Shown here: positions 1 through 64,000 of the stretch, in pieces
How positions within the stretch are numbered: the first letter of the stretch is position 1
Layout of the letters: each line of letters begins with the position of its first letter
Made by a program: the position numbers and the translations under genes
Assembly (NCBI GenBank): GCA_044892525.1
Contig: CM097888.1
Span: forward strand, 72,106,001 to 72,170,000
DNA length: 64,000 nucleotides
DNA from: Schmidtea polychroa
Taxonomy: Eukaryota
Direction of reading: 5' to 3'
The notes under the pieces: model-generated
Databases searched by the model: none
Seen by the model: the letters and a program-made list of their open reading frames with translations, nothing else
Told to the model about the DNA's origin: nothing

Positions 1-1653
1 TCTTCTGGCACTCCTAATTGAAATAGGCTTTAATGACATGTTCCCCAACGCTAGCATCTTTATGGGGTCTTTCCTTTTTATCCGATAAGCGTTAGTGTAT
101 TAAAACAAATTCAAGTTCATTTTTAATAAAATTATTTTTCGGTTTAATTTTTATCATTTCTCATGGTGATTTTTTAATATTTAAACAATATTAAATTCGA
201 TCCCGGGATTGGAATGACATGAGAAATAACTGAATCCCGGGATTGTAAACCCTAATTGCAACAAATATAATTTAAAATGAAGCAATTATTAATTTCTTTG
301 AGTAATGATTTTCGGAATATATAAAGGAATTATCAAATGAAGAATGAAGAAATTCCATATCTCTTATGTCGTAAAAATTGTGTACTATTGTAATTTGCGA
401 ATGAAAAAAAATATTAAGGAAATGTTATGGTTTCCAGATGTTCAATTTTATACCATACAACCTGATATCTATACTCTGCCTGAACATGCAATGTATATAT
501 CAAGACATCATTTTATGGATGTTTTAAAATTTGTAATTATTGTCCGATATTTCTGTAGCTATCAGCTGATAAGGACGAACAATATTTATCTAGCCGGAAA
601 TAATAAGGAATCATATGCTATAAATAAAATGTAAAATATTTCTTTGCAATATTGCCAGTCATTCAATTTGTCATATATTTCTGAAATGTTACTCGTGTTT
701 TATCTGAAATGATAATTATAATAATTCACTGAATTTATCAATTTCTATTAAAGCTGAAAATTAAAATTAAAATTAAATTTGTGTAAAGAATTCAGTTTCA
801 AAAGTGTCCTATTGAACTAGATTATTTATAATTGTAAGATAACTGTAAATAATACCTGTTTGAAATAATATTATCGCATGTTAAATTTGTATAACTGAAT
901 ATTACGTAATGTATGCCTGAATGTCAAAGGTGCGATATTGTATTATCTATGGATTTATGTATACTGCTCAAGATACTTACAATATAATTACTTCCCCCGG
1001 AGGGATAATCAGCTTTTAGTAATAATCAGTCTTGTCTCCAAAGTATTTTAACAATAATACTTTAAATAAATCTATTTCATGTGAAAGACAAATTATTTCA
1101 TCCGTGAAAGGAAATATTAAAGGTCGTTTCTTTGCTACTTCTGGATCAGCAATGCAAATAAAATTTTGGGCGCGTCACCGTCTTTATCTAGAATTAATTG
1201 GTCAATAATTCCTTGCTTCAATAACTGATATTTTTAAATTTGGCCTTCTATTACTAAAAATGCGCTTTTCTCTACCATATCTAATATGTGAAAATAAACT
1301 TCATTAAATCTTTACCTTCACTTTTGATCTGTTTTCATTTGAATGTTCGTTTATTTTCATTTCTTTCAAGCTGTCGATTCATGTTGTGTTTTCTATTCAA
1401 AACGAATTTTTCGCACTGCCTTTTTCAAAACTCTTGAAAAGACTGCCGAAAATGCGTACTGAATAGAAAATAAAACATTGATCTATAATTTGAACAAAAT
1501 AGTCGAAAACAAACTTCATATAACTCTTAAAAAAGCCAAGCTTGTTGATATTTTGTTTTTATGTATTTAACTTTTTCTAAATGAGTGGAACCAGTGTTTC
1601 TGCAAGTTTGATTAATCCGACTTATAAATTTGAGGTAAATTTTTTAAATTTAA

Positions 1654-1850
1654 CCCTTATATCTGCAACAATTTATTGAAGCACGTATAACTCAGTATAC
1701 ATGCAATAAAGGAACTCTAATATATAGTGTTGCATAAGTGTAACAAAACGCCGAGCCATTGTGTTTTTAAATTATTTTAATGTTTCTGTACATATGATAT
1801 TGACATTTTAAAAGTCATTTTTGAATTTGGAAAAATCAGGCATTTGAGGG
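1654..1850. mobile_element. Possible piggyBac-type MITE
   Basis: TTAA|CCCT...AGGG|TTAA ends (TTAA at 1650-1653 and 1851-1854). Inverted-repeat identity beyond 4-5 bp is weak. Confidence 0.35.
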
Positions 1851-2632
1851 TTAAGTGATTTTTAAATTTTTATCAAAATTCCTTCTTCTAGGCAATTAGT
1901 AATTTCCTTTTACGGCCAAATGTTTTATTTATAATATTATATAAAATGACTTATTTAGGAAAATATGCATTTTTAGTGACATACTGGGAAAATTTAACTA
2001 CTATGATTAAAGTTTTCCAAAACCCCTTTTAACTCTTTGTCTGTTTATATTTTATTTTGCTTTTTGTAGTTAAAATAAAATTATGTGAAGAAAAAGAAAT
2101 TTTGAATTAAAATTTATAAATATCACTATTTAATTAATAGTTTCCAAAACATGGGTTTATGAATCGCCGATATTTTTATACAGGTCTTTGTTACTGTAAA
2201 ATATTTCCCATAATCTGGGCAAAAACTATTATGAATAAAAACCCAACATTCTTAAAAGATAAATCGTCTTACTTATGTAGGTCAAGTTGTTTCAAGAATT
2301 AAGGTTTCCGAGTGTAAGGTTTTCTAGACAATGGTTATTTATCTTCACAGTTCGCTATGTAGTATAAATAATACTTGCATTTCCTAAGGTTTATTTAAAA
2401 TTAATCAATAACACTTGATAAAAGCAAAGCCGAAAATTTATGTTTATAAAAAAATATTTGATCTTTTGTCAAAATGAAAGTAAATGAAATATCAGAAAAC
2501 AAATCAAAGGTAACCAAAAATATAAAGAATTTCACAAATAGTTTTGCGTGTTTTTATTGTTTGGCTATTTTCTATTGGAATTCAAATTATCTTCATGGAT
2601 ATTAAAATTTATTAATTGACTAAGTTGATTAG

Positions 2633-10007
<7,375 letters not shown>

Positions 10008-11840
10008 GTANNNNNNNNNNNNNNNNNNNNNNNNNNNNNNNNNNNNNNNNNNNNNNNNNNNNNNNNNNNNNNNNNNNNNNNNNNNNNNNNNNNNNNNNNN
10101 NNNNNNNNNNNNNNNNNNNNNNNNNNNNNNNNNNNNNNNNNNNNNNNNNNNNNNNNNNNNNNNNNNNNNNNNNNNNNNNNNNNNNNNNNNNNNNNNNNNN
10201 NNNNNNNNNNNNTAAAGATTTTATTAATAGAAATCGCCATTCGTACATCTTTTTCACTATATATTTCGATAGCATTACTATCATCATCAGGTAACCTACA
10301 TTCACGACTATATCATATTGATAATATATAAACAAATTATAAAATCTATAAATTTTAAATTATAAATAAAAATTTTAAACAATTACTTTTTTTTAAAAAT
10401 AATTTCCAATAATCAATTATATTTAAACTTTTAAAATTATTAAAAATATTATTTTAATTATTTTTTTAATTATTTAACATAACTATTATTCAATATACAT
10501 CGACATACAAAACCTTAATTAAAAGCATTCAGCACACACGCATTCACTGCATTCTGCACATTGATTTTAGGATTAAAAGTTCTTATCAATAATGCTTCAC
10601 ATATCACACGCTCAAAACAATTATCAAAATTTTTTGATAAGATTTTAAAATCAGACATTCCTAATTCTCTCATACAGACTTTATTGTGATCCTTAATATT
10701 GGACACTCCCTTCAGTCGACAGTGTTCTTGAACTCGAGTACAGAGATGACGGGCAGTCTCTCCAATGTATGTGGCATTACACCCATTACATGTGAATTGA
10801 TAAACGAGATCCGAACACAATCCAACCGGCGTTTGAGATTTACTAACAAATATACTACGTGCTTTGCACGATTTTGAAACAATTCTTTAATTCAATGTAC
10901 CCAACTGTTAACCAATCTTTCTTGTGAAATCTTTATATTCTTCAGAATACGGCAATACCATCGTATATTTTGGCTCATCTTGTTTGTTAGTATCAATATT
11001 CATATTCACTACATCATTCGACATATCAGTCAATTTACATTCATTCATATTAGGATCCTTAGCATTATTCATACATTTATCAACAGTCTCTTTCAACGTT
11101 AACAATAAAAACCGTTTTGAATAGCCATTCTTCACCAGTAATTCAACTAATTTATCTACACTTTTTAATGAATTTTTAAAAGTGGAAGATAAGCACCGTG
11201 ATCGATAAACCAATCCTTTCACCATGTTTCTTTTATATTTAAATTCACAAAAACTCTCTGTGGTAGTATAGAGGCCGGTATCTGTTGGTTTACTGTAAAT
11301 TCCTGTCTCATATTGTTCATCTTTACGTTTAATTAACAAGTTAAGAAATGCTATGGATGAATCCTTCTCAGTTTCACATGTGAATTTAATGTTGTTATGC
11401 AATCCATTCATGTAATACAAAAAAAGGTTTCACATGTTCCTTATTTTTAAATATCAGAAAAATATCATCAACATACATTTTATACACAATTGGTTTTTCA
11501 AATTGAAATGAAGCAATTTTTTTTCTAAACATGCCAAAAATATTGACGCAAGTGTTGGTGCTAAGTGCGAACCCATAGCCACTCCATCAATTTGTTCATA
11601 ACATTCATTATTAAAAAGAAAATTAACTTTGGAAGTTGCAAACTCTAAAAGCTTCTTAAATGCATTTTCATCACGCATATTATGCGCATTAATATTTTCA
11701 TTCCATAATTCACAACATGAATCGATTGTTTCTTTCAACGGGACATTAGTAAATAAACTACATACATCAAACGAAACCATATACTCATTAACATTATTTT
11801 TATTCAATAGTCCCATACATGATGTAAATTCGAAACTATC

Positions 11841-12702
11841 TGTTTAATCATCCACGTTTCGAGACACTGAACAGGGTATCTATGCTGACATGGCAACTCG
11901 TACCCTTCATAGGCCACCTCATAATCTGGAACCTATATCATTAGCTGCGGTGATTTTCTTGACTTGAAATTTCTCAATATCTGCATCATTTGTTGGTGGA
12001 GGACCACTCTGTTCAACTTGATTCATAATACTCGTTACAAAATTGTCGAAACTTTGATCTGAAAATATGTAATCTGACGAATCTGATCTAAAATCTAGAG
12101 GTAGTAATCCACCAAATAAATTTGATATTAGTTGGCCAAAAACACTATTTCTGTTATCAGGATCTCTTGGAGTAATAAAAAAGGAACCATCAGTTTCGTT
12201 TGTAGTACTTCCATTTTCCATTGAGTTATCACGAATAATATGAAAAACATTCAAGGCATCATCATCATTTTCCATTGAGTTATCACGAATAATATGAAAA
12301 ACATTCAAGGCATCATCATCATTTTCCATTGAGTTATCAGATTCAATTCTTTCAATAAATCCATCATTGCACGTCACACATTTACCATCCTGAGATGTGA
12401 ACGTCCCTGTTGCATTTAAGATCATAGTAATTATCTTTATTAATTGAAGCCATTAAAGAAAGTTCACGAAAATCCGAATATCAATTTTATTAACCAATCC
12501 CAAATTCAAAATTCACAACCACTCTTTAAAATTTACACAAAATCAAATCCACAAAAAATTCCAGAAATTCGAAAAACCTAAATCCATACGAATTCACAAA
12601 ACCGAATAATAAATCCACAATTGTCCACGTCTGTGTGCACACACAAATCAATCCAAAAAAAAATAAAAAGCGCACACAGACGCGAGAACCGATAATTAAC
12701 CA
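11841..12702. mobile_element. Solo-LTR-like insertion (TG...CA, 5-bp TSD) inside the Penelope RT
   Basis: Begins TGTTTAAT, ends ATTAACCA, flanked by CTATC (11836-11840 and 12703-12707). Removing it restores the RT frame ...FECKDS-FEFTSC. An equally valid parse is a 6-bp TSD ACTATC. Confidence 0.65.
11919..12453 (-). pseudogene. RNF126/RNF115-like E3 ligase 5' fragment (zinc ribbon, no RING), intronless, frameshifted
   Basis: ATG at 12453 gives MASINKDNYYDLKCNRDVHI, then a one-base shift into QDGKCVTCNDGFIERIE and FVTSIMNQVEQSGPPPT..DIEK, matching the C..C.GFIE zinc ribbon and the NQ.E..GPPP pre-RING segment. It stops before the RING. Confidence 0.65.
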
Positions 12703-13629
12703 CTATCCTTACATTCAAACTCAGATTTTATTAAGGGTTTTAATAATCCATCCAAATACTTCGCTATTTTATACTGAGCTGTTCCGACCATAGATAAAAT
12801 AGGTCTCATGGGAACTCCGTCTTTATGCACTTTTGAAAGTCCGTATAATTTAGCTGGTTGTGAACCTTTTGCATGAATTAATTTTGCTACCTCTTCATCA
12901 ATATGATTATTCTTAACCAAATCACACAACATAGTATTCAAAATCACTTCATCCTTTAGAGGTGGCAATCACCCTTTTTTTCGAAACTTATCGATTTTTG
13001 AAAGTTGAGAACCTGAGAATACTTCATTTAATTTATTCACATAAACATCGTGGTCCAAAATCACAAATCCATTTCCTTTATCAAATTTACAAACATTGGC
13101 TAAGTTCTTCAGTACCAAAAAAATCCTTAATATTCTGTTTTTTATTTTTATCAACATACTCAATCGTACTTGCACTCAGCATACTTTTTACCGTAAGTAG
13201 ATCAATATCCTTCTTTGACTTACATATATTATAATAAACACATTCAATTTAGAAACACCAAATAATTTCCTCAAGTTCAATAATTTCTTAACATGCGAAT
13301 CACTTTTAGATTTTAACAATGAAATAGAATTTTTAATACACCATTCAATACAAACTTGCAAACAAAATTCATTAGTTATGTTAAGCAACAACAATCCATT
13401 TGAACATAGTTTTTCATCTAAGGACTTTCTCCGTATCTTTTCTGTTTCCTACATTCTTCTAAGTGTTTGATGTATTAATTGGATATCTTTATTTGAAAGA
13501 CAATCACTAAGCTTCATTTTAAAAATGAAGGAAGGAATTATCCTTTCCTCGACACAAGTTTCAAGAAAACAAATATCCAATTCCTTTCTTCTAAGCGCAC
13601 AATATGCCTTCATGAGTCTTTTGAATATT

Positions 13630-13900
13630 GGAACAGCCAAAGTATGATTGCTGCTAGATATCGAGTCTTCAATGCAAATTCAGCATCGGAGCCATACGAA
13701 ATCTGAAGTCAGGACTCTTGAATTCGTCTCCAAATATTTTGACTTAGATGGAAGAAACATCCGTGTATCTCGATGTCTAGGAATGTTTCTTTAAATCATG
13801 TTATGGCTACTTGTTCAAAGTCTACGGTGATGCTTGCGGGTTTTAAGGGTTTATCCAGATTCATATCCTGCAAAAACAGAAACATGGCAACATAAGATTC
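13630..13900 (-). mobile_element. MULE transposase remnant
   Basis: Minus strand reads GCFFHLSQNIWRRIQ...AEFALKTRYLAA, the Mutator-like GC.FH..Q motif region. Confidence 0.6.
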
Positions 13901-14253
13901 CCTTGATTTATTATTTAAAAGAGCGTAGATACACAGAGTTTACTAGTAGATCATAAAATTCACTTGAAAAAGGCAGTGCCGAAAATTCGTGGATATCAAA
14001 AACATCGATATATTTCCTTATTTATAGTCTTCAAGCTCTTTTTAATAAATATAATTTTTATTTATTACTATGAACATTTTTTTTAATTTATAATCGTAAA
14101 ACACTTCGAAATGTAAGTACTTAACGTGACAAAAAGTAAGTAATTACATACTTAAAAATGTTCATAACAATAACAATGAAGAATATTACGTATACCAATT
14201 AAAACATTCTCCGCATTCTCATCATTCGTACTTATTACATAAGTACAATCCAT

Positions 14254-14580
14254 TTATTTTAAATATGTTTCTAATTTGGTTTGAACGATATCCTGTTTTC
14301 TCTCTCTGCATATTTCTTCATAGCAGGTGAGATTATCTTGAATCCAGCAGTTCACATTTAAAAATCTTTCATTGTCTGGCTTCGTTAATCTAAGTTTTTC
14401 TATTCCTTGATTAATCAAATGAAAGGCAGCCACCATTTCTTTCAACACGAATTTGTTTTCATCAATTTCCTTTTCACCAATTATTTGAGTTTCAAGATCT
14501 AATAATTTTGCTTTGGTAAGATCTTCCAAATAATTTTCGATAAGTTGGCAAATATTTTCAAATATATTCATTATCAATAT
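14254..14580 (-). mobile_element. Tigger/pogo transposase C-terminal remnant
   Basis: PDNERFLNV...CYEEICRERK..VQTKLETYLK resembles the TIGD1/Tigger C-terminus. Confidence 0.6.
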
Positions 14581-14973
14581 CGAGGTTTAATCGTTTACTG
14601 AGTTGTACAATTAGATAAGTAACATCTTCTACACATTCATATATTTCTGTATATGGAAAGAGAAACAGAGTTATTTCAATATTCTGTACATGCATAAAGA
14701 AAGTTGTAATTTCTCCAAAATTCTTCTGTTGTTTCAATTATATACTAAATCCATCACGCTTTTACCACTATCATATCGTTTTATCATTTCGAGTTTCATT
14801 TCTAAGTCAATCACTTTTCTCTTTTCAGTACGATTCCCTTTATCAGTTATTATTGGCACAAATAATGAATATTCTTATAAATAAAAATCCGAGCATTAAC
14901 GCATGGGATTGATAAAACAATAACCAATAGATAGTTGAAAATACAACCAATATATAATATAACCAATCCTTAA

Positions 14974-15173
14974 CCCTTAATTGCATGATTTTTTTATTTA
15001 TTTTGAATAAAATAAAATAACGTTTAAAAAATCTTTACTTTATGAACTAAATCCCTTAAACAGCTTTGTAGCTCACAAGCAACACTATGACAGGGTTAGT
15101 TCTTATTTATTTTAGGCAATCTAACCGCGAAATTCTGGTATGTTGCAAATTTGCTACACAATGCAATTAAGGG
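14974..15173. mobile_element. piggyBac-type MITE
   Basis: 12-bp perfect TIR CCCTTAATTGCA with TTAA on both sides. Confidence 0.75.
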
Positions 15174-17949
15174 TTAATCAACACATTAAATCATAACTAG
15201 TGCGTCATAATTGTTTCCGTAAAAGTCCCTCAACTTATGACCCAAAAAATAATATATTTTTAATAACTACTTAATAAATCACAAGCTGTTGTTACCTACT
15301 GCCATTGTAATGATGTACAAGTTGTAGAAATACGTTTGATTCATCCCCATTCTCAAGTAATTAGTTGCTGAATGTCAACTCTAAGGGATTTTTTAAGTCA
15401 GTTGCCTTTTTACACATTTTTATATGCACAATCATATTACTCACGCCTTTCAAACGTCTATTTTTCTGAACCCATGTGAAAAGATGACAGGAAGTTTCTC
15501 CAATGTATATATGCATCAATTGCATGAAATTCTATAAATTTGATAACACAGCAAACCTATTTGGGGTTCGAGATTTATTCCTAAACATATTTTATGATTT
15601 TAAAGATTTTGAAACTATTTTTAATAATTTGGAATTGCCTTAGAATTTCATGACAAAAAGCCTAATATTTTTAAAACCTTCTGAATATTTCATTTCCGGA
15701 AACAATCTTTAATAGTTTTAGAGGTGATGATGGGGTTTAATGAAGGGATTTAGGATCGGGTTCAAGGTTTTTATCTCATGGATGATTATATACTAACCAC
15801 GACATTTCTTAAAATTTACTTTCAGTTTAAACTAATCGGAACTCTCTAGCACGTAAAGTTCACTCTTAGGTTACACGCAAATTATCGTAAACAATTTGGA
15901 ATATAAAATTTTCTAAGGTTGCTTTGAGTTGCGTTGACCAGTAGGATACTTTTGTAATGCATTCAAAGTTTGTTTTTCCACTTCCGACATTTCCAGATTC
16001 TTTTCCTTTTCTGCCATTTTCTCAATTGGTTCATTTGTATCGTCGGCCTTTGGTCACGTGTAGGAGATTTGAACCCTTTTACCCCACTTGGTTACTCCTC
16101 TATTATTTCTAGTAATATATGCTTATTATTACTGCCGCTTGTAGTGTTCTTGATGCCCTAATATCGAAGTACATTGGAGACTATTTTAAATAGATAAAAT
16201 ATAAATTCGCGGATTCGTCAGTCATAACTCGTTTGTTATGTAAATAAACCTGATAAGTTTATTCACCTATCGAATCAAGAAAAGACTATCTATCAAAATC
16301 TGGCGGATGTAATTTATGGTTGAATGAAAATGTTACGATTTCCCTCGAATTTGCCATAATTTTTTAAAATTCACATTTGATAGTTCTTACATTTTTAAAG
16401 GATATTCAAAAAATAATTGAGAGTCTTTCAGACCACGTACTGGTAAAAAGGATGCGGCTCAAGAATTCCCAACATCTCGTGGTCTTGTAACCAAGCAGTT
16501 AAAGTGATTTTCAAGGTTTTGTGAATAAATTGGACTCTGTTTATTTGAAAATAGAAATTTATCTCAATTATTGATGAAATACTGATTTATAATAGTAAAA
16601 ATTTCTAAATTTTTCTCTTATTGATAACCAATAATTTTTGGAATTTTCAAATATTATTTAAGATTTATATATTCAAATGTGTATTTGATTTGTATTGATG
16701 TTATTGTCCCTTGTTATGACACGCTGGTGACTCGATGTTAAACGTTTCGAACTTTTGGTACTTCTGTGTTATCTTACTACCAAAAATTAAATTAAAAAAG
16801 AACACACATAATTATTAAATTTATTTTCTAAATCACAGTTACAAACTCAGCAAATGATTGTAAAGAGTTTGTAAATGGTCATCCAGGTGGCCAGAAAACC
16901 ACAATGTCGTTGAGAATAGTGTCGAACACATCGGCACTGTTACTTAGAACACGTTTGCGCCACATAAACTCACATAATCACATAAATCACAGATAGCCTT
17001 AATAAATTCATTTTCAATAATGTTCAATAACGTCATCAATTCTCTCATTTTTTATATTGTTATTTTAATTGTATTTTATAATTTAATTTTGGGGGGTAAG
17101 ATAACACGGAAGTACAGAACTTTTCACTGAGTTAATTAAAGTAAAATTTATTTAAATAAGATAACATGGGTTTCAGATTAGTCAAAAAAAAGATTTATTG
17201 CCAATTGGATTGTTGAGTAATATAATTACAGAATTAGTATATCAAATCAAATACAGTTTTCAATTAATGCCATGAATAATATTTTTGTGTTGAAATAAGT
17301 TTAGAATTAATTGAAATGTATAGAATTGAATAAACAAATAAATATATGTTTCAAAATTGTAGTCAAATAATTTAAGTGGTGTTTTGGAATGAGAAAAATA
17401 GTACTTGTTGAAGTTGTGAAAGGTAGGAGAGAGAATTTTTAGAAATCAATTATTAATCACGGGCCGAGAATTCTATGAGCAATAGTGAAAATTTGATTAT
17501 TAGTCATAAAATTCATAAATTGAAATAGTAATAATAAAATCAAAGCGAATTAGTGGCTAAAAGGCCAAATATTTTTACATGAAGTGTGTGAGAAAAGAAT
17601 TAGATGGTTAATTATGTGAAAGGAAAGGTTAGTGAAGAAGTTTGAAGCAAACTATCTTTTCTAGTAAATAAAATTTTGAAATAATGATTTCCTTAGATAT
17701 ATATATTTAATGTATCACATCATTATGTAACCATAATCATTTTCAATATTGGCTTGATTATTTCATGAAAGAGAATTTTGAATGGAAAAAATTTTACCAG
17801 GTGTATTCTAGTGGTTTAGAAAAGGCTAATATGAGTTTTGTCCGATTACATAGTTTTAAACAAAAGTATTAATTAGCCAGTTTCATTGATAGTATGTCCT
17901 TTTTTTATTGGTAACTGAAATTATTAACATTTTTTAATACATATAACAA

Positions 17950-18330
17950 GAGAGATCAAAATATATAACTTAACGACGTACATTCTGCAAACATGCACTG
18001 ATTTACAAGAATACAGCGCTGGAGTTACGCTTTTGAAGACCAACATTGCTTCGAATATCTCCAGAAAGTCGATTTTGCTCATTTTATATTTTCAATACAA
18101 TAGTCTTCTACAAGCCTTTATCCAATGAAATTTTTTATGCTTTTGTACTATAATTTTACCACTCTTGGTTTGAGGTTTTGTTTCGCAATCTTTAAATTCA
18201 AAATGATATTTTAGTCATTATGATATCAGCTCAGCCCATTGGTTTCTTAATATAATCAATGAGAGAATAAAAACCGAAATATATTGTTGTCATTGAGGTT
18301 ACAAGACAATGTGAATGCAAATATTCTCAT
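17950..18330 (-). mobile_element. Degenerate hAT transposase remnant
   Basis: Minus strand SGDIRSNVGLQKRNSSAVF resembles the ZMYM1-type SG...GLQ..I...NP.A.F segment. Heavily decayed. Confidence 0.35.
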
Positions 18331-19449
18331 TTTGCCAGTTACACTTTAACATATAAAACTTTTTTTAACAAAACGGAAATTTTACAATTTATATTTTTTA
18401 GTGCTATTTCTTTGATGGCTTAGATTTTTTTCATTCAATAAAAGTTTAAGATTGAATTTTTGGGATTGTTAAATTTAAAATGATGTAATTAAAAATGGAA
18501 TATTGGGAAATTCAAAAGATCAACAAATTACCAAATTAAAATTTGAAAAATGCGTCAGATGCAAATGAGATGATGGGAACCATCATGACGAGAACAGATT
18601 CACCAGAATATGTATGGAAAAGGTCGAAATTCAAGAAAAAGTACAAAAACAGAAAATCGTTAATAAATTAATTAAGGAAACCCCGAGTAAGTAAACAGAA
18701 AAAAAGTAAACAAAGCAGGTTCTGGAAAATCATTAATATAACAGCATCAATAATGAGAAAACGGAGAAAAGATTACTGCACGGCGGAACTTTTTCTTTCG
18801 AAGGAGAAAAGATAAAAAAGATAGTGTGTCAAAGCTTGTCAAAAGGAGACAATCTAGTTGAAATACCATTAATCAAGGCAATTATTTCAACAATATAAGG
18901 CAGCTCATATTCTGGAACAATCGGCATTTTGCTTCAGGTAAGGAAGAAAAAGTGACATTGGCTAAAAAGGATAAACTAAAGATAGAACTGGAAGATAGAC
19001 TGAAAAAGGAAATCGAGGAATCAAGTTAAGTAAACGGAGTGAATAAAAGAGGTGATTATTGTTGCAGAACGTGTAGAACCCGAGCGTTTACAGCGAGACT
19101 TATTGAATAGTCAGAATAGCCATTTTATTGCGATATTAGGAGTTTTGTAAATTGTAGTTTATAGGAATTTGATTACAAATATACGCTGAGTGTTGTTTAG
19201 CTATTTGTTTTTACAGATCACGTGGAATCAGAAATACCGACGTTAATATTTATTTAATATAAAACTCAACAAATATTAATAAACATTATTTTGTTTCTTA
19301 TTGTTTTGGTGTTTGAGATTGACTAGGGTAGATTAAGTTAAATTTTGCAAAAACTTGTGTATCATTTTAATTTATAAAATTTTAATATTCAGATATATAT
19401 TATTCATAAAAATTTCAGTTTGTTCTTGTTGCAGTAGGTCTTGTCAAAC

Positions 19450-20075
19450 TTTGGTCGCCCGCTCACAGCACTGGTTGCTTCGGGTAATGTTGATTAGGGA
19501 TTCATTTGTTTTCCAGTAGTTTTGCAAGCATTTGAGACCTTTTGGTTAGTCATTCAGAGCTTCTGATAGTTCATCAAAATCTTCAGCGTGGAACAATTGA
19601 CTATTGATTCATTCTTGAGGTCCACTGCCTGACATTGAAAGCTCTCACTGTATTTGCCATCAAAGTGTATGTTTCACTTCTCCACATGAAGCATGCTCAC
19701 CAAGTGCTTTTTCACCTGATGATCAATTGTGTAAATAGCCTTGTAGATTGCTGAATGACATGGGGTTGGTATTTCAATGCCTTCACCAGGAACGTGGCGG
19801 CACACCTGTACTGTTCCGTGGGATGACAGCTTTGAGCTTGTAACAAGGTATCTTGCAATGCATATTGGGTTATGCTTCCTTGTGCTCGTTGATGTTGTAT
19901 TCTCATTATCCCAAGAACTGTCTTTGCTTGACGTGGTTTTTCTATGGCATGCAACTCCTTCACTCAAAGATGCTTCATAAATTGCCACATTGACTAAGTT
20001 TTTTGTCAAGATTTCCTTGTTCTTCTCCATGTTAGAATAGCTCTTCTTGAACGACATGTTGTATTTTACTCCACA
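19450..20075 (-). mobile_element. Decayed DDE-like transposase remnant, family unresolved
   Basis: IPTPCHSAIYKA followed by HFDGK, interrupted by stops and shifts. Confidence 0.35.
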
Positions 20076-20663
20076 ACTGAAATAAAAAAGGACTAAACGT
20101 AAATATAAAATACGTAACATATTATAAAACTATTATTGAGTATTCATATTAGGAATCATCATATTTGGATTTGAAGTAAAACAGTATTTGTTTATAGACA
20201 TTATTTTTTGACTTTGCACAGAGTAGCATTATCTATTATTTACAATTTTATCTAATTCTTAAACGTACAGGGCTTATATCAGGAGTTCACAAAGTGCGGC
20301 CCTCGAACTGTTAAAATGCGGCTCGCGAACATTTTAAACTTGTAATGGTGTAAAATATTTTCTTTCGGATGTCTAACATTAATATAATATAAACATTACA
20401 AGCTTTGTGATACTTTTGTGATGGATAAAAGTTTAAAATGCTAAAGGTTTACGGATGCACTTGTAAACAGTTTCTGTGTATGACGGTGTCTCCAGAGGCG
20501 AATATGATTTTTCATACGCCATGTTTACAAGTTTGCAAATATTTTTCTCTGATTTAGCTAATTTGCAAGTGATGTGATTTCCAGTGTAGCAGGGAACGTA
20601 TGCAATAGAGTTGAATCAGCAATATTGTATACTTACCTGGTGCGAAATCTTCGCGTTTCCTGC

Positions 20664-20705
20664 ATAGTACTGATGAGAGTCAAAAGCTCGAAACTAGTCT
20701 ACTAT
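20664..20705 (+). ncRNA. Minimal type I hammerhead ribozyme (Penelope-type)
   Basis: Stem I ATAGTA/TACTAT, core CTGATGA, stem II GAGT-CAAAA-GCTC, GAAA, short palindromic stem III CTAG, cleavage triplet GTC (cut after 20699). Confidence 0.8.
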
Positions 20706-22734
20706 TGGGATTTGCACTGGGTATCACAAAGGTTGTAATGTTTATATTAGAATAATAAATATTTATGTTAATTGATTTAGAGATATTTCCGCAATTAGGG
20801 GAAATCACTTGTGTGACTAGCAAAACTAATGTGTTTAAAGTGCAAGTCAGGAGTTTTAAAATTTAAAAAGGAGTTTTTGAAGTTATATTTGGATCCTTTA
20901 TAAAATCTTTAATTTGATATATTTGTTGGTGAAAATAAAATTTGAACAGAATGCATGAATCCAGATAACGATATTTGGTAAACGATTAGTTCATCGAAAA
21001 CAAATTAGTCGAATGATCAATTCACTGATGAACTTACCCGGGAATCATTGAAAATACTTTTCTGATTAGATCACTCCCTAATGTCAACGTTATATATCTA
21101 ATCTTTCTCATTTTACCAGTAACTATGACAACATCCTAGAGGTCGTTCTTTGAGCTTAAACTATCTGCATATTTCAAAGTTACAAGATAGACGAACAGCT
21201 TTAGCCAATCTTAGCATAGAAAACGAACATGCGAAGAAAACCTACGTTGATGAACTTGTTAACATTTGTGCAGTGAGAAAGCGTCGCAGAAAGAAATTCT
21301 GTACATATTGTAGAATGTATATTGTAGTTGATTTTTATTAAACAACCAAACTGGCTTAATTAAATGTTTAAAGAATAACAGCGCGTTTACCGGCAAATGA
21401 ATGTGGGGGCTCGAATATAAAGGTTATATGGGACCTGTGCTGAAAAATCTTTATAATTAGATTTCAAACATTCATATCTCAAATCTCAATCCCGAGATTT
21501 GGGATTGATGTCAATCTCGATATTTTGCGATTTTAATAGTCATTCTGCTCAGATTTTTATTTATAATGCTTGAATTAATATTTGCCGATGAAAGGTATAT
21601 TTATTTTTTATATCATTTATTTTGTTTGGTGTTTTTACTTTTGAAATATTTTGAATTGAATTATGAAAAAAACTCACCTTAATTATGAAAGGATCTTCAT
21701 GATAATTTTTATGTAAATCCAATAATGAACTTTAATCGAATTTTATTGTTTCTTTATCAATTTTATTATGATTATATTATGATTATTATTAATTATTATT
21801 TTATTTATTTCGTTAAAGCTTGTGGATACTCATTCTCAGTGCGGTGATTAATGAATGATCATATTCGATACTTGAACAGTAATCACTGAAAAACTCGAGC
21901 TTCCTCAGTAGTCTCTCTCACACGATCTGCAATCAGAAGCACGCACCCAAGTGATTTATGCGAAAGTCCAAAAGTAAGGCCAGTAATAAAATATCGTTAC
22001 ACTAATGTAACAAGACTAGACGTAGAAGTGCTCACTGTAAGTTATAAACAAATGCCTCTAGTTCGAATTTCTGCTGACAATCTCTGCGCCAGCTAACTTC
22101 TCTATTCCATGTTTGATTACCTCTGCCGAGCTACTGAACACTCCGTAATTTAATATTCAATATCGACCTAGATTTTGACCAAGATCACTGTTTTTTTTAC
22201 TTCTTCATATAAACAATGTCTCCCTACTGTATGTGGAAAAAATTGTATCATGGAAAACAAATTTTCTTTCCAACAATAAATTTTTACCAATTGCCGCAAT
22301 AAAGTGTAACTGTTTTCTGCTCATTTTCATCTGTTTCTCAAACGTAAGAGGACAATTAAAATAATTTCATTACAATAAATATGACTTAAAAAAACAATTT
22401 TCATTCACAGCGCATTTTAATTATTCGATTTTTATTATACCAAATTAAATTTATGCTTCATGTTTATGTCACGTGAATTCAAATTAAATTGGAAGTCAGA
22501 TTTTTCCAGAAATATTCATAGATTGCATAATTAATTTTTATTGATTAAAGTGTTTTCTCAAGTGTAAAAATCTATTAAACTTTANNNNNNNNNNNNNNNN
22601 NNNNNNNNNNNNNNNNNNNNNNNNNNNNNNNNNNNNNNNNNNNNNNNNNNNNNNNNNNNNNNNNNNNNNNNNNNNNNNNNNNNNNNNNNNNNNNNNNNNN
22701 NNNNNNNNNNNNNNNNNNNNNNNNNNNNNNATCT

Positions 22735-23350
22735 CGGCAACATTGATGTCTTGATGTCGTATCACATCTACCGAACCAAAAGATCCTATTAAATGTTTAG
22801 AAAAGAAATTAAGAGAAAGCAACTTGTTAATAAAGGAAATAAATACCGAGAATATCATCAAACCTTTTACTGTTATCCTCGAGAACACCTGTTTTACCTT
22901 TGAACAAAATGTATATAAACAAGTTAAAGGTCTGCGTATGAGTTCTAACATATCAGGATTGTTAGCAATCGTCTTTATGGATAATCTCGAACGACAAACA
23001 CTGAGGACCATACAATCCATCGGAAGAAATATTTAATACATTTAATGCGGCTCACCGAAATATTAAGTTTGAGATGGAATATCCGGAAGAAGATGGATCC
23101 CTCAAAAATACTGGATTTAAAAATTAAAATATAAGTAGATACTCCAACATACGGGTTCTCCAGAAAACCAGCTCGCAAAGAAATATTTATTCACCAAAGA
23201 TCAGCGCTTCCATACTTACAGAAGGTACATGTCATAAAAAAGGAGAAACAAAGGTAGACAATCGATGGACTGAAAAGAACGAGAATTGTAAACAACAATT
23301 AAACTTCAACGAAATTCTACACAGAAATGAATATCAAGGACATTGAAAGA
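22735..23350 (+). mobile_element. Penelope-like RT remnant (second family)
   Basis: FTFEQNVYKQVKGLRMSSNISGLLAIVFMDNLE, FEMEYPEEDGSL and RKPARKEIFIHQRSALP fragments. Confidence 0.7.
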
Positions 23351-24399
23351 ATGAATTCTACCCCAAAAAGATCTAGGGAAAAAAACCAAAAAAAAAACTT
23401 TTTACCTAAATATCTCATTCATTAGTGGCATGCTTGATTTCAAGATCCTTAAAAAACTGAAATAAAAATACTTTGCTTTTTTAAACTTTGATCGATCACA
23501 CATTCAAACAGTGAAAAAATATTTCTTTCGTTTTGATATTTTTATAAATTATAAAATAAAGTTGTCTTAATTCGATTGTCTTAACTGCAAAAAATGCTTG
23601 CTAGCATAGTTTAAAAAGAAGCTAGTCCAGCGTGCAAGGGGTTATGTAGTATTTCGTTTTATGTAATTTACAATTAAACTTGTGGAAAAATGAGAGAATT
23701 TCGATTATCCTGCAATTTCTTGCCAAAGATTTAGCCCAATAATCGAAAATGCCGAATAATAAAAAAGTAATTTTAAAGAAACTTTTATAAATCCCAATTC
23801 GATATAAACAAATACCCGTTTAGTGTTTGTTTTATAATATCCGGTCATATTTTCGATCAATGAGTTGATTAAAAAGGTAGTTTTGTAATGGAATGAACAA
23901 TATTTATCATTTACAAACGAAAAATTCCAATAGTACAAAGATTACGTAATACTTATGGGTTAGAGGGTACTGGATGATTTTTATGACCATCTTAACAAAA
24001 AACAAATGCAAGTTATTCAAAATGCTTGTGTTCTGAGGATATTTGGAGTCAACTATTTTTTTTAATTTTAGAATATAGTCTGTTAAAAAAGTCTGTTATT
24101 TACATTAATATCCACCTCTTGCTTGGAGTTAATTCCTCCAATGCTTAATTAAAACTAGGTGTAAATCCATCTTATTTTTCATATATTTCAAAGAGAATTC
24201 GAAAATGCGAATTGCTTCCCCAAACGACTTTTTTTCAAACATGACTCTTTATACTAAACAATACTAAACAAATATAGTATTGAAATTAAAATAAATGAAA
24301 ACTACACCAAAATCAAATGAATAAATGGAAGTGAAGCACTATCTTGTCGTTGTTTCAATCCGAAAAATATAACATTTAAGAGATTGCCGCCTCCTTTCA

Positions 24400-24960
24400 G
24401 CTCTGCCGCCAAACTGTAGCCAAATGTATTGTGGTCACAGAAAAAAAAGAAACTTTTCTATCATCTGCTGAAAAGCTGAAGAAAACTTGTCAACAACGGA
24501 ATCAAATATTTTCAGCCGTTGAAAAAAACTTTTTAATTCTATCTCTTGTAACAATAGTCTTGTTCAATCTGAAATTCTAAAGTAAACGGCACTAAAATTT
24601 CTCAATCAACTGTTTCAAGAAAATTAAAGGAAATGAATATAACGAGAAAAAGACTTCTTTGGTGCCTAAAGAAAGAAACACGACCGAAAAAATAGACGCT
24701 CGTGCCGTAAATTCTATAGAGCTATCACCAGTAGCCGATGAAAATTTAATTTTTTTAGGCAAAACAGGATTTAACCTCCATACACAAATATTGTATGGCT
24801 ATTCATCCAAAAATACCAAAGCATACGTCACTGTTCCAACAAACAGAAATATAAACAGAAGCTTGATGTGTTCCATTGGTATTGATGGAATCATAGCCTA
24901 CGAATGCAAGGTTGGAAGTTTCAACTCTGAAATATCTCGCAATGTCAAGGTTTCTTTAAA
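24400..24960 (+). mobile_element. IS630/Tc1-like transposase remnant
   Basis: LIFLGKTGFNLHT..YGYS...KAYVTVPTNRNINRSLMCSIGIDGII matches the DDE_3-type IFIDETGFN segment, with the catalytic DE lost. Confidence 0.65.
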
Positions 24961-27900
24961 AACACGAGACGATGGCTTGAAAAAGCACATCATAGAGAGA
25001 CGTTTATTTGATTAAAAATTTGTTGTAGTTTTAGTTTTTCGACTTTTTATTTTTTTTTATTAAATCTATAAAATTGGATGCATGTTAATATAAAATTGCA
25101 TAACCCTTTAAATAATAGCAAATAAAAGTTAATATAAAATTTATGGATTTAAAATTTTACATTATTCTTATCTAAATAATATTAAATTTCTAACTTGTTA
25201 TCATCATTTTTTTACCCGGTAGTCTTTTCAAAAAAGACATATGATCGAACGGTACTCAGTTTTACTGTACTTCTCAAGGTTAACCCTTTCCTATCTTCTT
25301 TATTTATGTGTCCCGCCCGTTCCAATCCTAATAAAATTTTAAAATATTTTCAAAAAAATATTAATATTATTATTATTATTATATTATTATTATATTTCTA
25401 TTAGCAATTCCTCTGTGAAGAACAACTGAAAGAATCTTTTTACAGACATAGGATAGAATTTTTTTGTCATATTTTTATAGACACAAGATAGGAAATGGTT
25501 AATACTTGTTTACATATAAAGTAAAAGAAAAGAAAACTAATATAAATGCTGCAATTTAAAAACATTAAAAAGATGAAATATTAAAAAAAACAAAATTCTC
25601 ATGGCGACGGAATAACAAAGATTTAATTAAAAACATGAGAAAATGTAGTAACACAAAAAACCAGCCAATAATAAATGGAAATAAAACACAATCAAATAAT
25701 TGGCTGTTACAAGAAAATTTTTTTGGTCGTAGCATAAACGGGGGAGAAGGGGAGAGGGTAAAGTTGATTGATTGAAACACGACCATGTCATTCGAGTTAG
25801 ACTGATCATAGACAGAAACAATCAAAATTTTATCATCTTAGCCTTTTTGGTAGTTAATTATTACATTTGAGATCATATTTGTCTGATAGCAATAATGTGT
25901 ATTTGGTCGCTCTCGAATATTTAATTTTCCTGCTCGATATTTCTTTTAGTTCTTTTAGTTTTCTTTTCAGTCAACTGCACTCTCAAGTGTTCAAGTGGTT
26001 TCCATCTAGTCTTCATTCAACCTTCATTCTTACGCACATTCCTCATTTGTCACCTTCTTTAATTTCTCGAGAAAACTTATTAAAATAAACTAATGCATAA
26101 TAATATAAACTGAAATTCACATTTTTATTAAAAATACATTCATAAAGTTTTTGAAAGATATTTAAAAGGTTTTATGAAAATGCAATAAATTAAATTATTT
26201 GATCTAAAATAATTTCTTAAGAAACACAAAGCGTCCAAAGTTGAATCTCCCATTCTCGTTCCTCTTTTGGTAACAAAATCTGTTGTAATGGAGAAATTCC
26301 GCTCATTTTGCGTAGAAGTTGGTTTAATGGTCAGAACTTCAATTTGACTCTGTGACCGAATTAATTAATGTTATTTATAACAAATTGAAATAAATATTTG
26401 CAGAGGCCTCGGATTTGCTTGATTATAGCCGCTTTCCACAGCGAAGGCTTGTAAATGAATATTTAAATAAAGGGATGAAGCCGACTCCGCCCATCCCCAT
26501 TTATTAAATTACAAATAAAAAAATAAAGTAATAATTGTTCAAATATCGCCTCAATTGTCATCATTTGAGATTTTTTGAAAATAACTCCATCTTGAAAATG
26601 AGAAAAAAATATTGACGAATTCATTTTATTCGCATCGTAAAAGTTCAACCAATCTCAAAGATCTTCAACTGTTGCAACAACATATCAAAACATCCTTGGA
26701 AATCCATAGTATTTATGTTATTGGAACTCCCATTTCCCGAAAATAAATGTTTCTGTTTCTAAATTTGTTTATAAAAAGATTTTCAAAATCTCACAAAAGG
26801 TTCAATTTCAAGGATTTAGTTACAAAATAACTTTATTAGTCATGCACATTATTTGCATCTGCATGTTTCAGGGAATGATGTGAGAAAACATTTTCACATC
26901 GATATCAGATAGCTGTTTCTATTTATTTTCCATAACTATTATTGAAAATCTGATAATTTCTAAGTAGATTTAGTAAAACGAATTAATTGTGATAAGGTAA
27001 ATCATATTCATCTTCAAAAACATGGATATCTGCTAGTTGGAAACATTAAATGTATCATGTTGGTAAGGCATGTCTAATCTTATGATTTCAATTTGTTTTT
27101 TTATAGTAAACATGTTTCAAATCCAGAAACCTCCAGAATGGTAGTAGACCTATATCTGATGGGCTCACATTCTATTAGTATAGATCAGTTTTTCTCAGAC
27201 TTTTCTCGCTCACGGCACACTCAAAAATTTAAAAAAGCTCGCACACTTGCCCAAAAATCAAAATTTTTACAAATTTTTTGATTTTCCAATGATATAAAAA
27301 GTTACTTTTTAGTCTATATTAATTAACTTTTTTGTGTACTCCTTTCTTTGGGAAATGTTTGTAATTTTGATCCACAGAAGCGGCTTATTCGTAGTAAAAA
27401 GCTTGTTATAGTTTTTGTAATTTTTTTTTATTACTAATTTTTTTTGGAAAAAAAGTCTCGCGGCACACCGTTTGAGAAACACTGGTATAGATGATATTTT
27501 CCTGGTATTTAACAGTAAGGAACGTATTATCATTTTTGTATTATTTGAATAATATACATAGTAATACAAAGTTCACCTTCGAAGAGGAAATTAATTTTAA
27601 AATTTCGTTTCTTTATTATTTCTTTATTAATTTTTATTAATTTTATTAATTTTATTATTAGATTTATTAATTGAAAAGACAGAAACGTATTTTAAAAACG
27701 AATTTTATAGAAAAACAACTGATACTGGTCTATATAAATTACTAGATTGTTTTTGGGAATAAAGTATAAAAAACATGATAGTGGGATTGGTCTATCGTTC
27801 TTGGAGATTACTGTCTACTTAATGTAAATATATTAATAGTAAAAATAAATTGATGAAAGTAATGTTGTATATTTTGTCTTTCTTACAATGCATGATATGA

Positions 27901-28122
27901 AACTGTCGATAAGTGTATTGATAAGTTGAATTAGATTGACGACATAATTTTACCTCGTGTTGATTTCTTTAATTTGCATGAAAGTGTTCAGTTGATTAAT
28001 ACGGAAAGGAGTAATGGATATGATTGATAATTCTCAATTGAATAAACTTTTAGCAATAATGCTAAATTTGATAAAATAAATTAAAGTGATTTGTCTGCTG
28101 GTGTTGGTTCTACTATAGTTTT

Positions 28123-28427
28123 AGGGCTGTCCATAAAGTAAGTCACGCTATTTTTGACCATTTTGAACCACCTCCCTCCCCTAGTCACAAATCTCGGACC
28201 CCTCCACTAAAGTACCTCACACTTTCGAAGAATTTTTTTTTAATTAATACCTAATTAAAATTTATTCTAAATATAATATATTATTTCATAAATTTTACTA
28301 ACTAGAAAAAATAGAAATAAAATTAAAAAAAATTAAATACATGGCCTGAACCCTCTCCTCCTCCTGTCACAAACTGTCACATTTTCTTACACCCCTCTGG
28401 AGCGTGACGTACTTTATTGACGCTTCT
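28123..28427. mobile_element. MITE with about 25-bp imperfect TIRs (Harbinger-like ends)
   Basis: GTCCATAAAGTAAGTCACGCT versus the right-end reverse complement GTCAATAAAGTACGTCACGCT. Confidence 0.6.
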
Positions 28428-28519
28428 GAGGATTTTACAAATTTTAGATATATAAAAAATATTGGAAGTATTAATGTTAAAATTTCGAAGTCTTGTATAG
28501 TTCGTGATATGTTTAATAA

Positions 28520-28830
28520 TAAATCTGTGACATCGTTTGGTCTATGTTCTTTTCACGTATGTAGTTTTACTTGTAATGGGTGTAATGCAACATACATTAG
28601 ATAGACTGCCTGTCATCTCTGTACACGAGTTCGAGACCATGTCCGATTAAGTGGAAAAACAGTAATATTATTGAGCATATTAAGACATGCAAATAAAAAA
28701 TAGACATTTCCAATTTAAGTGTTATCTGAGTATTAAAAACTATTGGGAAAGTAATAGGTGTGAAATCTTGATTATCAAACCATGTAACCTAAATATCAAC
28801 ATAAAAAATGCATTAACCATGTTTATTTTA
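28520..28830 (+). mobile_element. Penelope GIY-YIG 3' remnant, same family as 10493-10900
   Basis: FTCNGCNATYI...CHLCTRVRDH, clearly similar in DNA to the 10515-10820 ORF. Confidence 0.7.
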
Positions 28831-31800
28831 ATGGTATTACATTTTCCCCCATTATATTTCCGTATCTAAGTATTTTGCGTATCATTAGAATTTGTACCAG
28901 AATTTGAATTAGTCAATTATGATTGTCAAAGCTCAAAATATAATTTATTTTAATTTAATACAAATAAAATTTAATGTATCACTCGATCTATAGTATAAGA
29001 ATAATCAGGATTTTACTAAACGTGGAATGTTTAGTAGTAAATAAATATTTTCCAATATACCCAGTTTTGAACTTTTCTCATTTATTTATTGAATTAAACA
29101 ATGAATCTTAATAAATTAAGTACGCATCATTTTTAAAAATAACATACATTTAAAACATACGTTAAAAGGAGAATATTATTGTATCAAAATCTCCAAGGAG
29201 TTCATAACAAAATTATTTAGTATTCTTTTTTAGAAAAAATGCAATCGTCTACTTATTATTGATAGTAAACTCAAATATATCTTTCTGGTTAATAGTGAAC
29301 TCATCAGATTTATAAACATTTTCCCTTTAAATCTTTAAAATAAATCATAATACAATTACAAATCCACGTTATCTTGTTTAATCCAATTTCAAAATGGCGG
29401 CTTGTAATGGTAGACAAATTAAATTCCACAACTCTGCATTTAAAAGTTCAAAGCATCATAGTAAAATGTACAAATTAAACAAAACGATTTATGAAAAAAT
29501 TGTTATGATACAAATGAATACTTACCAGACAAAGATTAGAATTATAATCTGACTCATTATTCCCAAAGAAAATGAATCAGTTCGTATCCAATCCCATCAC
29601 CGATGTCGAGCTGTGTGTTGTCCATATTGATTGGAATATAATCGAAGCATTCAACTAATAATTATTTATTTCTTCATTATTAATAATTATTTTCTAATTC
29701 GTATTCATGAAAATTTCAAAATATTCTATTAACTGGTTTCGAACATTTAAATCAGTCAAAATAATTTTGGTGATATTTGAATGAATTCATAATTAACATT
29801 AACTTAGTGAGGCGTATCCTAGAGATGGCTTGGAATATGGAGCAAATTTCGATATTAAATGATTTATGCATTATACCAATCACTTTTTCTTAAAAGATGA
29901 AATGCTTCATATAGGAAATAAACAATAATATAATGCTAAACAATGTACCAGAATACCGTTTAACAAAAGCATAGCTATAGAAGTGAGGGAAGGGTGTAAA
30001 TTGGTCTCTTAGTGTATTTAAAATAGATTAGTTGTAATTGAAAAGCCCTGAATATATCATTGTTCCATTTATTTATATTTCTCTCCTGTCTAATTTTTAT
30101 TTGTTTTATCAGCACAGCATATTTGTATTTTTATTTTACAAAAATGTATAACACAGTTATAACCAGTGATGAACTGACAATTTTTTTACAAATGGCTCAG
30201 TAGAGGATTTTTGAGGAGAATGCCCTATGGGATATTTGGCTTAAAAAAAATTCTTTATACTTTTCTAATTTTTTTCTCATTAAAAGCTTTAAAATTATTT
30301 TTAAATAAGCAAAGTAAAATTTATTTATTATTAAAAATAATAATAATAGAAATAATAATAACAATATTAATAAAAAAGTAATAATAAATTCTAGATTTTA
30401 TCAAGTTAAAAAGATCAGTGGTGTACAAAAATTATTTTGTTGTCATAGTAAAAACAATCCAATAACCTATCAAAAATAGTACTTTAATCAGTAAATCTTT
30501 AGAATAGATTAACTATCAAGAAAGATAATAAAAATGATAACAGTTGAATATTTTTAAAATATTTTACAAAATATTTTACATTCAAATTAAAAATTTTTAT
30601 AATTTAAAAATAAAAACTTACAAAGTATTAAAATAGGAATAATTGTTAAGAGAAAAGATGTATGGAGAAAAATCAATTTATCAATCAAGATTTTTAAAAC
30701 TATTACTAACACCATAGTTACACTCATCAATATTTAACACAAAACGCAAACTTTAATTTATAAACGAATGATTAATAAATTTCAACCAAAAGTTTATCCT
30801 AGAATTACTATAAAATTGCTAAAGAATAGAATCAATAAAAATCTTCATTAAACATTAAAATTAATAAATTTACCTTATAAATCCTTAATTTACTTAAATA
30901 AACCACCACTAATAAGTCAATTTAAATATATTATTAATTTTTTAAAAGTAAAAAACAAAAAATTTAAAAAAAAATTATTTAAAAAATATTAACCCCCCAC
31001 TAAAGAAAAAAAAATTTTAAGCCAAATACTCCCCAAGGTCCTCTACTTATTTCAGTGCTTATAAGTATGATGATAATATATTACATTTTATTTTCAAGTA
31101 TAAATAGTGCACATATAATAATATATACTTACATTAAAACATAACAGTCATAAAATATTTAAATAATAATGGGTAATTATGAAAAATTTATTTTTCAATT
31201 TTTCATAGAATAAAATTTTTACATTATTAAAGTGTTCTGCAAGGTAATTTGGGTGCAACGATGCGACGCTTAGTTTGCTCACCGTGTGAAGCTGGCACTG
31301 GTAATAAAAATACAAAATTAGAAATATTATCTTTTAAATTAAATTTATTATTATTATCATATTCATAAAAATTGTCATAGACAACATAAAACTTTATACA
31401 AATGGTTTATAAACCCCTTTAAAAAGAATAAATTAAAGTAAAAAATGAATTAAATTAAATTTAATTAACAAATTTTAGATTTAAATAAATAAAACTCATC
31501 ATTCTAACTATGTTTTAGACCATTTTTATCGAATGCGAATTTCATTTAACAGTATTAAATTAGCAATTAAATAGCTATTCAAACGGATTAAGATTCACAC
31601 AGATTTTCCAAGATTGTCGCTACCAATGTTTTCATAAGCCTGAATCACCAGCATCGCAATGTTTTCATTACTCTCACTGACCTGAGAGAGTTATGGCAGA
31701 GAGTATCCCTTACATTTCACAATTGAAAAATCGCTTTCATCGTGTGAGTAAATTTTTTTTACTAAATCTGACAAATATTATAAAATAAAAAAAATATGAG

Positions 31801-34800
31801 TTCACGCTCATGATATGGACAGTGATTTTTTTGACATTTTAAAATGGTGTCATATTTTTGGTAATGTCATAATTGAATGATTGATACATTGAAACCCAGC
31901 AGACCGTAATGTCCAGAAATTGTTATCAATCTACACGCCCGCCCTGGAACTTGTTAATAAAAAAACTGCAAATTAATTTTTCCTCCTTTACTGATTCGTG
32001 TTTCGGTTTCTCTTTGCGCGCGCGTGAATAGGTTTGTGTTTGTGTAATTACAGAAATTTGTAAATGTTATCTCAGGGTCCACACGAAGTGAAAGTATCTA
32101 TGTTGACATTCGAATCTGGGTTTTGTTATCGTTTACCGTATTGATTTCAGTTTATTCTATTTGTTTACTCAATATGTTATTTTGTTTAAAATCGTTGAGA
32201 TTTTTAAGCTTTAAATTTTTATTTTCAAATAATTAGATTTAATGATGTAATAAAACTTTGTTTTAATTATTAAAAATCTCTACAAAAATAACAGATATAT
32301 ATTATCAGTTGTTGTGATAAAAGTTGTTTGGAAATTTAATTATCTGTTAAATTTCTTTTAGATTAAAATTTCATCTCTTAATTTCTATTTTTGATATCAA
32401 TGAAATTATCGATTTTCACATTTTTATTATTGATATATGACAATAATCTACATTCACTAATGCCTTATGCGCTTTATTTTTCTGTTATATTTTTAAGGAT
32501 TATTGGTAAATTTAACGCATAAAAACAGTATGGAGTGTATTCTTGTCAAAATTTAAACATAAGTTCTAAGCACATGCTTTTCAAGAATTTTTTTAATTTT
32601 ATTGAGTTAAATGATTTATATCAATTAAGTTGAATATTAATAGAAGAATAGTTTTTTATAATAAATATGGTCTTGGAAGATAATCTCATTAGGACATTCT
32701 AATACCGGCTTGATGAATTTGGTGCTTGCCAAATTAGAGGTCATGTGAAGTGTTCAGTGTCGTACTATCGCAAGTTCAACAAGTGCAATCGCCCTCAAAT
32801 ATTAAATACATTAGAAAAACTTCATTAAAATCAATAAAAATGAATGCGATAAAATTAAAAAAAAATTTTTTAGTGTCTAAAAAGGGCTCCCCAAAGTTAC
32901 AGCACGGCGCTAGAAGTGATAATAAAAAGTTTTTTTCGATTCTTTGAACTAATTATTATATACGAAGGGAAAACGTGGAAATATACGTAACACCACATAA
33001 AGCTTATTTCTAGAGTTTTTATTCTATTTATGTAATCAAATAATTGGGTTTATTTCGCTTTCCATTAGAATTTATTTCTGGAATTTCTCATAAACCCGTC
33101 TTCTCCTAAAATATATGGTTGCTTTTCAAAAATTCAGCACTAAGACCAGGCTTTTAAAAATGATATCAATTAACATTTTCTTCTAATATTTAATTTTTAA
33201 ACATCATTACACGCCATTAACACAATCACTGTCCAAATAATACAAAAATTTAAGAAGACAAAGTATTTTATAAGTATGGTTCAGTAAACTTCAATGTGCA
33301 TTTTATTCAAGTTTATTGTGATGAGAATTTTAGTTTTCCTTTTCCGTACTAACGTCCAGGAGTTCACAATCCGCGGATCATATGTCACTCATGGAAAGTG
33401 AAATTGTTAATCAATAAAAATATATAAATCCAACAATATCAACAAAGGACGGAGGAAAAATTATTTCAATCAAAATCTTAGCCAGTAACAACATTCAATA
33501 AAATATCAGATTTAAAGAGACAGATCATAGATAGATCATAAAACAATTTAAAATTTGATATTTCCTATTTAAAATTTTTTATTTATGTCATTTAATCAAA
33601 ATTTCAAACCAATAAAAAGGCAGGAAATGAATTTAAAAAGAAGACCATCAAAACATTTGAAAATTGAAAGAATTAATTAATAAATTTCGAGAAATTGAAA
33701 AGGATTATCTGATAATCGAGATTTTATCTTTGCAGCAAAAAGCTTATCTCATCATTTATTGGTTTTTACATTTAATTTATGCTGCNNNNNNNNNNNNNNN
33801 NNNNNNNNNNNNNNNNNNNNNNNNNNNNNNNNNNNNNNNNNNNNNNNNNNNNNNNNNNNNNNNNNNNNNNNNNNNNNNNNNNNNNNNNNNNNNNNNNNNN
33901 NNNNNNNNNNNNNNNNNTCGATACTGTAATTGTAAAAAAATCTCATTTCATTACTTTAACAAAATATCTTTTTACTGGTTATTATTATATTTAATACAAA
34001 TTTTACGCTTTCCTCTTATTAAAATATCAATTAAGAATACTCTGCTTCAACAGAAGAATACCTGGTGTGGTTAGTGCTAGAGTATATGAGCACGATGTCA
34101 AGCAGATTAATGGTGCTCTACTTCTACTTACAAATTTTCTACAAATGGAAGATAATGACATGTCCCAGTTAGGAGATGTAATTTTCCTCACAAAACACAA
34201 TCTCACTTATGGGGCTTAGGTAATCTTTTACGATATGATAAGCCAGTGCAATTAACAAGTAATTACATATGTTGATCACACAGTTAATAAATGCTAGACA
34301 TGAAGCACCATTTTTGTTCTCATTTCCCTTACGTTATCTCAGCATGAATTGGTGGATAAAACTATTAACTTTAATAAATTAGTTTTAACAAATTTAATTT
34401 CAATAATTATTATTAATATTATTCATTATTTTAATTTAATTTCTAATCAAATTAATCAATTTTTACGCTATCACAAATTACTTCCCATGTGGTCTGTTAT
34501 GCAATGTAATTCTCAATCAAATGATTATTTCCTTACTACATTTTTGATGGTATTTCTCGTAATTCCAATTAACCCTCAAATGACCAATGTGGGTTCAATG
34601 GACACATTTCCGACTAAATGTCATTCAATTTTTGACAGTTTTAATATATTAACATATATTTTATATTTTGTAAATACTAATAATGCTAATAAAATAAATA
34701 ACAGTAAATATTTGTATTTTTTCGGGATTTTTAATAGTCTCTTTTGTGTCCAATGGACACTTGTTAGTGGATGTGTTACAAATATAATTCGACAGGTTGA

Positions 34801-35973
34801 GGATTAATATCGCTGTGATAAAATGTGATATCAATTTCGAGTGGATTGACTGAAAAAACTAAAACTACTTTCATTTCCTAATTATGTTTCAATCAACATA
34901 AAATACGTTATCCAATGTCAAAAAATCACAAAAACAAGTCCACAAATTAATTTACATTTAAAATGTCCTTATAGTGAAATAAAATGGAGTCTTTTAAATA
35001 TTTTTGGGAAATACTTGATCTTATTATATTTTTTAATAGATATAAGTCGAAAATCTTTAATCTCAAGACATAGACAATGTTATAGATCTGGTTATATGCT
35101 TGACCAAGTATAGAAGAAACTTCATTTAAGATGTTATATCGGCGTAATTTATATATTTAAAAATAGATGTTGGTTATTTTGGAAATCATACATTCAAATT
35201 TCAAAACATCCCTGTAATAAAACAAATAATTTTTGCAATAAATATGTTGAAGAGTTAAGTTTTTAATAATAATGACCATTTCTCCTATTTAGCTTTTATG
35301 TCTTATAGCTTGCAATCACACAGTTTCAGCCAGTTAAAATTTTTTAATATTTTTACTTCAATAAATTTTTCTGTAAAAAATATTCTTACATCTTCTTTTG
35401 AATTTTGAAAGTTTTATCGCGCTTCAAGAAGTTTTGAAGGGTAAAAATAGAATATCTTCATATATGTTTATGAAATCTTTGAAGCTGTTCCGTTTCTCGA
35501 GCTTTTTTCAATTTTAAACTAGTTTCTGAGATTTCACAAAATATGTTAAACAATAAATAAATCAAGCTTAATTTAAAATAATATACAAATGGCAAAATTT
35601 ATAAGGGAAAAATTTACAATCAAGAAAGTATAATTTACAAGAATTTATCATAGAGAGATAGGAGCCGGAATAGCATAAAGTAACAATCAATTATGGAGAT
35701 AAAATTAAATTACGGACGATGAAATTATTTTAGTATTTCAGACTAAGTCAATTATTTATTATAAAAAAGGAGTGAAAGTCTCAGAAAAAGGCGTTAGATT
35801 CAAAATGTGTTATATGAGAAAAAACAGTAATAAATTTGGATTAGAATTTACAACCGATGAAAATTTAAGCGGCATGAGAATATTGCCATTTTGTTAAAAG
35901 CCGACCTGAACACTTTTAGAGAGGCCTGTCATATTTATCTGGTTGATTCCAGATTGATCCTCTACCTACCCTA

Positions 35974-36385
35974 CATGGGCGTCCGCAGGAATTTTTCCAA
36001 GGGGGGGGGGGCAAAAATATTATTTTTTAACAAGTAGACAATTTTTCTAAGGGGAAGAGAGTTGAAAAAATTTTCATGTGTTTAATAAATATTTGGGGCA
36101 TTATACAAAATAGGACTTTTTTTTATTAATTTACAAAGTAGAACACTTTTTTTAAAACCAGAACGACAGTTAATATTGAAAGTTTTATACAAATTAGATT
36201 ATTTGAAATCATTGATTTCCAGATATACATTAAAAAAAACAGGAAGCCTCTTTAAATTAAATTTTTTATTAATTTTTTTTGTTTTGTCTTGTATTTTTCC
36301 AACATTGTTTGAGCACATCTATTAAAATGTGTCGAAAATTAATCGAAAAATAGAATGGTTTGGGAAATTCAGGGGGACGCCCATG
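35974..36385. mobile_element. hAT MITE
   Basis: 11-bp perfect TIR CATGGGCGTCC and 8-bp TSD CTACCCTA (35966-35973 and 36386-36393). Confidence 0.9.
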
Positions 36386-36699
36386 CTACCCTACTTTATA
36401 TCTTAACCCTTTCAATCTGATTTTTTTTAATTCATGAAAATTTTATTTCACAAAAGATTTACCGACAACTAAGTATGGCGAAAAAGTTATGCAGGAATAG
36501 ATTTGTCGACGAATTTGTCTACGATTCCAATACATTCGTAAGAATTTAATACATTTTTAGCATATATCAGAAGTTCTCTGGGACGATATGTCCCAACAGG
36601 AAGAGTTGTTAAATAAATGAATCAAATCTATAAATTTAATTTTGCACTATAATTATTTGCTTGAATAATTATTTATAAGTCTTTATGTAAAAATTAAAA

Positions 36700-37760
36700 T
36701 GATGTTTTGCAATTCAAGATTAATAATGTTAGTATTATTGTTGATGGTTTTTACAACCCCTTAATCGACTCTAGCTCAATATATAGCTCAATATTTTATT
36801 CAAAACAAGATGCGTTGAGAGTTTTAGTTTGATTATTCCGTCATTTGTAGAATCAAAACTTCACGGATTTTTGGGTAACTTTTCCACGTAGAATGTACAC
36901 CACCAGTCTTAAACTTTCAGTCTAAATGTTTTAGAAGGCCCCAAAAATGTTTATACTTAAAGCCCCGTATTCTATAAAAGGGCCACTAATAATACTTGAT
37001 AAAGGCAGTGTCGAAAATTCGTGTTACATAGGACAAGAAACTTTTTAATCTTTATTTGTAATGGAAATGAATGTAATGTTTAAAGAAAAGTGAACAAAAA
37101 AATGATAGACTTTATTGATAGAAGAAAGTTAAATTAAAAAATCTTTGACTCTTAATTTGAAAAAAAATTGCCAATTTTCTAAAACTCTTCCCATTATCAA
37201 AATTCCCGATTCTCCACGACAAATCAATGAGAGAATGTATACAATATTTAATGAACTAATCCATAGGCAGCCCGATCAATCCGATGTATCGTTTCAGAAT
37301 TTTGTGTTTTTCTAATATAATTACCAAACAAAATTTCAAATCTAGCAAATATTTTTTTCCTTTAGCATCGATTATTCATTCTGAAAGTATCCAACATATA
37401 GAAAATCACCATATCAATCGTTTGCTCATTATTAAATCAAAATTATTGGATGCCGTGTACCATTCCTAGCTGACTGTATCGAATATCAATGAGTCGAGAA
37501 GAACTGGTACAAAAATGTACATAAATCCCGGTAAAATGCACATTTGTCAAATCCTACAGATGAGTCTAACGATAGTATTCGATACATTATCAACTGCCGC
37601 CGATTTCCCACACTAATCGGATAAATTAATTGCTTTAATATGTCGAATAAGGAAGCTGCTGTACTTTTATACTTGTCATCTCTGTTTTCGCTGAATAATT
37701 AAGAGCCCTGTCTGGAGTGAATTTTGTAATGATTTCATATCCACAATCTTATGACGAATA
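36700..37760 (-). mobile_element. Possible highly degenerate piggyBac transposase remnant
   Basis: Faint similarity to PGBD segments (WYTASN..LI, TIVRLICR, GCKKPSTII), with many stops. Confidence 0.25.
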
Positions 37761-38722
37761 CTATATATATATATATATTTCATTACCATCATATTAGAGT
37801 TGCTATTCTGCATCTGACTTTGTATTTTGTTGAATTTTATTTGAGAAAATTCCCATTTGATAAATCGGACTTATAGTCAGATTGTGGCTATAATTAAAAA
37901 AACGTTGTAATACCATTTGAATTTATTTTAAAAGTGAAAAGATGGTTANNNNNNNNNNNNNNNNNNNNNNNNNNNNNNNNNNNNNNNNNNNNNNNNNNNN
38001 NNNNNNNNNNNNNNNNNNNNNNNNNNNNNNNNNNNNNNNNNNNNNNNNNNNNNNNNNNNNNNNNNNNNNNNNNNNNNNNNNNNNNNNNNNNNNNNNNNNA
38101 TAAAGTGATGATTTCTTCGAGCAGCATAAATTAAATTTTAAGCAATTAAATGATAATTCAAGCCTTTTGTTGCGAAAAATATATTTTATACAAATGAAAA
38201 AAGTGTCGACTATAAGATAATTCTTGTCAATTTCCTGGAATTTGGTTTCTTCTATTTTTAAAGTGATTTTTGATCTTCTCTTTTATTTCTTTTTACTTAC
38301 TTTTCATTGGTTAAAAAAACAATAAACTTTTTTTCTAAAAAATTTAAAATTAACATTAAATATTCTCTAAAATTCAAAACGAAACACTAAAAATAATTTT
38401 TAAATTTTTAAAGCTTCTATAATTAGCTCATAGAACATACTTGATGTGTTTATCCAAAAAAGAAGTACCCCACTAGAAGTACATACATGTTTACTTTCAT
38501 GAACTCATGTTATTTGAAATTAAATGATTTTAAAATATTGTGAATTAAAAATTATTATTAATAAATAATGTATATAATCTTAATGGGTTGACTGCCTAAA
38601 TGTCACATATGACCGCTAGAATAACATTCTGATATCCAACTTGGCCCTTTGAACATTTTAAACTATTTTCTATGGCAGTTAACCTCTTAATATTATTTTT
38701 TTATCCAAAATTGAATAGCACA

Positions 38723-41700
38723 CAGGGCTGGACTGGAAACACATTTAGGCCCGGGAAATATCGGTGACGTAGGTCCACAATATTAAATTTAAGAAAAAAA
38801 AATTTGAAAAAAGTACATTAGTAATTTATAATCGTATTTATTAAAATAATAAAAAAGAGTTTTTTTGATAATTGCAATCAAAATCAACATTAAGTAATTA
38901 AAAATAATTAAATAAATATTATTAATTAAACAAGTTTTTTTAATATTTCACTTTTTTCTCTCATTACCTCAATTACTCTATTATTGCCAATGTTATTTAG
39001 AATATCTTTTCACACGCCATGAGCATACATGCTTCCAAATGTTTCTGACCTAAACAATTTCTGAGTCAATTTAAAATATATTTTAACTTTGAAAAAGATC
39101 TCTCACAAGATACTTGTGTTGATGATAAATTAATAACAAATTTGTACGCTAAAAATAAATTTGAGTATGCTAGTGTATCCAGATGAACTTTTTGCAAAAA
39201 CTGTATAACAGCATAGAATACAATTTCTGCATAATTTGCATGATCTTACTGTATTAATCTGTTCATCATCTTCTTCATCACAAAACAATTCACTGCTATT
39301 ATCTGCTAGAGTACCATTAAAAACTTTCCACTTTTTTGAAAATCTATTAGTTCAGCTTTCAAAATTTTCTTCGTAATATTTTTATTTAATTTTTGATTTA
39401 TTAAATTAGTTAAAGGTTCAAAAATTATGATAAAATAAAAAAGTTTAACAAAAAACAATCCATTTATTACTTTATTTCATTTTTTTCGATTGACATATAT
39501 ATAAAAAAACAGAATTTATAAGAATGATTTTTTCCTGGCTTTCATGTCTGCAAATTTTTCTATTGCTGCCTCCAAATTTAGGTTTGCTACAACATTATTT
39601 TCAATTGAAATAATGGTCAAATTATTCAACCTATCTTCCGTCATAGTAGATCGCAAATACGTTTTTATTAGTTTTAATTTACTAAAACTTCTTTCACCAC
39701 TCGCAACACTAACAGGAATTGTTACGAGGATTCGTAAAGCCACCCACAGATTTGGTACTGTAATTAATTCGTTTTGTATAGTTTTTCCACAATAATGAAC
39801 ATGAATTTCTTGTGAGACCACCCTGCGCAAATGCTCATTTAATGGTAAATCAAATTTTCCTAGAAGTTCAACAAGGCCTAAAAAATTTCCATTATGCGGA
39901 AGAAATAACTTATCACAAGAACCCCGAAATGCTAAATTATTTTTTGACAAAAATAATTTTATGTTTATTAATCTTTCTAGTACCTTTTTCCAATTATATT
40001 TTTCTTGGACTATCAAAGACTGCAAATTCTTATCAATAGTTTTATTGCCTTTTAATCTTAATCGAGTTTCTATCCAGTTTTTTTCACATTTTAAATGTGA
40101 AACTGACCGTTCGTGCATTTTCAAGCTGTCGTGAATATTTTTCCAATCCGATAAACCAGATTTGGCTAGATTTGACCTACCTGATGGATTAAAAAGTTTG
40201 CAAAAAAAACAAAATACAGAATTTTTGGATTCTGAATAGTGCAACCATTTTCTTAGGAATTTTTCACCATTACTTATTTGACGATAAAAAAGCGAATTGG
40301 AAAAGCTTCGATTATTTTCATCTCTTGGATAAATATGTTGTTGATTACACCTTTCTTCGTTTCCATATAAGTCCGTTACAACTATATGGTCAATTTCCGT
40401 ATGTTTTAAATTTTGTGGCCATAGCCCAATATCATTATAATTTAAAATATTTTCAAATACAGAATGAGTTGAATCACTAGGAACAATTATTTCAGTTCCG
40501 TGAGAAGACATTAAATTATCCTCATTGATAATATTACAATTTTCAGCTTCTGATGACACATTACCTATATCGTCTTCTGAGCTTGAAGATGTTGACTCGA
40601 AATGTTGATTATCATCGGCTACTGATTTACTGGAATTAAAATATTTCAATATTTTATCGTGCTTATCAGCTTGTTGTTGTCTATTTATTTTTCGTTTCCG
40701 ATATTCATACCCACTCAATTTTTTTGGTGGCATCTTAGCTATGGCATAAATTTATATAAATATATTATATATTTTCCAATATATTTTTAAAAAATGATCT
40801 TAATCTTACCTTACCTCTTATATATTTATATTTTTAAAACAGAATAGGAATACAAATTTAATTTGAACAAACTGCAACAACACATTAGTTACACACACGA
40901 AACAAAAAAAATTGTTAAAAAAAACTGGTAGCTATAGCTGTTAATTTAACTCGCACATCAGTTTTTGTAATACATACATATAATTTTTTTTTATTTCAAT
41001 TTTCAATACATATCAGAATTTCTCAGAATTGGAAATTCGTATATTTTGCATGTACTTTTTTTTTTGTTTTTTCTTATTTTCAATTTTTTTTAAAACGGTT
41101 GGTTTCATAGATAAATTTCAAAATATAAAGTTTTGGAGGCTTATTTTATAATTTACTTTGATTGTTTATAATAAATTTTGGCGCCCTCTAAAAAAAGGCA
41201 CCCTAGGCTATGGCCTAGGTCGCCTGGCCCTTGGGCCGGGCCTGGTGACTAGGTATATTAATACTTGAAATTTGTAGGAAATTATTTGGATCTAAATAGA
41301 ATATATCATTATAAAGAGGATCATTTTTTAAAAATCGTACATTCATGAAACTGGTAACTGCATCCATTATAACATTATAAAAACTTATACAAAATCTATC
41401 GTTAGAATTACCCGTTCTATTTCTTTTATGTTTTTGACATAACATTGTTTCAATTTCAATTCCGATTTCTCTCTTGTCTAGTTCTTTGTTTGCAGCCAAT
41501 GCAAAATTTACTGCTGCTTGATATACAGTATCAAAATCTCTTTGTATTTTAAAAAGATTTTTAGTCGAATTTTTACCATACCAAATGCAATTGCAATATC
41601 CATACCTGATGTTTGTAAGTATGATGACAAAGTTGTTGTTTCTTCAAATATTCGTAAATATATTTGAGCTGTTAAAATAATATCAAATTATAGAAACGTG

Positions 41701-43126
41701 CTCAAAATAGTGTTTTCTCGATGTCTAATTTCTTTCTTAAACTTTTCGAATAAAAGAGATTTCATAGGAAGTCTGCAGAACATCGACGAAAAATATAATT
41801 CCAGATGTACTATTAAATGTACCAAACATTTTTCTTTGGCCCACCAACATGCTTCTCCAATAGTAGAAATAAATTTAAATTTACAAAATTCTCGCCATAC
41901 GCTGAGTCGTTTATAAGATTCCTTTAAAAGACCGCACGTGTATTTAAGATACCTAATAGTGGAATGGCTTCTTTTGTATTTTGTGTGATATCCGTAATAA
42001 CTAAATTTAATAAATAAATTCCAAACATGTCTGATAATTTGTAGCATTTCTCTGCTTCAATTTTCATTATATTTGGCCTTTTAATTTTTATCAAATCCCA
42101 ACAACTTTTTCGTTTTGCTGACATTCTGGATAAAGAGTAAGGTATTCATATAAAAAAATTCATATTTAAAGCTAAATAAAGTTAATTAATGTAAAGTTTA
42201 CATTTTCCATTATGTGTCATAAATTGCCATTGGACCATACTGAAGGCCTATCCTGCTACTGAAGCAAAAACACTTTTTTTGATTTCTAGAGCTGTTAAAA
42301 AGATAAAAAAAAGTCTGATCTTATAGTTTCAATTCGTTTGGAAATTTTTTGTAGGTGTTTTCAAATGGTTCAGTTTTCTTATACAAAAAAGTGAATTTTT
42401 CGTTTTTTTATACATTAAAAATAATGTTAAGTCAAAGCGCGGGGCCCAAGGCGGTTGCCGTGTTTCGCCTTGCCATAGGGCCGGCCATGGGTTCTAATCG
42501 AAATCGCAATGATTTAAAATATGTATGATTTTAGTTCGCGTAAATTAAATCCAATTAATACTTGAGCGTGTAGGGGCTTATAAATCGAGGACCGGCCGCC
42601 ATAACAAGTAAAAAAACGAATATGTACAAACCTTAAAAATAGTTGAATAACACCTAATCAGATTATAAAATACGTTTTCTTAATCAGGGAACTCAGAAAG
42701 GTTCAAGGGTAAACGATTTACAATAATATATCTCAACTCTACCGTTGAAACTTGAAATGAGTTATGATGACCATAACTACCATGTAACCAGCGCTGTCAT
42801 ATAATACGAAAAACATACACACGCCAGCTTCAAGGTCAATGGAGAATTTTTTTGAGGGAGACTTATTTATCATGTGGTGCTGCGACGAACGATAGAACTT
42901 CTCATTTACGATTCAACGTTTCTACACACGTCATCTGAATGTTTATTTTGTTAACTCGTTAATCAACTATAAAGTAACAATTGTAAAAATTTAATTTCAT
43001 TTCATTAAAAAAATTTAAGAACTTGACTTGTTATAACTTAATGTTATTATTCAAAATAAAGAACTTGACTATATTTGTGGGCCGGTAGGCCCACCATGAT
43101 ATTCCCGGTGGCCCAGTCCAGCATTG
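38723..43126 (-). mobile_element. hAT transposon (decayed) with nested hAT insertions
   Basis: TIRs CAGGGCTGGACTGG and CAATGCTGGACTGG, 8-bp TSD ATAGCACA (38715-38722 and 43127-43134). Transposase pieces at about 42120-41253 (CWWAK) and 39370-38990 (TQVSCERSFSKLK). Confidence 0.85.
39516..40733 (-). CDS. ZMYM1-like hAT transposase with an in-frame deletion of the catalytic core (405 aa)
   Basis: TTF zinc finger (FCFFCKLF...H..S..H), DUF4371-like LAFRG and NGNFLGLVELL, then a direct jump from GKTIQNELIT to the dimerisation domain VPNLWVALRILVTIPVSVASGERSFSKLK. hAT-type end CAGGCCCGGCCC at 41244. Confidence 0.85.
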   Translation of the reverse strand: MPPKKLSGYEYRKRKINRQQQADKHDKILKYFNSSKSVADDNQHFESTSSSSEDDIGNVSSEAENCNIINEDNLMSSHGTEIIVPSDSTHSVFENILNYNDIGLWPQNLKHTEIDHIVVTDLYGNEERCNQQHIYPRDENNRSFSNSLFYRQISNGEKFLRKWLHYSESKNSVFCFFCKLFNPSGRSNLAKSGLSDWKNIHDSLKMHERSVSHLKCEKNWIETRLRLKGNKTIDKNLQSLIVQEKYNWKKVLERLINIKLFLSKNNLAFRGSCDKLFLPHNGNFLGLVELLGKFDLPLNEHLRRVVSQEIHVHYCGKTIQNELITVPNLWVALRILVTIPVSVASGERSFSKLKLIKTYLRSTMTEDRLNNLTIISIENNVVANLNLEAAIEKFADMKARKKSFL

Positions 43127-44748
43127 ATAGCACATATCCAAAATTGAATGGCAAAATCCAAAATGGCCTGGTAAACCCTGTGATTCTTGAAATTGTAATA
43201 TTTAAAAAATACATTTCCCTAAATAATGGCTTGAATTATTTCAAATAAATATTTTAATAAAATCATCGGTAAATCATCTAATTTACTAATATTTCATAAA
43301 TCCAATCAATCACATGACTTTGTGTGCGCTTTTGCATCAAGATCTGTTATTATTGGCTATGATATTTTCTTGTGTGCAAGTCAAAATAATAAATTTTAAT
43401 ACAAATTCGTGGCTGAATGTGAAAGATATTAAAGAAACTTCAATTACATTCGATTTATTAACTCTTGATAAAATTATGATCGATTTGGGAAAGTTTTATT
43501 ATAAAATGGTTTTTGAAAATATGTGAGCAAAAAGAATAAATATTTTCAACATAAAAGAAAAAATAAACAAAATCTTAATCCATTATTTTCTAAAACTTAA
43601 ATTTTTGTATGGGTAATTTTAAACTTTAGTAAATATTTATTTAAGTTTTTTTAAAGTTAATTTGTCGTTTAATTCTTTGCTCCTTCATCTGTTATTATTC
43701 TCCACATTATTATTCACCCTAATGATTAGTACCTTCCCAATAGTAATTTTTCCACTAGTTAGTACTTCTCTGTTTATATTTCCCCACAAATATCTCTTCC
43801 CCTGAAAATCGATTACCAACAAGAATACTATATAGTTTAATTTGACTTAACTGATAATCTAATACATCTTTTGTTAAATAATTTAAAATCTTTTCATTCA
43901 ATTGAAATTTGTATTCCTACTTAACATATCTCCACTTTTGAAGTACTCTCACTACTTCCACCATCTTATCATCAATAACATTTTTACCTCTTCTAATTGA
44001 ATTTTCCCTCTTCATTGAGTAATTCGACCTCTATTTCACTGTTCAATAAAAAATTCTGCTTCAATTTCCCCCTTTAATAAAGATTCTTACCTTCTGAGAA
44101 TATTATTTTATCACATTTATTATATTGATTAAAATTAGTAATATCTATGATAAATTGGGAATTTAGATAATTTAAATGAAATTTGATGAGAATTTTTAGG
44201 GACTATTTAAATAAATGAGAGCTTATGGTAACTTAAAAGAAATTTGTTAATAATTTTCAGTGATAAAGATATTTGGCGACCGCGCTTTTTTTCAAAAGTT
44301 TATTAAATTTTATTATTAATAATTCATCTTAGTATGATAATTTTTGAAGCACTGATTAATACAGAGAGTAGCATCACACTTCTGACACATATAACTAATG
44401 TTTTTTTCTTATGTTGCCTGATGAACAGACAGTATTTAATAATTATTTATTTTTAGTACAGATATAATGATTGTGAATTTTATGTATAATATACATTGCC
44501 TATTATACAAAATCGAGACAATTAATACATATTGGAAATGTTTAGTGTCCTGGGTTGTTATTTATTATGTTATTATAATTTTAATTGATTTCATTTAATT
44601 AAAATTTATTCTAAATTAGATTGAAAATATAATAAATTTACATAAAAACTTAATATTATAAAACTCAATGAATAATCGTCATAGTCTACTATTTGCTTAA
44701 TCTATTTCCCATTGAGATAGTTATTGGCAACAATACTTCTAGTATTTA

Positions 44749-44970
44749 CCCTCTGACCGAGCATCCCGCGATTTACGCGTGCAGCATCTACTGGTTTAAT
44801 TATACGCATCCCGCGATTTGGACGTGCTCGCATTTATTTATATTTTCTAACGTTGCTATTCCGCGATTTCCCCGTTCAAGCTATTAAAAATTCTATTTAA
44901 AAATATTTATTTTAATATTTACAAACATAAAAAAATACATCAAATTTGAAAAAAAAACGCGGTCAGAGGG
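44749..44970. mobile_element. piggyBac-type MITE
   Basis: 11-bp TIR CCCTCTGACCG, flanks TTTA and TTAA, internal repeats of (C)ATCCCGCGATTT. Confidence 0.7.
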
Positions 44971-45779
44971 TTAATTACATCCATATTTAAGATTTAAATT
45001 CTAATATTTATTTATTAAAAATATTCTCATGTATAAAATATTATTCAAAACATCCACGAGGAATTTCTTTTAGTGTTTCTCAACCTTTTTAAGATCACGT
45101 CACCCTAATATTTTTATTATTTCAGTTATTTTTAAAAACAGTCAATGCCACAAAGAATTTTTTCCAATAATTTTAAGAATCTTTAAGAACTTTTTTATGA
45201 AATTTTCAAAAATAATACAAATTGTGTAATGTCAATGTTTATTTAATAAACCAAACATTTTTGTCAGCAAAATAAATAAATAAATATTATTAATTAAAAA
45301 ATTGTACTTGATGATTTTTGCCAATTTCTTTTATATCTGGTCGAGTGTTTGATAGACATACCCTCAATTCTTCCTCTATATTTTAGTATTTCTTTCTAAT
45401 AAGTATCCAAAAATTATAGTTAAACTTTGCTTTCAATTACTAGATTTCGTCCTCTGATCGCTGACTACCTTATTCACTCAAATTCTCTCTTGTTCATTCG
45501 ACCAACTAGCGGCTTGTCTGTTTTTGAGCTGGTAAGCTGGGGTCCCACTTCTTCACAAAGTTTCGTAAATATTCTGGATTTAAGTGGCCTACTTTTGACA
45601 TTATTAATAGTCATGGCTATTTCATCCAGTACATGTTTTTACTATCAATACTATCAGTACTTTGTGGTGTATAATACAACATGTCAATAAGATATTTTCA
45701 TTGTGTTTGTTACGATAAGACACCTTTAAAACAACCTACCATAGATGGAGCACAATCTGTGTATGTGCTTATATGATAT

Positions 45780-46100
45780 TCCCATTATATATCAACAGAT
45801 CGAAAGTATGTACTCATTATGTCAAAAAACGTCTTTTCCAGTCGATTTTTTTTCAAATTGCTTGAAAAATTAAAAATCTTCTGTAATTTCTTCTTCAATG
45901 AAACAAATAAGAACCAGCAAATGTCAATTAACAAGTCAATTTTATTTGGTATTTCTTACAAAAACAAAAAAGTTATGTATCTACCGCTATTTTTAGTGAC
46001 ACACAAAATAAAAAAGAACGATTCCATATGGCGAAAATCTTCACATACATGGAGCATTCAACAAGTACTAGAACTACCCCACAAAAACAATAGTGCTTTA
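45780..46100 (-). mobile_element. hAT (Charlie/Buster-type) transposase remnant
   Basis: EEEITEDF.FFKQFEKKSTGKDVF resembles the I.EDFLFC..L...TTG..IF segment. Confidence 0.5.
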
Positions 46101-46214
46101 ACAATATTCACCGTAGTGAAATCATCATATATTAATTATGGTTACAAAAATATAGTTTTTTTTTATATTCACCTGTATATCATGGTGGGATTGCACATTT
46201 TCAATTTATTTGTC

Positions 46215-46720
46215 AAATCATGTTACATCATGTTAAATGCCGAGTATTTAAGTGTGGTTAAATTCTTTGTTTTGCGTGGTGATAACACTCAGAAAATACG
46301 GAATCAGTTGCCTACAACTTACAGCAATATATGTTCTTAAATTAAAAACCGTATTAAATTACCCAGTTCAATTTACCCAGTTCAAAAATTTCGCCAGTCA
46401 GTGTTTGATGATGAGAAAGTTTGTTCTTGTAACATTTCTGACCAAAAAATAAGAAGTTTTGTAAATTGTAAAGGAAGAACACCGAATCAATATGAAGGAT
46501 GTCTCTCAGTGGTTGAATGTGAGTACCGGATGTCTTAATAAATTACATTTTTGAGATTTTGAAACCAAGAAAAATTTACAAATGTTAGAACGTTGACACT
46601 TTGCTTGTCGCGTAGTATCACATATGATACATAATCGCTGGAAATGGACAGACAAAACATGCATAATGAGAAATTAATTAAGACTGGAATTTCTGAAAAC
46701 CGTAGTTTTTGCGGTTTTCG
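46215..46720 (+). mobile_element. Mariner transposase N-terminal remnant
   Basis: EYLSVVKFFVLRGDNTQKIRNQL..TY resembles the mariner HTH start EYRAVIKF..L.G....I...L...Y. Confidence 0.55.
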
Positions 46721-47332
46721 AGAGCATACACTTAACACTCAGATAATAAATGCAATATCAATTGTTATTAAATGTAAGTACGGTTACTAAATTATATCAC
46801 TTTTATTTTTATTTAAATAACGAAATAGACATAATAATGATTTAATTATTCGAAAGCGTAACTGAAACATTTGTTTAACGATATATATATTTCGACTATT
46901 GTCATCATAGATTAATAAAACAAACAATAAAACTATTATTATTTTTAATAAATTTTACGAGGAATTATTTTTTTAAAAATTATTTTTAAAATCTCTTTAA
47001 ATTAATTCACATCCAAAATAATTTAAATAAACTATCCATAAATTAAAAAATTTTAAAAAACTAAGTCTTTTAGCATACCAATTTAATCATTCTCTACATT
47101 TGAAAACAAGAGTAGCCATTCATCTACCCTGAATTTAAAATCAAACTATTTANNNNNNNNNNNNNNNNNNNNNNNNNNNNNNNNNNNNNNNNNNNNNNNN
47201 NNNNNNNNNNNNNNNNNNNNNNNNNNNNNNNNNNNNNNNNNNNNNNNNNNNNNNNNNNNNNNNNNNNNNNNNNNNNNNNNNNNNNNNNNNNNNNNNNNNN
47301 NNNNNNNNNNNNNNNNNNNNNNNNNNNNNNNN

Positions 47333-47590
47333 NTATCAACAATGCTTTACATATCACATGTTCCCAATAATTATTAAACAAGTTTTAATAAAATTTTAAA
47401 ATCTGACATCTATTTTACTCATACTAATTGTGTTCAATAACATTGGTTAATCGATAGGTTTACAGTGTTTAAGAACTTAAATACAAAAAACGGGAAGTCT
47501 CTACAATGTATATGGCATTACACCCATTACATTTAAATTGATAAATGAGATCCAAATACAATCCAACCAGGGTTTGAGACATATTGAAAA
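47333..47590 (-). mobile_element. Penelope GIY-YIG 3' remnant, third copy of the 10.5-kb family
   Basis: DNA similarity to 10587-10840 (GGCATTACACCCATTACA, GATAAA.GAGATCC). Confidence 0.7.
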
Positions 47591-48057
47591 AACGGAATTG
47601 GACAATTAAGATACTTTTTTGTACAAAATTATAATATTATTATTTAATGATAATGGTAATAACTTCAACTCTATGGGAAGCGATTTTCCTAACGTATGCT
47701 CCAGTGTCTCGCTGCTTTTTCACTTAATCGGTCATGTAGTTTTTATTATTATTAGTAAATCGAAATGTTTAAAAGGTTAAAAAGAAATGTCACCAGGTCT
47801 TCACAATTAGCTAATTTGGTCTTACTAGCAATAAAGAAATTGGATCATACTGATAAATTTGATAGGGCTTGAGGAAAACTTCAAAATTGCAATTCTATTT
47901 GAATATTTATTTATTTTTTTCGTAATTTCAAATTTTTAAAGAAATATAATGTTATAAAATTTTATTTTATTTCTTTTATTAGCAAGTTTATGTTACTAAA
48001 TTCGCCATTTTTACGAAATTAAAAAGACTAAGAATTTAGTGGTTATTTAAGAATATA

Positions 48058-48414
48058 CAGCGTAGGATGTCGATAAAGCCCGCGTGCAATTAAAATACCT
48101 GTAGCCATGCAACCACGCGAGATAGAAAGAATCTGTAGGAAGCAAAAGAAAGAAGAAACACTTTTTATTTGTTTTTTATTGTTCTTGTTAATTTTCAACA
48201 TGTTTATTATCATTACTAATAAAAATGGAATACGATTCTATAGTTCCATGAAAACATTTTAAAGCCTTTTTTTCAGAAATGCAGGCAATTACATCAGCTA
48301 TCCTGTTTTAAACAAATACTAAATAAAAATTTTAAAAACCAATCCTTTTTACAGATTCTTTCTATCGCATTTACTTAAAGTATTTTTAATTGCACACGGA
48401 CTTTATGGACACTG
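48058..48414. mobile_element. Tc1/mariner-type MITE
   Basis: About 30-bp imperfect TIRs (GTC.ATAAAG.CCG.GTGCAATTAAAA), TA flanks. Confidence 0.65.
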
Positions 48415-50433
48415 TATATTAGCAAAAAGTATTTTAAATTTTGGCATTAAAAAATTCTATTCATTTTTTAAATAAATTTAAAATAAATTGAAAACAGAAA
48501 TTCCGTTTTTGATGTCTTGTTTCAAACTTTAATATTGCAACTTTGACTTCAAACTGATGTAGCCACGAATAAACTTGTTTGACAATATCTTCATATTTTA
48601 AAACTTTTTATTTGTATATATCTTCGTTGACAACAACTAATTGATTATTTATATTCTTATTTTTTACAACATAAGTGATGCATTCTTTTATCAAAAAAAT
48701 ATATCGGCAATATTATTATCGAAAGTATTTTCGTCGATTCGAATGGTTATTCTTGTTTCCATGATATTTTAATTTCTGAAAAATATTTATAATATCTATG
48801 AATTTTAACAACACAGAATATTTTGTATAGCAATATATAAAGATTACTTTATATAAAAAGAAATAATGTATTATTTAAAAATTCTGGCGAATCTGAAAGT
48901 TTAACGAATTAGTCAGTAGTATAATTTTTTCTTCATATTTAAATAGGATAAATACATTTTTAAATTTACTCAATTGTAAATTCTTTCTCAATACATTTCT
49001 TTTATCTAACAAATTTTAAATGCTGAGGTGGCCTTCAAATAAATGTTGGTTGTGGGCTCAAAAATTGTCACGCCATTTTAATTTTGTATTTCATAGATTG
49101 AAAAATTACCGTAAAACCTTAAAAAATAATTAAAGTTTCGAAACATTTTTTTGTGTTATTAAATTAATGTATTGTATAATTGTCCTATTACTCATCTTCA
49201 TTATTAATATGTTTAAATAACAAGAAATAATAACATGAAAAACGTTTTATTAAGGTTTCAGCTATTTTTTATCGACTCAGCCACATTAATTTGATGATTT
49301 GTATCATAAAAGCAATGTTACAAAGTATTCTTATAAGTGATTTTTCAGACAGCTTTATTCTGACAATCAAATAATTAAACGCATAATTTATTGTCATTTA
49401 TTGATTGATATTTCATCTTATGCAATACATGGTTAAATAAAATATATGAAAAAACATATGATCAATAAACTCAGAACACACCAACAAATTATCAGAACGA
49501 ATTTCTAAAATTCTCAGTGTGCTAGAGAATGCATCACAGACCATCTGCGATCAATAGTAATAGCTGAAAACAATTAGCGAAATGTAACGACCGAATGTAA
49601 CAGATATTGAATGTTAACTTGATTTTGATTGGTTAGCGTTGTATCGAGTTTTAATATCATAAATAATATGCCTAATATTTTCTACAGTTAGTTGGTATGT
49701 GTGGCCAATCAATGCTTACCTCAACACACAAAGTTTATTGACAGCGCGATTCTACAGTAAGCTGGTTGGTTGTTAGCAAACGCTCGAGTCGATATGAAAT
49801 GTAGCGTCAATATCTGTGTCACAAATTTGTCCATATTCGCCGAGGTCGATACATTCTGAATTACTCCATTATCACGGTAAGCTTGATAGTCGTTTAATTT
49901 TTTTTTTTGAACTAGTGCAGACCCCGATTAGCGACTCGAATGGGTCGTTGCTCATGCAAACGCGTGTTTGAAGTGCACCTGATTCCTGCCATGTATATTT
50001 AGAGTTGTGCCTTTAATCGATGAGACGTATCATTCTTCTATCGGACACTCATGTTTTGTTCCCATCGTTACGATTCTCCTTTTCATTTCTTTTTATTTAT
50101 TTTGCGGTATATAGCATATTTGATCTAGTATCCATAAACCATTCCAGTCAGTCTTTCTTTCACGGTGATTTTCGATAGATTTCTAAAAGTTTTTTGATGA
50201 AGATTGTCTTTAAAACTGTTTTTACTGCATTGTTCTTTTTATAAATTACAATAATAAATGTTTTTTGGTGTAAAAATTTATGTTGTGAGTATTTTGACAA
50301 GAAATTTTAAGGAGTATGATTTAGTCAAATTTGATAAGATAACTATGTAAATCATCACCAATGAATAATAGGGGATTTATTTTTCATTTACTATGTTTTT
50401 ATTCACGGTTTCTCGTTCAGACAGCCGAGCTAA

Positions 50434-51378
50434 ATGCAAGGCTATACAAATCTCGCTAATATTGCTGTAATCAATCCACTCTCTACAATGGATACGACAA
50501 AGAATTCTCATCCTCTCTACAATGGTTATCCTAATCCGAAAAAAGCTCGCTTGATTCAACATGTCGTATTTTCTAAAACCGCAGCAGCGAACGGATCGGA
50601 ATTACCAGGAATTGATATCGATGCAAGCACTATCGGGTCAATGAATAATAATAATGTTCCAAACAAAATTCAATCGCATACACCATCAGAACACAATCCA
50701 TATTCTACACTGATGGCAAACAATGCAACAACCTGCTTCTATTCTCCGGGATTTTTGGAACCATATGTAATCAATACAGAAAATCTTACCCAATCAGCAG
50801 CCCAAACATTTGATTTAACAAGGATTCCTGTTTCGAATAAAACTTATTGCTCATTTCCCAATCCAAGTTCAGCGTTAAGCAGCATATTTCTAACTGGAGG
50901 TGGCATTGAATGGTCTGGTGCACCATTATCCACATCCAATCCATTTCAATGCATTTCAAGTTCCACAACAGACAACATGAAATCAAATAACATAAACTAT
51001 CAAAGTTCATATGGTGATTGTAATGATATCACCAATTCCCTACTAAATAACCTCAAATCAAGAGATGTATTTCAAGCCCAACAAGAATACAACAACCGAT
51101 ATTCCGATAATCCTCCATCATATTTGAAATATGATCAATCTCCAGTTGAATGGTATAAGTTGAAAGAAGAAACGTAGGCTTTTTGCGTTTTTATGGTTTA
51201 ATAGAAAATTTCAAATTTAAATTTTCTAGCCGACCAAATTGTTCTGTTCCAACAGCTCTCTCTTCGGATCAACTTAGCAATGGCTATGATTACAACTATC
51301 GAGAGATGAAAGAGAAAAGAAAATGTGATGTTTGTGGAGATGTTTCCGCTGGATTTCATTGTAGTGCATTCGTTTGTG
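50434..51378 (+). CDS. Nuclear hormone receptor, 5' part (long A/B region plus first half of the DBD), continuing into a gap
   Basis: 247-codon ORF, a phase-2 intron (donor 51153 or 51174, acceptor 51229), then CDVCGDVSAGFHCSAFVC followed by a codon starting with G. The C-x2-C-x13-C spacing is that of nuclear receptor zinc finger 1. Confidence 0.8.
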
Positions 51379-53521
51379 NNNNNNNNNNNNNNNNNNNNNN
51401 NNNNNNNNNNNNNNNNNNNNNNNNNNNNNNNNNNNNNNNNNNNNNNNNNNNNNNNNNNNNNNNNNNNNNNNNNNNNNNNNNNNNNNNNNNNNNNNNNNNN
51501 NNNNNNNNNNNNNNNNNNNNNNNNNNNNNNNNNNNNNNNNNNNNNNNNNNNNNNNNNNNNNNNNNNNNNNNNNNNNNNNNNNNNNNNNNNNNNNNNNNNN
51601 NNNNNNNNNNNNNNNNNNNNNNNNNNNNNNNNNNNNNNNNNNNNNNNNNGAAAATTATTTCATTTTATTAAATATATACGTTGCAAACGCTATCTTTAAA
51701 TTATTTAACTTCTCAACTTTTCAAGACAATTGTCGTTTTTTTAATTTTCCAAAATGATCATCATTTATTTTGAAATTTATATCACTCAAATATTTACCAA
51801 AATTAACGAAATAAAGACCGTTTAAAACTTATCAAAATGAAAATCAATAAAAATATAAACTTAATTTGAAAAACAATTAAAATAATGATAATTATCCAGA
51901 AAGTCACACATGTCAGCACTGGGGGAAAAAACTGAAAATGTTTCACGTTTTAATTTCTTTTCACCATATTGTCGTAAATTGATTTGTGAAGCTCTGCACT
52001 TTTGCTGCTTTAGTGCTGGTTTCTCAGACCGAAATGGCATTATTGATTGATTGAATTTTAGAAAGGAAATTAAAATAGAAAATATTTCAATCGAAATTAT
52101 TGTACATTTTCAATAAAAAGAATAAAATTATTATCGATAAGAAATGATTTCATTAATTTTACGGTTCTTTTTATTGGTGTTGTATTTTATAAATGATAAT
52201 TAAATTAATGTTTGGCAAATGTTTGGGTAATATATTTTAATTGAACATTCATCTTTTTGACTTTTAAAATTCTGTAATGAATTCTAAACCCCTGAAGCTT
52301 TGAAGGATCTTCCTTATATGTTTTAAAAGTTATTAATTTAAGTATGTCATTTATATGTATCACATCATAACATGAATATGGAAACCGAAGCTTTATTTGT
52401 GACACGATATGAAAAGACAAAACAAATTAGGTCTGACTCGAAAATTTAAGTAATCATGTAAACTGAAGTAATTTTTATGCGTGATTAATTCTGATCCATG
52501 CTGAGTTAGGATTACCGTTAAGCTAACTAGGCTGCCTATGACGCAAACCTCAAAGATGCTTATTTATAGACTGTCAACACTCGCGATTCAGGATAGAAAC
52601 GGGACTAAACGCGATTAAATCGAACTATTCGGTTAGATGTATTGTAATGTAATTTCAATGCAAAATCCAAAATAAGATGAGTCATCAATGGAAGTGGGAT
52701 GAAAAGGCTGGTATTCGAGAAAGAAGTTTAAAAAGGGGATATTATGTTGCTATTAGATAATAGAAATAAAATCGGAAAAAGAATAAAAGCATTATATTCA
52801 GTGAAATATGGTAAAAGAAGAATAATAAAAGTGTTTCTGGGAGTCAAGGAAGTAATATATCTTAAATGTATAGAATATTTCCATAGGGAATTGAAAGGAG
52901 AAAGGAAAACTTGATTGACTTATACAGGGAGAAAAATATGTTTGATAGGTAAATTCGGAATCATCGAAATTATAAAAATTAGATAATAAATGAAATTTCA
53001 ACTCGTTCATCCAAATTGGTCCGACACATAGCGATATCACACCAGGAAGAATTGCTAAAACGTTTTATTGATATACATTGCTGATGCGTATAATTGTATA
53101 ATATATGTTGATTATAATATAAAAAGGTTTTTAAAAAATATTCTCAAATATAAGTGACCGAATTTACATGAAATTCCATAAAAAATAAAACGGTAAAGGG
53201 ACTAACAATTGTTTCGATAGTTGTTATAACAAGAATTTTTGATCAATTGTAAGTTTTCCCAACATCATTACATCGTTATGGATATTTTCATTTCTCAATA
53301 CAAAATACTTATCATAAATTTTATTTTGCACTTGCACGTTAATGTAAGTTAACTAATTTAAGAGAAAAAGGAAAATATTTTCCTCAGAAATAGAAATTGT
53401 TACCATCATATACTCCTATAAACCACTCAGTTGAAAGATATTTGCAAACTTTCGAAAAGTGCATGAATTTAATAATCAATTAAATGGACTTATTATCACT
53501 TTTTAACATATAGTATATTAA

Positions 53522-53756
53522 CCCTTTGCGGTCCGTAAAAAAAAGTTACCCACAAGGCCAACAATTGTTTTAATGATTTTTGTATATATGATTTCCTTGA
53601 ACTAAACTGGTCAAAACTCAACATAAATGATCTACATTCTACACATATATTTGTTCTTAACACGAAATGCAAAAAGAATACATACAACGAAATCTGAAAC
53701 TTCAAATTAGCAATTATTGTAATGTCGAGTTAGACTCGACATAGGACCTCGAAGGG
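53522..53756. mobile_element. piggyBac-type MITE
   Basis: TIR CCCTTTGCGGTCC versus CCCTTCGAGGTCC, TTAA on both sides, subterminal palindrome ATGTCGAGT-TAG-ACTCGACAT. Confidence 0.75.
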
Positions 53757-54049
53757 TTAAGATCTGATATTAAATGGTTAAAATTGAACGAGAATTAAGA
53801 AATTATTATTTAAAAAGTATTAACAATTTAAATAAGAGAACTATTTATTCGCTATGTATTTTTTACTAAACGCTATGTATTTTATAAACACTTTCTATGT
53901 AGATAAATACACAGTATCAGTAGAGTAAAACACTTCTATGTTAATTAATTAATTCTAGATATTTAATACATTCGCTAAGTAATTAACTAAAAACTACGTA
54001 AAATAAATAAATGCCAAGTCAAGAAAACAAGTTATAAGTAAAATAAAAA

Positions 54050-54853
54050 AACGATATGTCAATTAATAAAATCGATCAATAATGCTGATACAACTTATAA
54101 ACTGGTTTGGCAGGGCTATCCAATTTTAATCATTTGTACAACCGATTTAGATAGGCATTTTCATTCGTTTGGCCTAGGCATATGTACCAATGAAAAAACT
54201 GCTGATTTTAATTTTATTGTTTCAAGTATCAATATTGGCTTGAAAAAAATAAATGCATCATTATTCAATCCTCGTGTATTGATTTCTGATGCCTCTAACG
54301 CTATACGTAAAGCTTATTCACAAGTTTTTGATAAAAATGAAATTGTGATGTGTTGGGCACATATGCGTAGAAATTGTATCAAAAAAATCGAGTCTTTAGT
54401 AGCTAAAGAAGATCAAAACGAATTAATTGAAGATGTAGATCAACTTCAATTGTCACAAAGCCAAGTCATTTTTGAAAAAGCAAGTTCTCTATTTTTTAAA
54501 AAATGGAGACAAAAAAAGCGACTGAGTTTTTAGACTATATGAATATGATGTGGCTTACGACACACAATACGTGGTATGAAGGATACATGCCCTTCAGGCC
54601 AAGTACTAACAATAATCTAGAGTCAAATAATCGAGTTCTTAAAGACGAAGAAACTATTAGAGAGCGCACGCCATTATCTAGATTTAGCAAACAAGCTTTA
54701 GATACTGTTAAAAAGTGGTCACTAGCATTCGATCAATTTACGAAGCGAGCTTTTACTGTCTGGCGCATTAATTTATCAAACGATAAAGCCAATTTGGCCG
54801 ACGGTCAGTGCAATTGTCCAGCATTTTTAAAAAAATTTATTTGCAAGCATGTT
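54050..54853 (+). pseudogene. MULE transposase fragment truncated inside its SWIM finger
   Basis: ADTTYKLVWQGYP, ISDAS, MCWAHMRR, PSTNNNLESNNRVLK, CNCPAFLKKFICKHV. One frameshift near 54520; similarity ends abruptly after CKHV at 54853. Confidence 0.85.
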
Positions 54854-55197
54854 AGTAGGTAGTTAGTGGCTTACGGCAGCAATAGGGGGGGGGGGGTAAA
54901 AAATGTTGCAAACTTTTGATTGCATAACTTTTTCCGTAGACATTTTTTGATTACATAATTGTTGCCGTAATGCCCAATGTTTTCTGGGATTTTAAATACA
55001 AATTTTTTTTTTTTTTTTTTTTCAATAAACAAGCCAAGGATAAATATTATTTGGGTGGGTCTCCTTGGTCCTGAGAATTTCAATAGAAAAAGGTAGTCTT
55101 CAATAAAAAAGCATGGATTTTTCACACTATAGTGAGGGGATCTTCTTGGTCATGAGAATTTCAATAGAAAAGGTGGTTTACATTAAAAAAACGCATA

Positions 55198-55830
55198 GTA
55201 AATTTTTAAAATAAAGCAAATTATGGGTCTAAAATTTAAAAATAAAGTAAATGATGGGTCTAAAAATTTAAGTAAATCAAGGTTCAGATTTATTTTTGAA
55301 ATAAAGTAAATTATGGTCTAAATAAGTAAATTATGGGCTAAGATTTTTCAATTAAAGTAAATAATGGTTCTAAAAAATTAAATTACAGTAAATTATGGTC
55401 CAAATTTTTAAATTAAAGTAAATTATGGTTCTTAAAAATTAAATTAAAGTAAATTATGGTCAAAATTTTTGAATTACAGTCCAAAAATTTAAATTAAAGT
55501 AAATTATGATCCAAATTTTTAAATTAAAGTAAATAATGGTTCTAAAAAATTAAATTAAAGTAAATAATGGTCCAAATATTTTAAATTACAGTAAATAATG
55601 GTTCTAAAAATTAAATTACAGTAAATAATGGTCAAAAATTTTAAAATTAAAGTAAATTATGGTTCTAAAAATTAAATTACAGTAAATAATGGTCAAAAAT
55701 TTTAAAATTAAAGTAAATTATGGTTCTAAAAATTAAATTAAAGTTAATTAAGGTCAAAAATTTTAAAATTAAAGTAATAATTTTTAAATAAGTAAATTAA
55801 AGTAATGTAATAAGTAAATTAAAGTAAGAT
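55198..55830. repeat. Subterminal minisatellite, about 30-bp monomer with a 61-bp higher-order unit
   Basis: About 20 units of AAATTA(A/C)AGTAAAT(A/T)ATGGT...; 55621-55681 is repeated at 55682-55742. Confidence 0.85.
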
Positions 55831-55854
55831 TTTTAAATTTATTAACAAAAATAG

Positions 55855-56013
55855 AAGGTGTTTGAGAATTGAAATTTTTTAATGGAAATTTTAATGAATT
55901 ATTTTTTAAGTAATTTTTAATAGAAATTTTTATGAATAATTTTCAATGGTAATTTTAAATGGAAATTTTAATAGAATAATTTTTAAGATAATTTTTAATG
56001 AAAATTTTTATGA

Positions 56014-56048
<35 letters not shown>

Positions 56049-56190
56049 TAATATTAATAATATATCAACCAAATACTATACAACACATAAAAAATTAACT
56101 AAACACATAAAAATAACTAGACACATAACAAAACATATAAACATTAACTAAACACATAAAAATGAACTAGACACATAACAAACATAAAAA
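55855..56190. repeat. Short degenerate tandem repeats between the satellite and the polB 3' end
   Basis: TTTTAATGGAAA-like 12-13-mers, an (AAT)n run, and ACACATAA..AACTA units. Confidence 0.7.
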
Positions 56191-56235
56191 TTTACCAAAT
56201 AACAAATGTAAAGATATAAAATTTATTTAATAAAA

Positions 56236-59200
56236 TTAGTCCTCATCGGACAAAATAACGTCATCGATATCGATGTCATCTTCTCCAAAATCTTCATTTA
56301 ATTCTTCCTCATCTTCTCCATCATTTTCTCCAACATTTTCTGAAACATTTTCTGCAACAATTTCTCCAACATTTTCTCCAATATTTAATTCACTTAATCT
56401 TACATGCCCATATGCAAGACTAGTATTTTTCCCCACCCAAACCCTTTTGTCATCTTTGTTAGTTAGTGCTATTTTTGTGTTTTTAATTGTAAAAATTTGA
56501 TGATTTTTGCTTGTTATTTTAGTCTGAGGAACCGAAAAAATCTGGTTAGTGTTATAACAATCCAGGTATGACTGATGTTTTATGTCACTACCTTTCAATG
56601 TTACACCTTTAGCCTTTTTTGTTTCCTCATCACTCAACAAGCTATAACATTTAGGTCTAAGAAAAACCCACTCCTTATATTTAAGACCTTTATTCTCGTC
56701 TTTGAACTTTCCAATGACTGAATCAAGGTTCTTACTATATAAGGAATGACAACTATTGTAATTGGAAGTATCCAATAAATTATCTCGAACCATTGCAGGT
56801 AAAAGAACCTCAAGTTTGCAGTTAATGACTTCGAGGAAAAAAGAATCTGTATCACCTGCAACGATATTAATTTTACAATTAAACTCATTGCGAATTGATT
56901 CCAGATCCTTATATTGCAATTCATACATTCTAAGTTTAGATAGATCAAGTACAGATTGACCAATGTAACTCGGTCTATCTAAACATATAGAATCTGAATT
57001 CAATAGTGCTGCAATTAAATTATCTGCTATTTTAATAGATTTTTTAAAAGTTGGTTTTGACGAATATTTAACTAATTTACCGGCAGTTGTACAAAGACGA
57101 AGATTCATTCTTCTCTTTAAATTTTCAACTGTTTTGCCGTATAAACTATTATTTAGCAATTTATAATAATTTTTATCTAAGCTATTTACGCTTTTTGATC
57201 TTAATTCAGTATTTGTATCTATATATTTTTTAAAAATTGGTGATTGCTTAAATCTTACACCCCTATTTACACGTGTTACTTTAACACCAAGTTCCAAATA
57301 TAATTTTAATAATCTCCAATGAATAACATAATTAGATTTTGGAAGATGAGTTAATAATAATTTTTCAACCTTAGACCCAGCAGGTTTCATTTTTTCAGCA
57401 GCTACAGGGAAATCATCCAACTTATCATGAAGCTCAGAAGGAATTACAAGATCAACTTCAAGTGTGTATCCATAAGACAAAGATTCAAGATTTAAATTCC
57501 TACATTCATCCATTATTTTATCAAATCCATCAAGAACCCAACAAAATTCGCCACAAGGTAATGATTGACTTAAAGCCCAGCCATAAAGATTATTAATATC
57601 TATATATAGTAACTCAGTGTTCTCGTCGGTTTTTACGTAATGCTTATTCACAAAAGTAAGACCGCCTCTTATTCCACCCTCATAAAAGCTAAACATTTCG
57701 TTTTCAGTTATGAGTTCAATTGGTTCATTTAAAGACATTAATGCAGAAGACCAAGACATGCCTGGAATTCCGAAATAATTCAATGGTTCCAATCTATTGT
57801 GAGCAATGGATTTCAACCGAAACTGATGAAAGAAATCAGCCAAAAGAAAACAATCAAGTTTTAGGTAGATCATCATATAATCTAATAAAGTTACGCAATT
57901 AGTTTCTACCCAAATCTCCTGAGCTTTTTCATACTCAAGCTCAGTGACACCCTCCCAGATTGGTGGTAATTCATAAGTAGTTTGGAGAATATCTAAAGAA
58001 GTGGCGAAATTATAAGGGAAGATTCCTTTTTCACTTACTATGGTGCCAGAAAAAGCAGAATTAGTAAAAGGCAAAGAATTCAAAGTTTTGACTGCTTTAG
58101 CCAAAGAATCATTGACAAATTGATACGAATCAATGAATCTTAGGCTAATTTTACCTAAATGAGCAATCAAAGATATAAATTTTTCCGTAGTTATTGGGAT
58201 GCACCCTAAATTCCAATTTTTAAATTTATTTAATCCATATTTAAGTATATGGTGCATATCGTATCCCTTCAAGTTGTGAAATACGATAGGCAAAATTTTA
58301 TTTATTTTTCTATTTACGTTACATGTGCTACAAGCTGCACCCAAGTATTTCCCCATAAAATGATCGTGATCTCTAACAGGATCCACGATAGATTTCAAAC
58401 AAAGATAACAAACCGTTGAATTAATGAATTGTTGTTGCTCAATTTTCGTTAATTTAATCATTGGTTTCCTACCCATTTTATAATAAAAAGGAAGAACCTT
58501 ATTTAATGCTATATCCTCTATAGCACTTAAAAAACTCTCGACGCAATCTAAACCTATGAACTGCTGATAAGATTTAGATCCGTCAAAGTTATTTACTAGT
58601 AAAAGACCAGCAGATATTGGCATGTGTCGCTGAAAATGATCATTATCAGAAGGTAAAATAGCCTCAAAATCGGCATAAACTACAAAAGGAGGAGTTACTG
58701 TTTTCGACCAGTCAGTAAACTGTAAGAATTTATTTTGAGGGAAAGTATAAAGAGTTGTTCCTAATTGATTACGTTTGCATAATATTTCATGTTTTTCTAG
58801 TGCGTTTCTATTATTAAACCCATTCAAACACCGATGGCACCATAATGAACGTATGCGTGTAGGACAAGTAGTGTTGATACCACAATTCAATAACCTATTT
58901 AAATTGCTTATAGCAACGTAATGGAAATTGTTCCCTTTATTTAATAATAGTAAATTAATTACAGTTCCATTTAAAACTTTGGAACGATGTATAATGTCTA
59001 AATGTGGGTGTTTTAAAACGTAATTATCTATTAATTGTTTGTTATTGTCATAAGAAAAAACGTTAATTATTAAACCAGGATTTTTGGCCTCGAATTTTCT
59101 AATATCTTTTAATTTCATGGGTAAGTCCAATGGATTATATATTAATTCAGATAAATTATAACTGGATGTCCTATTTCTAGCATAACTACTAACCTCATCA

Positions 59201-60577
59201 TATTTTAAAATAGCTAAAATGCTATATAAAAAACATGAATCATCGGTGTTTTTTATATTAATTAAACAATATTTATTTTTTAGATAAGTAGGTAGTTCAA
59301 TGAAACTCCTACCACTTAATCTACTTAGCCTACTTATCTTTGTTATGGTGAAGTGAATTTCTGTTATTTTTTTTATGATCCAGCTACTTCCTAACTCTGT
59401 GATATTACTTATTTTCTCGTTTAGTTCCCTAATGCCTTCGTCAAAAAATGATGCAGTTAAAGGCTTTGCATAATTTGAGATATTATTAACCTTTATTTCC
59501 CCGTCTTTTTCAAATTCGATTGTTATTCCGAATTGAATTTTGACGGAGACTAATTCGTTAATAATATCTCGTAATTTTTTTATTAGTTGTTCAGGAAATA
59601 TTATTTCTTTTATATTTAAGTCGCTTGTATTTAAGCTTAATATTTGATGGGTACCTCTTAGATCTTTTTGTATTATTGGAACATTTCCACCTATTTGTAT
59701 TATATTTAATCCATCCCAAGAGTCAAGGGAAATATTATCTAATCCGACCTGGGATTCAACAACCAATCCATCATGGGATTCGACAACCAATCCATCATTG
59801 GATTCCACAAAAGGCAATCCGACCTGGGATTCAAAAGAAGAAGTATCTAATTTAATTTTTTTATTTTTATTATTTTTTTCTATAGTTGAGGGTCTTTTAA
59901 AAACACTATCTTTTTTAAAATTAAACCTATCTAAATGATTTTTATGTTTATTATAAAAAACGCTATATGTTACGGGGTCACTAGTCTTACATACGGGACA
60001 TATAAAATAAGTTTTATTATAATATTTTTTTGTGTAATAATTCTCCATTATAGAATGGCAATTATTATCATGTTCTTTCGATGAACAATAATTTGGGTAA
60101 AGTATACCTATAAAATAAAAATTTAATAAAAAAAATATAATTTAAATGAAATATTTTAGTAAATGTTTACGCAAAAATTTGCAAATTATTATTATTTTAC
60201 AAATTTTATTTACTAAAAAATAAAAATTTACTAAATTAAAAATATTAACATTTACTTAAATAAAAAATTATATTAAATTTCCTTTAAATTATAAAAAGTA
60301 ATCAATACTTACATTGTAAATTTTCATTTCGATTTATTGACACATTGACATAATTTTTTTCTTTATTCGTATTACCTAAATTATTAATTAATTAAATCAA
60401 TAAATTAAAAATTATGTTTACTTTTTCTTTTCAAATTTCCTTTAATCTTAGATTTTAAATTGTCTTCATTAATATTATCTAAATTAATTAATAAATTAAT
60501 TAATAAATAAATTAAAATTTACCAAATTTCTGAATTTTTTCTCGGACATTCATAACGTTTTCTATTAAAGAATTCAT
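56236..60577 (-). CDS. polB: Protein-primed family B DNA polymerase, left-arm copy, spliced, about 1348 aa
   Basis: Exons 60577-60523, 60478-60422, 60375-60313 and 60107-56236 join in frame, adding 78 aa to the 1270-aa ORF. Exo I YADFE, Exo II HNLKGYD, Exo III YLKLD, motif A DINNLYG, motif B KLLNNSLYGK, motif C AGDTDS, plus KCY and KAKGV. EndoVII insert at 58318-58410. No stops or frameshifts. Confidence 0.95.
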
Positions 60578-60616
60578 TTTTAAAGGTTAACTATTTGTTA
60601 AATGTGACTAATGATT

Positions 60617-60720
60617 GATTATTGTTTATAGATTATTATTGTTTATAGATTATTATTGTTTATAGATTATTATTGTTTATAGATTATTATTATTGTTCAT
60701 AGGAACAAATTCTAACCAAT
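60617..60720 (-). promoter_or_regulatory. Putative polB promoter, left arm
   Basis: CCAAT element at 60716-60720 and four 17-bp repeats each containing TATAAA, 40-140 bp upstream of the ATG at 60577. Confidence 0.55.
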
Positions 60721-61205
60721 CAAAATCAAGGAAGGGTAGGAAAAAATTAATTTATTTTAAAACACATTTTGACGCTAAAGTTGACTTATTTAACATTTTC
60801 ATAATAATTTAATAAAAATAATGTGATGAACCCACAAAGTAATATCATTTTTCATCAAATTGCAAAACAGTAATAACGTTTTCATAAAATTGTAACAAAG
60901 TAATAACATATTTCAGATAAATTTTCAACAGTTGTAAAATATTTAAGCAAATTGTAACAAGATTAGAAAATATTACAACAAAGTAGTAACATATTTCAGA
61001 AAATTTCAACAAAGTTGTAAAATATTTATCAAATTGTAACTAAAATAATAAAAATATTGCAACAAAGTAATAAAATAATAATGGTAATTAAGACAAATCA
61101 ATACATTATTTCGAAGATGGACAACAAATTAAAAAGAATATTGTAACTAAAATAATAAAAATATTGCAACAAAGTAATAAAATAATACAACATTTTAAAC
61201 TCTAG

Positions 61206-61770
61206 ATCAATCCATTTTATAGAAAATTAAATTTTATCTATATAATATATGAATAAATATCCAAGGAAATTACGTTAACGTATAATAAATACAAATTTAT
61301 CGTAAAAACATGTGTGTATTACACACAAAACAAGATACATAATTTCTAATCAATCCATTTTATAGAAAATTAAATTTTATCTATATATTATATGAATAAA
61401 ATCCTAAGAAAATTACGTTAACTGTATAATAAATACAAATTTATCGTAAAAACATGTGTGTATTACACACAAAACAAGATACATAATTTCTAATCAATCC
61501 ATTTTATAGAAAATTAAATTTTATCTATATATTATATGAATAAAATCCTAAGAAAATTACGTTAACTGTATGAAAAATACAAATTTATCATAAAAACATG
61601 TGTGTATTACACACAACATACGAGACATAATTTTTAATCAAGCTATTTTATAGAAAATTAAATTTTATCTATATAATATATGAATAAAAATCCAAGAAAA
61701 TTACGTTAACCGCGCGAAAAACTACAAATTTATTGTAAAAACATGTGTGCATTACACACAAAGCATCAAA
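61206..61770. repeat. Four ~144-bp tandem repeats with internal palindromes, left arm
   Basis: Unit starts at 61206, 61349, 61493 and 61637. Each holds TGTGTGTA-T-TACACACA (one substitution in unit 4) and TACGTTAAC(GTA). Confidence 0.9.
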
Positions 61771-61899
61771 CTGAAATTGTAATTGCGCCATGTTGTAGAG
61801 AATTAAATTCTGCCTATACATTGTTACACTTAAATCTCGATCAGACATGTGAAAAGAGACATAAAAGAGAAAGAACAGTAGAGTAGTATGATTGGGGCC

Positions 61900-61979
61900 A
61901 TCCAGACCAGGTCACCGCCAGGCCACATATACCCTCTCCCCCCCCCCCCCCCCTGTGTGTAAAATAATGAGGCCAAGCG
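61900..61979. other. 80-bp asymmetric GC-rich spacer at the palindrome axis
   Basis: Non-palindromic, with a C16 run at 61938-61953 and several GGCC motifs. Flanked by ...AGTAGAGTAGTATGATTGGGGCC and GGCCCCAATCATACTACTCTACT.... Confidence 0.9.
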
Positions 61980-62108
61980 GGCCCCAATCATACTACTCTA
62001 CTGTTCTTTCTCTTTTATGTCTCTTTTCACAGGTCTGATCGAAATTTAAGTGTAACAATGTATAGGCAGAATTTAATTCTCTACAACACGGCGCAATTAC
62101 AATTTCAG

Positions 62109-62673
62109 TTTGGTGCTTTGTGTGTAATGCACACATGTTTTTACAATAAATTTGTATTTTTTCGCGCGCTTAACGTTATTTTCTTGGATTTTTATTCATT
62201 TAATATATAGATAAAATTTAATTTTCTATAAAATAGCTTGATTAAAAATTATGTCTCGTATGTTGTGTGTAATACACACATGTTTTTACGATAAATTTGT
62301 ATTTTTCATACAGTTAACGTAATTTTCTTAGGATTTTATTCATATGATATATAGATAAAATTTAATTTTCTATAAAATGGATTGATTAGAAATTATGTCT
62401 CGTATGTTGTGTGTAATACACACATGTTTTTACGATAAATTTGTATTTATTATACAGTTAACGTAATTTTCTTAGGATTTTATTCATATAATATATAGAT
62501 AAAATTTAATTTTCTATAAAATGGATTGATTAGAAATTATGTATCTTGTTTTGTGTGTAATACACACATGTTTTTACGATAAATTTGTATTTATTATACG
62601 TTAACGTAATTTCCTTGGATATTTATTCATATATTATATAGATAAAATTTAATTTTCTATAAAATGGATTGAT
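62109..62673. repeat. Four ~144-bp tandem repeats, right-arm mirror
   Basis: Reverse complement of 61206-61770 with about 12 substitutions. Confidence 0.9.
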
Positions 62674-63158
62674 CTAGAGTTTAAAATGTTGTATTATTTT
62701 ATTACTTTGTTGCAATATTTTTATTATTTTAGTTACAATATTCTTTTTAATTTGTTGTCCATCTTCGAAATAATGTATTGATTTGTCTTAATTACCATTA
62801 TTATTTTATTACTTTGTTGCAATATTTTTATTATTTTAGTTACAATTTGATAAATATTTTACAACTTTGTTGAAATTTTCTGAAATATGTTACTACTTTG
62901 TTGTAATATTTTCTAATCTTGTTACAATTTGCTTAAATATTTTACAACTGTTGAAAATTTATCTGAAATATGTTATTACTTTGTTACAATTTTATGAAAA
63001 CGTTATTACTGTTTTGCAATTTGATGAAAAATGATATTACTTTGTGGGTTCATCACATTATTTTTATTAAATTATTATGAAAATGTTAAATAAGTCAACT
63101 TTAGCGTCAAAATGTGTTTTAAAATAAATTAATTTTTTCCTACCCTTCCTTGATTTTG

Positions 63159-63262
63159 ATTGGTTAGAATTTGTTCCTATGAACAATAATAATAATCTAT
63201 AAACAATAATAATCTATAAACAATAATAATCTATAAACAATAATAATCTATAAACAATAATC
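63159..63262 (+). promoter_or_regulatory. Putative polB promoter, right arm
   Basis: ATTGG at 63159-63163, CTATAAACAATAATAAT units starting at 63197, 63214, 63231 and 63248, Inr-like TCATTAGTC, ATG at 63302. Confidence 0.55.
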
Positions 63263-63301
63263 AATCATTAGTCACATTTAACAAATAGTTAACCTTTAAA
63301 A

Positions 63302-64000
63302 ATGAATTCTTTAATAGAAAACGTTATGAATGTCCGAGAAAAAATTCAGAAATTTGGTAAATTTTAATTTATTTATTAATTAATTTATTAATTAATTTAG
63401 ATAATATTAATGAAGACAATTTAAAATCTAAGATTAAAGGAAATTTGAAAAGAAAAAGTAAACATAATTTTTAATTTATTGATTTAATTAATTAATAATT
63501 TAGGTAATACGAATAAAGAAAAAAATTATGTCAATCTGTCAATAAATCGAAATGAAAATTTACAATGTAAGTATTGATTACTTTTTATAATTTAAAGGAA
63601 ATTTAATATAATTTTTTATTTAAGTAAATGTTAATATTTTTAATTTAGTAAATTTTTATTTTTTAGTAAATAAAATTTTTAAAATAATAATAATTTGCAA
63701 ATTTTTGCGTAAACATTTACTAAAATATTTCATTTAAATTATATTTTTTTTATTAAATTTTTATTTTATAGGTATACTTTACCCAAATTATTGTTCATCG
63801 AAAGAACATGATAATAATTGCCATTCTATAATGGAGAATTATTACACAAAAAAATATTATAATAAAACTTATTTTATATGTCCCGTATGTAAGACTAGTG
63901 ACCCCGTAACATATAGCGTTTTTTATAATAAACATAAAAATCATTTAGATAGGTTTAATTTTAAAAAAGATAGTGTTTTTAAAAGACCCTCAACTATAGA
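63302..64000 (+). CDS. polB: Protein-primed DNA polymerase B, right-arm copy (5' part; runs off the window)
   Basis: Exons 63302-63356, 63401-63457, 63504-63566 and 63772 onward give MNSLIENVMNVREK...LQCILYPNYCSSKEHDNNCHSIMENYYTKK...FKRPSTI. Identical to the left copy except one V/L change in exon 3. Confidence 0.92.

Follow-up and report, generated by a model that had tools for sequence, protein, structure and literature searches.

The window analysed here is a stretch of 64,000 nucleotides from Schmidtea polychroa (assembly GCA_044892525.1, contig CM097888.1, forward-strand positions 72,106,001 to 72,170,000), and positions beyond its right edge are given as window equivalents. It contains an exon of a nuclear-receptor gene, a damaged MULE and, inserted in that MULE, the left arm and part of the right arm of a large palindrome with Polinton-type ends. 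The features, with coordinates and strand, are as follows.

4048..4967: miniature element with a third family of Polinton-type ends (AGTAGTAGG...), 56-nt inverted ends and duplication GTGATA; separate from the palindrome
51230..51379 (+): host nuclear-receptor exon that encodes the first zinc finger, as far as readable; no donor site visible
53827..53835 (+): left copy of the 9-bp MULE target duplication (TTTAAATAA); right copy at window-equivalent 69420-69428
53836..54853 (+): left part of an internally deleted, frameshifted MULE, with TIR, MULE-domain frame (54042-54533) and SWIM frame (54500-54853)
54848..54853 (+): left copy of the 6-bp target site duplication CATGTT; single copy in 13/19 sister MULEs
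54854..54900 (+): left terminus of the palindromic Polinton derivative (AGTAGGTAGTTAG..., G12 run 54885-54896)
55204..55805 (+): subterminal array of ~31-bp AT-rich repeats (repeat families D1 and D6)
56236..60107 (-): pPolB main exon, left arm; carries exonuclease and polymerase motifs in a 1301-aa frame that extends stop to stop as far as 60141
60130..61881: inner arm unmatched in the complete sister family; 144-bp repeats at 61137-61856
60313..60577 (-): predicted spliced pPolB leader; mini-exons 60523-60577, 60422-60478 and 60313-60375, all introns phase 1
61882..61997: centre, with inward-facing ends of another Polinton family (AGTAGTATGAT...ATCATACTACT); 80-nt loop 61900-61979; flanks mirrored and not duplicated
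61980..64000 (+): in-window part of the right arm, which reaches window-equivalent 69030 and carries the second pPolB copy

Insertion junction, target MULE and host gene

An earlier note on this DNA had placed an integration junction at CATGTT (54848-54853), followed by AGTAGGTAGTTAGTGGC from 54854 and by the G12 run at 54885-54896, and the left side reads as described there. It had also predicted a mirror-image terminus near 69025, followed by a second CATGTT and by resumed MULE coding sequence. The reverse-complement terminus was found ending at window-equivalent 69030 (G000:C4:72175030), the 5-base offset consisting of four extra G in the run and one 1-base insertion. A second CATGTT lies directly after it (window-equivalent 69031-69036), and from window-equivalent 69037 the MULE frame resumes as HVVGISISLKYCK.... 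Position 54854 is a real insertion point, which supports the earlier interpretation, and the junction, with its target duplication, shows that the 14-kb palindrome was truly inserted and is no fold-back made in assembly.

A site with a single CATGTT was found in 13 of 19 sister MULE loci, the other 6 being outside the search motif, and none of the 19 has a tandem CATGTT duplication or a Polinton terminus. Contigs of runs X2 and X7 pass uninterrupted through the insertion site and look like sister MULE paralogues. They were rejected as an empty allele because they match sister copies, and the X7 contig keeps 198 bases that are absent from the window MULE. Among the listed X-run contigs, none spans the junction or the whole element. 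The empty-site evidence for the insertion comes from paralogous MULE copies. Nested insertion with a target duplication is ordinary, and the architecture of the family is the interesting part.

MULE/Mutator elements have TIRs and a target duplication of ~9 bp. The MULE at this locus spans 53836 to window-equivalent 69419 with both TIRs and 9-bp duplication present, and has at least 39 sister copies in the genome. It is like MULE/Mutator elements with a SWIM finger (Pfam PF10551, PF04434) in its MULE and SWIM domains, TIRs and 9-bp duplication, and unlike them in two internal deletions, a frameshift and the 14-kb insertion. The translation of 54500-54862, ...CNCPAFLKKFICKHV, has a Pfam SWIM match (E 9.5e-6); the frame preceding it matches the MULE domain (E 1.6e-11, Pfam). 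All four SWIM ligands (CxC...CxH) lie to the left of the insertion, which falls just past the last ligand, so that the finger described earlier as split is cut at the end of its motif (Pfam SWIM positions 2-30 of 38 are on the left) and keeps its metal-binding core whole. Relative to sister copies the window MULE lacks ~830 and ~198 bases and is frameshifted, leaving the transposase in two frames and none intact. The Polinton insertion is therefore not its sole lesion, and the MULE is broken at three places besides the insertion.

The next nuclear-receptor exons begin at window-equivalent 69758 and ~70056, and with exon 51230-51379 on the left this puts the MULE and palindrome nest inside the intervening intron, which splits the first DNA-binding domain of the receptor. 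Matches to zf-C4 were found in four exons, in order, giving two DNA-binding domains with CEGCKG as the second P-box. The available text on 2DBD receptors describes two DNA-binding domains and the same second P-box, CEGCKG (PMC1810520). At the first P-box, where CEACKK is expected for a 2DBD receptor, the readable sequence is limited to the beginning of the box and the K that follows the intron. The host gene is likely a two-DBD nuclear receptor. Given the intronic position, a double-stranded stem of 7 kb would form part of the host pre-mRNA, a matter of relevance to splicing, RNA editing and small-RNA silencing.

Other repeats in the window are separate from the nest. The miniature element at 4048 had been noted as sharing the AGTAG start; the five bases are indeed common to both, but the element begins AGTAGTAGG and has the ends of a different Polinton-type family. 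An end similar to its AGTAGTAGGATGTGAG ends adjoins, elsewhere, a pPolB sequence of another family, which is itself invaded by a sister element. A hAT-type transposase fragment lies at 39516-40751 (-) (PF05699, E 3.6e-11). A 344-nt inverted repeat with 98% complementarity (3585-3928 and 22387-22730, 18.5 kb apart) has an uncertain length, one arm being partly unreadable, and may bound another large element.

The palindrome and its relatives in the genome

The insert is a 14,177-bp palindrome with arms of ~7 kb that are 99.66% complementary, an 80-nt loop and one outward-reading pPolB gene per arm. PF03175 matched the C-terminal 588 aa of pPolB (E 4.7e-21); when the full 1301-aa frame was the query, PF03175 was absent from the result. 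The frame contains strings matching exonuclease and polymerase motifs. A phmmer search of pPolB against PDB gave no match, and a weak Endonuclease VII-like match lies at residues 574-609 (E 0.014, below the cut-off). On the right arm the pPolB frame is interrupted near its N-terminus, the longest frame being 1207 aa. An alignment of the two arms has 24 differing columns, among them haplotypes that other copies also carry, and the inner 430 bp of the arms represent two haplotypes, each of which occurs on both arms of other copies. The centre is reduced to 116 bp between the inner ends, and this short loop junction occurs once in the genome.

Exact matches to the 27-base terminus number 140 forward and 142 reverse (282, or ~140 elements) genome-wide, with 0 for the reversed control, so that the recurrence is not due to chance. 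Forty-five terminus pairs were examined, comprising 40 paired on contig C1 among the matches listed and 5 elsewhere; 18 were read whole, and 27 whole or by the central 10 kb. Matching 6-bp target duplications flank 25 of the 26 pairs read at both ends, and the exception is a 38-kb pair composed of two elements. pPolB is present on both arms in 40/45 pairs and in one copy in 1, and the remaining 4 gave no pPolB hit, 3 of these being clearly gene-less palindromes. In the 45 pairs no Polinton integrase was found inside an element (a 25% hit lies between the two elements of the 38-kb pair), and no packaging ATPase or capsid was matched by queries made of family-B ORFs and three other capsid-locus ORF sets. 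The 18 whole elements have no frame of at least 200 aa besides pPolB. With neither integrase nor capsid hits inside it, the element does not qualify as an autonomous Polinton and behaves more like a satellite that brings its own polymerase. The family of ~140 all-hairpin derivatives is young. The capsid-family search also yielded another, more distant Polinton group that is unmatched to the family-B capsid.

Ends of a related, sister type (pattern AGTAGGTAG[AT]TAG[GT]AG[AC]CC) occur 1711 times in the genome. Ten integrase loci were sampled among 40 listed, giving 7 single loci and 3 inverted pairs. All 7 single loci are 16-18 kb long, with AGTAGGTAGATAG ends, 6-bp duplications and hits to ATPase, integrase, capsid and pPolB. 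A class of integrase-bearing elements with these ends that lack pPolB, of which there was one such copy, was considered and failed, because these 7 further single loci all have pPolB. Sister-family and palindrome termini are identical over the first 9 bases, and sister pPolB is 93-99% identical to window pPolB beyond the first 600 nt and 82-88% before. The window arm matches the polymerase end of the sister family up to ~60130 and no further inward. By these matches, the sister family is likely both parent and helper of the palindrome. A second complete Polinton family, with at least 109 integrase copies, could be an alternative helper.

The 3 inverted integrase pairs (C2:165.60M, C1:216.07M and C1:67.84M) are all palindromes of the integrase/capsid half, with ATPase, integrase and capsid mirrored and no pPolB hit. 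No inner terminus was found at the folds of these three, so inner ends are not required for fold-back. Gene-less palindromes of 12-17 kb were also seen, among 4/6 pairs with family-B ends and 9/10 pairs with sister-family ends.

In most copies of the polymerase palindrome the centre is a ~1-kb miniature with the ends of the complete family B, and its flanks are mirrored, not directly duplicated. Family B has 884 end matches and one element with ATPase, integrase and pPolB at 56% identity; it was rejected as parent for this low pPolB identity and contributes inner ends only. A second group of inner cassettes has a miniature of ~270-330 bp with sister-family ends, mirrored flanks and the same outer terminus, and in both cassettes the mirror starts precisely at the ends of the nested miniature. 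The tree lost its outgroup, which had too many gaps, and leaves one versus two cassette origins undecided. One further palindrome has a similar inner cassette and a pPolB that is 46% identical, so the cassette is common to different polymerase lineages.

Arm concordance, selection and expression

Arms were compared over pPolB nt 300-2400, with both arms covered in 40 of 51 stretches. The median number of substitutions per 2.1 kb is 1 between the arms of one element versus 37 between elements. For 49 of 80 arms the partner arm is strictly the nearest sequence, and for 11 it is tied; of the copy-specific substitutions, 44 occur on both arms and 33 on a single arm. In two copies the arms belong to different sublineages, with 45 and 59 discordant inherited sites, and the 6-bp duplication matches in the one hybrid-arm copy checked. 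These hybrids, together with the two inner haplotypes of the window copy, indicate that homogenisation is not obligatory. When the hybrids are left out, the arms of a copy diverge by 0.03-0.08% in seven segments and by ~0.3% at the outer end and beside the centre. The steady gradient of arm divergence expected from end re-synthesis was not seen, so repair during replication and gene conversion after insertion are not separated by these data.

Private changes on one arm have an N:S of 27:6, against a neutral expectation of 2.9-3.9, and private changes on both arms have 25:19 (Fisher p 0.027 versus one-arm). The two-arm count is 24:17 when sister alleles are removed (p 0.03; 0.08 on a shorter range). 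Variants present in four or more elements have an N:S of 28:59, and the 130 shared variants unseen in 7 sister copies have 53:77 (p 2e-15). Inherited pPolB variants are therefore under apparent purifying selection, although part of the synonymous excess may have come in by recombination, perhaps from unsampled complete elements, since the comparison covered just 7 sister copies and the tree does not resolve cleanly. Many copies have pPolB frames broken on both arms, which indicates that polymerase can come in trans, and some frameshifts are common to several copies, so broken lineages spread too.

One contig of run X10 (depth 5.6), a run presumed to be RNA, skips the 46-nt GT-AG leader intron at 60376-60421, whose sequence is unmatched in the sister family. 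A contig of the same run and depth covers the neighbouring upstream leader intron in unspliced form. This is only suggestive of splicing of the pPolB leader.

Proposed origin and comparison with known systems

We propose, with a probability of roughly 0.7, that the locus holds a 14,177-bp palindromic, integrase-less Polinton derivative in a broken MULE, likely inserted by the integrase of the sister family and likely replicated as a hairpin with its own polymerase. The lineage would have originated from a sister-family pPolB end that was joined to a miniature Polinton and folded back at the inverted ends of the miniature, which would account for the mirrored inner flanks; the folded-back end would then have been copied into a mirror arm, founding the palindromes. 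In the adenovirus panhandle model a displaced strand folds and remakes the origin, and the Kapitonov-Jurka model for Polintons reportedly has strand displacement from a protein-primed end. Protein-primed strand displacement would here free a strand that forms a 7-kb hairpin, the open end of which is again an origin. Repair or re-synthesis on this hairpin would keep the arms alike and so explain their concordance, and pairing between strands of different copies would give hybrid-arm elements. The double-stranded form would be integrated, and perhaps packaged, by helper proteins; with no integrase in the element, that enzyme would have to be supplied in trans, the sister family being the simplest source.

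The palindrome might alternatively be a passive non-autonomous unit that depends on a helper for polymerase and integrase, with pPolB as a passenger and with arms equalised by gene conversion after insertion. Gene-less palindromes with the same or related ends do exist with target duplications (4/45, and 4/6 for family B), and both the frameshifts common to several copies and the flat divergence along the arm would fit such a unit. We nevertheless consider it unlikely, since neutral conversion predicts no depletion of amino-acid changes in two-arm relative to one-arm variants, and such a depletion was found (p 0.027), along with the 53:77 ratio for shared variants unseen in sister copies and one contig with a spliced leader intron. 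Less probable again is that every palindrome arose independently from a complete element as a snap-back dead end, founding no self-propagating lineage. Palindromes come from both halves of the sister family (3/3 inverted integrase pairs) with differing fold points, which suggests that fold-back is frequent in this genome; set against de novo formation are the inner cassette and junction that most copies share and that are unmatched in 7 complete elements, the recurrence of inner haplotypes across copies, and the 130 shared variants unseen in 7 complete copies.

Long-read data are known to yield long perfect inverted repeats as artefacts, and fold-back reads could in principle have produced the palindrome during assembly, the more so as its 80-nt loop junction is unique and none of the listed contigs covers the junction or the element. 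We regard this as very improbable, because the flanks are not mirrored and the MULE and host gene continue correctly past the 6-bp duplication, the arms differ at 24 alignment columns that include haplotypes of other copies, and the same anatomy occurs at 40/45 loci. Beyond the hairpin derivative that we favour, a broader system is possible, and is put forward tentatively: the polymerase-half, integrase/capsid-half and gene-less palindromes may be complementing snap-back half-genomes of one Polinton virus, which would replicate in hairpin form, swap arms and inner cassettes, and provide one another with the proteins that each lacks. Palindromes of the various kinds are mostly 11-18 kb, like the parent. 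If true, the hairpin intermediate that has long been proposed for Polinton replication would have its first genomic record in the matching arms and the selected polymerase, and the retained size would point to packaging in particles.

Polinton replication and particle formation in animals are known largely by analogy. With ~140 hairpin derivatives and their likely helper in one genome, direct tests of hairpin DNA, protein-capped ends and a size limit can be made. New here are the confirmed far end and the recognition of the sister family, not the inner-end donor, as likely parent and helper, and also the opposite-half palindromes, the arm and selection counts, and the intronic position. In snap-back or copy-back defective genomes, and in the adenovirus panhandle, one end is copied twice around a loop, and such genomes are helper-dependent. 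The proposed palindrome cycle resembles these in all such points, and the palindrome differs in being chromosomally integrated and heritable, with a polymerase under apparent selection.

Polintons/Mavericks are 13-25 kb long with inverted repeats of 100-1500 bp, according to the available parts of the papers describing them (PMC8097293, PMC11161782, PMC6431247, 10.1101/2023.08.22.554363). The same material gives a 6-bp duplication (range 5-8) at AG-starting ends as their insertion mark (PMC8097293, 10.1101/2023.08.22.554363), (AGT)2 or (AG)3 as end motifs in vertebrates (PMC8097293), TP-vOTU domains at the pPolB N-terminus (PMC11161782), and no observation of Polinton particles (PMC8097293). 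The palindrome is like these elements, so far as they are described there, in its pPolB, AG-starting inverted ends, 6-bp duplication and size near the range. It is unlike them in that integrase, ATPase and capsid gave no hit and further long frames would not fit, and in its 7-kb inverted repeats, which contain its only gene. Its end AGTAGG is neither (AGT)2 nor (AG)3, in a motif list that covers vertebrates only, and the complete sister elements share AGTAGG. Its pPolB has a predicted spliced leader, whereas intact vertebrate Polintons are described as intronless in the text available. Nematode remnants with pPolB and TIRs and no integrase are on record (10.1101/2024.01.15.575659), in a text whose available part does not contain "palindrom". 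Palindromic polymerase-only Polintons are not described in the literature searched, and Repbase and paper supplements may contain them.

The nearest described case to fold-back at a nested miniature, in the portion of the source available, is that of the fungal invertrons pAL2-1, kalilo and maranhar in mitochondrial DNA, for which racquet or panhandle intermediates have been invoked (PMC1864894). There too an element of protein-primed type is flanked by new long inverted repeats of neighbouring DNA, the counterpart of which in the palindrome is the mirrored arms around the miniature Polinton. The product in the fungi is a rearranged mitochondrial genome made with integrase uninvolved (PMC1864894), whereas the palindrome has its own outer termini and target duplications and occupies ~140 nuclear sites.

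What the first reader, a model, noticed from the sequence alone, without database searches (positions are those of the whole stretch)
54854..64000. Candidate new replicon: a PolB-only Polinton-like element that is one large palindrome
Seen: from the AGTAG terminus to the axis (7046 bp) the only gene is an intact pPolB, and everything from the axis to the window end mirrors it, including a second divergent polB. Known: Polintons usually have TIRs under about 1 kb and encode integrase, ATPase, protease and capsids; none is visible here. Inference: a ~14.2-kb element whose inverted repeats are its entire arms, or an integrated head-to-head replication dimer of a ~7.1-kb minimal linear replicon, replicating with its own polymerase and borrowing an integrase. 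The intact ORF among decayed transposons suggests youth or selection. I do not recall such an architecture being described, but I could not search.
Basis: partly seen in the sequence, partly recalled or inferred. Interest (0 to 1): 0.95.

Follow-up and report, generated by a model that had tools for sequence, protein, structure and literature searches.

The report
Palindromic polB-only Polinton derivative
A virus-like transposon (Polinton/Maverick) that has kept only its DNA polymerase gene sits here as a 7.1-kb unit joined to a mirror-image copy of itself; this is most likely a one-off snap-back product of a defective element, not a demonstrated new kind of replicon.

Summary
The fold-back is real but only partly visible. 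The arms 59879-61899 and 61980-64000 (2,021 nt each) differ by 17 substitutions and no indels. They flank an 80-nt, GC-rich, non-palindromic centre, and the mirror runs off the window end. The only gene is an intact 1,270-aa protein-primed polymerase (56236-60048, minus strand). All catalytic motifs are conserved and its N-terminal fold matches adintovirus polymerases. The second copy shows only its first 56 codons, which are identical. Relatives (up to 64% identity) sit in ordinary complete Polintons with integrase, ATPase, protease and capsid-size genes. None of the 87 related loci carries a long palindrome.

New here: the composite signal "AGTAG, 5-70 nt, G-run of 10 or more" occurs exactly twice in the window, in inverted orientation, at 54854 and 62002. 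These two sites bound a 7,149-bp unit. In 1.7 Mb of fetched DNA it occurs once more, at the polB-adjacent end of relative L062. The axis therefore lies in the unit's inner terminal module.

Best reading: a polB-only deletion derivative of an animal-type Polinton copied back on itself at a terminal hairpin, then integrated into a MULE transposase gene. No evidence shows a propagating family or free forms. An assembly artefact is not excluded.

The parts
54503..54862 (+). Left flank: C-terminal piece of a MULE-type transposase ORF (SWIM zinc finger), interrupted by the element. It is a neighbour, not part of the element.
   Evidence: Pfam SWIM E=9.4e-6, profile positions 2-30 of 38, ending at the last residues of the ORF; sequence.
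54854..62002 (-). Unit A: one complete 7,149-bp polB-only unit bounded by two inverted terminal modules.
   Evidence: The composite pattern AGTAG + 5-70 nt + G-run >=10 occurs only at 54854(+) and 62002(-) in the window, and only once (L062) in 1.69 Mb of fetched loci.
54854..54970 (+). Outer terminal module. It starts AGTAGGTAGT, carries a G12 run at 54885-54896, and has a 13-nt inverted repeat (54871-54883 / 54958-54970) bracketing the run.
   Evidence: The IR was reached in 0 of 2000 shuffles and at 39 of 2000 random window places. The DNA fold has z=-3.3. A 16-mer plus G-run is shared with the polB-adjacent end of L062. None of 163 chance sites of the 16-mer has a G-run.
55199..56194 (.). 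Subterminal tandem repeats between the polB stop and the outer terminus (31/61-bp units about 8-16 times, 12/39-bp, 19/49-bp arrays); no ORF.
   Evidence: L062 has 154-bp repeats in the same position.
56236..60048 (-). Intact protein-primed family B DNA polymerase, 1,270 aa: N-terminal TP-like and vOTU-like region, exonuclease, endonuclease VII-like insert, and polymerase.
   Evidence: 943 homologues, best 64% identity. One search shows the invariant exonuclease, polymerase A/B/C and KxY motif residues, plus Cys272/His376. One search gives PF03175 in 11 of 22 and PF02945 in 20 of 22 family members. The AF2 model has pLDDT 74.6. Foldseek matches adintovirus proteins at E=7e-22 and gives weak Y-family little-finger hits, as PMC11161782 describes for TP domains.
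60613..61762 (.). Tandem repeats upstream of polB: 17 bp x4.6, 30/83 bp, and 144 bp x3.9. They are mirrored at 62118-63266.
61877..62002 (-). Inner terminal module and palindrome centre. It consists of a 23-nt inverted repeat (61877-61899 / 61980-62002) that begins AGTAGAGTAGT, and an 80-nt loop with a G16 run on the minus strand.
   Evidence: The single-strand DNA fold gives -29.8 kcal/mol, z=-7.4.
61900..61979 (.). Non-palindromic 80-nt centre, 61% GC against 20% GC in the arms, with a C16 run at 61938-61953.
   Evidence: Similar C/G runs lie 200-400 nt upstream of polB in relatives L003, L005 and L009.
59879..61899 (.). Left arm of the visible inverted repeat.
61980..64000 (.). Right arm of the visible inverted repeat; it runs off the window end.
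63831..64000 (+). Start of the second, mirror-image polB. Its first 56 codons are identical to the first copy; the rest lies outside the window.

Best explanation
The window holds an integrated, defective derivative of an animal-type (adintovirus-like) Polinton/Maverick that has lost every gene except the polymerase.

Shown: one complete 7,149-bp unit (54854-62002) carries an intact pPolB between two stretches of tandem repeats. The unit ends in two terminal modules of the same design: an AGTAG-type end motif, a G-run 31-49 nt inside, and a short inverted repeat bracketing the run. Directly after the inner terminus (62002) the sequence continues as an inverted copy of the unit's own interior. 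The two copies therefore share one inner module, with the 23-nt repeat as stem and the 80-nt segment as loop.

Inferred: this is the product expected if the 3' end of a free linear unit folded back on its terminal hairpin and was extended along its own strand (snap-back, or equivalently replication round a hairpin end). The result would be a palindromic dimer of about 14.2 kb with two identical outer ends. That molecule was then inserted into a MULE transposase gene by an integrase supplied in trans. The polymerase gene encodes the whole replication module (TP-like, vOTU-like, exonuclease, polymerase), but the element cannot integrate or be packaged on its own. It is most likely a recent one-off event, not an established lineage.
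For: - Arms and asymmetric centre.
- Substitution-only differences between the arms.
- Terminal-module composite found only at 54854(+), 62002(-) and the end of L062.
- Bracketing inverted repeats and hairpin folds.
- In L062 the same end motif and G-run lie about 1.45 kb past the polB stop, after tandem repeats, as in the window.
- No host DNA lies between the terminus at 62002 and the mirrored interior.
- Sharp junction with the SWIM ORF at an AGTAG end. Maverick end motif (AGT)2 and 6-bp TSDs: PMC8097293.
- Intact polymerase with conserved motifs and adintovirus-like N-terminal fold. TP-vOTU architecture: PMC11161782.
- Relatives are complete Polintons, so loss of genes is the derived state.
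- Short inverted repeats next to a free DNA end are an established route to large palindromes with a non-palindromic centre (Tetrahymena rDNA, yeast, mammalian cells): PMC2444050 and PMC5182062.
Against: - Only 2.0 kb of the second copy is visible. The outer right end, a target-site duplication and the rest of the MULE gene cannot be checked.
- There is a single locus. No second copy exists in the window and the source genome was not found in any collection.
- The two terminal modules share design but little sequence: only the first ~11 nt and the G-run align.
- Whether the 23-nt inverted repeat existed before the fold-back cannot be told from the product.
- Arm differences are concentrated near the axis (15 in the inner 699 nt, 2 in the outer 1,322 nt, p=7.5e-6). 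This has no firm explanation and could reflect assembly trouble at a palindrome centre.
- Most relatives have polB reading inward from the nearest element end, the opposite of the window.
Confidence: 0.42

Rival explanations
1. One reading: a propagating family of minimal replicons. Either 7.1-kb linear units or 14.2-kb palindromes replicate with their own pPolB and regularly borrow an integrase.
For: The polymerase gene is intact and encodes TP-like, vOTU-like, exonuclease and polymerase parts. The unit has terminal modules at both ends. A distant relative, L062, also has polB directly next to the same kind of terminus with only tandem repeats between. In L005 a 15-nt inverted repeat brackets a C11G10 run between two divergent polB genes, a geometry like the window's centre.
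Against: There is no second copy in the window. None of 87 related loci has a long palindrome. No relative was found in IMG/VR. The ~7-kb metagenome contigs that were checked are fragments with capsid-size or other genes. L062 shows only the 3' end of polB, so it does not demonstrate a polB-only element. The two polBs of L005 are only 50% identical, so they are not a replication dimer.
Confidence: 0.13
2. Assembly artefact: a chimeric fold-back read or a mis-join created the mirror image, and only one copy exists in the organism.
For: Fold-back chimeras are a known failure of long-read and amplified libraries (own knowledge). The mirror runs to the window end, so a contig end cannot be excluded. 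Differences between the arms pile up next to the axis. The centre is compositionally odd, at 61% GC.
Against: The arms differ by 17 substitutions and no indel across homopolymer-rich DNA, which looks like two physical copies rather than read errors. The 80-nt centre is not foreign: it has the same design as the outer terminus (G-run bracketed by a short inverted repeat, preceded by an AGTAG motif). C/G runs upstream of polB recur in relatives from independent assemblies.
Confidence: 0.13
3. Chromosomal inverted duplication after integration: a single 7.1-kb unit integrated first. A later break at its right end then folded back at the hairpin-prone module and copied the unit, and then the host flank, in inverted orientation.
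For: It uses the same short-inverted-repeat mechanism (PMC2444050). It needs no free palindromic molecule and no second integration step.
Against: It requires a break exactly at the element's terminus (62002) with loss of all right-hand host DNA. It predicts a mirrored MULE gene and a large terminal rearrangement. A monomer with unlike ends would have had to integrate first.
Confidence: 0.12
4. Two independent insertions of the same element head to head, 80 bp apart.
For: L005 shows two different polB genes head to head, so such neighbours occur.
Against: Both arms stop at exactly the same nucleotide of the element. The inner ends do not carry the outer terminal sequence in the orientation expected for termini. 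Instead the 80 nt complete a terminal module for one copy only.
Confidence: 0.04

Closest known systems
Polintons / Mavericks and adintoviruses (animal-type)
   Same: The polymerase is homologous (up to 64% identity) to pPolBs that sit in complete elements with rve integrase, A32-like ATPase, C48 protease and ~407-aa capsid-size genes. The N-terminal fold matches adintovirus proteins. The AGTAG end resembles the (AGT)2 end motif (PMC8097293). The element is integrated in a host genome.
   Different: No integrase, ATPase, protease or capsid gene is present. The ends of the unit are unlike in sequence. The inverted repeat, if complete, is the whole 7-kb arm, against the reported 46-1,447 bp (PMC8097293).
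pPolB-plus-TIR Polinton remnants without integrase in C. elegans (10.1101/2024.01.15.575659)
   Same: These are partial copies from the polB end of a Polinton, with a terminus but no integrase, and they are involved in local inversions.
   Different: They are described as remnants next to other rearranged pieces, not as a unit with two terminal modules duplicated as a palindrome.
Large palindromes formed from a short inverted repeat next to a free DNA end (Tetrahymena rDNA minichromosome; yeast and mammalian amplicons)
   Same: Long, nearly identical arms surround a short non-palindromic centre flanked by a short inverted repeat (PMC5182062, PMC2444050).
   Different: Those are host sequences processed by host repair or programmed breakage. 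Here the substrate would be the end of a virus-like linear DNA, and the product is integrated.
Snap-back / inverted-repeat defective genomes of protein-primed adenoviruses (own knowledge: Daniell 1976; Daniell and Mullenbach 1978, the latter listed among the references of PMC13506859)
   Same: One terminal part of the genome is duplicated in inverted orientation, so that both ends carry the same origin; internal genes are lost.
   Different: Those are known from virus particles in cell culture, not as integrated copies. I could not read the primary papers.
Concatemer junctions of hairpin-ended or hairpin-primed replicons (parvoviruses, poxviruses); terminal palindromes proposed to prime replication in endogenous virophages/PLVs of Halocafeteria (10.64898/2026.07.28.741278)
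   Same: The centre has the form stem-loop-stem in duplex form, as in a copied hairpin end.
   Different: In Halocafeteria the terminal palindromes go with elements that lack pPolB. Here the element has a pPolB, and no resolvase or nickase is seen.
Cytoplasmic and mitochondrial linear plasmids with pPolB
   Same: They are small linear replicons whose replication module is a TP-fused pPolB (PMC11161782).
   Different: They are extrachromosomal, have ordinary terminal inverted repeats, and usually carry an RNA polymerase or other genes. No free form is shown here.

Membership tests
Polinton / Maverick | Protein-primed family B DNA polymerase | tested here: met
   There are 943 homologues, best 64% identity. 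PF03175 matches 11 of 22 aligned relatives. Exonuclease and polymerase motif residues are invariant. The window's own protein does not reach Pfam thresholds.
Polinton / Maverick | Retrovirus-like (rve) integrase | tested here: not met
   No match in the window to the integrases of relatives L003, L004 or L005. The unseen part of the right arm is predicted to mirror the left and so to lack it too.
Polinton / Maverick | Morphogenesis module (major and minor capsid proteins, packaging ATPase, maturation protease) | tested here: not met
   tblastn with 43 neighbour proteins of relatives found nothing. The non-coding parts hold no ORF above 59 aa.
Polinton / Maverick | Terminal inverted repeats of about 50-1,500 bp | tested here: inconclusive
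   The 7.1-kb unit shares only ~11 nt plus a G-run between its ends. The palindromic dimer would have whole-arm repeats, but its right end is outside the window.
Polinton / Maverick | 5'-AG/AGT-type end motif | tested here: met
   The left end starts AGTAGGTAGT at the break in the SWIM ORF. The reported motifs are (AGT)2 and (AG)3 (PMC8097293).
Polinton / Maverick | Target-site duplication of 5-8 bp (usually 6) | not testable with these tools
   The right junction (predicted near 69025) lies outside the window, and the source genome was not found.
Polinton-type pPolB architecture (TP, vOTU, exonuclease, palm; PMC11161782) | N-terminal TP-like domain with the little-finger fold, followed by a Cys/His vOTU-like domain | tested here: met
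   The AF2 model of residues 1-450 (pLDDT 74.6) has a beta-beta-alpha-beta-beta-alpha-beta unit at residues 125-237. Foldseek hits to Y-family little-finger domains are weak (prob up to 0.96, E about 0.02). The match to an adintovirus protein has E=7e-22. Cys272 and His376 are invariant. No direct OTU hit was obtained in the PDB.
Fold-back (snap-back) palindrome | Long, nearly identical inverted arms around a short non-palindromic centre | tested here: met
   2,021-nt arms at 99.2% identity with an 80-nt centre.
Fold-back (snap-back) palindrome | Pre-existing short inverted repeat next to a free end | tested here: inconclusive
   The 23-nt repeat at 61877-61899 / 61980-62002 contains the end motif, but in the product it cannot be separated from the arms. 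The outer terminus has its own 13-nt bracketing repeat, which shows that such repeats belong to the module.
Autonomous linear replicon (linear-plasmid-like) | Existence as free linear DNA with protein-capped ends; more than one copy | not testable with these tools
   Only one integrated locus is seen. No other copy exists in the window. No palindromic or polB-only complete relative was found among 87 loci.

The most novel reading that the evidence does not exclude
Some animal Polintons may replicate their linear DNA through hairpin-forming terminal modules (end motif, homopolymer G/C run, short bracketing inverted repeat). Palindromic dimers would then be regular intermediates. A polB-only unit with two such modules would be a minimal self-replicating derivative that spreads by borrowing integrase and capsid from full elements. 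The window would be the first integrated snapshot of such an intermediate. The G/C runs seen in either orientation upstream of polB in relatives would be flip/flop forms of the loop.
Probability: 0.12. Interest if true: 0.8.

Novelty: new variant of a known kind. Interest (0 to 1): 0.5.

Why it matters
How Polintons and Mavericks copy their DNA has never been observed; protein-primed replication of a free linear form is inferred only from gene content. An integrated palindromic dimer whose centre is one of the element's own terminal modules would be a sequence-level trace of a free linear intermediate and of fold-back synthesis at its end. It would also define terminal signals (end motif, G-run, bracketing repeat) that can be searched for in other genomes.

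For genome annotation, it shows that a lone intact polB can belong to a bounded unit rather than a random remnant. A divergent pair of identical polB genes is also a likely source of double-stranded RNA and local instability. If it proves to be a one-off or an assembly error, it is a curiosity.

Tried and rejected
- Exact-sequence look-up of the polB product to recover the source contig and the unseen right arm: not on record. The best database hit is 64% identical, so the source genome is not in the collections.
- IMG/VR scan with the polB alignment: no relative.
- Scans of viral and prokaryotic collections with the 16-mer end motif: only chance matches. I used them as a control: 163 sites, none followed by a G-run.
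- PDB sequence searches with the protein and with the family profile: nothing meaningful.
Bcl-2 in relative L003 and the adintovirus fold match point to animal hosts for the family.
- Idea that ~7-kb metagenome contigs are free polB-only monomers: rejected, since they carry further genes or are cut.
- Idea that the arms' inner ends are true termini of two insertions: rejected on motif orientation.
- A classical TIR between the two non-coding parts of the unit: not found.
- The (TACC)n array after polB in L250, and L041/L071, as further termini: uninformative.
- The primary adenovirus paper could not be read.
Full report
OBSERVATION

The window (27% GC overall) contains an inverted repeat with arms 59879-61899 and 61980-64000 (2,021 nt, 99%), separated by 80 nt. 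An ungapped mirror comparison gives 17 substitutions (6 transitions, 11 transversions) and no indel. The 80-nt centre is not palindromic (16 of 80 self-complementary positions). It is 61% GC against 20% in the arms and holds a C16 run. The right arm runs off the window end, so only 2.0 kb of the claimed 7.0-kb mirror is visible. By symmetry the structure would end at 69025 and span 14,172 bp.

THE GENE

ORF 56236-60048 (minus strand) is open for 1,270 aa. Pfam gives no significant hit to it directly, and PDB sequence searches are empty. It does have 943 homologues, the best 64% identical, and many of them carry PF03175 and PF02945. In a 22-sequence alignment, 11 members match DNA_pol_B_2 and 20 match Endonuclease_7.

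The residues of the exonuclease motifs, of polymerase motifs A, B and C, and of KxY are invariant and present in the window's protein. So are Cys272 and His376 in the N-terminal part. An AlphaFold2 model of residues 1-450 (pLDDT 74.6) matches adintovirus proteins in BFVD (E=7e-22). It also weakly matches the little-finger domains of Y-family polymerases in the PDB. That is the fold reported for the terminal-protein domain of Polinton pPolBs, which is followed by a vOTU-like Cys/His protease (PMC11161782). The gene is therefore an intact, ordinary animal-type Polinton/adintovirus polymerase with its priming domain fused.

WHAT ELSE IS IN THE ELEMENT

Nothing recognisable. tblastn with 43 proteins encoded next to polB in relatives finds no other match in the window. 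The non-coding parts hold only tandem repeats and ORFs of at most 59 aa. The second polB starts at 63831, and its 56 visible codons are identical to the first copy. No other copy of any part of the element occurs in the window.

RELATIVES

Where enough flank is available, contigs carrying the closest polymerases are ordinary Polintons. They carry C48 protease, rve integrase, A32-like ATPase and a ~407-aa capsid-size ORF, and in some also Bcl-2 and TBP homologues. Of 87 related loci, none has a long palindrome. Only L005 has two polB genes head to head, and these are only 50% identical to each other. Contigs of about 7 kb are fragments, not polB-only units. Loss of all other genes is therefore the derived state here.

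THE TERMINI

The left boundary is sharp. The flanking ORF 54503-54862 is a SWIM zinc finger whose Pfam match stops at profile position 30 of 38, at the junction. The element begins AGTAGGTAGT, close to the (AGT)2 end motif of vertebrate Mavericks (PMC8097293).

A 16-mer spanning this end, followed by a G11-12 run, is shared with one relative, L062. In both, it lies 1.35-1.45 kb beyond the polB stop codon, after tandem repeats. By contrast, 163 chance occurrences of the 16-mer in prokaryotic and viral contigs never have a G-run after them. The four bases just outside the AGTAG are also the same in both. They belong to the SWIM codons in the window, so this may reflect a target preference (n=2).

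The composite "AGTAG, 5-70 nt, G-run of 10 or more" occurs exactly twice in the window, at 54854 on the plus strand and at 62002 on the minus strand. It occurs once in 1.69 Mb of all fetched loci, at the L062 end. Both window sites also have a short inverted repeat bracketing the G-run:
- 13 nt with 74 nt between at the outer end (0 of 2000 shuffles and 39 of 2000 random window places reach it; fold z=-3.3);
- 23 nt with 80 nt between at the centre.

Apart from the first ~11 nt and the G-run, the two modules do not align. I conclude that 54854-62002 is a bounded 7,149-bp unit with two terminal modules of the same design, and that the palindrome's centre is the inner module.

HOW THE PALINDROME AROSE (INFERENCE)

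Immediately after the inner terminus (62002) the sequence is the inverted copy of the unit's interior, starting next to the internal 23-nt complement. That is the product expected if the 3' end of a free linear unit paired with the internal complement and was extended along its own strand, or equivalently if a hairpin end was copied round. Short inverted repeats beside a free end are an established source of large palindromes with a non-palindromic centre (PMC2444050, PMC5182062). Terminal hairpin priming has also been proposed for endogenous virophages and PLVs (10.64898/2026.07.28.741278).

The dimer has two identical outer ends, unlike the monomer. This would suit an integrase supplied in trans. 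The absence of host DNA between 62002 and the mirrored interior favours formation before integration. A break exactly at the terminus after integration is the less economical alternative.

WHAT DOES NOT FIT, OR REMAINS OPEN

- Fifteen of the 17 arm differences lie in the inner 699 nt and two in the outer 1,322 nt (p=7.5e-6). One cluster matches a neighbouring 144-bp repeat unit, suggesting exchange among units, but four differences lie in unique sequence next to the centre. This could reflect error-prone synthesis, uneven homogenisation, or assembly trouble.
- Most relatives have polB reading inward from the nearest element end, whereas in the window and L062 its 3' end faces the conserved terminus.
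- C/G runs lie 200-400 nt upstream of polB in L003, L005 and L009, in either orientation.
- In L005 a 15-nt inverted repeat brackets a C11G10 run between the two polB genes. The meaning of these runs is unknown.
- The host organism is not identified.

RIVALS

- An assembly artefact is made less likely by the substitution-only differences and by the native design of the centre, but it is not excluded.
- A propagating family of minimal replicons has no support from copy number or from relatives.
- Two independent insertions are contradicted by the identical arm ends and by the motif orientation.

COMPARISON WITH KNOWN SYSTEMS, AND VERDICT

This is a Polinton/Maverick derivative by its polymerase and end motif. 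It fails the integrase and capsid-module criteria, so it is non-autonomous. polB-plus-terminus remnants are known in C. elegans (10.1101/2024.01.15.575659). A bounded polB-only unit duplicated as a whole-arm palindrome through its own terminal module is not described in the papers I could search. I rate it a new variant of a known kind and of moderate interest, pending the sequence to the right of the window and read-level support.

SLIP

While considering the artefact hypothesis I twice recalled sequencing-adapter sequences from memory in my reasoning.

Noticed in passing
window 36001-36011 (context 35950-36050): This is a third long homopolymer run (G11) in the window. It is preceded by a CTACCTACC-type motif in the opposite orientation to the element's terminal modules. 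It may be a decayed terminus of another element, or chance.
   Followed up: partly
L005 2200-2900 (ERZ25039515 contig_28610): Two different polB genes (50% identical to each other, one of them 5'-truncated) lie head to head. Between them are a 33-nt tandem array and a C11G10 run, bracketed by a 15-nt inverted repeat 102 nt apart. The geometry resembles the window's centre, but without mirror-image arms.
   Followed up: partly
L003 145-155; L009 1-10 and 866-875; L004 13249-13263; L062 2361-2371: Runs of 10-15 C (on the polB-sense strand) recur 200-400 nt upstream of polB or near the far end of related elements. In three cases a T-run plus A comes just before the C-run. Their function is unknown.
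   Followed up: partly
window 54848-54853 and L062 2404-2409: The bases just outside the AGTAG end are nearly the same in the two unrelated insertion sites (C-N-T-G-T-T). This may be a target-site preference; n=2.
   Followed up: no
window 61201-61899 versus 61980-62678: Arm-to-arm differences are concentrated next to the axis (15 of 17 in the inner 699 nt). One cluster of four matches the variant of the neighbouring 144-bp repeat unit.
   Followed up: partly
L003 12382-12759 and 12985-13431; L005 7583-8161: Relatives carry Bcl-2 and TATA-binding-protein homologues as accessory genes. This fits animal hosts and the report of Bcl2 homologues in adintoviruses (PMC8502044).
   Followed up: no
window 39516-40733 (-): A 405-aa ORF of a hAT-family (ZMYM1-like) transposase carries the C-terminal dimerisation domain. 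Its best relatives are 34-59% identical and occur in both animals and plants.
   Followed up: partly
window 3494-51649 (ten runs): There are ten runs of N, each 132-497 nt long. None lies inside the element.
   Followed up: no
L250 6551-6605: A (TACC)n microsatellite starts 35 nt after the polB stop of a 48%-identical relative. On the other strand it reads like a reiterated AGTAG/GTAG end motif. Whether it marks a terminus is unclear.
   Followed up: partly
window 56310-56386 and 59741-59834: In-frame 12-nt and 24-nt tandem repeats lie inside polB. They encode an acidic C-terminal tail and a repetitive segment in the low-confidence N-terminal linker (residues 43-121 of the model).
   Followed up: no

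Follow-up and report, generated by a model that had tools for sequence, protein, structure and literature searches.

A 64-kb stretch of DNA from Schmidtea polychroa, hereafter the window, ends on its right-hand side in a large palindrome whose arms carry the gene of a putative protein-primed DNA polymerase, and the locus raises the question of how a unit with this single gene came to be joined head to head with its own mirror image. The parts of the answer differ in strength. The best-supported of them is that the axis of symmetry, here called the hinge, carries a hairpin module of the kind that belongs to a terminus, which we regard as probable. The locus as a whole is a palindromic, polymerase-only derivative of Maverick type with what looks like its own hairpin-capable end as the axis, represented by a single and partly visible copy.

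Organization of the locus

The window has a GC content of about 27%, and the features of the locus are collected in Table 1. The insertion target is the remnant of a MULE/SWIM-type transposase gene that consists of two reading frames separated by one frame change, and the element interrupts it directly after the SWIM zinc finger. The host bases directly to the left of position 54854, CATGTT, are the expected target duplication, if one exists; in Maverick/Polinton elements such a duplication measures 5-8 bp. The unit that begins at this position (25.9% GC overall) had been described in a sequence-only reading as a segment of 7,149 bp with a G12 run at its outer end and, at its other end, 23-nt arms 80 nt apart that enclose a C16 run (G16 on the minus strand); all of these coordinates and letters proved correct.

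The polymerase gene is the only gene of the unit. According to the ORF list and the repeat map, no integrase, capsid, packaging ATPase or protease gene is present in 54854-62002, and no ORF of the unit encodes a nicking endonuclease-helicase of the Rep/NS1 type. On the far side of the hinge a second polymerase gene begins, whose 56 visible codons (63831-63998, plus strand) are identical to the corresponding ones of the first copy. The whole dimer is predicted to span 14,172 bp, from 54854 to about 69025, of which 9,147 bp lie within the window. No segment of the unit was found again elsewhere in the window by blastn, no second polymerase locus besides the palindrome copies was found there by tblastn, and neither the hinge 23-mer nor the outer 31-mer has a further copy in the 64 kb when up to three mismatches are allowed.

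Elsewhere the window encodes a hAT transposase and fragments of a kinesin motor and of an RVT_1 reverse transcriptase, which by themselves mark the host as a eukaryote and probably an animal; searches for Rfam families and tRNAs found none in it. An inverted repeat pair at 3733-3928 and 22387-22584, about 18.5 kb apart and with an N run adjoining each copy, encloses kinesin exons and a reverse-transcriptase fragment; the pair looks like two copies of a short repeat and not like one large element. To the eye, the last part of the ORF at 51183-51377 (plus strand) resembles the first zinc-finger knuckle of a nuclear-receptor DNA-binding domain, which if real would point to an animal host; the ORF is interrupted by an N run (51379-51649), and its visible part has no Pfam match.

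Table 1. Coordinates of the features of the palindromic locus in the window.
Feature	Position	Strand	Remarks
MULE/SWIM-type transposase gene remnant (insertion target)	54240..54853	+	Pfam SWIM E 9.4e-06, MULE match weak; ORF list
Putative unit (monomer), 7,149 bp	54854..62002		Polymerase gene between two tracts of tandem repeats; outer end on the left, hinge end on the right
Outer terminus module	54854..54896	+	AGTAGGTAGT tip, GC-rich stretch (60% GC), G12 run
Subterminal hairpin of the outer end	54868..54974		Imperfect 16-19-bp stem and 74-nt loop
AT-rich tandem repeats	55199..56194		31/61-nt, 39-nt and 49-nt units; between outer end and 3' end of the polymerase gene
Polymerase gene	56236..60048	-	1,270 aa, uninterrupted; sole sizeable ORF of the unit
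Endonuclease VII / HNH-like insert	58315..58422	-	Residues 543-578, between Exo I and Exo II
N-terminal ~430 residues of the polymerase	58759..60048	-	Candidate terminal-protein domain
Tandem repeats	60214..61856		17-, 31- and 83-nt units; 144-nt array at 61201-61762; from polymerase start to hinge
Left arm of the 23-bp inverted repeat	61877..61899	+	Opens with the reiterated AGTAG tip motif
Non-palindromic 80-nt spacer	61900..61979		61% GC; C16 at 61938-61953 (minus-strand G16)
Right arm of the 23-bp inverted repeat	61980..62002	-	Putative 3' terminus of the unit (...CTACT at 62002)
Mirrored second copy, visible part	62003..64000		Mirror of 59879-61876; leaves the window

Structure of the palindrome

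The two 23-nt arms at the centre of the palindrome are fully complementary and, together with the 80 nt between them, constitute a hinge of 126 bp; AGTAGAGTAGT begins at 61877 on the plus strand, and its reverse complement finishes at 62002. The central order is arm, a 23-mer that opens with AGTAG, a single 80-nt spacer, a 23-mer that closes with CTACT, and mirrored arm. The spacer is 20% self-complementary and folds on its own no better than shuffled sequences; the 126 nt of the hinge, folded as single-stranded DNA, reach about -30 kcal/mol with z scores of -7.4 and -6.6. Outward of the hinge stem the symmetry continues up to the end of the window, giving arms of 2,021 nt (59879-61899 and 61980-64000) that are 99% complementary and distinguished by 17 substitutions and 0 indels. 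That the mirrored arm reaches as far as the counterpart of position 54854 is an extrapolation from the 2 kb seen. In every scenario, the 126-bp module of 23-mer, spacer and inverted 23-mer had to predate the doubling; the DNA that lay to the right of the module before the doubling is not readable from the finished palindrome.

The differences between the arms are unevenly spread, with 15 of the 17 no more than 430 nt away from the stem, inside or next to the 144-nt array, and two in the remaining ~1,590 nt. Unique sequence contains two of the differences, and the neighbouring repeat units do not explain four or five of those close to the hinge. The packing near the hinge involves 61473-61847 and its counterpart 62032-62406, where two 144-nt units of the left arm are identical and the mirror units differ. 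In their letters, some of the differences look like exchanges between adjacent repeat units. The crowding beside the hinge suggests either such exchange between units after the doubling or polishing noise, for which the position within the repeat array leaves room. The restriction of the differences to substitutions favours two real, separately evolving arms of recent origin.

Comparison of the two ends

The proposal that the unit has AGTAG...CTACT ends of similar design stands as far as the tip, the GC island and the G run are concerned, but it does not extend to an alignment, none having been obtained between the two ends beyond about 11 nt and the G run with blastn (word size 7) or MAFFT. 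The hinge module is indeed built like the outer end, with a reiterated AGTAG-type tip, a GC island, a G run and a hairpin whose loop measures 74-80 nt. GTAG occurs twice at the outer tip and AGTAG twice at the hinge tip; in protein-primed replication, reiterated tips serve sliding-back or jumping-back initiation. The minus-strand G16 is situated 50-65 nt from the tip at 62002, and the G12 (54885-54896) 32-43 nt from the tip at 54854. Runs of at least ten G or C occur three times in the 64 kb, two of them at the ends described here, and just two GC-rich islands (56-61% GC) are present within 54854-64000, at 54851-54910 and 61876-61990.

When one optional inserted base is allowed, the tip motif has four matches in the window against 0.05 expected: the outer end, both hinge arms and one site within the polymerase gene. 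The combination of the tip motif, 10-40 nt and at least ten G is found in the window solely at 54854 (plus strand) and 62002 (minus strand) and in 0 of 100 shuffles, a pattern that was defined after the data were seen and is an indication, not a test. By these sequence features, the ends have a design in common and not a conventional terminal inverted repeat. Inside the polymerase gene, positions 59287-59297 (plus strand) hold an exact copy of the outer-tip 11-mer, which lies over conserved-motif codons with an invariant proline and is probably the result of chance plus coding constraint.

In the hairpin of the outer end, the core (54871-54883 and 54958-54970) has 12 of 13 positions paired, and the loop opens with the G12 run; its DNA fold has z scores of -2.8 and -3.6, with one of 200 shuffles equally good. 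The reach of the stem distinguishes the two ends, the outer one leaving its last 14 nt unpaired and the hinge stem including the final base, so that the hinge alone could self-prime. The dimer is joined exactly at the sole end that offers a paired 3' terminus. In a relative, the contig end on the polymerase-upstream side (L003:1-80) is GC-rich in places and includes nine or more consecutive C, a hint that other members of the family may likewise have a homopolymer run close to the polymerase-proximal end.

The polymerase

The polymerase has relatives of 50-57% identity, among them metagenomic proteins of 1,242-1,267 aa (57% identity and 96% coverage for the one of 1,242 aa), and the best named polymerase relative comes from Hydra; an exact look-up in a collection of 15 billion proteins found no identical polymerase. 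The window protein has no Pfam match below 0.01, and sequence searches of Pfam and the PDB with the protein and with its family profile returned nothing significant. Five of 25 relatives match DNA_pol_B_2 (PF03175), the best with an E value of 2.7e-32. Across the family, the acidic residues of Exo I-III, Pol A and Pol C do not vary, nor do the Lys and Gly of Pol B, and the window protein retains all of them. The identity of the enzyme was named by fold comparison and not by a sequence search of the window protein. The AlphaFold (AF2) model of residues 430-1240 has a pLDDT of 90.6; its top match among solved structures is phi29 DNA polymerase (E 1e-20), followed by family B enzymes near 1e-10, and its best matches among viral models are PolBs labelled densovirus, adintovirus, MELD virus and bidensovirus (E 5e-58 to 1e-44). 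On the strength of this model, the gene product is predicted to be an intact, phi29-like, protein-primed family B polymerase with strand-displacing activity.

The insert between Exo I and Exo II matches the Endonuclease VII family of Pfam (PF02945) with an E value of 0.013 here and of 0.001 or lower in 20 of the 25 relatives, and two His residues are invariant. Endonuclease VII-type enzymes cleave branched and cruciform DNA, and it may be speculated that an insert of this type is apt for an element that forms palindromic junctions. An HNH insert is already known from the pPolB2 class of Polinton polymerases (PMC10748475). The N-terminal region of about 430 residues features Asp269, Cys272 and His376 and a Cys404-Cys407-His420-Cys424 cluster, invariant across the 25 relatives, and at the level of sequence these residues look like a thiol-enzyme triad plus a zinc knuckle. 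The region has no Pfam, PDB-sequence or fold match, and its model is mediocre (pLDDT 66.6). By analogy with the ~400-aa N-terminal domain of polintoviral PolBs, which has been proposed as the terminal protein (PMC4061559), it may be a terminal-protein domain and is treated here as a candidate. At the other end of the protein, the acidic C-terminal tail is encoded by a 12-nt-periodic repeat (56310-56386, minus-strand coding) and is disordered in the AlphaFold model. The polymerase of one relative (52% identity) lies on a 15-kb contig together with an rve integrase and other virus-like genes; faint matches to a packaging ATPase and to adenovirus pX occur on the same contig.

Relationship to Maverick/Polinton and bidnavirus-type elements

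With the polymerase as the only gene and tandem repeats as the remainder, the unit is classified as a polymerase-only, non-autonomous derivative of Maverick/Polinton type. It resembles Maverick/Polinton elements and adintoviruses in its predicted protein-primed PolB with a long N-terminal extension, its AG...CT tips, its insertion into host DNA and the presence of an rve integrase and virus-like genes beside the polymerases of relatives; adintovirus PolBs are among the best fold matches, and an HNH-type insert is found in pPolB2 as well (PMC10748475). It differs from Maverick/Polinton elements in the size of the unit (7.1 kb against their 13-25 kb, with 14,172 bp predicted for the dimer), in the missing integrase, capsid, ATPase and protease genes and in its ends, which share about 11 nt and a G run, whereas Polintons possess inverted repeats of 100-1,500 bp (PMC10748475). 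In the dimer, each arm is the inverted repeat of the other over at least 2,021 nt. A further difference from Maverick/Polinton elements is that the entire copy here is palindromic, and no report of a palindromic Polinton dimer was found in a literature search.

Bidnavirus-type replicons are comparable in being linear and about 6-7 kb long and in encoding a Polinton-derived PolB with a candidate terminal-protein domain at the N-terminus (PMC4061559), and the best fold matches of the window polymerase include PolBs with the labels densovirus, bidensovirus or parvo-like. Unlike them, the unit carries no capsid, helicase or other genes, and the copy is integrated. The terminal repeats of bidnaviruses are reported not to form hairpins of the parvovirus type (PMC4061559).

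Proposed origin by fold-back of a free copy

We tentatively propose, giving the idea somewhat less than an even chance, that a polymerase-only Maverick/Polinton derivative underwent fold-back at its polymerase-proximal end while it was being replicated and that the product entered the genome as an inverted dimer. As part of the same tentative reading, the locus would be an inverted, polymerase-head to polymerase-head dimer of an adintovirus-like unit inside a MULE-type remnant. A free linear unit would be replicated by strand displacement, and a displaced or newly made strand ending in ...CTACT-3' would snap back and pair its last 23 nt with their inverted copy, located 80 nt upstream. Extension along its own strand to the outer end, by the strand-displacing polymerase of the element or by a host enzyme, would generate a hairpin molecule, which after another round would become a duplex palindrome of the predicted 14,172 bp with two identical outer ends, a single hinge module common to both halves and the polymerase gene in duplicate. 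The palindrome would then be inserted via its two outer AG ends into the MULE remnant by an integrase provided in trans, and the few differences between the arms, mostly in the 144-nt array, would arise after integration. The free molecule, the responsible enzyme and integration as a unit are the steps that we infer; the design of the ends, the paired 3' end and the geometry are read from the DNA itself, and the type of the polymerase from its fold.

Several observations count for the fold-back reading. The hinge has a terminus-like design, and a paired 3' end is present at the hinge only; the polymerase is intact and of the protein-primed type, and that of a relative lies beside an rve gene. 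The arrangement AGTAG...spacer...CTACT with one copy of the spacer is predicted by fold-back and not by end-to-end ligation, and differences that are substitutions only (17 in 2,021 nt) fit two physically separate arms. Polymerases of the phi29 type produce mostly inverted junctions, which arise from displaced 3' ends primed on 2-21 nt of complementarity (PMC1855051). The sequence-only reading had held that folding of the 3' end at 62002 onto 61877-61899, followed by extension, yields exactly the palindrome observed; this gives the visible structure exactly, but the agreement covers the visible 2 kb only. Switching of the polymerase to its own product at the hinge hairpin would give the same structure.

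Other points count against the fold-back reading. The locus is a single instance, with the outer end of the right arm beyond the window, and the two ends share about 11 nt and a G run, so that the monomer is at most a putative working unit. A pre-existing internal inverted copy of the terminal 23 nt is needed, for which the model does not account. A protein-primed replicon has no need of hairpin priming, the integrase is missing from the unit, and amplification or assembly artefacts can yield an identical geometry.

Alternative explanations

An artefact of this kind is unlikely, though far from negligible. The real locus would then comprise one unit at most, and the assembler would have accepted a mirror arm derived from chimeric long reads or from fold-back chimeras made in vitro by whole-genome amplification with a phi29-type enzyme. 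Of the chimeras that amplification produces, more than 85% are inverted, with priming on short stretches of complementarity (PMC1855051); the palindrome is located at the edge of the window, and 15 of the 17 differences are in or adjoin the tandem array, where polishing is unreliable. An artefact is harder to reconcile with 0 indels over 2,021 nt despite many homopolymer runs, with two substitutions in unique sequence, with the failure of neighbouring repeat units to account for four or five near the hinge, and with a spacer that carries the element's own end design and not a foreign adapter-like sequence; even if the arm were an artefact, the 126-bp hairpin module would have to be in the genome. 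We consider it rather improbable that the hinge is not an end but a hairpin inside a longer, complete parent, at which replication from the outer end turned back to leave a defective palindromic genome. Defective palindromic genomes do occur in other protein-primed replicons, the boundary of the stem is invisible in a finished palindrome, the two presumed ends do not align past about 11 nt, and tip-like strings can be internal, as is the outer-tip 11-mer at 59287 in the polymerase gene. For a hairpin of internal origin, however, the joint presence of a tip motif, a GC island, a G run and a similarly sized loop would be a chance coincidence (0 of 100 shuffles; two GC islands only), and the gene would read towards the parental outer end with just 1.4 kb of repeats between them, so that a second large deletion would be needed.

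The palindrome may also have been made on the chromosome, a distinctly improbable course of events in which the monomer 54854-62002 integrated normally and a double-strand break or fork template switch then took place at its right border. A resected 3' strand would have folded on the 23-bp repeat and copied leftwards, as in Tetrahymena rDNA, Leishmania amplicon or ODIRA events; the hinge would still be the end of the element, and host machinery would have made the palindrome. The geometry is that of palindromes formed at short inverted repeats, where 42-bp repeats with a 28-bp spacer convert 11 kb into 21 kb (PMC5182062; see also PMC4256157 and PMC10766183), and the DNA fold shows the hairpin module to be real and strong. 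Yet such an event would extend the mirror image into the host flank and usually leave a gross rearrangement behind, and a reference genome is less likely to contain this than a bounded insertion; nothing within the window indicates a break at 62002. Two independent insertions, or end-to-end ligation of two monomers, are favoured by nothing except the presence of two copies, and their likelihood is close to nil. Ligation, which would set ...CTACT against AGTAG... with two oppositely oriented spacers, is ruled out by the one spacer observed; independent insertions are ruled out as well, since they would not agree base for base over 126 bp and their centre would contain target duplications.

Parallels in other fold-back and palindrome systems

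A giant palindrome with a short perfect inverted repeat and a non-palindromic spacer at its centre is also known from Tetrahymena rDNA, in which a unit of about 7-11 kb is doubled (PMC5182062). The parallel with this system that had been drawn from the letters of the locus fits well in its geometry, that is, a short inverted repeat by a DNA end and a non-palindromic centre (PMC5182062), and the repeats of 23 bp, the spacer of 80 nt and the arms of at least 2,021 nt correspond to a short-inverted-repeat palindrome. In Tetrahymena, by contrast, programmed chromosome breakage creates the end and a free chromosome results, whereas here the end would be the terminus of a mobile element and the product is integrated. 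The dimer junction of parvoviral rolling-hairpin replication contains one duplex copy of the ~120-nt terminal hairpin between mirror-image genome copies. A single hairpin copy between mirror-image copies is likewise found at the hinge, and the parvoviral parallel is sound with respect to this geometry; it breaks down in that no Rep/NS1-type nickase is encoded, that one end alone is hairpin-capable in the sense of self-priming, that the stem is a simple one of 23 bp with a large open loop, and that the polymerase is of the protein-primed type.

Defective adenovirus genomes and the hairpin derivatives of yeast linear plasmids are snap-back products of protein-primed replicons. The inverted chimeras made by phi29 polymerase in vitro are similar in that strand displacement, with a displaced 3' end on nearby complementarity, leads to an inverted duplication of one end (PMC1855051). 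All of these are free molecules or test-tube products, unlike the integrated copy described here. To our knowledge, there is no example of an integrated, germline snap-back derivative of a protein-primed replicon. The telomeres of Streptomyces (PMC4513846) provide a further likeness, being the ends of terminal-protein-capped linear replicons and full of palindromes that fold back; they differ in being bacterial, in belonging to replicons with internally initiated replication and end patching, and in their unrelated proteins.

Implications for Maverick/Polinton replication

Replication of Maverick/Polinton elements as free, linear, protein-primed molecules is assumed, and in animals the assumption rests almost wholly on gene content. 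A far-reaching and very unlikely possibility is that the hinge is a normal replication intermediate of a lineage that protein-primes one end and self-primes the other by a hairpin, in which the endonuclease VII/HNH-like insert resolves palindromic dimers and of which the copy here is an unresolved dimer. If true, this would be a living link between protein-primed replication of the Polinton type and hairpin-primed replication of the parvovirus type, the two parents proposed for bidnaviruses. On the more modest proposal of a single fold-back event, the locus may preserve a trace of the way in which such elements replicate. If that proposal is true, the palindrome would supply sequence-level evidence of a free linear copy with a 3' end, of its copying by strand displacement and of its subsequent integration, and it would show how a polymerase-only remnant with poorly matched ends can obtain perfect inverted repeats, each about 7 kb long, in a single step. 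Terminal hairpins whose loop contains a G run are a feature worth seeking in the polymerase lineage that is closest by fold to the adintovirus- and bidnavirus-type enzymes.
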